DNA from: Gekko japonicus | Taxonomy: Eukaryota | Direction: 5' to 3' | NCBI RefSeq assembly: GCF_001447785.1 | Contig: NW_015164187.1 | Location: forward strand, 676,552 to 740,551 | Length of the DNA: 64,000 nucleotides | Part shown: piece by piece, positions 1 to 64,000 of the stretch | How the letters are laid out: each line of letters opens with the position of its first letter | How positions within the stretch are numbered: the stretch's first letter is position 1 | The notes under the pieces: model-generated | The model's database searches: none | What the model was told of the DNA's origin: nothing | What the model saw: only the letters and a program-made list of their open reading frames with translations | Translations under genes and position numbers: made by a program

Positions 1-89
1 ACCGATATCGATGCCGTCGGTGTCAAACCAGTCGGTATCGATGGTGGCGGAAGGGCCAGCGCTGCTATCACAGAGTCCTTCTTAGCAGT

Positions 90-560
90 CTACACCGCCT
101 TGGCCACCTTCTGCGTCGCCACTGAGGAGTCCGTCTTTTTGCCCTTCTNNNNNNNNNNNNNNNNNNNNNNNNNNNNNNNNNNNNNNNNNNNNNNNNNNNN
201 NNNNNNNNNNNNNNNNNNNNNNNNNNNNNNNNNNNNNNNNNNNNNNNNNNNNNNNNNNNNNNNNNNNNNNNNNNNNNNNNNNNNGGCAGCGGAAGACATG
301 GCGACGGAAGAAAGAGCTGGCGGGTCAGCCATCGGTTGAAGCGCCTTCTCCAGGAGAAAAACTCTTAAACGTGCCGCTCTGTTTTTCCGAGTCTGGTTGG
401 AAAACTGCACACAATGTTCACAAGAGTCTGTCTTGTGGGTCTCCCCAAGGCAAAAGATACAGTACTTATGGCCGTCTGGGGGAGCCAATTTACTTCCACA
501 GGAACGACAACGGTTGAAAAATCCCCACTTTTTCGACTTTTTTGACTTCTTCTTCTCCAT
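90..560 (-). CDS. DIRS ORF1 (gag-like, zinc-binding N-terminus), partial, spans N gap
   Basis: MEKKKSKK...CRSCGSKLAPPDGHKYCIFCLGETHKTDSCEHC. The true C-terminal extent is uncertain because of the gap. Confidence 0.65.
   Translation of the reverse strand: MEKKKSKKSKKWGFFNRCRSCGSKLAPPDGHKYCIFCLGETHKTDSCEHCVQFSNQTRKNRAARLRVFLLEKALQPMADPPALSSVAMSSAAXXXXXXXXXXXXXXXXXXXXXXXXXXXXXXXXXXXXXXXXXXXXXXKGKKTDSSVATQKVAKAV
149..284. other. Assembly gap (N run)
   Basis: Run of N. Confidence 1.
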
Positions 561-1269
561 AGACTGAGGAGAAAAAGCTAACGACAAGGGGGGGGGGTTG
601 GGCCAGCGGCCCGAAGGCCTGAGGTAATTTTACCTCAGACGACGAAAAACAAAAAGACTCCCTTTTAGGAAAACAGAAAAAGGAAACGAAACTGAAGAAA
701 AACTAAGGCGAAAACAGAGAGCTAGTCACTAAAAGTGATCAAAAAGGCAGTGATCCGGCCAGACCTCTCGAAGACAGGTCTGCTCAGCGCGGCGGAAAGG
801 AAAGAACTGGCGGGATGTCCGGGCCTGCCCTTCTGGGCATGCTCACTGGGGCTCCTGGGCATGCTCAGTTGGGCCAGGCACGAAAATCCTTCTAGAAGAG
901 CTTGCTAGGCACCGGCAGATCCAGCGCAGGCGCACTAGATCCCATTGGTGTGAAGCACAGAGACCACGAAGAAGATACTAAGGTAGACGTTATAACATTT
1001 CACTTCCACGGAACTTTTGAACTGTTCCCCTAGTCCCTCAATTGGGATCCATTGTTACAACTTGACTATTTTCAGCCAGCTCTAATCAGCTCTTCCACAC
1101 AGTTTCACTCATTCAGACATACTCCTTTCCCTCTCAGCTCCCCAGTCGCCCTCTTAACTGCTGTTTTTCAGCTCTTTCCCCAACATTCCGGTCAGTTCTC
1201 ATCAGTCGCTTTTAGGGAGAGATGGAGCCTACCCTGTCTGTCAAAGCGACTTATAATTAAAACCATGTC

Positions 1270-3290
1270 ACTATATTAAAAACAAGCCATTGGACAAAAG
1301 CAGCATAAAAACTATCCACAAAGCAGAAGCAGTCCATTAAGAAGGTAATAAGATAAACCCCCTAATTAAAAGCCTGGGTAGAAAGATGTGTTTTGCCCTG
1401 GTACCTAAAAGAAAGTAAAGTAGACGCCAGGCAAGACTCAAGGGGGAAGGCGAGGTGCTACCACAGAAAAGGCCCTGCCTTTGATCACCACCCACCTCAC
1501 CTTTGAAGGAAGGGAGGCAGAAAGTAGGGTTTGAGAGGTAGATCTTAACTAGCAGGCTGGATAGTATGGGAGGAGACAGTCCATCAGGTCCCTGGCACCA
1601 GGCCACTTAGGACCTTAAAGGTGAGAACACTTTGAATTGTACATAGAAACAGATGGTTAACCAGTATAGATCTTTCAGCACAGAGGTGATATGAGCCCTG
1701 CCATCAACCTGTGACATTAGCCTGGCCACCACATTTTGGACCAAATGAAATTTCTGAACTGTTTCAAAGGCAGCCCCAAGTGGCACATAATACAGTAATC
1801 TACATTGGATGTGATCACAGCATGGATCACTGTGACCAGATCACACTTTTTGAAGAATGGCTGTAGTTGGTGAATCAAGTGGAGTTAATAAAAGGCATCA
1901 TGTGCCATAGAGAAGATCTGAGCCTCCAGCCGAAGGCCAGGATTCAGTAGTACCCCCAAGTTTTGAACCTGCTACTTTGGAGGAGTGTAACTCCTCCAGG
2001 ACAGACTGGGTATGCAGTTCTCAAGCAGCTTCTCCATTGACCAGCACCCCCTCAGCCTTGTCCAGATTGAGCTTCAGTTTATTGGCCCTTATCCATCCCA
2101 TTACATTCACCAGGTGTTCAAGAGATGTCCACTGTCCCACCTGGCTTAGCTGCTAAGGAGAAATAGAGCTGGCTGTCATCCGCATATTGTGACACCTCAC
2201 TCCAAATCCCCAGTTGATTTCTCCCAGTGGGTTCATGTAGATGTTAAATAGCATGGGGGACAAGAAGGAGCCCTGTGGGACTCTGTAGCTTAAACGCCCT
2301 GAAAGTGAGCAGGAGCCCCCCCCCCACCATCTGGAACTGTTTGGTCAGTCTTCTTCAAAAGAGGTCTCACGATCACCTCTTTCAAAGTGGTCAGAACTAC
2401 ACCCTCCCATGGAGAGGAATATATTAATTTCTAGATAAACCATCGCAGGACCACATGATATTATTAGTTATGAAGTGTGGGGTCAAGATGGGACATGGTC
2501 TACCACACACTTTGAAGAACCTTGTCCACTTCATCGGACCTCACCAACAGAAAGTCACCCATACAACTAGTACCAGATCACGCTCCAATAGCATCCTGAG
2601 ATTGAGCCAGTCCAACTGTGGCACAAATAGGTTGTGGTGCGTGTGAGAAATTTTATCTGCAAAATGCATTGTAAAGGAATCACAGAAAGCTTGTATGTTT
2701 TCTAGGGCTTGAGATAAAAGCCTCTTCACAACCCAGAAAAACTCTGCTGGATGCAATGGCAGTAGAAAAGTGATTTTGCTTCCATGCCATCACTGCCAAG
2801 AGTAGGCATGATAATCTCTGTGTTCAGTTACATTTGCATTAGGCTTTTCTCCACTTGCACTCCAACAGTTTGCCCAACCATTTAATCACCTGAAGTTCCT
2901 TAGTAAACCAAGGAACATTCCATATTCCTTGGAAGGAGGGAGGTTGCTCAGGGACAAGCATGCCCACAACCTGGGTCATCTCGGTATTCTACAGATCAAC
3001 CAGGGCTGCAACAGGAACATCAACCTTGTGTGACTGGAAAATCCCCAAGAGACATCAGGAACCCCTCTGGATCCTTCACATTCAATCCTAATCCCCCCCC
3101 CCAGTTGCAGAGGTTCCTTCCAAGTGACCATGATTCTATATCTCACCAGATAATAGTAGGTTCATGACAAAGGCAGAATTGAAAATCCCCCCGTTAACAA
3201 ACCACATACGTTATATCCCCAGAGAAAACTAGATGGCATATAAGGCCCCTTCTAACGCTAGGATTCACACTGTGGGTTCTGCCACCATTC
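1270..3290 (-). mobile_element. Old degraded L2 LINE
   Basis: Minus strand near 2180-2290 reads PQGS.LSPMLFNIYMNPLG...YADDSQLY (RT), with L2-type 3' region toward 1270. Many stops and frameshifts; boundaries approximate. Confidence 0.75.
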
Positions 3291-3467
3291 ACACATAAGG
3301 AGCCTTTATGAAAGCCAAATCTTGGTATTAAAAGAGGACAGACAATTTTAAAATGAACAACATCCCTTTCTTTCTAGTACTTTCTCTTACTTCTATGTAC
3401 TGCCATCTGTGCAGCCTATATCCTGTTTGTCCTGAATTTACCAGTAATTCCAGGGGTAGACAGGAAG

Positions 3468-3633
3468 AGGCCAATGGCTTTGTGGTAGAGCTGAATGTCC
3501 CAGGTTCAATCCCTGCCATCTTTAGTGGAAAGGATCAGATAGTAGGTGATGTGAAAGACCTCTACCTGAGACCATGGAGAGTCACTGCTGGTCTGAGTAG
3601 GCAATACTCATTGATGGACCAATGTTCTGATTC
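3468..3633 (+). mobile_element. tRNA-derived SINE, degraded
   Basis: A box-like GTGGTAGAGC, B box GGTTCAATCCC. Homologous to the copies at 18768-18970 and 31388-31520. Confidence 0.7.
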
Positions 3634-3679
3634 AAGGGTGACGAGGTCCCCCCTGGCTACCAGTGCAGGTTAGGGGAAG

Positions 3680-3882
3680 TAGGGTTGCCAGATCCAGGCT
3701 GGGAAACTCCTGGAGAATTGGGGATGGAGCCTGGGGACGACAGGGACCTCAGTGGGGTATAAAGCCATAGAGTTTCCCCTCCAAAGCATCCATTTTCTCC
3801 AGGGGAAATGATCTCTGTAAAACAGGAGATAAACTGTAATTCCAGGGGATCCCTAGGCCCCAGCTGGAGGCTGGCAGACCTA
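3680..3882. mobile_element. hAT-type MITE
   Basis: Terminal inverted repeats TAGGGTTGCCAG ... CTGGCAGACCTA. A related left end starts near 63930. Confidence 0.7.
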
Positions 3883-3889
3883 TCTGATC

Positions 3890-4163
3890 AAGAAGAAGAA
3901 GAAGATATTGGATTTATACCCCGCCCTTCACTCGGAGTCTCAGAGCGGCTTACAAACTCCTTTCCCTTCCCCTCCCCACAACAGACACCCTGTGAGGTAG
4001 GTGGTGCTGAGAGAGCTCTTTCCAGAACTGTCCTTGAGAGAACAGCTCTGATAGAACTATGGCGTGCCCAAGGTCATCCAGCAGCTGCAAGGGGAGGAGT
4101 GGGGAATCAAACCCGGTTCTCCCAGATTAGAGTCCGCGCATAACCACTACACCAAACTGGCTG
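3890..4163 (-). mobile_element. tRNA-derived SINE with L2-like tail and (TTC)n end (Squam3-like)
   Basis: Head AGCCAGTTTGGTGTAGTGGTTA...GGTTTGATTCCCC, tail GTAAGCCGCTCTGAG...GGGCGGGGTATAAA. Several homologous copies occur in the window. Confidence 0.8.
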
Positions 4164-5821
4164 CTTCACGTGTGTTCATGTGTCATCTCCTGACCACTGC
4201 CATGCAGTTTCTACACCAGGGAAATTCCAAGTGGTTGTAGTCCAGCAGGAACTCTACATTGTTTCAAGTTTCACCTTTATTACAACAGTGAACACACTCT
4301 TACTTCAGCCACAGAGCATTATCAGGAACTACTCTGGGGCTTATTTTAGCATCCATGTCATTCTATTATCGTTCTGATATGCAGTCTTCTGTTTTTGACC
4401 CTAACTACACTGAGATAAAAGATATAATCCACTAAATAATTCTCTTCTGGACTTCGTAATCAAGTTCATTCTGGGGCCAGGTAACACTTTCAAAATGGAT
4501 TCAGATCCTCCTACTTTGTTTATTAAAGAAGGTACTGTAATTTGTATAAACATTCAAAAGCCAATAGTATTTAAAATGCACAGATCAGGGTCCTCTGGGC
4601 TCCACATGGTCCCCTGGCATAGCAGACAGACGTCAAGGACTCTAGATGGCAGGTTTCACATATCTAATACCCAGAGACTTTTCATACTGGCTCACCTTAG
4701 GCCTACTCTTGGTCGATCAACAGGGCTGTACTTCCAGGCTTGTCTCCTGGACACTGCAGGGTGACAAGACAGTGTTAGATATGGGTGGGGGGTGTTAACG
4801 TTTAAACAAGCATTTTGAATATGAATTAATGCAGGTAGCTTTGTGCCAAAATATCTACCATTACTTTTTCCATCTATTCCAGGAGCAGCAAGATACACAC
4901 AGTAAAGTTTATTTTGGTCCTGGGTATACTTCACTCCCATTAAAAATAAATTAATCAGCAAATTCCTACACAGCTAAGCCTGCTTTTATGTAAATATAAC
5001 ACAGCTGTAATGAATTACAAGGTGTTATTATCTCACACACACGCACTGCATAATACTTCACACATAAGAGGTTTCTCTCTTTAGCTCAGCTTGCAACAAA
5101 AGCATCTTAAATAAACTGAGAAAAAATTGTTTGGTTTGTAATGTTTTCATAGAAGTGGAGTATACCTCACACATATAAGGTTTCTTTATATGACTCATTT
5201 TATAACAAGTTAAACTGAGGAAGTTTATTTTGGAAAACACTAACAAATTGGGGGTTTTGTACAAAGAAAATTGACTGGTAGCTGCTTCTAGAGCAAAGGC
5301 ACCCAGGAAAGGCTTCTCATATTTCATTTTGTTGTAAGTCTGTCCTTCACTGTATTTGTACTTTAAACATTTCTGAGGCATACATACTCCCCCTATCTGG
5401 AGATGCTGGGCTTTTTCAATGGCATTGCCAAGTTTTTAATGACTTTTATTGTCTTAATTGTAAGCAGCCTTGAGCAGGTGCTTGGAGAGGCGGTATAAAA
5501 TTTTCTACATAAAATTAATAAATTTGGAATTACTGCCTCCACTTTTAATTTGTTTCCTAAGATGGCAGCTGCATATCCATATATCCCTAACTAACTTGAT
5601 TCAAAGAAAAGTTGGGGAAAATGGACACGGGAGAGTGAATTAGTCAAACGTCTATTAAAAAATCAAATTGCCAAAATGTCTACATGAACAGGTGTGCCAG
5701 TGCAAATTTTGCATTTTTTTGACAAATGGACCAATAATGAAAGTTGAGGGACAATGATCGGAAAGAACGCCAATGTGAGATTTCTACTGAAGCCAACCAT
5801 TGAAAAATATTTATGTCTTCT

Positions 5822-5960
5822 TTTATTTATTTATTTATTTAATTAAAATATTTATTAGCTGTCTTTTTCCCTTGTGGAACTCAAGGTGGCATAAAATATA
5901 AATATTAAAATCACAATAAAACGCTATTATAAAACCCATAAAATCACAGTTTAAAAACTC
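5822..5960 (-). mobile_element. 3' tail of an older L2 (continues at 9695 after nested insertions)
   Basis: (TAAA)n tail and GCCACCTTGAG L2-type end on minus; the sequence resumes as L2 3' region at 9695. Confidence 0.55.
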
Positions 5961-5965
5961 CAATG

Positions 5966-8900
5966 AGGACTGCCCGGCCCAATTATTTAGAACGATTCGG
6001 TCATTGACAGCTCTGCCACAGGGCAGGCAAAATGCCAGGGAATTGGACATTGGCTGTGAGGCTTTTGCGAGCTATTTTGCAGAGAAAGTCTTGGCGCTCC
6101 GCCGTGACCTCCCCGCCACTATTGATACAGTGAGCGAACTTGAGGCCCCTTGCACGTCTTTGGTGCCGGGTTTGGTGAGTTTTAGTCCACTCAGCCTGGA
6201 GGAAGTTGACAGATTGCTCGTATCTGTGCACCCAACCACGTGTGACCTTGATCCGTGCCCCTCCTGGCTCATTAAAGTGGGTCGCGAGGGGTTTCGAGGT
6301 GCCCTGCGGGAGATTGTCAACAAGTCCCTCTTGGAGGGACGGTTCCCCAGGGCACTCAAGGAAGCAATGGTCTGCCCTCTCTTGAAAAAACCATCTCTGG
6401 ACCCGGCCGAATTTGGCCAACTATCAGCCTGTGTCCAATTTGCCCTATTTGGGCAAACTTATTGAGTGGGCGATACAGCTACAGGGCTTTCTGGATGACG
6501 CTTCTGTCCTCGATCCCTTCCAGTCCGGCTTTCGCCCTGGTCATGGGACGGAGACGGTACTGGTCGCTCTGACTGACGACCTCCATAGGCATCTGGATCA
6601 TGGCGGTGTGGCGGCACTGTTGTTGTTAGATCTGTCGGCCGCATTCAACACGGTCGACCCCCAGTTGAATGAATGAATTTTATTGTAACAGCGATTAGCC
6701 AGCAATATAAAACCAGAAAAAATAAATTACAATGGCCAAATAGTAAAATTTCCAAAATTCAGCAAGGTAAAAAGAGCTAACATTATAAACGTTACGTTCA
6801 TTAAAACCAAACTAAAAGTACGCTGCCATAAAACACAGTATAGTATAAAAGAATAAAACATATTACCAAAGGGAACGGTACGAGTTAAAAGCAACAGTCC
6901 TAACCCGAGTGCCAACCATCATGCTGATGCGCTTCTACCACCAAGGAACAAAATTTCGCAATCTGATAGAGCGCTGTGTGTTCAAGGTTAAGAAACAAGT
7001 TCTCCACCTTGTCCTGATCTGAAGTGCCTGCCAGAAGGGGATTAATAAGTTTAGTACGAGCCTCTTCAAATACCGGGCATCTTAGGAACACATGTTCCTG
7101 AGATTCAATCTCCCCCAACGCACACAAGCATAGCCTCTCTGTTCGGGGTATTTTTTTAAATTTACCCTCAAGAACTGCAGAGGGTAAGGCCGAGCATCTG
7201 GCCAGAGTATATGCCCTCCTAAGTTTACGTGACTCCAACACGTTAAGATATGGGGCCTGCGCAACGATGTATTTAATTCTAATTGGCGCTATAAATGTTG
7301 GGGACACCTGTAGATCTAATTGACGTTCGGTATCCTTGATCCTCTGTCTTATTTCTAACTTAGCTCGGTCCCTACCCATCTCCAAAAGCGCTCAGGGAGC
7401 ATACCCCAAGAGCGAGATTTTCCGCTTAACAGAAATCAGCCAATTAGATTCAAAGGCATCAGACAGAATCAGGGGCACTAGTCCACATGGGTTCAAATTG
7501 ATCTTCAGCCAATAGAAGATGGAGTATAAGGCAATCATGGCTTCAACCTTCAGCATGCCAGTCTCTAGCCGTACCATTGCGTTGGATACGCATCTCGGAA
7601 CTTGGAGCACTGCTCTCAAAAATTTCGATTGGACTAGCTCCAAAGGAGCATAGCTAGATGGAGGCGCTCCAAGCAGCGTTCCGTAGAGCATCTGGGCAAG
7701 TGTTTTGGCCTTGTAAAGTTTTAAAGCTGGTGGTACAAAATAGCCCCCTTGGGAGCTAAAAAACTTAAGAATGCCATGAGAGGATTTTTCACCCGAGCAA
7801 GCAGCTGCCTGGCTATGGGCAGTCCTAGATCCAGAGGCTTGGATGATCATGCCCAGATAGCGAAAACTAGCTACCTGTTCGAGGTTCTGCCCATTTACCC
7901 TCCACTTCCTTAGTTTGGGTCTCTTGCCAAAGGCCATCACCTTTGTCTTTGTATAATTTATATCCAGCTCCTGCTCATTGCAATAGCAAGCGAACTTCTT
8001 AATTGCCCTTCTCATTCCAATTGGGGTTCTAGAAAGAATAACAGCGTCATCAGCATATAACAGTATCGTGATAGAGCGCTGAGCCAATTTGGGGGGATGA
8101 AGATCTGCATCATCTAGGTACCCAACAACATCATTGAGGTAAAAATTAAATAGAGCAGGAGCTAGCATACAGCCTTGCCTAACTCCCTTTAAGGTGGGAA
8201 TTCTATCAGTCAAGTGCCCCAGCCTGGAATATCTAACCCTCAAAGATGTATGTTCGTGGAGGGCACGAATGAGGGCTAGAAGTCTCCTATCTATTGAGGA
8301 GGCTTCAAGTGTCGACCCCCAGTTGCTAGCCCACCGCCTCGTCGACATGGGGATTCAGTGGCTTACCCTTCAATGGTTTGCCTCTTTTCTCCAAGGCCGA
8401 GGACAAAGGGTGCGATAGGGGATCAGTGGTCCCAGAGGCGGCCTCTTGAATGTGGGGTGCCTCAGGGGGCAGTGTTATCCCCGATGTTGTTTAACATCTA
8501 CATGCGCCCCCTTGCCCAGATTGCCTGGAGTTGTGGGCTTGGGTGTCATCAATATGCAGATGACACCCGGCTCTATCTGATGTTGGGCGGCTGGTCGGAC
8601 TCCACCCCGGATGACCTTCATTGGGCGTTACAGGCCGTGGCTGGTTGGCTCAGACTGAGTCGGCTGAAACTAAACCCAGCAAAGACGGAGGTCCTGGGTC
8701 TGAGTCGGATCGGTTAGGGGTTGGGGCTCCCTCACCGGACCTTCGATGGGGCGCCTTTGGTGCCAGCATCGGAGGTTAGGAGTTTGGGTGTGCTCCTGGA
8801 CTCCTCTTTAATGATGGAGGCCCAGGTGGCAGCCACTGCCAAGCCGGCTTTTTACCATCTTCGGCTGGCGCAGCAGCTGGTCCCTTTCCTCGACCGTGAT

Positions 8901-9692
8901 GACCTGGCCACAATGATCCATGCGACGGTCACCTCGAGCTTAGACTACTGTAACACTCTCTACATGGGGCTGCCTTTGTCGCAAATTCGGAAGCTGCAGC
9001 TAGTGCAGAATGCTGCAGCCAGGCTGTTGATGGGTCTCCCTAGATGAGATCACATCCAGCCTGTGCTGAAAGCGCTGCACTGGCTGCCAATGGCGTACCG
9101 GATTTGCTTCAAAGTGCTGGTTCTTACCTTTAAAGCCCTATATGGCCAGGGTCCGGCCTACCTAAGGGACCGCCTTTCCCCGCATGTTCCCCCAAGAGCA
9201 CTACGGTCGGGGAGCCAAAATGTCCTGGACATTCCAGGCCCCAGGAACATCAAATTTGCTGTCACCAGGGCCAGGGTGTTTTTTGGTGGTGGCTCCTACC
9301 TGGTGGAACGAGCTCCCAGAAGAGATCCGGGCCCTGCGGGACCTTATGCAGAGCTCTTCCACCAGGCTTTTGAGTAGGAGCCATCGCCACCACTATTCCA
9401 TCACCGCTTCCTCCATCACCGCACTTTTACCACCGCTTGAGTGGGTACCATCGGGGGTGCGAGACGTTCCTGGTGGATGACAGTGCTGCTGGGACATATA
9501 TTGTTGTTCTGGTATAATATCTCCAGACCCCCATCTTGGATTTTATGATCTAAGCACCGATATTTTACTAATCGTATTATATTGTATTATTATACTGTTT
9601 TTTATACTGTTTTATTGTTTTAACTGGGCATTTATGCCTCTTTGTAAGCCGCCCTGAGCCTTGGGGGAGGGCGGGATATAAATAATAATAAT
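5966..9692 (+). mobile_element. Young 5'-truncated L2 LINE (ORF2 RT with frameshifts), interrupted at 6668-8310
   Basis: Translations include TTCDLDPCPSWL, NYQPVSNLPYLGKL, QSGFRPGHGTET, LLDLSAAFNTVD, GVPQGAVLSPMLFNIYM, QYADDT and LHWLP. The 3' end is GTAAGCCGCCCTGAG...(AAT)n. Confidence 0.93.
6668..8310 (-). mobile_element. 5'-truncated RTE-X-like LINE nested in L2, 15-bp TSD
   Basis: RT motifs GVRQGCMLAPALFNFY and LLYADD, C-terminal C-C-H-C knuckle, (ATTC)n tail. TSD GTCGACCCCCAGTTG at 6653-6667 and 8311-8325. Clade assignment is from memory. Confidence 0.85.
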
Positions 9693-9694
9693 TA

Positions 9695-10620
9695 AAAAAA
9701 AGCTAACTCAATCAAAATGCAGTCCTAAATAAAACTGTCTTCAATTGCTTCCTGGAGATCGACAATGCAGGGGGGCTGGCGCACCTTCCTGGGGAGGTTG
9801 TTCCATCACTGTGGGGCTGCCAAAAAAAAAGGCCCTTCCATGTACCTACCAAATGAGCATCTTCAATTGGTGGGACAGTCAGGAGGGCATCTACCCACAA
9901 TCTTAATTCCTGGATGGGAACATATGGGAGAAGACGGTCCTTCAGATACCCCAGTCCCAAGCCATGTAGGGCTTTAAAGGACAAAAACAACCAATTGAAC
10001 TGGGGTTGGGAGTTGATCAGTAGCCAGTGTAATAGCTGTAGTATTGGGGACATATGCTCCTGATAGCTGGCCCCAACCAGCAGTTGAGCCACAGTATTCT
10101 GCACTAGTTCCAGCCTCCAAACACTCTCCAAGGGTAGCTCCAAGTACAGTGCAGTGCTGTAGTCATAAGAACATAAGAGAAGCCAATGTTGGATCAGGCC
10201 AATGGCCCATCTAGTCCAACACTCTGTCACACAGTGGCCAAAAATACCAGGTGCCATCAGGAGGTCCAGCAGTGGGGCCAAGACACTAGAAGCTCTCCCA
10301 CTGTTGTCCCTCCCCCCAAGCACCAAGAATACAGAGCATCACTTGCCCCAGACCGAGAGTTCCTATCTATACCTTGTGGATGGAATCATGGTAGACCACC
10401 ATGACTTGTTTCCCCATCCCCCTCATCAAACCTCCTGCTTCACAGAGAAACACTGAGGACAGAGGACAGAGCTAGGTCAGACTTACACCCCCAAGCCTCA
10501 CCTGGCCAAGTCTCTGTAATACAAGTCAAGTCAGCCTGTGCATCCAGGATTAAATCCTGAATGACAGCAGTGTTCCCATTTGCTGACCTGGTAAATGTGG
10601 TACAAATTTTCATGCAATCC
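9695..10620 (-). mobile_element. Older L2 remnants (3' ORF2 region and endonuclease fragment) with CR1 insertion
   Basis: LELVQNTVAQLL...LHWL...LSFKALHGLG.GYLKDRL (ORF 9712..10326) and EN motif QADLTCITETW (10440..10622). Confidence 0.8.
10165..10380 (-). mobile_element. CR1 LINE 3' fragment
   Basis: (TTCTTATG)n tail with the TGGACTAGATGGGCCATTGGCCTGATCC CR1 3' stem. Confidence 0.75.
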
Positions 10621-10958
10621 ATCCACTAGCGCTTGGAGCACTAAATTTCCACAGATCATGGTATGCTGCACTAATTATCTCTCCCCCACTTGATTACCAG
10701 TAGCCAATTTGGCCGGCTAGCTGCACCCTTTGAATAGCAGGTTTTGTGCTACAGATTATATTTCGTAGCTCACTGAGACACAGACGCTAACCAATATGCT
10801 GAAAAGAAAGGGCTAAATTTTGAGAAGATGGTCTCAAGAACAGAGCACCACCGATACACCCTTAGTCAAAGAGAAAATAGATATACATGGACACTTTTTA
10901 CCTTGTATTAATGTCACCCAAAATGAAAGAGACATCTGTCTATATTGTTTTCAGTACA

Positions 10959-10964
10959 TTTATT
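10959..10964 (-). terminator. Candidate distal polyadenylation signal (AATAAA) of UQCC1
   Basis: TTTATT on + about 1.07 kb past the stop, near the end of the repeat-free stretch downstream of the last exon. Confidence 0.4.
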
Positions 10965-11933
10965 AGGATCAAACCCCTAAAGTAGTGGAGAACGATTACC
11001 CAGTTTCTCAACAAAGGCATTACATGGCAAGGAAAACAAAGATCCCCCTTCCCCCCGCCACCACCAATTACGATTTTGACCACAAGAGAGATGAAGGAAA
11101 TTCTTCCTCCAAGAATGGAATAATGGGCTAACCTTCCATATGTAATACAGACAAGGATGATCCTGAACAAAGGTACCATTTTGAAAAACAAGTTCAGCAA
11201 ACCAACACCTGGTCAAAGTATAAGTCAGATAGGATCCTAAGCCATTATTTTATATGGTGATAACTCGAACAAAGCAAACAGGAAATGCTGCTCTTACTGC
11301 AAAGCTTTCTGCAAAGCTTTCACAGCAGGAAGACAACAGTGGCTGGCTGAACAGTGGATTCTAGCTGTTGCCCCAAGCCCCGCCTTTCCTATTGAGTCAA
11401 TGAACATCTCTGCTCCCAGGCCACAGATGTAAGCAAGGAAGTGGTTCCCCGGCTCTCCTGTCTGTAACCTTCAGTCTGATGTTAGATGGGAATTTGCAGG
11501 CCATCCTTTCAGAAACCCTCACCCATTTCTTTTCAGGCTTTGCCATTCTGGTATCTTGCTTGCCTTGAGAGAGAACACTCATACAAAACTTCATGCAGCA
11601 TCCAAGCAGTTACAACCATATTTATGCCTCCCAGTGTCAGAGAAGAGAGAATGATGGCATGAGGCAGCTGATCCCCTCTTGCCAGGCAAAAGGAAGCTTG
11701 CTTGTCATGTCACTTTGGTAAACTATTTTGCTCTCAAAAGACATAAGCTCCCTCTTAGAACCAGTGTGCAGGAATTACTGGATAATATATCAGTGAGGGA
11801 TTCTTTAAATGAACTAGCAGCTTTTTCACCACAGATGTAATACTAAAAGTAGAATGCTTTCCAGGTTTGCTAAAGGTGAAAATCAGTACACATAAGGGAG
11901 TTTTAACCATTCTTTCAAATTGCAAATACTGTA

Positions 11934-11939
11934 TTTATT
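11934..11939 (-). terminator. Candidate proximal polyadenylation signal (AATAAA) of UQCC1
   Basis: TTTATT on + about 95 nt past the stop codon; usage is not demonstrable from sequence. Confidence 0.4.
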
Positions 11940-12032
11940 CTTTGCCTTCTTGGGAGCTCCACAGCATAAGATGTCCCACTTCCAGCACCTGTTCCAAATA
12001 CAGACTTCAAGACACAGTCAACAGCAAACATT

Positions 12033-12167
12033 TCAGAGTCCTTCATCATTGTACATAGGAGCAGCTGGCTTGACGATGCTTTGGGCATTCATTTCCACAA
12101 GGGGGCGCCAAGAAACTTCTCCAGACAGCAGCAGGTCTTCTCCAGGGATAGCATCCAGGTGCTGCAC
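12033..12167 (-). CDS. UQCC1: UQCC1 last coding exon (VQHLDAIPGEDLLLSGEVSWRPLVEMNAQSIVKPAAPMYNDEGL*)
   Basis: gtcag acceptor, 135 bp to TGA. The C-terminus 'GEDLLL.GEVSWRPLVE.N.QSI.KP..P.YNDEGL' is diagnostic of UQCC1. Confidence 0.97.
   Translation of the reverse strand: MQHLDAIPGEDLLLSGEVSWRPLVEMNAQSIVKPAAPMYNDEGL
12095..12108 (+). promoter_or_regulatory. Candidate CTCF motif CCACAAGGGGGCGC inside the last UQCC1 coding exon
   Basis: 13/14 match to the CTCF core CCAC(C/T)AGGGGGCGC, with an intact CpG. Confidence 0.5.
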
Positions 12168-12696
12168 CTGACATTCACAACAAGAGTAATACAAGTCACT
12201 CTGGGATTTATTAAAAAGAGTAATCCCCCAGTCTGACTATTACACAACCACCAAAGGAAGCACTGCGGGGGTAATTTGAATCTAATGATATTTCTTGTTA
12301 CGTGAGGCTAAAAGGGCAAATTAGTTGCCAAACAGGTGCTCTTAAACAGAAAAAGAAAGACAAAAGTAATTACATGCATCTGAATATTAGGGATCAGTTT
12401 GTCCTTTTCTAAAATAGATGATGAACTTTGGCCTGTAATGAAGAAATATGCTCCCATCTGCATTTAGGCTGCCTAATGAAAATATGGTAGAATTACCTCT
12501 GAAGATGGACAGAAGAATTTAGCAGTCTTTGAACAGCAAACACATGCATGAACCTGTCTCTCTGACCAAAAATGATCAAACTCAGTTTGCCTCTACAACA
12601 TTTTAGGGATTTCCATCTGACACCAGACTGAAAAAGACGGATTTTTCCTATGCACTGTAAATACCCATGAATGGGCAGGAACACTGCAAATATTTC

Positions 12697-12754
12697 NNNN
12701 NNNNNNNNNNNNNNNNNNNNNNNNNNNNNNNNNNNNNNNNNNNNNNNNNNNNNN
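12697..12754. other. Assembly gap (N run)
   Basis: Run of N. Confidence 1.
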
Positions 12755-13911
12755 GCAGCCTGGTAGGCTACTTAAAATCTATATCCCATCTTGAGGTACA
12801 AGCCAAAGATCAAGATAAAACTTTATGACTTGGGTAGCTCCAACCATCACACATAGGCATAATGGAACTTTTAAAATCTTGAATCTGTTTCCAGCTCTGG
12901 GAACAAAATGCAGATCTCTTCAAAGAAACTACTTAACCAACATGGATGACCCAGTGATGAAGGAATTAATCCAGGTATTGTTCTCTGTTCAGCTTCATGT
13001 TTTCCTGACCTAAGGCAATTTTCCCTTTAGCAAACTGCTGATGGTCTTCCTTTACCTCCAGTGTAAAGATAAGAACATTAAATACAGTGAGGCGATGGAG
13101 TCAATGTGACTGCTTTAACCAGATGGGAAGCACAAGCAACATGAGGCAGAATGATAGGGAGTGACTTCCTTCTCAGTGAACACACATTTTATTGGTTTAT
13201 AGGATAGCCATGCATGAGATTTTAACACTGGCCAGTAAGCACAGTGCCATCTTCTCTCCAAACAGATGATCACAGAATCATAGAATGATTCCATGCTGGA
13301 CGTATTTCCTGCACAGATCCATAATGGCAGATTATGCCTTCCACTGTTATAGCAAACTAAAGTTTGCAAAACAAAATTTCAAAATTTAGAGAAGGACCTG
13401 TGGTGAAGGTATGGGACACTGACATCTAATTAACAGGATGATGACATCATGCAAAATAAGTGTTTGAATCTCACTCCGCTACCTATATTTAACACTACAT
13501 GAATCTATGAGCTTATGCTGATGTAACAGGACTCTGATTTCTTAACCACTGTTAAGAGACCAGAAAAATGCACTCCCTTCTTCCAGGTTTTCAGTTTTCC
13601 TGTGCAAATTCCCCCACTTAATGGTTTAGACTTACCTCAACAGACACTTTAACTATGGTTAACACATCATTTCTTTCAGGGTTTCAAAACTCTGGTTAAC
13701 ATTAAGCTTTACTTAGGGTTAATCACAACTATAATCTGTCCTAAGAAACACCTTAACAATGGTTAAGGTTGATAGAGGAATTTGTAGTGATGGGAAGGCC
13801 AATCCATCACCCACAGGGCTCCTTAGATTAGCTCTGTTTGGGAAGCAAGCACAAATATTTCCATTGTTTGAAGAAGAGTGAAAATATCAACACTCCAAAC
13901 AGACTACCCAC

Positions 13912-14025
13912 CTGCTTGCGTATATATTCCACCATTATTTCTAGACGCCTTGGATCATCACACTGTTTATTAAACAGATTTCTCCAGATGGCTGCTGCAA
14001 GTACATGGTCATCTGATAGGATTCC
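13912..14025 (-). CDS. UQCC1: UQCC1 penultimate coding exon (GILSDDHVLAAAIWRNLFNKQCDDPRRLEIMVEYIRKQ)
   Basis: 114 bp, ttttag acceptor, gtgggt donor. Matches 'GILSDDH.LAAA.WR..FN..C.DPR.LE..VEY.RKQ'. Confidence 0.96.
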
Positions 14026-14323
14026 CTAAAATAAAGCAAGAAAAACAAAAAAAAAAGGGAAAATATAAAGCTCTAAACAGTAGACCAGGTTCAGGCTTAA
14101 TTCATTCTTCTTCAATTGGATCCTTCCTTCAGGAGATACCATTTGAAATGAATGTAGCCAAACCCATGAAAAGTTGCAATTTTCAAAAAGCATATTCAAT
14201 TCCATCCCCACCTCCCTTTTATTCACATATTATGTGTACAACGATGTGTATTTCATGCATAAGCTGGTACTGGGAGTAGTATTTAGAAAATAAAGCAAGC
14301 TTCTATCTTTCATGGCTGCAAAG

Positions 14324-14746
14324 TGTCAGCAAGCTGCCATTCTGTTTTCTGTGACCTCTGTGTACATATCCTTTCCCTGTTGCACCCGGCTTGTTTTCTA
14401 TCATCCTGCTCCTGCGTTGGAATGCACAAGATAACTGCTGGAGGTTGTGTGGGGGAGAAGATGCTGTAATGCTTGCCTATTGCTTTTCTCATGAGTACTG
14501 CACCTGTGTTTTGTCTGATGTTCTGCCTGGTTCCCATGGACTGGGCGCGCAACCGTTTCATTAGCCCGCCAGCGGGAATGCTATTCATTGGATCTGTATC
14601 TGTTTGAATTTCCTTTATTATGCTTGACCTAACTGTGTATCCCCAGTTCTAACAAAGAACGTGTTTGAGTATGTCTTCAACGCTTTGAAATAAATTTTGC
14701 TTTTCTTGAAAACGTGGATTTATTCTCGATGCTTGGGGATCCAACA
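14324..14746 (+). repeat. LTR copy 1
   Basis: TGTCAGCAAG...GGATCCAACA; reads identical to LTR3. Confidence 0.95.
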
Positions 14747-15109
14747 TATTGTTAGAACTGGGGATACACCACCTGGGGGGGGGCTGTGGTCACCCGTGCG
14801 CAAGCGCGATCGATTCCGCGCTCTGATGACACTTCGCCTTCCCTTTTCCCTGTGGGGGGGGGCCTGGGTTCAGAAATATATGTCTGCTTTTACTGCTGAT
14901 GATGATGCCTCCCTGAAAACGTTGCCAGATTGTGTCCGTAGCCCTGAAGGTCTGATTTATTCTGGAGACAAACTGTATGTGCCTATTTCGATGAGGAGGG
15001 AGGTGATGGATTCTGCTCACGGTTCGAAACTGGCGGGGCATTGGAGTTTTGTTAAATCTCCCGCCCGACCCGGGAGGTGTGTTGTAAGTGTATTTTAAGG
15101 GGGGCAGTA

Positions 15110-15532
15110 TGTCAGCAAGCTGCCATTCTGTTTTCTGTGACCTCTGTGTACATATCCTTTCCCTGTTACACCCGGCTTGGCTTCTATCATCCTGCTCCTG
15201 CTTTGGAATGCAAAAGATAACTGCTGGAGGTTGTGTGGGGGAGAAGATGCTGTAATGCTTGCCTATTGATTTTCCCAGGACTACTGCACCTGTGTTTTGT
15301 CTGATGTTCTGCCTGGTTCCCATGGACTGGGCGCGCAACCGTTTCATTAGCCCGCCAGCGGGAATGCTATTCATTGGATCTGTATCTGTTTGAAGTTCCT
15401 TTATTATGCTTGACCTAACTGTGTATCCCCAGTTCTAACAAAGAACGTGTTTGAGTATGTCTTCAACGCTTTGAAATAAATTTTGCTTTTCTTGAAAACG
15501 TGGATTTATTCTCGATGCTTGGGGATCCAACA
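15110..15532 (+). repeat. LTR copy 2 (internal, diverged)
   Basis: About 10 substitutions versus LTR1 and LTR3 by manual count. Confidence 0.95.
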
Positions 15533-15579
15533 TATTGTTAGAACTCTCTTTCTCCTATCGTTCCGAATCTGGCAAGATC

Positions 15580-15996
15580 ATGAGCGGAATTGAGGGAAAT
15601 CTACCTAACACGGAGGGGGACTCGGGATCGGTCCCACAAACCTCCGCGTCTTTGGTGTTCACGACTGCAGCCTCGATGGAGGGTGCCGTGGGGGGAACGA
15701 TTCCCCGCCTGCCTGCACATCTGTCTTGGCCGCCTCCGACCCCTTCGCAATGGGGTCCGCGGAAGACTCACCAGCAGGATGATTGGACTATGTACAACAC
15801 CCAAGGCACCCGTGAGGTGTACTCCCGTCGGGGGAGCGGATTACGTGAGAGTCTGTTTGACAAGGGATTGTTCCCGGAACCTGGGTCTACCTCGGAGAAG
15901 GGGAGCCCCAAGCAGGACCTCGAGGAGTGGATGTTCGAGCCGTCGGGACCGCGTGGTCACGCAGAAGATGAGGAGGGCACCGGAGCCCTTACCTGA
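15580..15996 (+). pseudogene. Truncated gag-like 5' ORF of the LTR element
   Basis: ATG about 35 nt after the PBS (MSGIEGNLPNTEGDSGS...), open until the junction with the pol 3' end. Gag identity is inferred from position only. Confidence 0.55.
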
Positions 15997-16110
15997 TCCG
16001 TAGTTTCCACAAGAGGTTCCCGGACAAACCGGGAGGTCTCCCGCCCAGCCCGGGAGATCTCCCGCCCGACCCGGGAGGTGTGTTGTAAGTGTATTTTAAG
16101 GGGGGCAGTA

Positions 16111-16533
16111 TGTCAGCAAGCTGCCATTCTGTTTTCTGTGACCTCTGTGTACATATCCTTTCCCTGTTGCACCCGGCTTGTTTTCTATCATCCTGCTCCT
16201 GCGTTGGAATGCACAAGATAACTGCTGGAGGTTGTGTGGGGGAGAAGATGCTGTAATGCTTGCCTATTGCTTTTCTCATGAGTACTGCACCTGTGTTTTG
16301 TCTGATGTTCTGCCTGGTTCCCATGGACTGGGCGCGCAACCGTTTCATTAGCCCGCCAGCGGGAATGCTATTCATTGGATCTGTATCTGTTTGAATTTCC
16401 TTTATTATGCTTGACCTAACTGTGTATCCCCAGTTCTAACAAAGAACGTGTTTGAGTATGTCTTCAACGCTTTGAAATAAATTTTGCTTTTCTTGAAAAC
16501 GTGGATTTATTCTCGATGCTTGGGGATCCAACA
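16111..16533 (+). repeat. LTR copy 3
   Basis: Preceded by the PPT and followed by the TSD. Confidence 0.95.
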
Positions 16534-16559
16534 CAAAGATCCATGTGTGCAAATGCCTG

Positions 16560-18235
16560 ACTACTGGTCTAGCTGCAGCCTTTGACACAGTAGATCCTGC
16601 TATCCTGTTGAGGCATCTGGAGGCAGAAGTAGGTATCAGAGGATGTGCCCTTGGACTGTTTCAAATTGTTGCAGACAAACAGGACTCTGCCTTTGGAGAC
16701 CAGCTATCTTCCGTATGGGAGCTATCTTGTGGAGTTCCACAGCGTGCAACCTTTCATGTTATTCTACCTCTCTATAAAATCTTTAGGAGAAATCATTTGT
16801 AGCCTTGGAATTGGATGTTATTAATATGCAAATGACACCCAGCTCTGTATCCCTCTGTCCAAATCCCCTGGTGTTGAGCTGCAGGCCAACTGCTGCAGTC
16901 AAATGGTTGAAAGTTGAACAAACTGAAACCAAACCTAAATTTATTGATTTATCTGTTATTTATAGTCCACCCTTTTCACTTGGACAAGGCGGATTACACA
17001 GAGCGAGTCAATATAATTGACATGATGGGACATTAAATAAATAGTGGAGTAGGAATTAGGGTTGCCGAACCAACCAGAAATCTACAAACAGAACTGAAGC
17101 AAAGCATAAATATTACTATGACACATAAAATGATATAAAAATTACATAGTGGGACCTAGATCCTGCAAGCTACACACAGGAGTATAGACAATGGTCGCCA
17201 GCCACCTCTGGTCACCAGTGGGCTGAGTTTCGGACTGGCCACAGAGCCATAAGACCCTGCTCTGATGAGCCCAGTTGCTGTGACAGAGCATGGGAAGAGG
17301 AGACCTCGCAGCTATGAGGGTCCAAGGCCATGACTGGATTTGTATGCAACAGCTAATACTTTAAATTGAGCCTAGTACCTGATGGGCAGCTAGTGAAATG
17401 CCTGCAGGATGGGAGTGATATGCGTGCTCCATCTAGCTCCCGATTATAGCTGAGCCACAGCATTCTGCACCAAGTGGTGTTTCTGAATAGATTTTGAGGG
17501 GACACCAATGTATAGTGCATTACAGTAGTCTAGACTCCATGTTATTGTGGCACGGATCCAGGTGGCCAGATCAGCTGTATCAAGGTAAGGGGACATCTTT
17601 CGGGCTAGGCTGGGTCAGAAGAAAGCCTTTTCCTCAGCTGCATTAACTTGGTTCTCCAGTAATAACACTGAGTCTAGTATAACCCCAAGGTTCTTAACTG
17701 AGTCAGCAAGGGTTGGCTGTTCAGGATTCAATTCCAAATTGTTCACTCTTAGCTAATTACCACAGCAACTAGGCAGTGACCTCTATTGCATTACCAGGGC
17801 ATTTGGATAAGGATTTACAGAGCCCAGTATCTGCATGCACATCCAACACCAAAGCTGCAAATGATTTGTCTTAAGAGCTTTACATAGAGATTGAAAAGCA
17901 TGGTGGATAGAATTGCATCCTGTGGAATGCCACGTGATAGGTTCCACACTGATAACAACTGGTCTCCAACAGCAACTCTTTGAGTCTGATCCGTGAGGAA
18001 TGATTTCAACCAGTTCAGTGTGCATCCCCGATACCTACTTCTGCTTGCAAATGCCTCAACAAGATGGTATGATCTCCTGTAGTAAAGGCTGCAGATAAAA
18101 CCTTGAAGGACATTGCATTTCCCACTTTTGATAGGGTTCAGGTGACCCTTGTTGATTCGGTTAAGAGCCTTAGGTGTTATTACTGGACCCAACATTGCAG
18201 CTGGTGAAACAAGTTAATGCAGCTGCAAAAAAATT
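16560..18235. mobile_element. Degraded L2 pieces: plus-strand RT fragment (16560-16935, 18110-18235) interrupted by a minus-strand L2 of similar family (about 16937-18110)
   Basis: AAFDTVD...GVPQ on +; GIPQDAILSTMLFNLYVK on -; L2 tail near 16940. Confidence 0.7.
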
Positions 18236-18767
18236 GCAAAGCTGAACTATTCAAGAGGGCAGTCTTATACAAGTAATAGGACTATATTATAATGGAATGC
18301 TTCAGAAAGATGCTTTAAAGAAGGGAGAGGGCCTGTGTGTGTGTATATATATAGTACAAACTGTCATAAACTCGTGCTTACATGTGTGTTGCGTATTCGT
18401 GTGCATGTAAAATGGGTTCCTCTTCTTCGTGCTACCACTCCAAGGTATCAATCCAGCCTCCCATGTTACCAGTGACTTGGGGGGGGGGGTTCACTAGTAA
18501 AGACTGCCTCTGATCGAGTACAAAGGGCAGAGTTTCCCACTTACTTCAGCCCGTCTCCTGTGCGTGTGTATTTAAGCATGTTTATCATAAATGAGTGATC
18601 TAAGGCACACAAGGAGGACTTTGAATTACAGTCTGCTCTCTTAAACAGGAAAAAAGTTATTGCTATAGATTAAGTTAGAGCACAAGAAAGGGAAAAGAGT
18701 ATCACGCCTCCTGGTTTACAGGTCTGTTGAAAAGAACAAGAAACATAACACTAACCTAAACTAACAC

Positions 18768-18970
18768 ACGAAGCTGCTTTGTATTGAATCAGACCACTGG
18801 TCCATCAAGGTCAGTGTTGTCTACTCAGACTGGCAGCAGGCTCTCCAGGGTCACAGGCTGAGAGGTCTTCCACATCACCTACTGCCAGATTATTCAACTG
18901 GAAATGCCAGGGATTGAACCTGAGACCTTCTGCATGCCAAGCAGATGCTCTGCTACTAAGCCACAGCCCC
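18768..18970 (-). mobile_element. tRNA-derived SINE
   Basis: Minus strand GGGGCTGTGGCTTAGTAGCAGAGC...GGTTCAATCCC (A/B boxes). Confidence 0.8.
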
Positions 18971-20066
18971 TGTAACCAGACATGTCTGTGGAACAAATGC
19001 ACATCCTGACCCCCACCTGCTCCATGGAAGGGAATCTGACCTCCAGCATTTGAACAAAGATGAATGGATGTTTCAGCCTTTTAACCCTTCCTACCTTTGT
19101 TGGTGGGAAGTCTCTCCCCACTTTTGGGAACTTGCCCAATGTGGAGAGGTGAACCTCAATCTCCCAGTCAAACTAGGGCACACATCCCACACATCTCAAT
19201 ACCATGATCATGTTCTACAATGGCTATCCATCTTGCCCTCCCTGCCAGATAGGCAAATGGCTCTCTTTCTGCGGAAATAAATCTCTGCGCTCTCTCACCG
19301 CTTGGTGCATTTTATGGCTCTCTTCTCCGGGAAAACAACAGCTGTCAGGACCCCAGGATCTCCCTGATGCACTCCAAATCACAGCACATACTACCTATTG
19401 CTGTATGTATTACCCTGCTTTGTAATTTCTGCTTTGTTTAATATGTCATGTTAAAACCTATGCTTTGTTTTAGCTCTGACTCAGATTTCTAATTGGTTCC
19501 AGACATCTGCAATCCTAATCCTATTACGCTGCTTACTGGATGTCCCATCCTGTTGACTGTACTGATTTATACTGTGTAATCTGCCTTGCAGAATATTTAT
19601 TTATGTCATATATAAACTTTACAAAGCCATTCACATGTCTGAGCAGAACTACCATCACCTGAAGTGTAAGCAGTTAGTTCCCGGTATTAAAAGAAAAACT
19701 CAAAAGGTTGTGTAAAAGGTTCAGCTATGAATCCAGAATCAGACCATGCCAGATTTCCTGCAAAACATACAGTGCTCTAGGTGCAAAAGATACTCCCCAA
19801 GAGTTTCTGGCCAAATCACCTAACTAGCTTCAGTCCTCATCCCAGAAAGAGAATAGGTTAGGCAGGAGAGCACTTAACAAGCACATTAATTTAATTGGCA
19901 TAATCCATAGTTTGCAAAATCACAAATATTTGTCACAGAAATTAGCTCAATTTTGTGCAGAACTTGATTTAACACCCCCCCCAAAAAAAAACCCCAGAAC
20001 CCTCACTTGTTTATTTTGTCTTTTATACATGTGGTGCTAATTGTGTAATTAAGTAATTAATATCAC

Positions 20067-20144
20067 CTCATCATATCCAAAAATTGCTGCATAGAAGTTT
20101 TCTGTCATGTTCTTCATACTTTCTTTCAGGGCAACAGAATCAAT
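20067..20144 (-). CDS. UQCC1: UQCC1 coding exon (IDSVALKESMKNMTENFYAAIFGYDE)
   Basis: 78 bp, ttttcag acceptor, gtgata donor. Matches 'MT..FYAAI.GYDE'. Confidence 0.95.
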
Positions 20145-20204
20145 CTGAAAACAAAACAGGCACAATTAAATGTTTAAGTACAGAGTAGGGCAACCAAGGT
20201 AATT

Positions 20205-20734
20205 TCCCTATGAGGAAAGGCTGAAGAGTCTGGGACTTTTCAATTTAGAAAAGAGATGACTAAGGGGGGGGGGGTATGACAGATATTTATAAAATTATGC
20301 ATAGGGTGGAGAGAGATGACGAAGAAATTGTTCTCCCTCTCCCAAAATACAAGAACTCAAGGGCATCCAATGAAGCTGATGGGCAATGGGTTCAGGGTGG
20401 ACAAAAGGAAACACTACTTTACACAAAGAGTGATTAAAATGTGGGAGTTGCTGCTAGAGGATGTGGTAATGGCCACAGGAATAAACAGCTTTAAAAGAGG
20501 ATTAGATAGATTCATGGAGGATAAGTCTATAAGTCTACTAGCCAGGGTGGCTAAGGGGAACCTCCACTTTCAGAGGCAGTCAATCCCTGAATTCCGAGCA
20601 AGGAGGTGACATCAGGGGAAGGTCTCAGCCTCTACGCCCTGTTGTTGGCCATCCAGAGGAACCGGTTGGCCACTCTGTGAGACAGGGTGTTAGACTATTG
20701 GTCTTATGCAGCAGGGTTCTTCTTATGTTCTTAT
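20205..20734 (+). mobile_element. CR1 LINE 3' fragment
   Basis: PYEERLKSLGLFNLEKR...TRTQGHPMKL...FTQRVIKMW; TTCTTATG tail. Confidence 0.88.
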
Positions 20735-23041
20735 TCAGCAAATGAGAGGTGAAAGCAACACAACTGAAATCTACTTCATATAGATGTAGTTTGGGTAGGT
20801 AAGAACCACAATCCTAGTGGGTCGGTATTTCTGAACACAAGAATTACACAGAATGGGAACTGTGGGACATACAGGAAGAGGGGATGCATGTTCAAATGCC
20901 CAACCCTGACTGTATTTGCACAGGCTATACACCATCATACATCTAATGCTGAACCTGACCGGCCCTCAACATGCCAATCAAGAAAAGTCACACATTGTAC
21001 AGTCAGGGAAGATTGGGGAAAAACTGCAAGTTGAAAAAAGATCCTGTAAACTTTTTTTAAATGGGGGGGGACTCCCTAAACAAGGGCAACAGTAGGTTGC
21101 AAGACCTCAGCCGACATGCACAGCCAGGGCTGGGGGGGGGGGGCAAAATGGCAGGCCCTGGGAGGGGAGCGGGGGGGGGGGCAAAGCAGAGGGCAACAGC
21201 AGTTGCCAGGACAGGGAGAAACCATCAGTCTGTGGCAGGAGTCCCAAGGTGTTCGGGCTTGGAAGGGGAAAAAGGCACCAGGAGGACAAGACAGCAGGAG
21301 GAAGAAGGAAACTAGCACTGGGGAGAAGAGAGGACAAGGCAGCAGGAGGTCATGGGAGGAAAGAGGTGGCAGCAGTGCAAGAAGCAAGGGGCTGGCTAAG
21401 AGGAGGATTCAGGAGGGCAAGGAGAGGAAGGGCAGAGTAAGACAGCTAGAGGAGAAAGCAGAGACCAAGAGGGGGATTAAGGATAGTTCCATATGGAATA
21501 TATGCAGCACAAAACACTCCAAACTAATGTCCTATATCTCAGAGAGAATAACATCAAGCCAAACTCAGAATAACCACTGAAGAAAAAATGTGAGGCACTA
21601 CAGTCGAATGGGATGCCATGCGAGAGAACACGCAGGCATGCATGTTGCTCAAATGTTTGGCTTACAGAACATGTAACCATCATGGTCTGAGGAGCTGCAG
21701 AATCTGCCTCACAAAGGAAACCATGAATACCTCCATACACCAGCCTCACTGCTTTGATATAACAGGCCAGTATTGCTTCATCAATGATGTCATCAAAGAC
21801 CTATTAATATGCATATAGCCCTGCGGTTATTGCCTTGTAATAATTTCTCCCTCAAACAGCTAATTAGTTCATGTCATAGTATCAAACCTATGGCTTATAT
21901 ATATTCTTCCATTAAACTGCTATCCTTCATAACTTTCTTTTTATAATACATGCATACAGTGCAACCACAAGGGGGGGAAGTTCTTTTATGTCTGTTACTC
22001 ATATTTTTCCATTTATATAAACTATTAAAATTCATGCATATATTTTATAGGCTATCAAAATTTGGTCACTGGGCTATTACTGAATCTTTAATGAAAAAGT
22101 GCTAAATAGAAGAAATCACAGGGTTAAATGATGACTGCAACCCCTGTAATGACTTAATTAAAATTTTATTGAGTACATAAACTATGATGTCACTTTTAGC
22201 CAACCAGGCTCAAACTTTCGAGGCATGTCGGAGACCATGGCTTTTCTCAATAGAACATACTCCTAACTAAGCAGCATTTCTATACTCTAATAAGGGGGAG
22301 CAGGTCTCATGTAACACACTCAATAAATTATCCCTCCATTTTTAAAACAAACAAATTCCATGAGTTATAATATATTTGCCATGCACTTTTTATGACATAA
22401 TAAAAATGTTACCTTAAGGATTACTTAACACATACTACAAATGTTACAGCAGGCAATTGCAAGGGGGGCAAAGAAAATAAACAGCACCATTACAGGGACA
22501 AGTCCTGGACTTTGCATCCCTAGGGGAGCAGCTCACTATATAAAAGCAAAAGGCAGCAGCCTTATGTTAGTAAGAAAGAGATTAATAAGGAGATAACAAA
22601 GTTAAGAAAACATGGCAATAAATAAAATGTGACTCTTGCACTGAAAGGGGGGACAGCGTCCTGGATAACATCATTTTAAAAAAATAATAAAGGGCTAACA
22701 CAGTATTTGGAGGCAACCAGAGAAACACTATCTCATTAAAACAAATAAACTAAAAGAAGGGCTCTTTTGAAACATTCCTTTCTTACTCCTGTCTTCCCAT
22801 CATGGGCGAATTTCAGTACCTTAAAGCAATGGCAGGGGCTACACTGACTACAAGCTTGTGCCAAGTGGCACGTACAATTTAAAATTACTATTCAGTGATA
22901 GCTGCTGGATTCCCCCTGCAAGTTAAAACTCCTGCAGATTTCTGTTAAAAGCAAATTTTGGATAATCAATATTCCAGCCCTGCTTTGATTAAGAGGTGAT
23001 GAAGAACTTTAGAAGGCTTTACAAATAACACTAGTGGGTTA

Positions 23042-23245
23042 ATGTAAGAGCAGTCCTGCTGGATCCGACCAATGGTCCATCTAGTCCAGCAGCCTGTTTC
23101 ACACAGTGGCCAACCAGTTGCCCTGGAGGGTCAACAAACAGCACACAGAGGACAGGGCCTTCCCCAGATGGTGCTTCCTAGCACTGGTAATTCAGACGTT
23201 TGTGTCCTTTTTATATGGAAGTTCCCTCTGGTCACCATGGCTAGC
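23042..23245 (-). mobile_element. CR1 3' fragment
   Basis: CTGGACTAGATGGACCATTGGTCGGATCCAGCAGG 3' end on minus. Confidence 0.65.
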
Positions 23246-23454
23246 AACTAGTGGGTTCTGGGACTTCTGGGAAGGTCATTCCAAGGAATGAATCAAAAGC
23301 TCTGTTCAAAAATCTAAAATAGGTTCTGGGTCTCTCCACCTAAGGAATTCTGGTATACTAACTCAAAAATGTGTTTAGGCGTATGAACCATTTCACATTT
23401 AATCTGCCAGGTCTCTGAGTAAGCAACTTCTATCTAATGCAATCTATATTTATA

Positions 23455-24501
23455 CACAACAAACTATGGCAGGTCCTTAAAGAGACGGGAGTACCAGACC
23501 ACCTCACATGTCTCTTGAGAAACCTGTATAAGGGTCAAGAAGCAACAGTTAGAAACGGATATGGAACAACTGATTGGTTTAGCATAGGAAAAGGAGTACG
23601 ACAAGGATGTATATTGTCACCTTGCTTATTTAATATATATGCAGAGTACATCATGCGAAATGCTGGCCTGGATGAATCACAAGCGGGAATTAAGATTGCT
23701 GGGGAAAAGATCAACAACCTCAGATATGCAGACGATACCACTCTAATGGCAGAAAGTGAAGAGGACCTAAAGAGCCTCTTGTTCAGGGTAAAAGAGGAGA
23801 GCACAAAAGTGGGCTTGAAGCTCAACATCAAAAAAAACTAAGATCATGGCATCCGGCCCCATCACTCCTTGGCAAATAGAAGGGGAAGTCGTGGAAGTAG
23901 TGACAGACTTCACGTTCCTGGGATCCCAGATCACCGCAGACTGTGACAGCAGCCATGAAATTAAAAGACGCCTGCTCCTTGGGAGGAAAGCGATGGCGAA
24001 CCTAAACAGCATGATAAAAAGTAGAGACATCACCCTGCCAACAAAAGTCCGCATGGTCAAAGCAATGGTATTCCCAGTAGTCATGTATGGATGCGAGAGT
24101 TGGACTATAAGGAAGGCCGAGTGCCGAAGAATAGATTCTTTTGAACTATGGTGCTGGAGAAGACTCTTGAGAGTCCCTTGAACTGCAAGAAGATCAAATC
24201 AGTCAATCCTAAAAGAAATCAAGCCTGACTGTTCCCTGGAAGGCCAGATAATGAAACTGAAGCTCAGATACTTTGGCCACCAAATGAGAAGGGAGCACTC
24301 ACTGGAGAAGACCCTGATGCTGGGAAAGATTGAAGGTCAAAGAAGACGGGGACGGCAAAGGATGAGATGGTTAGACAGTGTCACAGATGCAACGAACATG
24401 AAGTTGAGCAAACCTCAGCGGAAGACCGGAAGGCCTGGCGTGATCTGGTCCATGGGGTCACGAAGAGTCGGACTCGACTGTGCAACTGAACAACAGTAAC
24501 A
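23455..24501 (+). mobile_element. 5'-truncated RTE-BovB LINE
   Basis: RT core (GVRQGCILSPCLFNIY, LRYADD) nearly identical to the copy at 45190, (CAA)-type tail, TSD ATATTTATA at 23446-23454 and 24502-24510. Confidence 0.95.
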
Positions 24502-25683
24502 ATATTTATATAAGTGTGTCATTCCCTCCTGCTGTATTAGTTATATTTGAACTTTGCATTTTGAAAAACAGAAATTTAGCTTTGAAATGTTGTCAAATGT
24601 GGTGCAAAATTTGCTGCTCCTAGCAATGCATATGATTGAACAGATGGAATACAGTTTTGCTTTCTTAAAGCACTTCTCCTGCCCAAGGCATCATACTCAC
24701 GCTTGCTACAAAACAGTTAACAGTTAAATATTTTCTTGCCAATATTTTAAGAGTGTAGAAGGTTCCAAATTGCTGGTAAAATAAACAATGCCAGACTGTG
24801 AAAACTCCTGGCTGCCATGCTCTCTGATGTTAACAAGAGTTTCTTTATTACTGTAACCTTTCTGAAGTGAATAAAAATTATTTCTCTGCCCTACTTCTGC
24901 CCTCAAGTAAAAGGAAAAGAAGGAAAGTGAACCACAAAAAGTTACACAGTATGAAGCCTAGAATACTGAATTCTCATTTTAAATGTCTATTTATACCTTA
25001 TTATATATATATATATATTGTTCCCCAGTTTAAAAGTCTTATGTTCCACAGGTACAACAGTTTCTGATTTTGTAATTCTCCATTTATTAATTTCTATTGA
25101 ATGAATGATAACTATGAGGGACACTTTGATGTTTCCCCCTGATATGTTCTGGAGCCAGAAAGGTATTTTTCCACCTAATATTTTGGGAAAGGGGCATTGC
25201 TCCTTCATTTGAGGCAAATAATTGCCACAACTGGAGAAGTAACTATGCTAAAGCACAAATTGATTTTTCTAAGTACATTTTCTGTACAGGCTTTTCCAGG
25301 GCATGATCCAGCTAAAATCAGATACTTTTAAGCTCTAGCAATTTCACTAGGAGAAAATTAAGCACATATGTAACTTTCTCACTGAAATCAATACAGCTGA
25401 AAAGAATTAAACTTTGGCTAGATTGTGCATTCAGGGTTTAACTTATGTTTACCTGCAATCAGGATTTGGAAAAAAATATTTTCAGAACAGATGATAACAT
25501 ATTATGTCCTCCCCTTTGGGACACTAGCCAGGTTTTTGGTGATTTCTCTACTAAGAAGGGGGGGGGGGAGAGAGAGAATTTAGAGCACTGATACACTGGA
25601 CAGAAGAGACCAGAAATACATTATTCTCAAAATATTTACTTTAAAATTCTCAGTGAATTCTAATTTTAAACATTCATCAGATG

Positions 25684-28600
25684 GAAACACCGGACTCACC
25701 ATGAGGGTTTCTTCTCATCAGTGGATTTAAAGGTTCTGCCTTCTCCCTGCTCCATGGTCAGGACACATGCACTTGATTCCCCCCACCCCAGTTCATGTCC
25801 TACCAATCTTCTGAGGAAGATGGATCCACCCTCTAGAAGAGCAATCACAGATGAACATCAACTACTACCTGGAGACCTGTAACCAGAGATATTGTAAGGC
25901 TAAAGAAAAGAAGAAATCCCAGACAGTCTCCCTGTCAACCTAGGGAGTTTCTCTCCAATTCCTTCTCCAGCAACATCGGCAGGGAAGGATACCTTCCAGT
26001 CCACTGATGAGAAGATACCCTCGTGGCAAGTCAAATGTTTTGTTTTCCATTAATGCAGGAAGGTATCCTTGTATGAGATAATCAAAATCTCTATTATCCT
26101 GGATGGTAAAATAGAGGAGAAGAATTATTGAGGAACTACCTTTTGGAGAACTCTTTTGACAAACACAGTCTCAGCTGAGGCAAACATGTCTATTCTGTAG
26201 TGTCTCATGAAAGTAGAGGCCAGGGCCCAAGTTGCTGCCCTAGAGATTTCAACAATGGACGGACAGGTGTAGAGGGCTGCAGAAGTAGTGACTTCTCTCA
26301 CAGAACAGGGTGAAGAAGATGTTGAATGTCATAAGCCAAGAAAATCCAAGTTCTGATGTATCTGGCTATGGTTGCTGATAACGGCATCTTTTTCATAGTA
26401 TTGAATTAAGGAGAAGACGAACAAGACATTGAAGTTCTGAAGGCTGCTGTTCTCTTAACGCAGATGCAGAAGGCCCTCCATACATCTAATTTATGCCAGT
26501 CATGTTCCTTAACAATGGCTGGGATGAGGCCAGAATGAAGGACGGTGGATCTCCTGATCACTGCGGAACAAAGCTAACTTGTGTTGTATATAGGAGGAAT
26601 CCATGTGCGTGAAAGCTCACCAAATTCTCCTGAGAAAAACAAAGCCTGTCTCTGATTGAGAGGGCAGCAAGTTCTGAAATCCTCCAAAGTTTCAGTTACA
26701 AGAAAGGCTACCTTGAAAGACGGATTTTTAATTGGAATTGACCTCAAATGTTCAAATGGAGGTTTGTGTAGAACTCTCAATACCTGAATGGGAGGATTGG
26801 AGAGGGCTGCTCTCCTTAGGAAAGGCTTTATATGACTGTGTCTGGAAAGAGGTAGTCCTGCAATGGGCCAGAGAACTGACGAGAAGGCTAACACCTGACA
26901 CCAAAGTGTTGGGCACTGATCCAGGCCATCCTGCAGGAAGCAAAGGACTTCTGGTACACTTGCTGCAGGTGGTCTAGTTTTCTTTCTGTGGCGCAACCTG
27001 TGGAAAGTTTTTCCAAGTGGCTTCATAGATCTTAGAAGCCAAGCTCACTTTAATGACTTTTTTGGACAGCCATGTCACTGTACTACCCTCCTTCCAATTT
27101 CCATGTGGACAGGCAGAGCCAATTGCATTGGGAGGGAATACAGGACCCTAGAGGAGAATATCATATTGTTGGATGAGGATGCAAAAGTCTTCTACCACAT
27201 GTGAGAGTAACACGAGACAGATTGCTCTTAGCTCGAGCCAACTGATGCTGTGCTTTTTCTCTATGTCACTCCACTTCCTTTGGGCGACCAACTGATGGCA
27301 GTGTGCTCCCGAGGAGACTGGCATCTGCTGTGATTTCCACTCTGGGTAGTTCTGCAAAGGAACTGTCTCTCCTCAGACGGGAGTTCCAGAGCCACCACTG
27401 GAAGAAGCAGTATATACTGGGTGAAACCATTATGTTCCCTGTGATGATGCTGAAGGATATCTCATTGATAGGGCAGTAGGTGCCATTGAAAGGGACAAGA
27501 GCGGAATGAGGTTCATGGCACAATTTCCAGACAGGAGATCATAAGACCCAGCACAGGTGCCAAGGCCATCAGTGTACGGATGTCAGGTGTAGGAGGGGAG
27601 CAATTGCTGCCTTGAGACTGAGGTGATGTTCTTCTGGGAGTGAGGCAGTGGATTGTCTATTGATGTCCCTAGATGTGAAAGCATGAGGATGCTCTTCTAG
27701 TAGATCACCAGGAACCCATGACAGTGGAGAACCTGTAGGGTTGTTTGGAAGTTTCAGAGGTCCTGTGTTCTGGATGGTGACCTCATTAGAAAGTTGTTCA
27801 CATAGGGCCAGATGTGTATACCCTGTGTCCTGAGATGGGCCACTAGTGCAGTCATCAACTTGTTGAAGCCTCAGGGGGAAGAGAATAACCCAAATTGAAG
27901 GGCCTTGTACTGAAAATGCTTGTAACCACAGGCCAAGTGAAGGTACAGTCTGGAGCTTGGATGTATGGAAATGTGTAAGTAAGCCTCCTGGAGATATGAA
28001 GGCTAATTAATCAGCTATCTGGAGACTCTGCTATGGCCATGCAAAATGTCCTCTTTCTCATGAGTCTGTTGAGGTGCATTAGGTCTAGAATTGCCCTCTT
28101 GATTTTTCTTAGGCATGACAAACATGATGAATTTTTCAGGACCTATTATTTCTTTCTCTGGTATTGGTTCTATGGCTCTCCAGCAGGTTATTGATGGCTT
28201 GGAGCATGTTGATGTCATTCTGGCTTGCTGAATCTTGGGGAAAGAAGAAACCTGTTTCTTGGAGGATGGAGGTGGTCTGTGACATACCCCAAATTGATAC
28301 TCTGGCACACTCGTCTTGAGTGGAACAAAACCAAGCAGTGAGGTGAAGGACTGAAGTCAATTGGCAAAAACATGTTCGGTCAGAGTCACAAATGGTCTAT
28401 ATTTGAGATAATTGTACAATTTTATTTTGATTCGAGGCTACTATTTGGGTCTACCTTTGTTTTTATCTGATTTGTAATAAATACATGTGTTTTTGTATAT
28501 TTGGTAATATTTATGTTTTATGTTTAGATCTAGAAGTACTGCACCCTCACATTCCCTGCTAGTCTTAGACCAAACATGACCTTCCCCAGAAGATGCAGAA

Positions 28601-29646
28601 AATCCTCCTGGAACAGCTTGGTGAATGCTGGGCAAGAAGAAGTTATGCCTTTCCCTGAACACTCCCCCTCTTCTGAAGCCATGGAGTCTGAAGCAACATT
28701 GCAGTGCAGTCACTCCAAATGGCCAGAGGGGGCAGAGGATCTAGACCCTGAGACCGCAGATGGGGTTGAGAGCTGGCCTTGTAGTCTGCTGGGCCTATAA
28801 GAGGGGCTGCGATGTCTGGCCCTGTAGGTAGTTCTGGGATCTGGGAAATAACAGCCAGGTTCCTCAGAGGAATGTCTCTAGCATCTGCTGGATCCCTTTC
28901 CTGTGTCCCCCTGTAAGAAAGGTGCAAGAAGACGAGTAAGGAGGGAGGAAGAGGAGGAATCCTCATCCTTCTATCTATGGTGTCTCCTTTTTCACAACTC
29001 CCCCCCCCCTTCAGAGCCTGTTTCCGTTCACCACTTGCTTAGTAATGTAGGTGCAGAAGTCCGGGTGAAATGAAGCCACGTTGATTATGGGGGGGGGGAG
29101 CCATCCTCTGAAAGCAAATGAGGCCCCCTATTGCCTCATCTTCTGTCTTGGGGAACCTTTCCTGTGGCCAAGCCCTTTCAGCACTAGTACTTGCCAGGAC
29201 CTCCTGGCCTTGTGTAGCTGATGGGATGAGAGATCACTAAACTTTCAGAGGAGGAAAGGGCCTGCTGTTGAGAGGAAGCTTGTGCTGGGGCCTCAGAGGA
29301 TGAAGTGGCCATACTTTCTTCTCATGGCAGCTCAGTGCTAGTTGCTGCCATGGGGCATTCCATCAAATACAGTTTCTTCTTCTTAGCCTCTGCTTCTAGT
29401 GAGCAGGAAGTGATGGGGGCCATTGCTGATTTATGGTGTTCTGGCATTTTCTCCTGCTTTTTCCTAAATGAGGCAAGAGAGCTGTGGAAGCTCATGGAGC
29501 AGGCAGGGCATAGTTATATGTTGGGGTGAGCACTTCCTCAGGATAGTGGAAGCCTTTGCAAACAAAACCAAACTGCATATGCCTTGCCCATGGAGTAAGG
29601 AGGAAGCACAGCCCATACAAGGGATATCTTTCTCCACTGATGGAGA
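25684..29646 (-). mobile_element. Decayed DIRS retrotransposon with both ITRs and the internal complementary region
   Basis: Tyrosine recombinase remnant at 26150-27030 (I.RAATW..ASTFMRHYRID), RNase H (ITADAS, WLELRAI) and RT remnants at 27150-28300. Inverted termini 25737-25770 vs 29575-29608; ICR at 26000-26077. Confidence 0.85.
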
Positions 29647-30329
29647 GTATTTCAAATATTTGCTAATTTTTTATTTTACAACTGATACTTCACTTTGATA
29701 TTAAATATTTGCCAGCATTGGGAAGTTACTATAGGAAAGGAGAACTATGGATATGAGTCCAAACAAGATAAACAATAACCGTAGAAAAATAACTAATTAA
29801 CTCTAAACAAATCTTTTTAATATACCAATTTAATGAGCACATAAATATCAAATAATAGAAATAACACCTGTTTGCATTTAGCAAAATCATTTACACAGTG
29901 CAAGTCGACTGATTAACAAATCCCTTTAAATCACTATATTCTTACAAACATATGGAAAGGCTAATAAATACTAATGAACAGTGCAATAAAGCTAAGTACC
30001 ACCCTTTTTCAAGTATTATGATGCTGTATACTTTGACAGTGCATGAATACTTTTATTCGTATATGCTTTATAAGAAACAAGTCATAAAGACAAAATTTTT
30101 CTCAGATGATGTTGAGAGGCTTTTTCTCCATGCAAAGTTGGCATGCAATAGATATTTGACTGCATTTGATATACAATTTTATTTGGGATTTCCTATTAGA
30201 TATGTGCCAACATCAAAACATTCAAGAGAGGCTAACCACTTAAAGACACTCAATATTAAAGGCTACATTTCACATTCAAAATCTGAATTTCAGATTTGAA
30301 AATAATAGCATCCAGAATTTAGTAGCAGT

Positions 30330-30590
30330 GCTGAATTGCTGCCCAGAGAAGGTGAAGGAGCTCCAAAAGGATTGCTCCAGGTTGGATGAGTAGACAACAA
30401 TGTGGCAAATATAGTTCAGTGTAAATAAGTGCAAGTTGATGCACACTGGAACAAAAAATCCTAACTTGAAATATATACCGATGGGGTCTTGGTGACTGAG
30501 AAGAAAAGAGATCTTGGGGGTTGCAGTGGACAACTCAATGAAAATGTCAGCTTAGTGTGTCGCAGCAATGAAAAGGGCAAACAACATGCT
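30330..30590 (+). mobile_element. Degraded CR1 RT-region fragment
   Basis: LQKD...WQ..FSVNKCKLMH.GTKNP..Y...EK.RDLG CR1 signature. Confidence 0.7.
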
Positions 30591-31387
30591 GTTAACAGAG
30601 ACACATCACAGCAATCATATCACCTCTGTATTAAAAAGGTTCATTTCCCAAGTGCCCATATTAGCTGGGTCCAGGGGATCTGAAGGCCTGTTTTCTCTTG
30701 TATGAACTTTTCTGTCCACTGAAGTCTTGCAGTGAGGCCTTCCTCCAGGTGCCCCACACTCTGGTGATCCCAGGTTTGTGGAACCCTTTGAGGTTTGCCT
30801 GGCACATTATTTGTATGCATGCAGGTGCTTAGGTGAAAAGAAGGAAAACATCCCAGGCCAGTCACAACATCCAAATGAGCTATGAGAGAACTCCATAGTC
30901 AGCAACTCTGCTCACAAGCAGGACACATTTTGGAAAGTAAATCTGCTGTCCTCACCAAGCAGAAACACCAGCCAGTTATTAAAAGCTTTCCTACTGTCTT
31001 GGAATGAGGGTTCACTCCATAATGACTGAGACTGATGGTTGAGATGGCAGTTCATATGGATTGGCCTCCCCTGTGCTCTCATGCTCTGTCATGCTTTGTT
31101 ATGTTCCATCTTGTTTTCTCTCTTCATCCACCCACTTGGCTCAGTATTAGTTAACATCTATTGTTGCATACATCTAGAACCTGTGGGAGTGGATGCATTC
31201 ATCTGTACTACTGACTGCCATCTCAATTGATGTTTATAGAGTTTTAGAGATTATTTTATATTTAGATTAATAGTAGTTGTTATATTTGTGTCTACATTGT
31301 TGCAACCCACCCTGAACCTTACTGTGCAGGGGAGGGCAGGCTAGAAATAAAACCAACAAATAAAATAAAATAAAAATGCCATTAGTG

Positions 31388-31520
31388 AGGGGGCATGGTT
31401 CAGTTGCAGAGCACATGAAGTCCATACAGAAGCATCTCCAGAACAACGATTCCCAATCTAAGAGAGCCACAGCTAGTAAGACAATACTGGATTGGATTTC
31501 TGAGTCCTAGAGTATGACTA
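31388..31520 (+). mobile_element. Degraded tRNA-derived SINE
   Basis: Weak homology to the 18768-18970 family. Confidence 0.45.
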
Positions 31521-32783
31521 GGCAGCATAGGATATGCTAAACATGCTCAAGCTAGGGGGGCCTGAATCTAGCCAGCACCTGGGAACTCTGCACATGACAT
31601 CTGGAGTTGCCTAATGCAAAGCAGGGAGGAAATAAATATAATAAAATAAAGCAGCACTATATGTTAATTCATTACACAGTACTCAAGATTTTAACCTCCC
31701 GCTGTAAGCATGTTGCTTCTCTGAACCATTTGATTTTCTCACAGATACTTCTGACGTGATGTACTCTAACAGCATACTATAACTTGTATGGACCCTAATC
31801 TATTAGAAATAAGATAGGGAGGTTCTTCCTTACACCAAGGGGATAGACAAAAGGATGGTCATATCCCTTCTAGCCTGGCAGTTTTCTCATTCTATATGTT
31901 GCTTACTACATCAGAGGTTCTCAACCTACGTTTAGGCCATGAAATGCTGAATGGTGCTATGGCAAGCTGCTGCCAGGGGCAAACTGAGGGAGAAAGAAGC
32001 TTGGTGCCTCCATGTATTGCCATCAGGTTTTCCAGCAGAACATGCCTAAACAGTTTGGAAACAGAGTCTAAATGTAGACCTACTCTTGGTCTGATCCAAC
32101 AGGGGTATTGGGTTTTTTAAAAATGTGTGGTTTAGTTTCTTCAAGGTAGAGGAAAAGCTGGATCCTTAAAGATCAAAATGGCAACATTTAGCTGCTGAGT
32201 GGGTATGTGGACAGCAAGAGAGGTAACGATAGTACAGGTTACAAACTTCAGAGGTAGAAGAAAACCTAATACATTACCTAACAGAAGAGAAAGTAAGAGC
32301 AAAGACGACCACCAATGGGAACATAGCAGAAACTCAAGTTTTAAGAAATGTGACACTATCCAGAAGAAAACTATAGAAATCTCATTTTAGGAAGACTGAT
32401 CAAAGAACGTTGGTGCTGCAGGCCATCAGCATAGAAACCACAATGAGAACGAAAAGAACAAAAAACAGACGAGAGGAAAAATACATACAGGGAGGAAAAA
32501 CTGGTAAAAGTTCTGTTAATGGGAAAAAAGAGTGAACTATCACCATAAATCTTGACAGGAGCCCATGAAAAAAGATACAAATGGAATTCAGGAAGGAGAG
32601 AACCAGTGAAGCTTAGAGTGCTTAGAAAAATAAGAACAGCATGGCCCCGTTGTAAAATGCAGAGGATCCAGGGGCTGGAGGTCAGAAAAGAAGCCTTGGG
32701 ACTTAGCACAAAGTCCAGATAGCCTGAAACATGGCTTAGAGCAGTTTTTAGCCAGACGAACAGTTTCAGAGCCTGACAAACTG

Positions 32784-32862
<79 letters not shown>

Positions 32863-32863
32863 A
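32784..32863. repeat. (GAAA)n microsatellite, about 20 units
   Basis: Direct observation. Confidence 0.98.
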
Positions 32864-33908
32864 CATGACAGACAGTTTGAGAGAGAAAAGGAAGCAAAAG
32901 CCAGGATGGTAGGACTCAGTGTGAGAATCACCATCCTGGCTCCTTGGCATTTATTTGCCAATACCTCTAAGACAGCTGTAGCGCCTCATAATTTGTGGAT
33001 GACATAAACGTCTATCTGACCTTTTGTACACATATTACCCATGAAAAGCCTTTTTCATTGTAACCAGGGAGTACCGCACCACTGTTTAACACCAGGCTCC
33101 TTTTCCAGCCACCAGGAACTGACCTTTTGAGACATGGAATCAATGCCTAGTTTCAGACCAATCTGTGGCTTTGGGTGGAGGGGATTCCAAGAAAACTATA
33201 CCAGCCACCCTAAGCCATACTTACCTACTGATTCAGCTGGGCTGGCTCCATTACTGAACATTATAGCTTCTGTCCGCAAACAGGGGAATAACACAGAACA
33301 GCAAGAAACAGATGTTCAGTATATAGTTAGGAAGCTAGATGAGGCATGCAGTCCCTGTATTATTTTTTTTTTGGTATACCATTTCATTAGCTTCAGTTTT
33401 GGTGGAAATCCACTGGGTGTCAAAATCCATGCTTCTGGATCAAGGAAGATCTGTGAGTCTGATTTTACTTCCCAAAACCACCAGAACTGAAGACCATCCT
33501 GCTCCTATATCTATATAACATACTGACCATAATGTGTTGTCTAAGGGGTGAAGGTCCACACCGAATCTAGTATCAAACTGGATTTTTTGCTAGACCAGTA
33601 GGTGATTTCCATGCTCTGGTGGGGACGCAGAGTATCATGAACTGAGCATCACAACATGGTTATGGGATTGACACTAGTAGGATACCAATGTGGGATAAGC
33701 AGAGGAATGAAAAAGATACTTTTCTGTATTTGATCAGTTGATCTCTTTAGATGTGACTGAAATTCCTAATAATGAAACTTTGCTATATCCCTGTAAAACA
33801 GTCCTGCTAGTACTTAGGGATCTAAAGGAACAATGTGATACTTTGTTATCACTGAAGAGTTATCAAAAAACGCTAATGCAACCAGGAAAGGATTCACCAA
33901 ATTTAAAA

Positions 33909-34125
33909 GAGGAGGAGGAGGAGGAGGAGGAGGAGATTGGATTTATACCCCGCCCTTCACTCAGTGTGGCTTAAAAACTCCTTTCCCTTCCCACAACAGA
34001 CACCCTGTAAGGTAGGTGGGGCTGAGAGAGTTCTTTCAAGAGCTACTCTTTCAAGAACAGCTCTGACCAGAACTATGGCTTGCCCAAGGTCATCCGCGCA
34101 CATAACCACTACACCAAACTGGCTC
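33909..34125 (-). mobile_element. Squam3-like SINE, internally deleted, (CTC)n tail
   Basis: Homologous to 3890-4163. Confidence 0.8.
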
Positions 34126-34254
34126 AGTTCACACATGCAAGTGGCCATCATACCACTGCTTTAAATGTAATCATGTAGAGATGCGGCATACTGTTGTTCA
34201 CATGCAGTGAACAATCTGGATACTACTCACCTGGATTTCCTAAATTCCTCCCTA

Positions 34255-34592
34255 AAGGTTTCCCTTACTCGAAAGCCAGTTGAATCTGACTCTAGGGCGC
34301 GGTGCCCATCTCCGTTTCCAAGCCAAAGAGCCAGAGCTGTCCACAGACATTTCTGTGGTCATGTGACCAACATGACTAGACACCGAGGTGCATGGAGTGT
34401 TGTTACCTTCCCACCAAAGTGGTACCTATTTATCTACTTGAAATTTCTGGATTTCGAACTGCTAGGTTGGCAGGACCTGGGCCCAGAGATGGGAGCTCAC
34501 TCTGTTATGTGGCACTCGGGTCTCGAACTGCTGAACTACTGACCTTCTGGTCTGCAGTTCAGCGTCTTAACCACTGAGCCACCACAGCCCCA
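34255..34592 (-). mobile_element. Sauria SINE, full length, 13-bp TSD
   Basis: tRNA head GGGCTGTGGTGGCTCAGTGGTTAAG, body CCAACCTAGCAGTTCGAAA and AGATAAATAGGTACC, ACCTTT tail. TSD AAATTCCTCCCTA at 34242-34254 and 34593-34605. Confidence 0.9.
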
Positions 34593-34657
34593 AAATTCCT
34601 CCCTACCACATACATTTGTGGCAAAAAAATCTCCAGCTCCACATTGCCAGGTTGCCA

Positions 34658-35110
34658 CATTTATTTATTTATACTTATTATTCTCTGCGCACACGGAGCT
34701 CAAGGCAGTGAACAACAGTAAAAATATTCATACATTAATAAAAAACAATTCCAACAATTAAATAAAAATAACAAAAACATTCTAAGATGGCGCTGAAACT
34801 TCAGAGTTCCAACATGTCTGTCTCGTGGGAGAGGTAGAGAGGAAGCAGAACGGAGGGAGGGGGAAGGGAGTGCCAGGTAGGGTGGTAGCCATCACTGTCC
34901 TCAACCAAAAGCCCCGTGGAATATCTCGCAAGCCCTGCGGAACTGCATCAGGTCCTGCAGTGTGCGGATCCCCCTGGCAGAGGGAGTCAGGGCAGCAAGA
35001 CATCTTTTGGGCTGGGGATTACCAGTAAGTTGTTCTCTGCAGAGCGTAAAGGAATTCGGGGGACATACATAGGATGGCTTATTAAATTCAAAGCAACCAG
35101 AATGTGACTC
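34658..35110 (-). mobile_element. L2 3' fragment
   Basis: (TAAA)n tail, CTGCCTTGAGC end, and similarity to the 3' part of the L2 at 9150-9370. Confidence 0.7.
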
Positions 35111-35619
35111 CTCATGCGGACTGAACTGGGGGTGTATGACAGGAAGTACTATATAATTTCCCCCCTCAACACACTCATATCGTCAGAAAATAGGCAACTA
35201 CTGTCAAGATGTGCAAATCTAGATATAACTTTCATTTGGTCTTGGAGGACTATCTGTTCCAGATTATTCCTTTCCTTGATGCGGAATCTTGTCTGTCACC
35301 AGGACATCTCAGTACTTTCTGAACAGAAACAGATGCATCTATGAAACAGATTTTTAAAAACAAACTATGAACTGTATGCCAGTCTCCAGGATTACAGCCA
35401 CTTCTACTTTAAACTGTGACTGAATGAATGGATGATGGGAGAGGAGACAAGACAGGAGGAAAAGTGAATTTTATTTCAATTAGTTGTAGAATATCGAGCA
35501 AGATTCTCCTCTTGGCTGCACTGTGTAGTATGAAGTAACCCCAGCAAACTTCAGCCGAATCACTCCAGAGTAACTGAAGGTAGAATAGGGGCTACTGTGT
35601 ATAAACAGCTCTACCTAGA

Positions 35620-35810
35620 ATATAACAAAGACTTCATTGTACTCCACGGTGCAGAGCCAATAAATGAATTCAAGAGACACTTAGATGTGTTTCTGGAATA
35701 GGAGGGGCCTGAGTGGTCTGGTGGGAAAGCAGGAAAGTGGGATTAAGATAAATTAAAATGTGGTTGGCATGTTGGGCTGGACGGCCCCTTCCTGCTCCTA
35801 TCATCTTGTA
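35620..35810 (+). mobile_element. Ancient CR1/L3-like 3' end
   Basis: TTCAAGAGACACTTAGATG...GGGCTGGACGGCCCCTTCCTGCTCC resembles old CR1 3' UTRs. Confidence 0.4.
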
Positions 35811-36834
35811 CAGCTTTTAAAAACAGGCTCAGCTACAAATCAGGATTTTACACTGAACAAACAAGTCTTGCGCGTTGCAGGATTAAGACTGTCCATGCAC
35901 CATGTGAGCAATGTTTTTGTTTAAAAGATGTGCTTATTTGATGTTAGGAATGCTTATTTCAAAATTTAATCCTCACATGTGTTTTTCCATAGCATTTAAA
36001 TTTCAGAAGAAGTAAGAGTTTTGAAGATTTAAAGAGAAGCTGACACCTCTGTGATTTGGTGCAGACATAAACATTAACGGGCATTTTAAGGATTGGGAGG
36101 AGGTAAAGTTACTAACAGTCCTGGAGAAAGGTGTCACGTTCCTTTAATGGAGGCTTAACATGTGGGAATGGACAAATGAAGCTTTCCATGGCATGGAGGT
36201 AAATAGCACCACCTGGTCAATAACATCCCAATAAACCTCTATTAAAAGGACTGGATATTTTGTCTCCAGGCCTGTTGGAAACCCAAGGATCAGGCTTTGG
36301 GATTGAGCACTCCCCCCCCACCCACATTTTGCCTCTCCAATATATGTTCTTTCTCTCCCTCTAATATATTTTGGCATTTCATGCAACCATCATCTATACA
36401 GGCTAACATTAATCCAGGGATACTGGTTTTAATGTAGAATGAAACCTGGGACACTGGATTTAATAAAATACTCATTCTGAGTTTAGGAGCACCTTGGGTT
36501 TCATTTTGACACAGTTTTATGACACCTGCACATAACATCAACTTTTGGTAGAGGGGGAAAGAGGGAATTCAGGCTTGGGAGAAGGACAAGAGTTTGAAAT
36601 CGCACATCAGCTTCCTGAAGCATTATTTTTTACATCTGAAGATTTGGCTATCCCTACTTAATTTGATTCCACATATTACAGTCTACTGTGTTTTTTTAAT
36701 TTGCATTTTTATAACTTAAGAATGAACATAAGACTGTATTCTTTACCAAGTACCAATTTATCAAATTACAGCATCCAGGTTAATCTAATATTTTGGTTTT
36801 TTGAGGGTTTTTTTTTAGAACTGACTAGTTAGAT

Positions 36835-36960
36835 CAGGGGTCACAAAACTTTTTTAGACTGCAAGCACATTTGGAATTCTGACACGGCATGGTGGGCGCG
36901 GCACCAAAATGGCTGCCGCAGGAGGCGGAACCAGTCACAAAATGATTACCACAGCTTAAC
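36835..36960. mobile_element. hAT MITE terminal fragment
   Basis: CAGGGGTCACAAAACTTTTT terminus and AAAATGGCTGCC subterminal motif. Confidence 0.5.
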
Positions 36961-39315
36961 TTCAGAAACACCGTGTAGATCCTCGTGTTGTGATAGAAAC
37001 TGCATACTCAGGTAGTGTTCTGTCTGCAGCTTTTGCTCACAGACTGACTGAGTGGCTGACACTTTAAAAAGCTTGTGCCCATTTACTGTAAGACAGAAGG
37101 CAGAGACAAGGGCAGAGATGGATCAAAAGGATATCTTTTATTGAGCCTAATGTTACTAACACTCTGAAACACTGTATCAAGTCAATTTTTATGCTTGTTT
37201 TTAAGTTTGGTAGAAAAGTCACAAGTGGAAAAATCAAATAAAGAACATTGGTTAGCCACAAAACTGGACACACCTGGCTGCATAACCACCAAAGAAACTG
37301 ACTTCATTAGTTCTAGGGGCAGCAGAGTAAAATTTATATATGAAATCTGCCTGCACCAGTAGAATTGCTGAGGCCAAAGGCTTTCTTTCTGTTTTTACAG
37401 CTGTGTCAAGTTTTGGTTCTCAACTCTTGCCAACAATCAAGAGTGCTGAAGGAGCCCAGGTTAAAGGGTCCCAAATATGTTGCAACCAAGATTCAGATTG
37501 AAACAATTTTAAGAGCCAGTCTATGAATTAATATACCATTTGAAATGGGGTAAGCATAAATTTGAAGTGTAAATGCTGCCTGTTGCATTGGTTCAAGCCA
37601 TGATGTCCCGTCCCTGTGTTTGTAATACCAGACAGCACATTGTAAATTAAACAAAGCTGCCAGAGCAGAAAGATAATGATTTTAACATCCACCCTCCCAT
37701 CAGCTACATATTGCCAGACAAGCAGATTGTAGTATTTCACTTGCTTTGCCTAAATATTGCATCATTTTCATATTCTCCAGTAAAATTATTCTTCAAAAAT
37801 ACTCCAATCAATGGTGTAGTTTTTTTAAAAAAGAAATAAGTTTAACAACATTTTTAAAATCTGTTTTTTTTTTTGGTGCAACTGAATTTTCTGTCAGTTA
37901 TACCGTAAAACTAATCATCCATGATGGCTAAACAATTCACTGATATGAAATGGCCAATTTATACAGCTTATAAAAGTCAAACTGACATATTGCAAATTAA
38001 ACATTTGGAGGTCAAAAGTCCCTCTGCTGTAGATTAGCAAATCCAATGGGAAATTGTCTCCCCTTTGGCCTAGAAAAGTATCATCAGTGTTAAAGAACAG
38101 ACATTTATTCCCAGATGCAGTTTAAAGCTTTTTGCCTTTCAGAATTTAAAGGAAATTCTGCTCTTAAAAGAATACAACTTTAAATCAAAAACAAGTTCAC
38201 TGGATGACTTTGAATAAGCATTTATCCTCAACCTAACCTACTATTCAGGGTTGTTTTAAAGGTACCGCAAAATGAAGAGTGGAGAACTATGGATGTCCTC
38301 AATCCCCTAGTGGGACAGACGTTCAACAGATAAGTAGAAATCAGGTAAGTGCTCTGATATTTCCTCTAGCTGCAGGCCTCAACAGATGTACAGAGGCAAA
38401 ATAATCACCCAGGTAAAGAAGAAACTGATTAATAAAGAATCAAATACCAAGGAGCAGAGTAAACAAATGTGACAGTTTTGGTATAACTGAACAAGGTCTT
38501 ATTTGGGATCACAGAGATGGAGGAGGAGAGGAAAAAAGGTAGAAAAATAATGGAACTGCATGCCAAGCATCCTGAAAAATTCTCCATATGGGCCTGAACA
38601 GACACACCAAGGTCTTATTTTATACAATTCCAAAATTATTACAGCTCACTATGCTGATGTAGCTAAGAGCTAGCTATGATTAAACTCCATTTAAGCCAAG
38701 CAGGATCTGAGATGCTGCCACACCTCACCAAAAAAATCCATTTCTTGATCACTCATCATTCATCAACAATCCAACTCCCCTCTTTAGAATTAATGATTAA
38801 AAATAATTGCACCAAAATAGTTTTCAACCACATGCACTCATCAAAACTAATGAGGCAAGTCATTCCTGACACTACAAGTATAGTCTACAAGTGTTTGCAG
38901 AATGAAGCTTCCATAGGTTTGCAAGCGTTGGAATCCATAGAGTGCCAAACATATGGCCCGCGGGTCAGAACTGGCCCCTGCAGGGCTCCCATCTGTCCCA
39001 CAAGCAACTGGCTTACTCCTGCTTCCTGCATTGCAGCTTGCTTTTGCCCAGCTCTCTCCAGCTTTCTGCCTCCAGGGGAGAGAAAGAAAGCCAAGCCTCC
39101 TTTCCCTGAATTGGCTGAGGGCTCCTCCCCCCTTCTTCTCCTTTGGGGAGGAAGGGAGGGGGAGTGAAAGAGCCAGAGAGAGCAAGAGAGAGAGAGAGTC
39201 CCGTGGCACTTTGTTGGTCTTAAAGGTCTCTCTGGCAGTTCCCCCCCTCCCTTCTTCCCTCTCTCTGAAGAAGTATGTATGCACACAAAAGCTTATACCT
39301 GAAATAAAATGTTGT

Positions 39316-39580
39316 TGAAGGAGGAGGAAATTGGATTTATACCCTGGCCTTCACTCAGTCTCAGAGCAGCTTACAAACTCCTTTCCCTTCCCCTCCCCAC
39401 AACAGACACCTTGTGAGGTAGGTGGGGCTGAGAGAGCTCTGAGAGAACTGTTCTTGAGGGAACAGCTCTGACAGAACAATGCCTTGCCCAAGGTCATCCA
39501 GCAGCTGCAAGTGGAGGAGTGGTGAATCAAACCTGGTTCTCCCAGATCAGAGTTCATGCACTTAACTACTACACCAAGCT
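39316..39580 (-). mobile_element. Squam3-like SINE
   Basis: Homologous to 3890-4163. Confidence 0.8.
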
Positions 39581-39992
39581 TTCATGAGTCACTCCTCACT
39601 TCTTCAGATACAGCTAGAATGTAAGTCCATCTGTCCTTATATCTTGGACAATGAAGTGATTTCAGACACTAAATGACAATAGCAGGTATTGGTTAATGAG
39701 AAGAAACCTAGGTCTCAATTCAGTCCAGGAGGATGCATTTTGTCTTGAGCTTCGTTATCAGTTGCAATTCAGCAGTCTCTCTAATCTCCCTCTGAAATTC
39801 CTTTGCAAGAGAACGGCTGCTCTTAGATCAGCAAATGAATGTCCTGGAAGGTTAAAATGGTCCCCTACTGGTTTTTGAATGTTGTGGTTTCTAATAACAG
39901 TAGGAAGAGTAAGAGCCCAGTAGCACCTTAAAGACTAACAAAATTTGTGGTAGGGTATGAGCTTTCGTGAATCACTGCTCACTTCTTCAGAC
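39578..39992 (-). mobile_element. Penelope-like element fragment (GIY-YIG C-terminus plus pseudo-LTR repeat)
   Basis: Minus strand IRNHNIQKPVGDHFNLPGHSFADLRAAVL. Direct repeat GCTTTC.TGA.TCACT.CTCACTTCTTCAGA near 39578 and 39961, plus the AGTAGCACCTTAAAGACTAAC Penelope end motif. Confidence 0.8.
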
Positions 39993-41139
39993 TTATTTCC
40001 CTTTATTCTTTGCATTCTCCTAGACTGAATCCGCCTGGACCAAAGTGAGACCTACGTTTCCAGACTCATTACCAATGCTGATATCTCCACGTCTCCAGTA
40101 CCTCATGTTACATTTTATGACACACATGGCCCAACCTAACAAAGTGACATTTATGTCAGATCCTGCCCTCGTAACAAATGAGTTTGACACCTCTGCCATA
40201 CACTGTCAGTGGAAGGGAGTTTCACACCATTCAGTGCAGAAATAGTGACACCAGGCTTAGGAGACCAGAAAAGACTAAAAGCCCCAAAAGAACAAGCAAG
40301 CTTCAGCAAAGAGGAGGAAGCAGCTGAAATTACTCCTCTTTTATGAGCAGAAACTTTCTATGACCTGACCAAGGCTTACTATAATTTGGTTTGTTCATAG
40401 GTGGCATCCTTTTTGTATAGTACACAATGGGTAATCTGAAGACATTAGAAAAGAGCCCAAAAGCAGACCTAAAATACAATGATTCTATGACAACTGTTAA
40501 CAGATTAACAGATACACATCATATGAAGGGTCACTGAGAGGAGGGCTAGGGTGACAAAATCCCAGGGCCCCAAGTCCACTGACAGCCTTATGGTGTATTC
40601 ATGGAATGCATTAAAAAAAATTCTAATGAAGTTCTGACTGCAGCCATTTGGGGCATGGGAGAGGTAGGGCATGATAAAGAGCGGTATCTCTGATTACTGG
40701 TTTGCCATTTCTACAAAGTTTACTATGAGGCTGAAGGAAAGTCTTGTTTCTCAGATCCAGCTAAACCCATCAGCGGAGCCAGCATTGGAGCAAGGCAAGA
40801 CCAGCGAGGACAAGCTACAGTTACTGCCAGGATGTAACCTCCTAAAAAGGTTGTTATCTCCAGCAGTCTATGGTTTCCCTCTCCCTTTAGTTCCACCCAG
40901 CTCCTGCACAGCCAGATCCTGCAAAAGAGCAGCCCTGATAGTGTGCGGTAGAAAAATAATAATAATAATAATAAACCTTTAATTGCCTTTTCCTACATCT
41001 CCCTAACCCTTTCCACACTTTTCTCCTCCTTTGTTTTGCTCTCTTCCTTTCATGATCCGCCAGTAGTCTATCCCCACTTCTAATTCCCCCTCCCCTTATT
41101 TTTCAGTCTTAACTCCTTCTCATCCATCCTGGTTGGCAA

Positions 41140-41362
41140 CTTGGTGGTGGTGGAAAGTGCCATCAAGTCACAGCCAACTTACGGCGACCCTGTAGGGTTT
41201 TCAAGGCAAGAAATATTCAGAGGTGGTTTGTCATTACCTGCCTCTGCATAGCAAGCCTGGACTCCCTTGGCAGTCTCCCATGCCAGTTCTAACCAGGGCC
41301 AACACTGCTTAGCTTTGAAGATCTGATGAGAATGGCCTAGCCTGGGCCATCCAGGTCAGGAC
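41140..41362 (-). mobile_element. 5S rRNA-derived SINE with RTE-type tail (5S-Sauria-like)
   Basis: Minus strand CAGATCTTCAAAGCTAAGCAG...CCCTGGTTAGAACTGGCATGGGAGAC (5S internal control region), tail GGGTCGCCGTAAGT...GACTTGATGGCAC. Confidence 0.8.
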
Positions 41363-41482
41363 AATACCTACTACTGATCTGCACCCTTCCAACTACACTG
41401 GTTGCCAATTTTGAGATTCCTCATTTTATTTTCTGAGTTATGCTTGCCACAAATGGACAGACAGATGGACGTGTGGATCCTC

Positions 41483-41484
<2 letters not shown>

Positions 41485-41522
<38 letters not shown>

Positions 41523-41523
41523 G
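41485..41523. repeat. (ATT)n microsatellite
   Basis: Direct observation. Confidence 0.95.
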
Positions 41524-42695
41524 AGATGCATGGTTAACAGCCAGCCAAATGATTTGCTTTGTTATGATATGTGGTTTGGATTGGGGGCAGATGGCGGCTC
41601 TTAGAATCCCTGATTATATGACGCTGAAGGGTGGAATAAGTATGAAGGATAAAGATATGGAAAAGACAGCTGCATTTGAGTAATTAGTACTGAATAAAAC
41701 AGAGGGAGGAAGGCCTCTTATTGGAAGCCACAGATTTCAGAGAATGCAAAATCGTATCTCCTTAGTCTGAGGAGCCTCATGTTTCAGAAAGCAAAGCTAC
41801 ACAACTGGTTTCTCTTTCAGCCAAAAGGATTACCTGAGGAAAAGAGACAGATGTGGAACTAAGGGTGCTTGGGGGAAGGCTTGATACCTTTCTACAAGAT
41901 CCTTTGGAGTAAAAGCAACTCAAACCCTGTCTTGTGAATGGCCAGAATACAATTTAACCCATCTCGGATTATCAAAGGTTGAAATTTGCAAAGAATCACA
42001 GTACCATAACATCATTAGACCTCCATATTAAGCCATTTGGTGAGCAACAAGAAATCACTGGCTAAATTTGGGGTTGGATCCAGTGCTTGTTTTCCAGAGC
42101 AGAAGGGCACATTGTCTGGGGAAAGGGATTGCCAATTCCATCTTCCCACTGCAGGCCCCATATCACGGCCAGAACTTTTCCTGCAGCTCCCCTGAAATCC
42201 GGGGGGGGGGGGGGGGGGGGCCAGAGATGGAGACAGAAAAGTTCTAAAGCACAGAGTTCTGCTTGCAGTATTGTGACTACAACACCTGGTGCTGATACCT
42301 TGTTTTGACTAGATACCAATCATCCCATTCATCAGTAGCTGTGGAGTTACTTGCCTGCTGCTCTGACACAACTACATTAATGGAATATGAGAATTCCAAA
42401 CTAACAAGTTACTATGGTGCAATTACTTCACAATGAAGAGACAGCTTTGAATCTGGCCCAAGATAAAAATGATAGTTAGCTGTACTTGTTTAAAGGGACA
42501 GACCAACCTGAACACCATTTGTCCACTGTCATCCTACTCATAATCGTTCTGGGTATACAAAACAGAGACATCTTAAGTGGACTACTGAGACAATGGTTTG
42601 CTCCATCTGAATCCTGAAGTGCTGGTTTTATGACACAGCCATAATAGATGGTTAAAGGGTGACAACTGAGTCTCTGCCAGACAAAGATTACTTAC

Positions 42696-42804
42696 CCCCA
42701 TCACCTTGCCACGTTGCTCAACGTCTTCCCACATAGAATGAACTATATAGCGACACATGTATTTTCCCGCTCGACCCTCTTGCTTCATTCGTACTAAACA
42801 CATC
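42696..42804 (-). CDS. UQCC1: UQCC1 coding exon (MCLVRMKQEGRAGKYMCRYIVHSMWEDVEQRGKVMG)
   Basis: 109 bp, ttttctag acceptor, gtaagt donor. It is contained in ORF 42582..42803 and matches UQCC1. Confidence 0.97.
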
Positions 42805-43067
42805 CTAGAAAAAAGGGAAGATAATTTGTTTGCCTTAAAGATTCAGGGAATTTTAGAAGTTTAATAATATAGGATATGAAAACAAGTAGGGGGGGAGAAG
42901 GCGACAGAGAATTGATGTATGTGTCTAAGAACAGAGACTGTAATAGTACTCCCACCCTATAGCAGAATTGCTATCTTAGACAATCAAAGCAGAGGCAGGA
43001 ATCTAACCTAAAGAGTCTTCCTTCAATTTAGTGGAAGAAAGGGCCACTTAAATTGGAGGAAGGCTTT

Positions 43068-43300
43068 TAAAAATTTTTTTGCATGTGTGTGTGTGCGTGT
43101 GCCTGGAAGTCATGGTGACCTCTGGTGACTCCTACTGGAGCATGGAGAACGTTCAGAGAAGTGGCTTGATAGCCTGCCTCTCCCTTCTGGCCTTGGTATT
43201 CTTTGGAGGTCTCCCATCCAAATACTTGCCAGGGTCGGACCTGGTTAGCTTCTAAGATCTGACGAGCCTGGGTTTGCCTGGGCTATCCAGGTCAGGGCAC
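43068..43300 (-). mobile_element. 5S rRNA-derived SINE with 16-bp TSD
   Basis: 5S-like head, (CA)n tail. TSD ATTGG(A/C)GGAAGGCTTT at 43052-43067 and 43301-43316. Confidence 0.85.
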
Positions 43301-43559
43301 ATTGGCGGAAGGCTTTGAGCTCTGCTCAGTGGAGTGGGTAGGGTCCGCTCTACTAACAGAGAAAACCCAATGAGAATCTAAGGGCCAAGCCACCCATAGC
43401 AGGTGGATTCATTTTTATATATTCATATGTCAAGGAGTAGATCTGACCCCTCCTGAGATGTTTAAAATTTTTCCCTGATTGGGGGGGATCTCATTTTAGC
43501 CAAACTGTTTACTCACATGAATATTGCATATTGTAGTTCCAGTATTTACTCACATGAAT

Positions 43560-44590
43560 ATTGCAGTTCCAGTATTTAAAAAGGGAAGTAAATCAGCCCT
43601 TCATAACTATCATCCAATAAGTTTGCTGGATATAGCCTCCAGACTATATAGCAGATATCTTCTACGTAAACTGGAGGATTAGGAGGTTCCTAACCATGCT
43701 ATCCACCCTGAGCAAGCAGGCTTTAGAAAAGAGCAAAGCACAACCAATCACTGCCTAACTCTTTACCAACTAGCCCTCTTCGCCAAGGGTTCCATCAAAT
43801 CTTTATATACAACTTTTGTAGCTCTAGCAGCAGCCTTTTATTTAATTGACAGCAAATGGCTTTGGCCAAAACTGGCAGGCACAAACATCAACAAGGGCCT
43901 ACTGTTTATGTTACAGGAACTCCACACCAGCATTTTTGCTACAAAAGACAGGCACCTCTGGCTCACTAACTGAGGAGATCCCAATTAGCAGAAGGGTAAA
44001 ATGGGGTCTGTTTGGGCCCCACTGTTTTTCAATTTATATGTAAATGACATCATTCTGAGGTTATTAGGCCTTGAGTTTCTTCCACCTTCTTTGGGTTCCA
44101 GTAAAATATCAATTTTTCTATATGTGGACAATATTATTCTAATGTCTCTCATATGCATTGGCCTCAAACGGATACTACATAAGCCAGGCAACATCTGCAG
44201 AGGCCTTAATATTAACTATTCTAAGACCAAAGTAATGGTCTTTAGAAAAAGGCCTCATCAATTTAAGTGGACCATAGGTGGTACCCCAATAGATCAATGT
44301 AGCACCTTTAGATATCTTGGGAAACCCTTAGTGAAACCTGTCTTGGTGGGCTCATTTGGTGATCACCAGATCTACAATTGTAAGAACCACAGGTGCTATT
44401 TTGAAATTTTACATAATGACAGGTTTCCTGATAGACCCAGCTCTGCAATTATATCAGAGTAAGGCTGGCCCACAACTTTGGACAGAAAACAGGAATCCAC
44501 CCAAAATATATTTTAAAAGAGAATTTTAGCTTTTCCCAGAGACACTCCAGAGGCTCTGATGGGGGCAGAACTGACTTCAAACAGATCCCC
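43560..44590 (+). mobile_element. Degraded RTE-X-like LINE RT fragment
   Basis: NYHPISLLD, EQAGFRKEQST, APLFFNLYVND, FLYVDN and INYSKTKVMVF; resembles the element at 6668-8310. Confidence 0.75.
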
Positions 44591-45189
44591 TGTACATGTT
44601 TTTTAAAATATTTTAGTTAATCATATAATATTACAGTCTTTCAAAAGAACCAAGTATAATCAAAGTATACAGAATTGAAATACTGAACAATATAATAAGG
44701 TTACAAACCATCAGTAAAATTAAGTATGAATAACTAAACAGAGTAAACTAGAAATACAAGTGCAGGGCTGAGAAGTTTATTGAACACAGATTTACACCAG
44801 CAGTGGAACAGTGTGTTAGACTAAGGAATAGATACTATCCATTCAGCGTGAGCAGTGAAGAGAGAGTTGGCTTTTACTTAAAACATAGCAATCACTTGAG
44901 AGATCAGACCAACACTTGAGCATCAGAGGTTGCCATTTATCTAGGAGACTGGATTGACCTGAGGTATCTCTAAAATTATCCAAATTGTATGCAATCTTAT
45001 CCAGGATAAATAAGTCCCATAACTTCAAGTCCCGTTCTTGCAGTGATAGAATTGATGTAGACTTCCAATATCATGAAACAAGACATTTAGCAATAATTAA
45101 CATTATCATAATTAGTTTTTGTTTTGCTTTGGAGATTTTGCAATTTCCCCACAGATTGAGAAGAATTAATTCCGGGTACATGTTGTCAT

Positions 45190-48100
45190 CCCCCTCATGG
45201 ATGTCATGTTCGGTGTTGCCCATTTGGTGATGTCATCCCCCTCATCCCCCTCCCTTGTCATGGCGAGGGAGCTTGAGCAGTTCAATGAAGCTGTGGGCTA
45301 TGCCGTGAAGGGCCACCCAAGACGGACAGGCCACAGCAGAGAACTCAGACCAAGTGTGATCCACTGGAGAAGGAAATGGCAACCCACTCCAGTATCTTTG
45401 CCAAGAAAACCCTATGGACAGTAACAAAAGGCTAAAAGATATGACGCCGGAAGATGAGCCCCTCAGGTCGGAAGGTGTCCAATATGCTACTGAGGAAGAG
45501 CAAAGGGCAAGTACAAGTAACCCCAGAAAGAGTGAAGTGGCTGGGCCAAAGCCGAAAGGATGCTCAGTTGTGGATGTGTCTGATGGTGAAAGGAAAGTTC
45601 GATGCTGCAAAGAACAATACTACATAGGAACCTGGAATGTAAGATCTATGAATCAAGGTAAGCTTGACGTGGTCAAAGAGATGGCAAGACTGAACATCGA
45701 TATCCTAGGAATCAGTGAACTAAAGTGGACAGGAATGGGCGAATTTAACTCAGAAGACCATTATATCTACTACTGTGGCCAGGAATCTCGTAGAAAAAAT
45801 GGTGTGGCCTTTATAGTCAACAAGAGAGTGCAAAAGTCAGTATTGGGATACAATCTCAAAAATGACAAAATTGATTTCGGTCCGATTCCAAGGCAAACCA
45901 TTCAACATCACAGTAATCCAAGGCTATGCCCCAACCACTGATGCAGAAGAGGCTGAAGTGGACCGGTTCTATGAAGACCTACAACACCTCCTAGAACTAA
46001 CACCAAAAAATGATGTCCTCATCATCATAGGGGACTGGAATGCTAAAGTAGGAAGTCAAAAGGTAACCGGAATAACAGACAAGTTTGGCCTTGGAAAGCA
46101 AAATGAAGCAGGGCAAAGGTTAACAGAGTTTTGTCAAGAGAACACACTGGTCATAGCGAACACCCTTTTCCAACAACCTAAGAGACGACTCTACACATGG
46201 ACATCACCAGATGGGCAACACCGAAATCAGATTGACTATATAATTTGCAGTCAAAGATGGAGAAGCTCTATCCAGTCAGTAAAAACAAGACCTGGAGCTG
46301 ACTGTGGTTCAGATCATGAGCTACTCATTGCAAAATTCAGACTTAAACTGAAGAAAATTGGGAAAACCACGAGGCCATTCAGGTTTGACCTAGATCGCAT
46401 CCCTGATGAATATACAGTAGAGGTGAAGAATAGATTCAAGGGTCTGGATTTGATAGATAGAGTGCCTGAAGAACTATGGACGGAGGTTCGTGACATTGTA
46501 CAGGAGGCAGCAATCACCACCATACCAAAGAAAAAGAAATGCAAGAAAGCAAAATGGCTTTCTGATGAGGCTTTACAAATAGCAGAGGAAAGAAGGAAAG
46601 CGAAAGGCAAAGGCGAAAAGGAAAGATTTACCCAACTGAACGCAGATTTCCAGAGAACAGCAAGGAGAGATAAGGAGGCCTTCCTGAATGAACAGTGCAA
46701 AGTAATAGAAGAAAACAATAGAATGGGAAGGACTAGAGATCTCTTCAAGAAAATTGGAGAAATCAAGGGAGCGTTCCATGCAAAGCTGGCCATGATAAAG
46801 GACAAAAACGGTAGGGACCTAACAGAAGCAGAAGAGATTAGGAAAAGATGGCAAGAATACACAGAAGAACTATACAAGAAAGACCTCGATGTCCTTGACA
46901 ACCACGACGGTATAATCACTGACCTCGAGCCAGACATCCTGGAATGTGAAGTTAAATGGGCCTTAGAAAGCATTACTAACAACAAAGCTAGTGGAGGTGA
47001 TGGTATCCCAGCTGAGCTATTCAAAGTCTTAGAAGAGGATGCTGTTAAAGTTCTGCACTCCATTTGCCAGCAAATTTGGAAAACGCAACAGTGGCCACAG
47101 GATTGGAAAAGATCAGTATACATTCCAATCCCAAAGAAGGGCAATGCCAAGGAATGTTCAAACTATCGCACAATTGCACTCATATCACACGCTAGCAAGG
47201 TCATGCTCAAGATCCTACAAGCTAGGCTTCAACAGTACGTGGATAGAGAACTACCAGAAGTACAAGCTGGGTTTCGAAGAGGTAGAGGAACGAGAGATCA
47301 TATTGCCAACATTCGCTGGATTATGGAGAAAGCAAGAGAGTACCAGAAAAATATCTACTTCTGCTTCATTGACTATGCTAAAGCCTTTGACTGTGTGGAT
47401 CACAACAAACTATGGCAGGTCCTTAAAGAGATGGGAGTACCAGACCACCTCACATGTCTCTTGAGAAACCTGTATAAGGGCCAAGAAGCGACAGTTAGAA
47501 CCGGATACGGAACAACTGATTGGTTCAGCATAGGAAAAGGAGTACGACAAGGATGTATACTGTCACCTTGCTTATTTAATATATATGCAGAGTACATCAT
47601 GCGAAATGCTGGCCTGGATGAATCACAAGCGGGAATTAAGATTGCTGGGGAAAAGATCAACAACCTCAGATATGCAGATGATACCACTCTAATGGCTGAA
47701 AGTGAAAAGGATCTAAAGAGCCTCTTGCTCAGAGTAAAAGAGGAGAGCGCAAAAGTGGGCTTGAAGCTCAACATCAAAAAAACTAAGATCATGGCATCCG
47801 GCCCCATCACTCCTTGGCAAATAGAAGGGGAAGTCGTGGAAGTAGTGACAGACTTCACGTTCCTGGGATCCCAGATCACCGCAGACTGTGACTGCAGCCA
47901 TGAAATTAAAAGACGCCTGCTCCTTGGGAGGAAAGCGATGGCGAACCTAAACAGAATGTTAAAAAGTAGAGACATCACCCTGCCAACAAAAGTCCGCATG
48001 GTCAAAGCAATGGTATTCCCAGTAGTCATGTATGGCTGCGAGAGTTGGACTATAAGGAAGGCCGAGCGCCGAAGAATAGATTCTTTTGAACTATGGTGCT

Positions 48101-48439
48101 GGAGAAGACTCTTGAGAGTCCCTTGGACTGCAAAAAGATCAAATCAGTCAATCCTAAAAGAAATCAACCCTGACTGCTCCCTGGAAGGCCAGATAATACT
48201 TTGGCCACCAAATGAGAAGGGAGCACTCACTGGAGAAGACCCTGATGCTGGGAAAGATTGAAGGTCAAAGAAGACGGGGACGGCAAAGGATGAGATGGTT
48301 AGACAGTGTCATCGATGCAACGAACATGAAATTGAGCACACTTCAGAGGACGGCGGAAGACAGGAGGGCCTGGAGGGAGATGATCCATGGGGTCGCGAAG
48401 AGTCTGACTCGACTGTGCGACTGAACAACAACAACAACA
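45190..48439 (+). mobile_element. Near full-length RTE-BovB LINE, 12-bp TSD
   Basis: EN (IGTWNVRSM, GDWNAKVG, NQIDYI, GSDHEL) and RT (NYRTIALISH, QAGFRRGRGT, LRYADD) domains, (CAA)n tail. TSD ACATGTTGTCAT at 45178-45189 and 48440-48451. Confidence 0.97.
45414..48424 (+). pseudogene. BovB endonuclease-reverse transcriptase ORF with two frameshifts
   Basis: Split across ORFs 45414..45941, 45862..48261 and 48212..48424. Frameshift near 45870 and a 17-bp deletion near 48196 relative to the copy at 24251. Confidence 0.93.
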
Positions 48440-50337
48440 ACATGTTGTCATGCTTAGACTCTGGAGAAAGAAAAGGAATGACATTACTAGTCTATTATGC
48501 AGGCAATGCCTCGTGATAATGCAGAAAGATGCTGCCTAGGAAGCTTGCTACAATATTCTTCACTACTACTCCATATTGGATGATACCCAGGGTGTCCCTA
48601 CAATTGGTACCAATATTCAGGACTCAGTGCTCAAGTGTGATGCAGTTCCAGATCAATAACCAATTTCCAGCTCCAGATTTTCCATCTTGTTTAAACAGAT
48701 TAACAAGGACCACAGCAGAGACTCCTATCTGTCCAGTATTAACTTCCATAATCTCAGAACAGCTGTTACACATATTTGATTCCAAACCATGCCAACAGCT
48801 TTGCTTGAAGGTTACTACTCCCAAAAATTGTCTGTTTTGCATTTATGGTTTTGTAGAGCTCCGTATTCAAACAATTTGCCTCATTATATTCTGTCTTCCT
48901 CTCTTTACACAGAGCCTAAAACCAAATTTCTTTCAGCACTCTTAAAGGGCTTAAACTCCTCCTTGGAAGCAGAGAAGCTGATTTTCTTCTTCTCTCAGAT
49001 ACTGACTTACTCGTTTCATAGAGTGTTGTTGTTTACTTGGCAGGCAAGCTAATACTGGCAAAAAGTCATATCTCAGATGTTTTAACATGACAAGCACTTT
49101 CAGATCAGGTATTTTAATGATGTTATTTATGATTTATGTTCTTTGTGATTGGTTGTAATAGTCTTCAGCTACACATGGCAAATGCTATCAGTAACAAAAA
49201 ATGGCACATTGGTGAAGGAAACTAAACTCTGCCCTCTCCTTCCACTGCTGTGCTCCACTGTTCTAGTAGTTTCTCTTCCCACTTGTCTCTCTTTTGGTAT
49301 TACAGCTGAGCTGAGATTAAAATGCTTATAGCAACAGATTGTGAGAAGGTTGGGAGAGAACTACTAGGGTCGTGTACTTCTTTCGCCACTTTTCCAAGTA
49401 AACAATTGCACAGACATTTTTGTACATTTTCAAATTTCTAGAACTAGGAAAAAAACTCATATTTGTACCTAGTAAAGTCTTTAGAAATACCAAATCCTCT
49501 TGATAAAAGTTATCTTTCTTAAGCAGAGTTCCACCTTTGAGTGTATCAATTTCAGTTTAATCTAGTTTGTGCACTGGTATTGTTAGAAGATAGTTTAGAT
49601 AGCCATTCAGCACCAGAAGGGGGGCAACTGACAAATTTACTTTGAAAGGTTTGTAATCCACTGGTAGAATGCTCCACTTGAACGGATTTCTATCGTCTAC
49701 CCAGACTTCTTACAAGAACATTATCAGTTTGCTGAAGTGCTTAATGGATGTAGTCCAAATATAGACAAGATAAACGCTCAGTTCCTTAGAGCTATTCTGA
49801 GACTTCTCTAAACATTTAACAGTGACAGTTATAAATCTCAAAATGGGATGATGCTCGTCACCAGTAGCTACTACAAAGATCTGGGCCATAATACTCTGGC
49901 TATTTGCTAGAGATTCATCCTGTAGTTATGCTTCTTTGTACTTTGAGAGGCATGTATGATCAAATAGAATCCAAAAAATTAATAGTGCTGGATTTTCTAT
50001 TCCAGCATTACCATTTTACAGTCTGGAGAAGGCCCAGGTATTAGTGATAATGGATTAACAGAATACATATGCTGCAGCATACACACCTTGTTGAACTTTA
50101 ACCTTGGATTTAAAGTTCCCAGTACTTGTACAAATTAAGAATGTTAAGTGTACCAAAATCAAGGAGTTTTTTTTTTTTACAATAGCATGTTGCCATGTTT
50201 TGCCATCAATAATCCTTGAGAGTCATTACAAATGCTTCAAATGCTCAACTGTGTCCTTGTGGTAGAAGGGTAAGAGAGATCATGGTTTATGTGTTGCTCT
50301 TTTGTAGTTACTATAAAGGAGTCAGAGATGAAGTCGA

Positions 50338-50525
50338 TCTGGCGTAGTGTAGTTAAGAATGCCGGACTGGGATGTGGAACAACAGAGTTTGAATCCCCAC
50401 TCTGCCACAGAAGCTTACCAGGTGGATCTTGGGCCCATCTCAATCTCTCAGCTTAGCCTACCTCACAAGGAGGGTGTTACGAAGATAAAGTGGAGGAGGA
50501 CAGAATGGGATAAAGCTGTTTTGGG
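50338..50525 (+). mobile_element. Squam3-like SINE, older
   Basis: TGGCGTAGTGTAGTTAAG...GAGTTTGAATCCCC...CCTACCTCACAAGG...GGGATATAAATAA. Confidence 0.7.
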
Positions 50526-52446
50526 TCCTGACTCCTGACTAAGGGGAGAAGTGGGATATAAATAATTGCTCTGTTCTTGGCTGAGATATTAGGCCTTTCA
50601 GCAGAACAGCTTGTTATCCTTTTTCTTGCTGTGGCAAATGTACATATTTTAATATAATCATTGAGACTATGTTTTGGATGCTGAAAGAACTCTGTTAACC
50701 AAATATGTACAAGTGCTATAATTTGTTTTAATGACTATCACCAAAGGTCTGTTGACCATATAATAAAGATGATTATTCTGAGAAGAAAAGGTAACATTTG
50801 CCTCCACGAGATTTAATCACAGCCTTGGGTTTCACATCCTAATCCTCTTGATATCATCCACAAATCCTGATGCAGTCTCTCCTACCTCCCTATAATGCAC
50901 CTAGAACAATGATTAAGTCTTTAAGTGGCAGCTGATATCTGTAGATACTACAAATATTGCTTTCGTCCTTTCTCATTCACCTTTCTGAAAAAAAATATCC
51001 TTCAACAGTACCAAGGAAGACTGCACGCTCTTGGGAAACTTGTTACATGCCACGTACCATTGATGGCACTGAACACCATCACATAACAGGATCAAAAAGC
51101 ATCAAGGACCATAAGCAATCAATGATGGAGTGAAAGTCAAGTATTTTTCATATTATACTTAGTCCAGTGCCTGAAAGGACACTGTGTATTTGTATGTATA
51201 AGTGCTGTCACAGAGCAGTTCAGCAGCACCCTGAGTGAGGTCATGGAATTCTGAAGTTTATTTTTTTTAAAGGTACCTTGTTACAAGAACTGCCATTTGA
51301 GGTTAAAATGACATAGATTTTCTTAGACTATAAGCTTTCTAATTAGATCAACACAGCTGCAAAATCTTTTATTGTTTACCATAAGGCCCTGCTTTGTAAT
51401 ATATTCTATTCAGCTATGAAACTATCTATGACTATAAAGTAGTTTAGAGATCTGATTTTTTAAAAAGAAAAGGGCTATTTTAATAGCATCTTAGTAACCA
51501 TTTCCGCAGCAGGTTTCTTCTATTTACTTCATTATTGATGTTATACACAAGTATCTTTTCCAAATTCACAACAGAAATATTCATGCAACTTGTCTGCTTG
51601 CCATCATTAATAATTTTTACCATTCAGTTTACTGCAGGGATTGCTTTCTGATGCAGATAAAACATATTTTTATATGCCAATCAATCATGAGTTCCCTGCT
51701 AATATCAATAATTTGACATTAAATATTTCTTTTCTACTTTAAAGGGCTGTTTTATAGCTATATTTTTATTGCTGCCTTACCCTCTTAACCAAGGTAATTT
51801 TAATATCACACCATCTTTTGCAAATTATAGCTTTTTTCATTTAGTAATTACAACTTCCCTCCTTCAACTTTATTTCAAAACCGAGCATTTTAAAATTCCC
51901 TTTTAAAAAGTATTCTCTCCCCAGTGGATTCTCTGCATATATCAATGCATTTTTAATACATTTTTCAGGTGTAATATACTACAGTCCTTTAAATCTATGG
52001 AATTTAGAGTATTCTCTATGGAACCTTTTCCTGTTAAATTTCCTGTTATAAAATACACGTAGCAGTTGACTAAATTATTTAAAGACTCTATACACTTTTT
52101 AACCATCATCTTATGGTTAACAGAGAGACAGTACAGTATTCTGGCAGGTGTCTATGCAAGCACAAGAATGGGGTTGCTGCATGCAATCCAGGTAGTGCGG
52201 AAGCATTCACTCTTCTGCCTTCTTAAATTCTGGGATTCAACTGCATGCCTGCATAGATGGACTGCTGCCACTTCTGTGGCAATGGCACTGTTTACTCTGG
52301 GAATGTGCAAAGGAGAGCCAAGGCTGTGCTGAATTATCCATCATGGCATTAGGGAACTGGTTCTATTCCTGGAATTCCGAGAGCTCCGTCTTTTATTAGC
52401 TGGTTGCCTATTTCCATTTCACAGGGCTTTTCCTCTCCTATATAAG

Positions 52447-52688
52447 CTTGATGTAGTGGTTAAGAGGCAGACTCTAATCTGCAGAACTGGGTTTGATTCC
52501 CCACTCCTCCACATGCAGTCAGTTGTGTGACCTTGGGTCCGTCACAGTTCTCTCAGAGCTCTCTCAGCTCCACCTACATCACAGGGTGTCTGTTGTGGGA
52601 AGAGGAAGGGAAGGAGATTGTAAGCCGCTCTGAGACTGGTTCCAGTAGTGAAGAGCAGGCTATACAACCAACAACTCCTCCTCCTCCC
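52447..52688 (+). mobile_element. Squam3-like SINE
   Basis: Homologous to 62281-62552. Confidence 0.8.
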
Positions 52689-52838
52689 ACTGCCAGATCT
52701 CTTCATACTCTAGTCTGGTCCCACACTTCGTTTTCTCTAGACCATGCAACTGTTTCCATATAATTTCTTATTCTACTGTTTCATTTCTTATTCCCGTTTT
52801 CTCTCTTGTAAAACTAGTAGTTTCCTCTCCATTTGCCT

Positions 52839-53015
52839 TTGAAGGTCAAAGAAGACGGGGACGGCAAAGGATGAGATGGTTAGACAGTGTCATAGATGCA
52901 ACGAACATGAAATTAAGCAAACTTCAGAGGACGGCAGAAGACCGGAAGGCCTGGCGTGATCTGGTCCATGGGGTCGCGAAGAGTCGGACTCGACTGTGCG
53001 ACTGAACAACAACAA
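52839..53015 (+). mobile_element. BovB 3' terminal fragment
   Basis: Near-identical to 48259-48430 and 24330-24495; (CAA)n tail. Confidence 0.93.
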
Positions 53016-53102
53016 ATAAAGGCATAGTGCTTCCAAATTATATTGCATTAACATCCCATTTCTGCCCTCCTTTACTTTGCACCTCATATTTCAACTGGCA
53101 GC

Positions 53103-53140
53103 TAATAATAATAATAATCATCATCATCATCATCATCATC
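53103..53140. repeat. Compound (AAT)n(CAT)n microsatellite
   Basis: Direct observation. Confidence 0.9.
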
Positions 53141-53643
53141 TTTCACTTTATTAATCGCTCAATCCTTGCAGAGCTGCCGGCTCTGAGCGATGTACAGTTA
53201 TTCTTTTGACACAGGACTAACAATGAGGGGGGTAAGGGAGGACAAACATATATCATTTAAATTGCACACACTTCCAAAGTCGACAGGGAGTTTAGGTCTG
53301 GACTTATTTGTTTAAATTTATCACTAGTGTCCAATATACTGAGAACTAGGAAAATGTAATAAATAAACATTATCAGAGACTTCCACCGAAAGAAAGTATT
53401 GAGGTCTAATCACTGATTAAATAACTTCCCTTACTTACAGAGCTGGCATCAGCACAGCCTGAAGCGTGGCATCTGCCAGGCTCAGGACTGCTGGCAGGGC
53501 CCATTGTCACTGGTCCCCGCTCACACACCTCCTCTGCCATGTGCTTGCATGCCCTTCCCTCCTTTGCTTACTTGCATGCACTTCACCTCCTGCACTCCTA
53601 GCTAGCTGGGTTGACCAGCACTGCACTGGAAGATGGTCCCAGC

Positions 53644-53845
53644 CAGTGTTCCCTCTAAGCTGAATTAGTGTGAGCTAGCTCACAGTTTTACAGCCTGCAC
53701 ATTTCTGTCTTAGCTCAGGAAGGATGGCTCCAGGAGCAAACTAATTTATATGCAGTAGCCAGATTGCTCACTCACAGATGTAATGCCAGTAGCTCACAAA
53801 GTAGAATTTTTGCTCACAGGACTCTCAAACTTTGAGGGAGCATTG
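53644..53845. mobile_element. hAT MITE with 8-bp TSD
   Basis: TIR CAGTGTTCCCTCTAA ... TTTGAGGGAGCATTG; TSD GTCCCAGC / GTTCCAGC. Confidence 0.8.
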
Positions 53846-54167
53846 GTTCCAGCAGCAGTACTCCCAGCTGCACACACCTCCCAGTGTCACTGAGGAATGG
53901 GCATTCAGGTGCCTGTGGGAGGGGTCATGAGCATGCAGGACAAGGATGCACATAGACCTACTTGGCATTTGCCAGATCAGACTTAATGGACAAAAAATTC
54001 ATACAGTTTTCCATCAAACTCTCACCAATTGTGAAGCCCTCAAAAACTGGAGTCAGACTAGATCAAATTAAAGCTCAGAATGCAAAGTCTGCATCTAAAA
54101 TGAACAAGTCACATTTGCCCACTGAAGCAGAAACCTACTCAGCTACTCCACAAAATTTTCAAGATTA

Positions 54168-54355
54168 CGGTTTGGATCCAGGCTAACATTCCCATGGGCA
54201 CAAGGAATTGTCCCACCATCCTTATCCTGTAGTCCAAACAGGAATAGTATTTGGGGGGCCGTTTCAGGCTGCCACATGAGGTGGGAGGCAGGAAAATCAG
54301 GTTCTGTGGGCAGAAATCCTTGCACCTATGGAGATGTTGCTCTTGATCCAAACTA
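54168..54355. mobile_element. Old palindromic MITE (Harbinger-like)
   Basis: Imperfect ~40-bp inverted arms GGTTTGGATCCAGG..CAAGGA / TCCTTG..TGATCCAAAC. Similar decayed hairpins occur near 25298-25430 and 55058-55152. Confidence 0.5.
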
Positions 54356-56092
54356 TTATGGTTACAGTGCTGGGTCAAATAATACTGCCTTGGCCTTTTT
54401 AGCAGCAAAATTAGAACTCTCCAATGAACTACCACAATTGTCCATTCCTTTGCATTTGTGGAAGAGGTAAATGTCTGAGAGTTGCACTACAACACTGATG
54501 AAGCACTGAGGTACCCTCTAGTCGGTGTTCTTCAGCTTTAGGCCAAAGGCAGAGCTAGAGCGGAAATGAAGAGAACACAGAAGTAATTGCTAGAATTACT
54601 AAAGTAAAGTCTCTTTGAAGTGTATAATTAGCTGAAGGGATGCCAGAGTTATTTGGAAGGCATTCAAGATTTCTGAAAGATACAACTACAGCAATTAGTT
54701 TTGCTGCCTTCTGCTGCTGCGATGACTACCTGCAGGACTAGCTGAGAGCAATCCTGCTAGTCTTAACAGCAGCTATTAAGGTTCATCATTCAGCGAAGTG
54801 CCTGAAAAGAAGTTCTAAGACAGAGGAAGCAATCAGTTCACTGAGTGGAGGGGCGGGGGGGGGGTATCTGTAATGAAGATTAGCATTACTGCAGCCTGCC
54901 TTTTTCTAAAAGAGTCAGTTACAGATTTTAGTTTAGTAAATAGTGGGGACAGAATTTAATCAACAAATCACTGGTTTTAACATATGATTCTGTGGGAAAT
55001 TCTTTCAATGGTCAACAGCCCTAGCATCTTTCAGAAGATGCGAAAGAAGATGAAAGCAACGGTGCAATCCCATGAATGCATACCAGGGATCAAACCCCAT
55101 TGTACCCAGTGGGATATACTCCTTAGTAAACTTATACAGGAATGGACAGTAAACTGATAAAAGCAAGAATCTTTTCAACTAAAGTGCTTACAGCAATTTT
55201 TGCCCCATGCAGTAATGCATACAGCAGAGTTCATTTTTCAGATGACTTCTGAATAAATTTTCTCCTGTAAGCTAACGAGATGCACCACCAAAATGAAGTT
55301 CACATTACATGTCAGAACTTTTAAATAAAGTGGGAAGGCTGTAAAATACAGGAAAAAATATCAACTGGATCCAGTGATTACTCAGAGATAACTTTCATCT
55401 CAAGCATCTATAGAAGCTACATTGATAGGTTTAAATTTAATACTATTTAGCTTCCAGAGAGGCAACTGGAAAAATAATCTACTTCCTTCTGCATCACTTT
55501 TATATCACGTTGACCTTTTCAAACAGGTAACTTCAGATGAAAAGTAGATTTTGCCTAATTATTTTTCTTGGCTAGTTATTTAATAAATGAAAGGAAAACT
55601 CACTTTCTGAGGTGTTAAATATTTTACATGCAACCAATCTGGCATTCGCTTAATCTGTAGGTACATTTTAGAGGTGCAAATGTAAATGTCAATGATATAA
55701 TTTGTTAAAGGCTTCTGACAACTAGCAAGTAAAGTCACCACAAGTTCTCACAATTCAAACCACTTTTACGTAAATGTGAGCTTTTCCTAAAACAGCTAAA
55801 TAAGAGACCTTTCCATCCAGGCTGAATGAAGCTTTTAAAAGATACTCCTAGCAGTAGCTTTTCCACTACTAAGCTTTAAAAAACCACTACAAAAATTAGG
55901 CTTTTATGACCTTTGTTTTTTTAAGAAAGCTGGTCACAAGGTAGCATTATTAAATCTAGTATTTTTGTCACCATCAGGGACAGTCTCCTCTTTTATAAGG
56001 GCAGAGTGCAACATGCAGCAGATACAGATTTCAAAGGTATATAAACCCTGCAACATGCAGAAAATACAGATTTTAAGTACTTTTTCACTTAC

Positions 56093-56150
56093 CAGACATG
56101 AAGCTGTGCTACTAAAAACCATGAATTCAATGTGTCAGGCATCTGAAATG
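56093..56150 (-). CDS. UQCC1: UQCC1 coding exon (S-FQMPDTLNSWFLVAQLHVW)
   Basis: 58 bp, ttttaaag acceptor, gtaagt donor. Phase is compatible with both neighbouring exons and it carries the CBP3-family motif MPDT.NSWF...LHVW. Confidence 0.96.
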
Positions 56151-57817
56151 CTTTAAAAAAATTGTAAGATTTTTTTCCATTACTTTCTTCACTTTTTAAA
56201 AAATGCAAATTAAATGGTGTGCATCCAATCCCTCCCCACACCCACTCCTAGTAAATAAGCTGAAAGAGTTTGTACACATACAGAGGGGAAGGTGCGATAT
56301 GTACTTCTGGGGCAGCCCCTGGCACTCTTGAAGGTCCTACTGACCTTGGGAGGATTTTTTCAGGGGATAAGGACAGCTGTTGCTGGAGGAAGGAGCTGAA
56401 ATGTTCCCATATACAAGCAAAATACTGAATATTAAGTACTAGGCCAAGACAGCTAACTAAAGGAGAACCAAAAGCCTGAAAATAAATGGCATTTGTCTTT
56501 CAGATTTTGAGAGAGAGAATAAATTTACTGTGTTCTTAGTAGAATAACATAAATGGTCTGTAGATGCTACTTTTAATGGGGATTCCCAACACCAAAGTAG
56601 CCCTCCAGCCTCTAGCACTGGGGCAGCTGAACACCAGCAAGAAATGTTTGCAGTTCAGACCCATTTGTCTGAACAGAAGCCACTTTAGCTGTTCTAATAC
56701 AAGCCACCTCTTCCACTACAGTAGCAAAAGCAGCAATTAGAACTGCACAGTAAGCAGTTTAGGTAGTGCCCAAACAACTGACTTGAATAGAAATCAATGT
56801 TTTAAAAATACAGCAAGCACGAAATCAAATATAAACATGCTTTAACAGTTGTAGAAATATCAATAAACCAAACCCCTTCAAATTAAAAAAAAACATGCTA
56901 TTACAGATATTCTGCTTTTTTGCTCTGTTGCCTCCCCCCACTAGGCCAACACAGCTGTCTACATTTTGTGTTATATGTTGCCACAATAAGCATCCTTGAG
57001 ACTCTGAAGTTTAGCATCTGCTTCCTTCTCTACCCTGAAAGATTCTGACATTCAGCATACAAACAGTAAAATTTGCTCTTAATATATATAACTGAAATGA
57101 AAAATATTGACCACCTATACCTTTAGCACCTTACAATAACAGTATCAAAAGTTCTACTGCACAAATGTGTATGGGAACAATAGTGGATTTCATACAATCA
57201 AATTTTCATGATCAAAACTTCTCCTAGAGAGATTGGTGGGATTGAGCCACTGCTTGGCAATACTAGCAACAAGAAGACACGGCTACAGGCCATCCACCTA
57301 AACCTCTTGTCATACACCTGCTATTAAAGATTTCTGGTCATCTTCTTATTTATTAACCACCAAACAATTTAACTTGTTGCTAATTGCAGAGTTATATTAA
57401 CTACTCTTGTAATCATAGCATTAAAGATCCATTATGTGCTTGAACGCTTCACATAACATAGAATGGTTGGAAAATAAATTGAGCATACAAGAACGGCAAC
57501 AACAACAGCAAAAACAATGCCTGGGTTATTTTTAAACAACAAAACTTTAAGTTTTTCATATTCATTGGTATTTTGTTTTTTTTAAAATACTGATGAGACA
57601 GGAATGACCTGTTTATTCTTCTTTTCAAAAAACAATGTAATGGTTATGTAATTTTGTTTCAATTTCACCATTCCTTTTAGGAGATAGAACGAATGGTCAA
57701 ATTTTGTAGACTGGGTTTAAGTATACATGCTTAGGAAGACAACAGCAAGGTTTGATTACGCTTGCTCAATCATAATCTCAAAGAGAAGAACAGGTGAAGC
57801 CAGATAGAAAAACTTAC

Positions 57818-57890
57818 AGTTAAAGAACTCCTCATAATCTGTTTTCTCCACACAGCATGTGTACATGCGCAGTGCTGCTATTTTAATTTT
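57818..57890 (-). CDS. UQCC1: UQCC1 coding exon (KIKIAALRMYTCCVEKTDYEEFFN)
   Basis: 73 bp, ctag acceptor, gtaagt donor. Matches UQCC1 'KIKIAALRMYT.CVEKTD.EEFF'. Confidence 0.96.
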
Positions 57891-58223
57891 CTAGAGAAAA
57901 ATAATAATTACCATTAATACTTATCACACATGTATAATGTTACTGTGTTTTCATTAATCATGCAAACATGCTAAACTTTTTGGTAATCAAAATTATACGT
58001 GTCAGGGATGCACTGATCTCTTACAAAACAACAGTCATCTCAAAAGCATTTGTAAAAGCAGTGATGCAGATCAGCCTGATGTGTCTTTTGAAATCCACCG
58101 GTGATTTACACATAATATATATTACGCATTCTCTATTACTCAAAATGCACCACAATATTAAAGTATTTAGCTTAGGCAAGAGACACTGTCACACTGCTGA
58201 CAGACTATTCTAATAATCTAGCA

Positions 58224-58641
58224 CAGAGATGTCAAACTCATTTGTTATGAAGACCGGAGCTGACATAGATGTCACTTTATTGGACTAGGCCATGTGTGCC
58301 ATAAACGTAATGCCAGGCAGCGGAAACAGAAAGTATATAAATGGCAGCAGCCGGTAAGCTCCAGGTTAGTATATCCTCATTGCAAGGTCCCATGGGTTGG
58401 GGGGGGGAGGTGCAGAGGAAAACCCACATAGGCGGACTGGAGAGGCAGCAGTGCAGCACTGGGCAGATGCTCCCACGATGCTTGACTGCTGCAGATGAGG
58501 TTGTTCTGCCCTGCTGAAGTCACAATGGAGTGGCTCCGCCTACTCCCCCAGCATTCCCTCCCTTCCGCCAGTTGCTCACTGGCCACATAAGAGCCCTAGA
58601 TGGGCTGGTTCTGGCCCCCTGGCCTTATGTTTGACACCCTG
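58224..58641. mobile_element. hAT-Charlie MITE with 8-bp TSD
   Basis: TIR CAGAGATGTCAAAC ... GTTTGACACCCTG; TSD ATCTAGCA / ACCTAGCA. Confidence 0.85.
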
Positions 58642-61031
58642 ACCTAGCAAGTAACCCATCTTTTCATTAGTTAGCTATACTTCTGAATGCAGTTAATCTG
58701 TGTAGGCATTAGACTGGATTCAAAGACTCTCTTCCACTAACAGCAGAATCCTAAACAGATTTATGCCCTTCTAAATCAACAAACACCAAAAGAGGTAACT
58801 CTGCCTAGGAAAGCACTGTAAGATTCTTCATGTTTAGGATCCAAGGCTTCCAATTATATAGAATTTTAAACAACTCAATGGTTTGCCATAATTACCCAAC
58901 ATTATTATGTCTTTCAAATGAGACAATAACATGGAATTAATCAACAGTGTAAAATAACTTTTGACAAATTATCAAGAAGAATATTATGTTCATTGGATTC
59001 TGTTTATTTGCTTAGCTAAACAGCCTGTTAGGGAAGATATTTAGCAGAACTGGCAAAATATATTCTCAAACCTGCTCTGGCTACTGGCCATAATCCCCTT
59101 TTGCTCCAGGAAATAACAACTAGCAGGTTTATTATTTGTTCTAACAATTTCCTGGGCAGTAAATATTATGTTATTCATGCCTCTTTAGATACTCTAATTC
59201 CACTTCCACCTTCTTTCCAAGAAGTTCAAGCCAGTTTCTCAGGTAATGTGCACTGATTCACGAAATCAGTTTTCTAACTGCTTTTAGTGAACCTCCCTAA
59301 GGAAAAGTATTGTTCAAACCTCTGCAAGACTACGCAAAGCAAAAGAAGAAGCAGGCAACTCTCTGATGGTATTCTTCCATTCCAGTTTTGGTAATATGCA
59401 GGGTAAAGCAGCAGTGAGCAAAAAGAATCAAAAGTGCCCCCAAAAGCGATATAAATGGAAATGAAAAAAATCTATTTCAGAAAAACTACACATTCATCTC
59501 ATTCATTTCCAGTGTGGGAACATTAAATGCATAGCAGACAACACACAGTCCTAGGTATGTGAGGAGGAGTATTTGATTCATGTATTCAGGAACTTGGCTG
59601 AATGAATGATTATCGTATGAATGATTATCGTATGAATACATGCTTGATCTTTTGAATATTATGGATTTGGATGTTTTGTTCCCATCCTCTGAGATGCAAT
59701 TCACCACTCCTAATTTACAAATCCATTTTACATTCTACTGTAGATGTTGTCATGCAAGCACAGGATGTAAAAAGCAAGAGGGGACAAAAAGGAAAGCTTT
59801 GCCTTGGCTTTTCAAAATAATACAAAAATCACTCAATACAGCTCCTGTTTGGAGAAAGGGTGCTCTGAGAAACTCACAAATAATGAACTCATCCACCCAC
59901 TGTCCCTCAGAAGTCAGAAAGCACAGCTTTTATTGTACATATCTAAACAGCGGGAGACATATTTAAGTGATATGTAGCTCCACTCTACTCATGTTCCCTC
60001 AGAAGTAGATCTCACTTATTCCAGTTGGCCTCATGATATTGTCCAGGAGACCATTTTTATAAACACAACAGTGCTGCAGTTTTAATGTCTGTGGGGGAAA
60101 ATGTAGTCAGTTCTTATTGCAATGTTTATTGTATAAATTATCTTTTATTACATTACTTTCTAATTTTTGTAATCCAGGTTGATTGCACTCTCTGTTGTAT
60201 GCCTTATATCCTTTAATTACATAGTTTTTAATTTTTGTAATCTGCTTTGAGAATCAGCAAGAAAGGTGAGCTATAAGTGAAAAAATAAAAAATCGAGTGC
60301 ATTTTTAAGTGTGGATAATGCAAGAATTGTATGGCAGAATGATGTTTGCTGAGGCAGAAAATGTTCATCACGGGCTGATGGAATGACTCTTTGTGAGGTA
60401 TGTCTCTTGTTAATCATAATTCAGGAGTATAAAATCACTTTAAAATCTTAAATGCTGAATTCACGTTTTACAGAATTTGTCAGCTAACGCAACCAACATA
60501 CATAAATAACTGGTAAATGTTTTACAGCTACACATCTAAGGAAAGATAAATTATTTGCTCAATATTATGATCTCAAATCTCAAACCACTGTAGGTTGAGC
60601 AAGTCCCAAGTGCAGCTGCAAACAATGACAAGTGAACTGGTCAAGCTGCTGTCTGCTTCTCCTAGAATCTTCTTTTAAACAAAGAATAGATATTGCCATT
60701 TTAGCACTTTAAAACTATTTTCTGTCACTATAGAATGAACTTATTTCTTCAAGTACATGCCAACATTTCAAATTCAACTTCAAACTGCTTTCGAATAGTT
60801 TCTGATTGTTGCCATGCATGCAGATGCCATTCTTTATCTGGTGATATAATTTCCAGAAATTTCAAGTGAATGGCATGAAATAGGGGTCTAACGAATTTGT
60901 GCATTTTAAATAATGTTGTGCCCTTATGTCTTTCAAAGCAAAAATTGTACAGACTGAATACACTTCATTTGAACCTGAACAGCTTCACATAACTGCAATA
61001 TATTCTCTGTAGTTACAAGACAGAGATTACA

Positions 61032-61260
61032 AGAAGAAGAGTAGGTTTTTATACACTGATTTTCTCTACCTTGAGGAGTCTCAAAGCAGCTTACAATCAC
61101 ATTCCCTTCCTTTCCCCACAACAGGCACCTTGTGAGTTTTGAGAAAACTGTGACTGGCCCAAGGTCACTCACCTAGCAGGCTTCATGCAGAGAAGCGGAA
61201 AATCAAACCCTGTTTTTCAGATTAGAGATCGTTATTCTTAACCACTATACCATGCTGGTG
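61032..61260 (-). mobile_element. Squam3-like SINE
   Basis: Homologous to 3890-4163. Confidence 0.75.
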
Positions 61261-62095
61261 TAGTGACAACTGTAAAAATATTTCATTTAGAGCTTTGTTT
61301 TTGCAACCTGTTGCCATATAGGCAAAGTGACTGTATACCAAAGTCACAAGCTTAATATATCAAGGGATTAGAAAAAAGGCATAGGTTTTAAACAGTGACT
61401 GAAATAGGTTGTTAAAAAATGGAGTTATTTCCAGCCTGTAGATCAAGTCTACATTAACTTTTAAATGCTAGTGTTTGTAATGTACGTCTACAGAGATATT
61501 CTTCTGCAATACAAACATTTACTTTGTCACAGAGTCCCAAGGTGTTCTTATCCAACCCATCTGATACATCTAAGCTTTTCAACCTGGTGTTTTCATATAC
61601 TCAATACAATTTAATATCTATATATAGATGAAATGGAGCTGATCCAAGAAAGTCTGACCAAGATTTCATGGGGTTCTGGACAGAGGTTCAAACCAAATGT
61701 GGATGGGAAAGTCCACATGAAGTGCTTATCAGTGGAAGCACCCTGACAAGTGGAGAACAGTAATAGTTACAGCATCGTCTCTTTCCCCCTGTCCCACCAA
61801 GATTTCAACAAATTATAATTTGCAATTATAAGATCAAGAAGCTAATCAAATCAATGACTATATATTATGAGAGCATCAACATGAGTAGAGTGTAGTTTAG
61901 CGGCAGTACATGCACACACGACAAAAGAAATGAAGCAACTTATGACCAACATTATTTAAACAAAATGTAATAACAGGAAAATGTGGAGAGAGTCCAGCCT
62001 GCACATTAGCATGATGAAAACCCTGTTCCGATACAAAAGTAATTACAAGAAATTCAACAGCTTTTTGCAGACAGAAGCTTGAACTAATTTATTTC

Positions 62096-62665
62096 TTTAA
62101 AAAAAACTTTTTTTGTATTTTTGATATGTGTGTGTGTGTGCGCATGCACCTGGAAGTCATGGCAACCTCTGGTGACTGACTGTGTGTGCCCCAGAAATCA
62201 TGGCAATCACCGGTGACTAACCCCTACTGGGGGCCTGGAGGATATTCAGAGAGGTGACTGAATAAAGCCTGTCTCCGCCTCCAGTTTGGTGCAGTGGTTA
62301 AGCGTGCAGACTCTAATCTGGGAGAACCGGGTTTGATTCCCCACTCTTCCACTTGCAGTTGCTAGATGATCTTGGGCACGCCATAGTTCTGTCAGAGCTG
62401 TTCTCTCAAGAGCAGTTCTCAAAAGAGCTCTCTCAGCCCCACCTACCTCACAGGGCCTGTTGTTGGGAGGGGAAGGGAAAGGAGTTTGTAAGCCGCTCTG
62501 AGCCTCTGAGTGAAGGGTAGGGTGTAAATCCAATCTCTTCTCTTCTTCTTCTCCCACCTCTGGTATTTCAAAGAGGTCTCCCATCCAAGGACTTGCCAGA
62601 GTTGACTCTGCTTAGCTTCCGAGATCTGATGAGATCGGGCTTGCCGGGGCTATCCAGGTCAGGGC
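62096..62665 (-). mobile_element. 5S rRNA-derived SINE with 16-bp TSD, interrupted by a Squam3-like SINE
   Basis: Head CCCGATCTCATCAGATCTCGGAAGCTAAGCAG...CTTGGATGGGAGACC. TSD TGAACTAATTTATTTC at 62080-62095 and 62666-62681. Confidence 0.88.
62281..62552 (+). mobile_element. Squam3-like SINE nested in 5S SINE
   Basis: CCAGTTTGGTGCAGTGGTTAAG head, (TTC)n tail. Confidence 0.85.
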
Positions 62666-62731
62666 TGAACTAATTTATTTCAGTGATCCACCCTGCTTTG
62701 AAGCCATTAGTCACTAATGAGAAGTGCTTAC

Positions 62732-62839
62732 CCATCTGTTATATTTTAGCGGTCCTGTGAAACCCATTGCTTCTATTATCTTTGTGAAAGCACCCACTTT
62801 CTCTTCAGAGGGCTGAACTGAATCTTTGGTTGCAAGAAG
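62732..62839 (-). CDS. UQCC1: UQCC1 internal coding exon (LLATKDSVQPSEEKVGAFTKIIEAMGFTGPLKYNRW)
   Basis: 108 bp, phase 0-0, ttttatag acceptor and gtaagc donor. Translation matches recalled vertebrate UQCC1 'EEKVGAFTKIIEAMGFTGPLKY.KW'. Confidence 0.96.
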
Positions 62840-63929
62840 CTATAAAAGAAACAAATAAAACAAATAAATAGGTTACAGATATCACAGGATTCAAATTATA
62901 CAATTAATTTGTAATAGGTTACAGTAGTTAAAACTGCATTCACCTCCAAGGACCACTTCTAATTTTCTCTCTATACACATCAAGGACAGCAAGAGCATCC
63001 TCTAGGCATGTCTGCCGGCTGAGTCTTCAATGCTCATTCGTGTTAGAATAGCATGTAATGAACACGAAATCTGACACATGGAGGCCTGAACACTTTAATC
63101 CACATCCCAGAAAGCACCATGTAATCAACCATGTGGTTTGGCAAATACACACTGGGTTTTATGCATGTGTATCATATTCAAAAATTACTCATATGTGTGG
63201 ATAGTCATGATCTTGGAAGATGGACAGGCACAACTGGAGGGCAGGGTAAAGCCTCATTCCCCTACTATGCGTATGAAAGAACTGGGGAAGGTTTTATCTG
63301 ATCCAGACCAACGTGTGACAACAAATGTGCATCTGTCATATATGTGCACTTACATGGATGCATGTGCCTCTATGATGAGCATATGTGTGCTTCTCACTCC
63401 AAAAAAATCATGTGTAAATTAAGCTTTCAACTGCTGTAATTGCAAACTTCTGCTGACTACAAATCTTGACATTAAAGTAATGGAAAAACACAGGGCTGTT
63501 TGACCCCCTTCAGGTTTTCCATAGCAGTATCACAGCAGGGCTTTCAAAAATGCCCCTTCCATCCCACAATAAAACACACATATTTGGGTCTGCTCCTATG
63601 CCAGGAATTAAGACAAGAGCCTAGCTTATATCAATAACTCCCCATTTGGGTCCCTGCTCTGGCAGATTCAAGAAAAGGCATGACTGGAGGCCACATGGAC
63701 CTGCTGCCTTTTTAAGTGAGCCTCTAAAATAAAAACAAAACATGCAAAATAGTTTTTCCATTTGTGTTCACTCTATGACATTAACATATTGGTAACTGCA
63801 TGGCTCTTAGAGAGTGGAATGGAGGAAACCCAACATCAGGTAAACAGAGGTACACACAATCGCAAACGCTGCATGCAATCTGGGAAAAATGATTTAGGCA
63901 AATTCATGGATAGATCTTAATTCCTACAG

Positions 63930-64000
63930 GTACGGTTGCCAACTCTGGACTGGGAAATAGCTAGAGATTTGGGGAGTGGAGCGTGGGGTTTAGGGAGGGG
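63930..64000. mobile_element. hAT-type MITE left end, truncated by window edge
   Basis: GGTTGCCAAC...GGGAAA...GAGATTTGGGG.TGGAGC resembles 3680-3735. Confidence 0.55.

What the first reader, a model, noticed from the sequence alone, without database searches (positions are those of the whole stretch)
14635..14769. Extended 21-nt perfect fold-back after LTR1: a possible fossil of an over-long self-primer
Seen: after LTR1 the PBS continues as TTGTTAGAACTGGGGATACAC (14749-14769), the perfect reverse complement of LTR bases 14635-14655. That is 10 nt further into U3 than the 11-nt match after LTR2, and the sequence then jumps to unrelated pol-side sequence. Inference: a transcript starting about 10 nt upstream gave a 21-nt self-primer that was copied during plus-strand synthesis. 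The mismatched overhang then forced an aberrant strand transfer that created the rearranged three-LTR element. This would be direct genomic evidence of self-priming and a route for generating new non-autonomous elements.
Basis: partly seen in the sequence, partly recalled or inferred. Interest (0 to 1): 0.75.

Follow-up and report, generated by a model that had tools for sequence, protein, structure and literature searches.

The report
Fold-back scar at a self-priming site
In one broken, three-repeat copy of a lizard jumping gene, the primer site is followed by 10 extra bases that mirror the element's own repeat exactly, likely a copying slip in which the new DNA end folded back on itself before jumping elsewhere, although an over-long RNA primer would leave the very same scar.

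Summary
The 21-nt fold-back is real (14749-69 against 14635-55; LTR2 has 11 nt; chance about 6e-7). It lies in a young, non-autonomous three-LTR copy (TSD CAAAG, outer LTRs identical) of a high-copy Tf1/sushi-like Gypsy family. The 10 extra bases are a templated inverted copy of U3. Read depth says they are neither pol sequence nor a major subfamily's PBS. They do not prove an over-long primer, because fold-back of PBS-ended plus-strand DNA onto R gives the same letters. The same fold-back joint occurs in other molecules: 4 RNA reads (one with at least 39 nt on each side) and one DNA contig (short side 21 nt). So arm length likely varies, although library artefact is not excluded. Folding allows a -10 primer (8 of 11 end points) but disfavours -28 or longer (2 of 11). 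Odds: fold-back 0.45, long primer 0.40. The overhang explains at most one of four junctions, so it did not create the three-LTR layout, which is a known template-switch product. The scan earlier noted a 43-nt aberrant self-complementary PBS in a BEL/Pao element of another genome (unchecked here). Modest interest; a family-wide census against CAGE would decide.

The parts
14319..14323 (+). left target-site duplication CAAAG
   Evidence: same 5-mer at 16534-16538
14324..14746 (+). LTR1, 423 bp, TG...CA, identical to LTR3
14614..14621 (+). TATA-like TTTATTAT, -31 to -24 from the predicted start
   Evidence: function inferred from recalled consensus
14635..14644 (+). last 10 nt of U3, the template of the extension; -10 is the G of a TG dinucleotide
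14645..14655 (+). predicted self-primer (R 1-11); +1 sits in CCAGTTC, an initiator-like context
   Evidence: complement of the PBS; fold; start site inferred, not mapped
14689..14694 (+). AATAAA poly(A) signal
14734..14747 (+). U5 end, imperfect complement of U3 -10 to +1; predicted competitor helix in 5'-extended molecules
   Evidence: folded on the LTR2 equivalent 15520-15533 with 15421-15431
14749..14759 (+). normal 11-nt PBS after a TA spacer
   Evidence: identical to 15535-15545
14760..14769 (+). 10-nt inverted copy of U3: the finding proper
   Evidence: not covered by the family's pol pieces by depth arithmetic
14770..14774 (+). 5 nt (CACCT) of unassigned origin, probably pol, before a G9 run at 14775-14783
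   Evidence: intact upstream pol not obtained
14775..15059 (+). pol fragment: RNase H-integrase linker and start of integrase H2C2; homology lies in more than one frame
   Evidence: 226 X22 reads run on in other sequence behind 15059/15060
15056..15109 (+). 3' UTR end and polypurine tract, 54 nt identical to 16057-16110
15110..15532 (+). LTR2 (internal); 10 differences from LTR1/3, all in U3
15535..15545 (+). normal 11-nt PBS of the second unit
15580..15987 (+). 5' piece of the first ORF (gag-side, inferred from position)
   Evidence: 71% identity over 66 aa to the tail of P0001; loose ends behind 15985-15987
15986..16110 (+). 3' piece of the element (possible chromodomain tail, 3' UTR, PPT) joined to the gag piece with about 2 nt overlap
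   Evidence: 303 X22 reads run on in other sequence before 15986; chromodomain likeness recalled, no Pfam or PDB support
16111..16533 (+). LTR3, identical to LTR1
16534..16538 (+). right target-site duplication CAAAG

Best explanation
The 10 bases after the first PBS are an exact inverted copy of the last 10 bases of U3, and they likely arose when a plus-strand DNA ending in the PBS copy paired with the complementary first 11 bases of R, was extended 10 bases into U3, and then likely jumped onto pol sequence. Shown: the geometry, the copy-specific extension, the pol partner, the TSD and the identical outer LTRs. Inferred: (1) the family self-primes from +1 at 14645; (2) PBS-ended plus-strand DNA (displaced strong-stop DNA, or the single-stranded tail of finished cDNA) annealed to R on its own strand or on the 3' end of a packaged RNA; (3) RT, or less likely a host repair polymerase, added 10 nt; (4) the new end could no longer be extended at the normal PBS and joined a minus strand near a G9 run in pol; (5) the internal LTR and the two other deletions come from separate template switches between two family members.
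For: The same fold-back joint (15441/15534, opposite strands) is in 4 X22 RNA reads with 4 different starts, one having at least 39 letters on each side, that is at least 28 nt beyond the PBS. One -10 start cannot give that, and RNAs starting at -28 or -40 form the primer duplex at only 2 of 11 end points against 11 of 11 from +1. The mirror joint expected from cDNA self-priming on sense RNA (R start to leader) is not among the 13 joints listed. Promoter geometry fits +1 (TATA-like at -31, initiator-like context). Free U3-R-U5-PBS DNA is predicted to snap back with probability 0.03-0.52 over 16 settings. The substrate exists in relatives: displaced PBS-ended strong-stop DNA accumulates in Ty3 particles (PMC5371799, passages), and about 50% of Tf1 cDNA keeps a single-stranded PBS tail (PMC11042837, passages). 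The same geometry gives short fold-back inversions at yeast breaks (PMC11724301, abstract and section 15).
Against: A processive RT has no evident reason to stop after 10 nt, whereas run-off at a primer's 5' end explains it. -10 is a pyrimidine-purine step (9 of 40 upstream positions are), and so is -28, where a 39-nt arm would end. The one X2 contig with the joint has a 21-letter short side, equal to the window's arm, which would fit a fixed end point. The X22 reads are few, were not shown as sequence, may be library chimeras, and need not share the window junction's origin. With one DNA parameter set snap-back is only 0.03-0.14. A -10 RNA is not excluded by folding (duplex above 0.5 at 8 of 11 end points; range 0.02-0.96).
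Confidence: 0.45

Rival explanations
1. Over-long RNA self-primer. A transcript starting at G14635 still paired R 1-11 with the PBS and was cut after it, leaving a 21-nt primer. Plus-strand synthesis ran off its 5' end, and the unpaired 10-nt overhang was transferred to pol.
For: Tf1 copies its retained primer into DNA (PMC11042837 passages; Atwood-Moore 2006 seen as title only). Run-off explains the short exact arm. -10 is a TG step. The next base is C, as a copied cap could give (recalled for other RTs; C is also 1 of 3 possible letters and may be pol). The -10 RNA forms the duplex at 8 of 11 end points. The X2 contig has a 21-letter short side at depth 120. Tf1 RT joins ends on 2-nt overlaps in vitro, mainly with manganese (PMC3035444 passages).
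Against: No start at -10 was seen (table 6 lists none, but such RNA-seq cannot map starts). -10 is only 21 nt from the TATA-like box. An arm of at least 39 nt exists in X22. A competing helix lowers the duplex to 0.01-0.26 in the four settings. Whether a 5'-extended duplex is cleaved is unknown to me.
Confidence: 0.4
2. Minus-strand detour. A minus strand stalled in pol jumped onto minus-strand U3 at -10, copied through R 1-11, and used that DNA as a primer mimic to jump to the PBS.
For: It gives the same letters, and the junction lies 5 nt from a G9 run, a plausible pause.
Against: It needs two switches, and no support specific to it was found.
Confidence: 0.07
3. Assembly or sequencing chimera, or a degenerate direct copy of the U5 end (GGGGAT is shared), with the perfect complement partly by chance.
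For: The window is scaffolded (N runs at 149-284 and 12697-12754). Three near-identical LTRs lie within 2.2 kb. No contig or read spanning the exact junction was displayed. The U5 end resembles the extension in 6 consecutive bases.
Against: Perfect TSD; LTR2 is resolved as distinct by 10 substitutions; all 10 bases match U3 but only 6 match U5; the same fold-back joint is in an independent DNA run and an RNA run.
Confidence: 0.05
4. The 21-nt form is the normal PBS of an intact subfamily.
For: None found.
Against: pol, not gag, follows. Depth over 14747-14790 equals only about 16 of 44 positions of the depth at 14785 in X1, X2 and X22, which leaves little for 14747-14774.
Confidence: 0.03

Closest known systems
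Tf1/sushi group of Ty3/Gypsy chromoviruses (Tf1, Tf2, Tj1; vertebrate V-clade Sushi-ichi, Amn)
   Same: No tRNA PBS; 11-nt PBS complementary to the predicted RNA 5' end; TG..CA LTRs; AATAAA near the LTR 3' end; Gypsy-type linker and H2C2 integrase start; 5-bp TSD.
   Different: This copy is non-autonomous and rearranged, and one PBS is extended to 21 nt. Self-priming is inferred here but demonstrated for Tf1.
Three-LTR complex insertions made by template switching (Sabot and Schulman 2007, PMC1950507)
   Same: Internal LTR, TSD around the whole, outer LTRs identical.
   Different: Both internal units here are deleted, and one begins with an inverted templated insertion.
Integrase-independent tandem Tf1/Tf2 formation through the single-stranded PBS tail (Li et al. 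2022, PMC11042837)
   Same: A PBS-ended plus-strand 3' end drives joining, and elements share one LTR.
   Different: There the tail anneals to another PBS and restores colinearity. Here it is lengthened and joined to pol, and the final insertion has a TSD.
Local fold-back inversions at DNA breaks (Yu et al. 2024, PMC11724301)
   Same: An inverted repeat of about 10 bp at a 3' end, short synthesis, then joining with little overlap; most are 5-34 bp.
   Different: Yeast chromosomal breaks and host enzymes; here the inverted repeat is the priming signal itself.
Retroviral deletions from errors in strand transfer (Pulsinelli and Temin 1991; title seen in a reference list, content recalled)
   Same: Deletion starting at the PBS after a failed plus-strand transfer.
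   Different: tRNA-primed, so extra bases would be tRNA-derived and diagnostic. In a self-primer they are ambiguous.

Membership tests
Tf1/sushi chromoviruses | PBS 0-5 nt after the LTR, complementary to 10 or more nt of the LTR, not TGG-tRNA type | tested here: met
   11 nt after a 2-nt spacer; criterion from PMC6317226 passage
Tf1/sushi chromoviruses | RNA from R folds to pair primer with PBS | tested here: met
   probability 0.91-0.96 at 11 of 11 end points, two temperatures; z -2.55, 2 of 200 shuffles as stable; prediction only
Tf1/sushi chromoviruses | Three-duplex 'pretzel' structure | tested here: inconclusive
   central and U5-side helices predicted; no helix directly 3' of the PBS
Tf1/sushi chromoviruses | Transcript starts at the first primer base | not testable with these tools
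   RNA-seq lay shows no start pile; needs CAGE or RACE
Tf1/sushi chromoviruses | Gypsy order with H2C2 integrase after RNase H | tested here: met
   fragment aligns to linker and H2C2 of P0006; atlas top hit 0.97, H2C2 on 33% of members
Tf1/sushi chromoviruses | Chromodomain at integrase C-terminus | tested here: inconclusive
   15 window residues resemble a recalled chromodomain tail; no Pfam or PDB chromo hit
Tf1/sushi chromoviruses | RT phylogeny within the V-clade | not testable with these tools
   no RT in the window; no full-length relative retrieved
Three-LTR template-switch complex | TSD around the whole and identical outer LTRs | tested here: met
   CAAAG; 0 of 423 differences
Three-LTR template-switch complex | Two complete internal domains | tested here: not met
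   internal units are 363 and 578 bp, both deleted
TRIM-like non-autonomous family | Many copies of the same short internal structure | tested here: inconclusive
   no genome held; copy number of these junctions not obtained

The most novel reading that the evidence does not exclude
Self-primed LTR elements leave fossil transcription starts in the genome. Over-long capped primers from upstream starts (here -10, perhaps recurrent) are copied into the PBS, block normal plus-strand transfer and force jumps that spawn non-autonomous elements. The end points of PBS extensions would then map start sites and give the first sequence-level proof that a vertebrate sushi-type element primes on, and copies, its own RNA.
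Probability: 0.3. Interest if true: 0.65.

Novelty: new variant of a known kind. Interest (0 to 1): 0.38.

Why it matters
Under either leading mechanism, the scar points to a weakness peculiar to self-priming elements: the PBS-ended DNA is complementary to its own R, so it can gain an inverted U3 tail and jump wrongly. The PBS end may therefore be a rearrangement hotspot; one search also lists joints from 15542 to pol and from 15543 to the gag piece. Self-priming in vertebrate sushi elements rests on complementarity alone in the passages I read, and a census of arm lengths against mapped starts could test it directly. I found no description of extended self-complementary PBSs in 8 library searches. 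The key Tf1 and sushi papers are outside the library, so this is weak. As a single junction it decides nothing.

Tried and rejected
No genome is held, so no copy census was possible. Pattern scan of viral contigs: 0 hits. Metagenome scan: 2 hits, L001 and L002, both chance 19-mers with no LTR similarity. P0006 in viral contigs: 10 pattern hits, 0 confirmed. Protein searches for an intact pol of this family: 0 of 29 candidates and 0 of 678 at E 1e-20; 6 representatives, of which only P0006 and P0007 are close in kind, P0002 and P0003 carry H2C2 and P0004 and P0005 are unrelated. The overlap at the pol junction is therefore unknown. The argument that a -10 RNA cannot self-prime looked strong (0.01-0.26) but failed on other end points (0.91; 8 of 11 above 0.5), so it was dropped. 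No listed holder run is on record as RNA, which is no evidence on expression. Read-start piles (table 6) were uninformative. Chromodomain scans were blank. The 10 LTR2 differences all lying in U3 is not significant (p about 0.06). Earlier scan notes by sequence, by place and by fold-back words: none. Atwood-Moore 2006 is not held. No supplementary files were read.

Full report
Observation. Window 14749-14769 is the exact reverse complement of 14635-14655, and the match ends at 14770. After LTR2 the match is 11 nt. The 10 extra bases have a chance probability of 6e-7.

Anatomy. The element spans 14324-16533 between CAAAG repeats. It has three 423-bp LTRs. LTR1 and LTR3 are identical; LTR2 differs at 10 positions, all in U3. 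Eight of those 10 positions appear among the 40 variant rows shown (323 more not shown), with the LTR1/3 letter at 35-87% of X1 depth, so both U3 types are common in the family and two parents are likely. Unit 1 (363 bp) is TA, PBS, the 10-nt inverted copy, 5 unassigned bases, a G9 run, a pol piece to about 15059, and the 3' UTR end with the PPT. The pol piece is the RNase H-integrase linker and the start of the H2C2 domain. Unit 2 (578 bp) is TA, PBS, leader, about 135 codons of the first ORF, then a 3' piece of the element from 15986. There are four abnormal features: PBS to pol, pol to 3' UTR, the internal LTR, and gag to 3' end. The host is a squamate, probably a gecko; this rests on the one protein hit to the gag piece (Gekko japonicus, 71% over 66 aa) and on recalled SINE and RTE likenesses.

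Family behaviour. RNA starting at 14645 (15431 in LTR2) is predicted to pair its first 11 bases with the PBS at 11 of 11 tested end points and both temperatures (z -2.55). A TATA-like box lies at -31 and +1 has an initiator-like context (consensus recalled). This is the self-priming signature of the Tf1/sushi group as described in passages of 10.1101/2022.12.06.519325, PMC6317226, PMC4600332 and PMC3601003. The chromodomain and the RT tree could not be confirmed.

Reads. No genome is held. Of 24 listed runs I laid 4 on 14747-16056: two DNA contig sets and two raw RNA runs (about 3% and 12% read). The family is high-copy (9214 and 7969 contigs laid). Depth in the first bin corresponds to about 16 of its 44 positions at the depth of 14785 in X1, X2 and X22 (assuming flat depth). 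So the family's pol pieces begin near 14775, the 10 bases are not pol, and the 21-nt form is not a major subfamily. The exact window junction was not displayed; most loose ends (404) and pieces (17256) were cut from the output. Among 13 joints, one is the fold-back itself, 15441/15534 on opposite strands. It is in 1 X2 contig (depth 120, short side 21, 8 ambiguous letters) and 4 X22 reads (4 starts, best short side 39, 11 ambiguous letters), and is absent from X1 and X23. Taking 'side' as aligned length, which is my reading of the table, the X22 read has an inverted arm of at least 39 nt, 28 or more beyond the PBS. For X2 it cannot be told which side is 21. Two more joints leave the PBS: 15542 to 14993 (4 X22 reads, 2 starts) and 15543 to 15960 (1 X1 contig, side 20, possibly chance). 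The X22 reads may be library chimeras, and another opposite-strand joint has 3 reads.

Mechanism. Two routes give the same letters. In the first, a -10 transcript leaves a 21-nt primer that is copied to its end. In the second, PBS-ended plus-strand DNA pairs with R 1-11 and is extended into U3. For the first: Tf1 copies its primer into a single-stranded tail on about half of its cDNA (PMC11042837, passages); run-off explains a short exact arm; -10 is a pyrimidine-purine step (9 of 40 positions; so is -28); and folding allows it at 8 of 11 end points, though not in the four settings. For the second: a longer arm exists; RNAs starting at -28 or -40 form the duplex at only 2 of 11 end points because the U3 end pairs with the U5 end; PBS-ended strong-stop DNA is displaced and accumulates in Ty3 (PMC5371799, passages); free DNA is predicted to snap back at 0.03-0.52; and the same geometry yields short fold-back inversions at yeast breaks (PMC11724301, abstract and section 15). 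I put fold-back at 0.45 and the long primer at 0.40, which is close to a tie. Either way the lengthened end cannot be extended at the normal PBS, and joining on very short overlaps is within Tf1 RT's reach in vitro (PMC3035444, passages).

Three-LTR layout. A TSD with identical outer LTRs and an internal LTR is the pattern that Sabot and Schulman ascribe to template switching between two RNAs (PMC1950507, first half of the text). Tandem Tf elements also form through the PBS tail. The fold-back junction can be one step of such an event or an older event inherited through a later round, but it does not account for the internal LTR or the other two deletions.

Novelty. Start-site choice is known to control Tf2 priming, but through a downstream start (PMC5341516, passages and section 5). 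Eight library searches showed no listing on extended self-complementary PBSs. Levin 1995/1996, Butler 2001, Atwood-Moore 2006 and Pulsinelli and Temin 1991 were seen only as titles in reference lists. The scan's note e1-7803750 reports a 43-nt aberrant copy in a BEL/Pao element (unchecked), which hints that such scars recur in self-priming elements.

Verdict. This is a real, copy-specific templated scar in a rearranged member of a known self-priming-type group. It is not proof of an over-long primer, but it defines a clean test. Interest 0.38.

Noticed in passing
window 14635-14645 with 14734-14747 (and the same places in LTR2 and LTR3): The U3 end is an imperfect complement of the U5 end. Folding predicts that it displaces the primer-PBS duplex in transcripts starting 15 or more nt upstream, a possible guard against priming from read-through RNA. 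At 15 nt, 3 of 100 shuffles and 0 of 97 other U3 stretches did as much. The 21-nt PBS overrides it (0.97 or more at all 6 starts).
   Followed up: partly
window 15542-15543: Further joints leave the PBS for pol (14993) or the gag piece (15960) in other molecules, hinting at a rearrangement hotspot.
   Followed up: no
window 15116/15625: An opposite-strand joint between the LTR start and the gag piece in 3 X22 reads.
   Followed up: no
window 23455-24495 and 47401-48434: Two 97-98% identical repeat copies, RTE/BovB-like by recalled 3' end. A stop-free frame of 814 aa at 45817-48261 overlaps the second.
   Followed up: no
window 3892-4140, 33921-34095, 39315-39580, 52483-52638, 61077-61170, 62283-62541: Dispersed copies of one SINE-like repeat in both orientations; Sauria-SINE likeness recalled.
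   Followed up: no
window 18899-18970 (-): ARAGORN calls a tRNA-Ala(GGC), probably a SINE head; related to 3490-3530.
   Followed up: no
window 16570-16637 and 18030-18097: An 82% inverted pair just right of the element, LINE-like by recall; the element seems inserted beside an old repeat.
   Followed up: no
P0001: A Gekko japonicus 'olfactomedin-like' model ends in sequence related to this family's first ORF (residues 425-490), likely an annotation fusion.
   Followed up: partly
window 149-284 and 12697-12754: N gaps show a scaffolded assembly, relevant to trust in the three-LTR layout.
   Followed up: yes

Follow-up and report, generated by a model that had tools for sequence, protein, structure and literature searches.

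A polymorphic three-LTR insertion in Gekko japonicus built from pieces of an abundant chromovirus family, probably in one aberrant round of reverse transcription

Insertions with three LTRs are already known from plants and fission yeast. In grasses, three-LTR insertions with one TSD and matching outer LTRs were proposed to be template-switch products (PMC1950507), a rare class with 2 members among 400 Triticeae insertions (Sabot and Schulman 2007, PMC1950507) and, according to the accessible text of Zeng and Sun (10.1101/452573), 2 among 4,704 rice and maize candidates. Three-LTR forms were also surveyed in rice, as described in the accessible parts of two sources (10.1101/452573; PMC11899658), the second of which still calls the origin of shared-LTR tandems open. 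For Tf1 and sushi elements, the accessible parts of the literature describe self-priming, in which the PBS pairs with the element's own LTR (PMC4600332, PMC6317226, 10.1101/2022.12.06.519325); for vertebrate sushi elements the same parts of two of these sources present it as implicated or likely, not demonstrated (PMC4600332, PMC6317226). Tf2 transcription can begin downstream of the self-primer and yield an RNA unable to prime, according to an excerpt of PMC5341516. From the accessible text of Li et al. 2022 (PMC11042837), Tf1 makes integrase-independent tandems by annealing into existing Tf2 copies, and about half of Tf1 cDNA retains a single-stranded PBS tail.

The window analysed here, i.e. 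the whole 64,000-nucleotide stretch of Gekko japonicus contig NW_015164187.1, contains an element in which three LTRs alternate with two short cores and whose sequence contains no N (Table 1). The outer LTRs, with TG...CA termini, are identical at 423 of 423 positions, and LTR2 differs from them at exactly 10 sites, all within LTR positions 59-286. CAAAG is the sole 5-bp TSD and encloses the entire element (chance of a random 5-mer match, ~0.001); no internal TSD was found at the inner LTR borders, both of which have a PPT at the left and a PBS at the right. The cores, of 363 and 578 bp, have a common 13-nt prefix and a common 54-nt suffix and lack an intact coding frame, each with a PBS and a PPT. 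An earlier sequence-only reading had described this organization correctly, from the order LTR1-segment 1-LTR2-segment 2-LTR3 under one 5-bp TSD, through the identical outer LTRs and a middle LTR with about 10 differences, to the two cores as different derivatives sharing the PBS and the last ~54 bp. It overlooked that the 11-nt PBS is the exact complement of the element's own LTR 322-332 and that the PBS of segment 1 is extended by 10 bases of inverted U3, forming a 21-nt inverted repeat. Elsewhere in the window, an inverted pair of an old repeat fragment (16570-16872 and 17793-18097, 69% alike) lies to the right of the insertion, followed by a tRNA-Ala(GGC)-like gene (18899-18970, minus strand), an 814-aa open frame (45817-48261, plus strand), probably for the endonuclease and reverse transcriptase of an RTE-type LINE, and a 5S rRNA-like copy that narrowly passes the threshold (62547-62663, minus strand).

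Table 1 Features of the three-LTR element, in window coordinates.
Feature	Position	Strand	Remarks
Left TSD copy CAAAG	14319..14323	+	One copy kept in the empty site
LTR1, 423 bp	14324..14746	+	Equals LTR3 and the middle LTR of the commonest three-LTR class
LTR 322-332, predicted self-primer and predicted U3/R border	14645..14655	+	PBS complementarity; putative transcription start
PBS1, 11 nt, after TA spacer	14749..14759	+	
Fold-back tail, inverted LTR 321 to 312, continuing the PBS directly	14760..14769	+	
pol fragment with the RNase H-integrase linker and the beginning of the integrase zinc-binding domain (ruler 4192-4483)	14769..15060	+	
Last 54 nt of internal region with PPT	15056..15109	+	5-nt microhomology to pol fragment; unique junction
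LTR2, different U3 haplotype	15110..15532	+	
PBS2, with normal downstream leader	15535..15545	+	
Leader plus 5' gag, ending at ruler 878, with an ATG at 15580	15546..15987	+	
Last 125 nt of internal region: pol C-terminus, PPT	15986..16110	+	2-nt microhomology to gag; unique junction
LTR3, identical to LTR1	16111..16533	+	
Right TSD copy CAAAG	16534..16538	+	

Four public sequencing runs were compared with window positions 13300-17500. A contig from another sample (run X1) joined 14318 to 16534, skipping 2,215 bases, with 5 letters that fit both sides, and this clean empty site identifies the element as one polymorphic insertion. In run X2, a flank contig broke off at 14323, a further 21 letters being unaligned. 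Neither the whole element nor its private junctions were spanned by any read or contig among the contigs or the ~3-12% of raw runs compared, and the internal order of the pieces is that of the assembly. With 0 differences in 423 positions between its outer LTRs, the insertion is recent. The element is a single polymorphic, TSD-flanked insertion made from pieces of an abundant chromovirus family, and the locus is one-off noncoding debris without any intact protein-coding frame, for which no offspring was detected. The single TSD, the identical outer LTRs and the X1 empty site bear out the earlier proposal that one reverse-transcribed molecule integrated once; its dismissal of nesting and local duplication likewise stands, with no internal TSD and a colinear empty site.

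The assembly (2.49 Gb in 191,500 contigs) yielded 3,361 candidate relatives, 40 of which were scored, many of them near-identical. A complete family copy consists of 5,349 bp between two LTRs (6.2 kb). Frames of fetched copies matched the Pfam families Retrotrans_gag, RVT_1, RT_RNaseH, Integrase_H2C2, rve, SH3_Tf2-1 and Chromo, the C-terminal chromodomain (PF00385, residues 1112-1161) scoring 25.5 bits against a cut-off of 25.1, and the pol frame of a fetched copy had the RT-RNase H-integrase order of Ty3/gypsy elements. The best PDB match of the family was Ty3 Gag-Pol (E 3.8e-123), and pol was split across two frames in several mapped copies. These domains of a 6.2-kb chromovirus agree with the sushi-like parent that had been suggested. 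Folding from the LTR2 equivalent of LTR 322 predicted an 11-bp helix between primer and PBS as well as a long stem in U5 (z -2.5; 2 of 200 shuffles equally good), with no duplex 3' of the PBS in the predicted leader fold. No RNA start at LTR 322 was seen in RNA reads; 14 RNA molecules in run X21 start at 14628, a start not recovered in a second comparison of reads, and in runs X21 and X24 the family LTR was deeply covered, far above gag (window 15110-15987). Judging from its domains and PBS-LTR complementarity, the family probably resembles the self-priming chromoviruses Tf1 and sushi.

Placed on a ruler, the natural copy G000:C11177:1247964-1253735, which served for coordinates only, core 1 has the PBS followed by inverted LTR as far as position 312, then by ruler 4192-4483 and 5719-5772, and core 2 comprises ruler 424-878 joined to ruler 5648-5772; the three junctions overlap by 1, 5 and 2 nt. 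Core 2 is thus a gag start joined to the last 125 nt, just as first read. The integrase zinc-finger fragment reported for segment 1 does map to the start of that domain (first 25 of 59 profile positions) but, taken alone, stays below the Pfam cut-off (E 0.009). The gag fragment of core 2 had no Pfam match; the full gag frame of another copy matches Retrotrans_gag. Within an assembly whose family copies often hold N gaps that could hide a donor, the core-2 junction had 1 exact match, i.e. at this locus only, and the core-1 deletion junction had 1 match at ≤1 mismatch. The jump from a fold-back tail to this pol position was present at 1 of 33 fold-back loci, and the remaining scored matches to the cores all end at these junctions. 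Two-LTR versions of either segment, which the sequence-only reading had proposed to look for, were not found among the candidates scored (40 of 3,361 and 40 of 2,325) or by junction pattern searches. Since every junction is unique and the cores are pieces of an abundant chromovirus, there is no sign of a miniature family, and both segments are better read, from their sequences, as private deletions of the full-length family. The undescribed miniature family suggested earlier finds no support, the short cores recurring nowhere else in the assembly, and neither does a chimera of two pre-existing TRIM-like mini-elements, both deletion junctions being single-copy.

LTR1, LTR3 and both core ends carry the main haplotype of the family, and the U3 of LTR2 and the gag piece belong to another subtype, the two being linked in further copies. 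Nine of the 10 LTR2 variants co-occur in other copies, several with the same gag subtype, and no LTR identical to LTR2 was present at other loci among 215 LTR hits (repeats included) in the fetched loci. The pol piece is closest to yet other copies, from which it differs by three substitutions and two homopolymer-length changes. Two templates would be enough if the second was mosaic; alternatively, there may have been three.

The passage from PBS1 into inverted U3 is not confined to this locus. An LTR end that leads through the PBS into 8 nt or more of inverted U3 was found at 33 places and the normal leader at 397, a fold-back share of 7.7% of these exact junctions, and reversed control patterns had 0 matches in the assembly. 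Because five places share one junction, the 33 correspond to 29 distinct events. When all 33 were mapped, most led from the tail to an internal site, five returned near the PBS, and several tails continued inverted to LTR position 1 or beyond; a matching 5-bp duplication, judged by eye, was present at 20 or more. Tail lengths cluster near 8-18, 35-36 and 59-67 nt. In 17 fold-back loci compared with their own adjacent LTR, short tails (29-74 nt aligned) had no mismatch in 10 of 10 cases, three of which have an LTR and tail only 93-96% like the ruler and still matching each other. At all 3 loci informative for long inverted tails, the tail differed from its neighbouring LTR, at 19, 14 and 2 sites, indicating that some tails are intermolecular; of the remaining comparisons, three were not comparable and one had only its second inverted piece aligned, with 1 mismatch. 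In run X22, from another sample, 47 raw DNA reads switch strand at the 11-nt PBS/R match, next to a depth of ~1,650 just after the PBS. The same change appears in 8 RNA reads, such reads at inverted repeats being possible library artefacts. The PBS tail of a self-priming element complements its own strand, so that a stalled plus strand folding back would be the simplest reading of the scar. An identical scar would result from DNA snap-back or from a self-primer RNA extended on its 5' side, and the clustered lengths fit alternative RNA starts too. No report of a PBS-inverted-U3 scar was found in the literature searched (few subscription journals, no supplements), and an earlier description is possible.

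The shared fold-back junction occurs at L181, L183, L190, L194 and L200, in which the tail runs to LTR 310 and continues at ruler 1188; in each of them a normal LTR-gag piece, of varying length, precedes the junction. Four of these loci have their own TSD, and no plain two-LTR copy of the ruler-1188 junction was present among the 33. At L124 (2307-2403; G000:C502), a 97-nt piece lies between the inverted LTR and the pol end. An origin of this long tail from a host read-in transcript was considered and rejected, as the piece is a fragment of another repeat, young and very abundant, with at least 39 other exact copies; judged by eye, it may be part of a CR1 ORF1 region. The joining of that repeat to the LTR was seen at C502 only, among 40 scored candidates.

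Internal LTRs were counted in the first 60 of 100 listed normal junctions in contig order, one being dropped for an N gap. A PPT directly precedes the LTR in 10 of the 59 sampled PBS-bearing LTRs (17%, 95% interval 8-29%), one of these ten being an LTR with an internal duplication. Across 25 cases, from sets with and without selection bias, a pol 3' end with a median of 358 nt makes up the first unit, and it does not exceed 600 nt in 16. The left end is a whole LTR plus fold-back tail at this locus, L124 and L193, merely 21-85 nt of U3 with a perfect TSD at L144, L153, C15669, L231 and L232, and elsewhere no LTR at all, mostly without a TSD. L193 is a direct analogue with an intact second unit, combining a fold-back, a 432-nt pol end, a middle LTR with 11 differences and identical outer LTRs; its TSD is GTGTA. 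The reversed pol-gag order stressed in the sequence-only reading is real; it is what copying across an LTR should yield, and many loci show it again with an intact second unit. Given ≥10 differences between LTR2 and LTR3, the left LTR piece is nearer LTR3 than LTR2 in 5 of 7 cases, with 1 tied and 1 reversed. In the standard model of reverse transcription the left-end U3 piece comes from plus-strand synthesis, which marks the forms with such a piece as reverse-transcription products.

Seven of the 10 internal LTRs match the window LTR1 sequence exactly, compared with 3 among the other 49 (Fisher p 3.6e-5). In the main class, 19 of 19 first units are identical to the twentieth (L228) over 10,586 nt, one of them across 2,849 nt; 13 of the 19 were retrieved in order of resemblance to the window, a ranking that selected for the LTR and last 54 nt, not for upstream identity. 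All 19 second units differ from the first-unit haplotype, at 2-50 sites, as do 6 of 6 plain copies tested, at 5-25 sites. These identities point to one read-through donor RNA, with pol end, PPT, LTR, PBS and gag in a row, which would derive from a tandem locus; a tandem donor locus with the first-unit haplotype was not found. A model that derives the first unit of this class from what remains of the second RNA at its 3' end was tried and rejected: the expected correlation of first-unit length with switch point came out non-significant (rho -0.41, p 0.28, n 9), and 0 of 19 second units match the first-unit haplotype through ruler 3646. Its failure favors a read-through donor for the main class.

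Further irregular copies were encountered in the family. The left end of G000:C11177:1247419 is pol sequence, not LTR, with GTGGG still on both sides, and no duplication was seen at most similar non-LTR left ends. Inverted LTRs or sizeable internal inversions mark the insertions L224, L125, L168, L182 and L141; L224 has inverted LTRs on either side, together with a GTAGA duplication. Eight loci (L114, L119, L137, L148, L157, L170, L220 and L221) stop abruptly, as assembled, in gag or pol, gapless and without a 3' LTR. In L115/L116 (C14) and L138/L139 (C610), of another subtype, a full unit is followed by a shared LTR and then by a partial gag unit without an end LTR.

We consider it probable (roughly 0.7) that the element arose when a single round of reverse transcription went astray on two RNAs of the family packaged together, and not from two mini-elements. 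The minus strand would start at the 3' end of RNA 1, the source of LTR3's U3 and of the last 125 nt, and would then slip to RNA 2 within gag and run through that RNA's unused PBS, U5 and R into a U3, which would produce LTR2. This LTR crossing is the least certain step: slightly better than even is the case for a read-through RNA with PPT-LTR-PBS, and slightly short of even that for a second R-to-R jump. After a second slip, in pol, synthesis would stop at ruler 4192, with no PBS complement at the minus-strand end, and the plus-strand strong-stop DNA (LTR plus PBS copy) would be left without an acceptor. Its PBS end may then have paired with its own R start and been extended by 10 nt along U3, and the extended fold-back end would have been joined to the broken minus-strand end. 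Both ends of the resulting molecule are normal LTR ends, so that integrase could insert it, with the 5-bp duplication. The short-U3 left ends with a perfect TSD at five loci support this course of events and are not explained by recombination into an old copy. Weighing against it, LTR2 lies outside the main read-through haplotype and its donor was not found among the fetched loci, and the segment haplotypes are mosaic.

The alternative that the three-LTR unit or its mini-units pre-existed, and were re-transposed from LTR1 as read-through RNA in the manner of a TRIM-like chimera, appears improbable to us. Normal copying of a tandem RNA would give the identical outer LTRs, but all junctions here are single-copy; rearranged forms can be inherited, as the five loci sharing the fold-back junction to ruler 1188 illustrate, yet in first position none of the 29 distinct fold-back junctions was met twice. 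L008 and L011 do carry a near-LTR1 U3 together with this gag subtype. The tail, however, replaces the leader beside PBS1 and would be expected to block priming, as Tf1 priming requires PBS-adjacent duplexes according to the accessible text of 10.1101/2022.12.06.519325.

Slightly less probable still is a later addition, in which LTR-segment 2-LTR integrated first and a second deleted cDNA was added upstream through PBS/LTR annealing, in the style of Tf1 into Tf2. It requires that a single, very young site received two private deletions independently, and the sole other allele seen (one run, X1) is empty, although such an addition would yield the single TSD, the shared foreign middle LTR and the new upstream unit, going by the accessible text of PMC11042837. 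That 10 of 10 LTR2 differences fall in U3 speaks weakly for it (p 0.063), whereas LTR2 and the gag that follows it are a subtype linked in other copies, and the short-U3 left ends with a TSD would be left unexplained.

We regard as very unlikely that the order of the pieces is an artefact of walking through near-identical LTRs during assembly. An assembly of so many contigs, with many gaps inside copies and no spanning read seen in the runs compared, invites the suspicion, but the flanks adjoin in the empty allele and the TSD matches, LTR2 has a private haplotype instead of being the commonest LTR, both segments are single-copy, and the same architecture recurs with a TSD at other loci. Simple nesting or unequal recombination of two neighbouring insertions, the usual source of shared-LTR complexes in plants (PMC1950507), is scarcely credible here, given the lack of an internal TSD, the matching outer TSD and the clean, colinear empty site.

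The locus is of value as a representative of a class that is frequent. Very young products with flanking TSDs, dozens in number, freeze intermediates, namely tails at the predicted primer, truncated U3 and one-donor first units, and the origin of tandems and self-priming in vertebrate sushi elements become testable by sequence alone. They also defeat dating by LTR divergence, the LTRs around a full-length second unit differing at up to 23 sites in a young insertion. More tentatively, and at somewhat less than even odds, we propose that self-priming LTR retrotransposons have a built-in fold-back failure mode that tRNA-primed ones lack, visible here as ~8% scarred junctions and about one-sixth internal LTRs, most of them seeded by one read-through master RNA. 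If this were true, an animal genome would preserve in these scars, at base level, the self-priming of a sushi-type element and its failures of plus-strand transfer, and the scars could serve as a cross-genome screen.

Compared with known systems, the parent family is like Tf1, Tf2 and sushi elements in its gag, RT, RNase H, integrase, SH3_Tf2-1 and C-terminal chromodomain, and in an 11-nt PBS that complements its own LTR, the predicted self-primer. The accessible parts of the accounts of those elements mention no genomic PBS-into-inverted-U3 copies (PMC4600332, PMC6317226, 10.1101/2022.12.06.519325). As in the Tf1-at-Tf2 tandems, as far as described in the accessible text, units share one LTR and the single-stranded PBS tail would be the reactive end; those tandems need a resident copy, whereas the other allele seen here is empty, and the sister loci of this element, unlike them, have truncated-U3 left ends with a TSD. 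TRIM families are multi-copy, with a fixed short core that recurs in independent insertions. Short units, a shared internal LTR and one TSD recall plant TRIM and tandem arrays (PMC11899658; see also PMC4079214 and PMC7215508), but with two differing, single-copy cores of coding fragments the element, by its sequence, is no TRIM family member. For the high rate of internal LTRs, their polarity and the single donor, no earlier account was found in the literature searched (few subscription journals, no supplements). The grass template-switch complexes resemble the element in their internal LTR, flanking TSD and outer LTRs that are most alike, and in a proposed origin from two RNAs ahead of integration, but have two complete cores, here deleted to 363 and 578 of 5,349 bp, and differ from it in the short pol 3' first unit, the frequency of internal LTRs (10 of 59) and the fold-back tail after the PBS. 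The element behaves as a template-switch complex would, but it is a polar variant with deletions and lacks complete cores.
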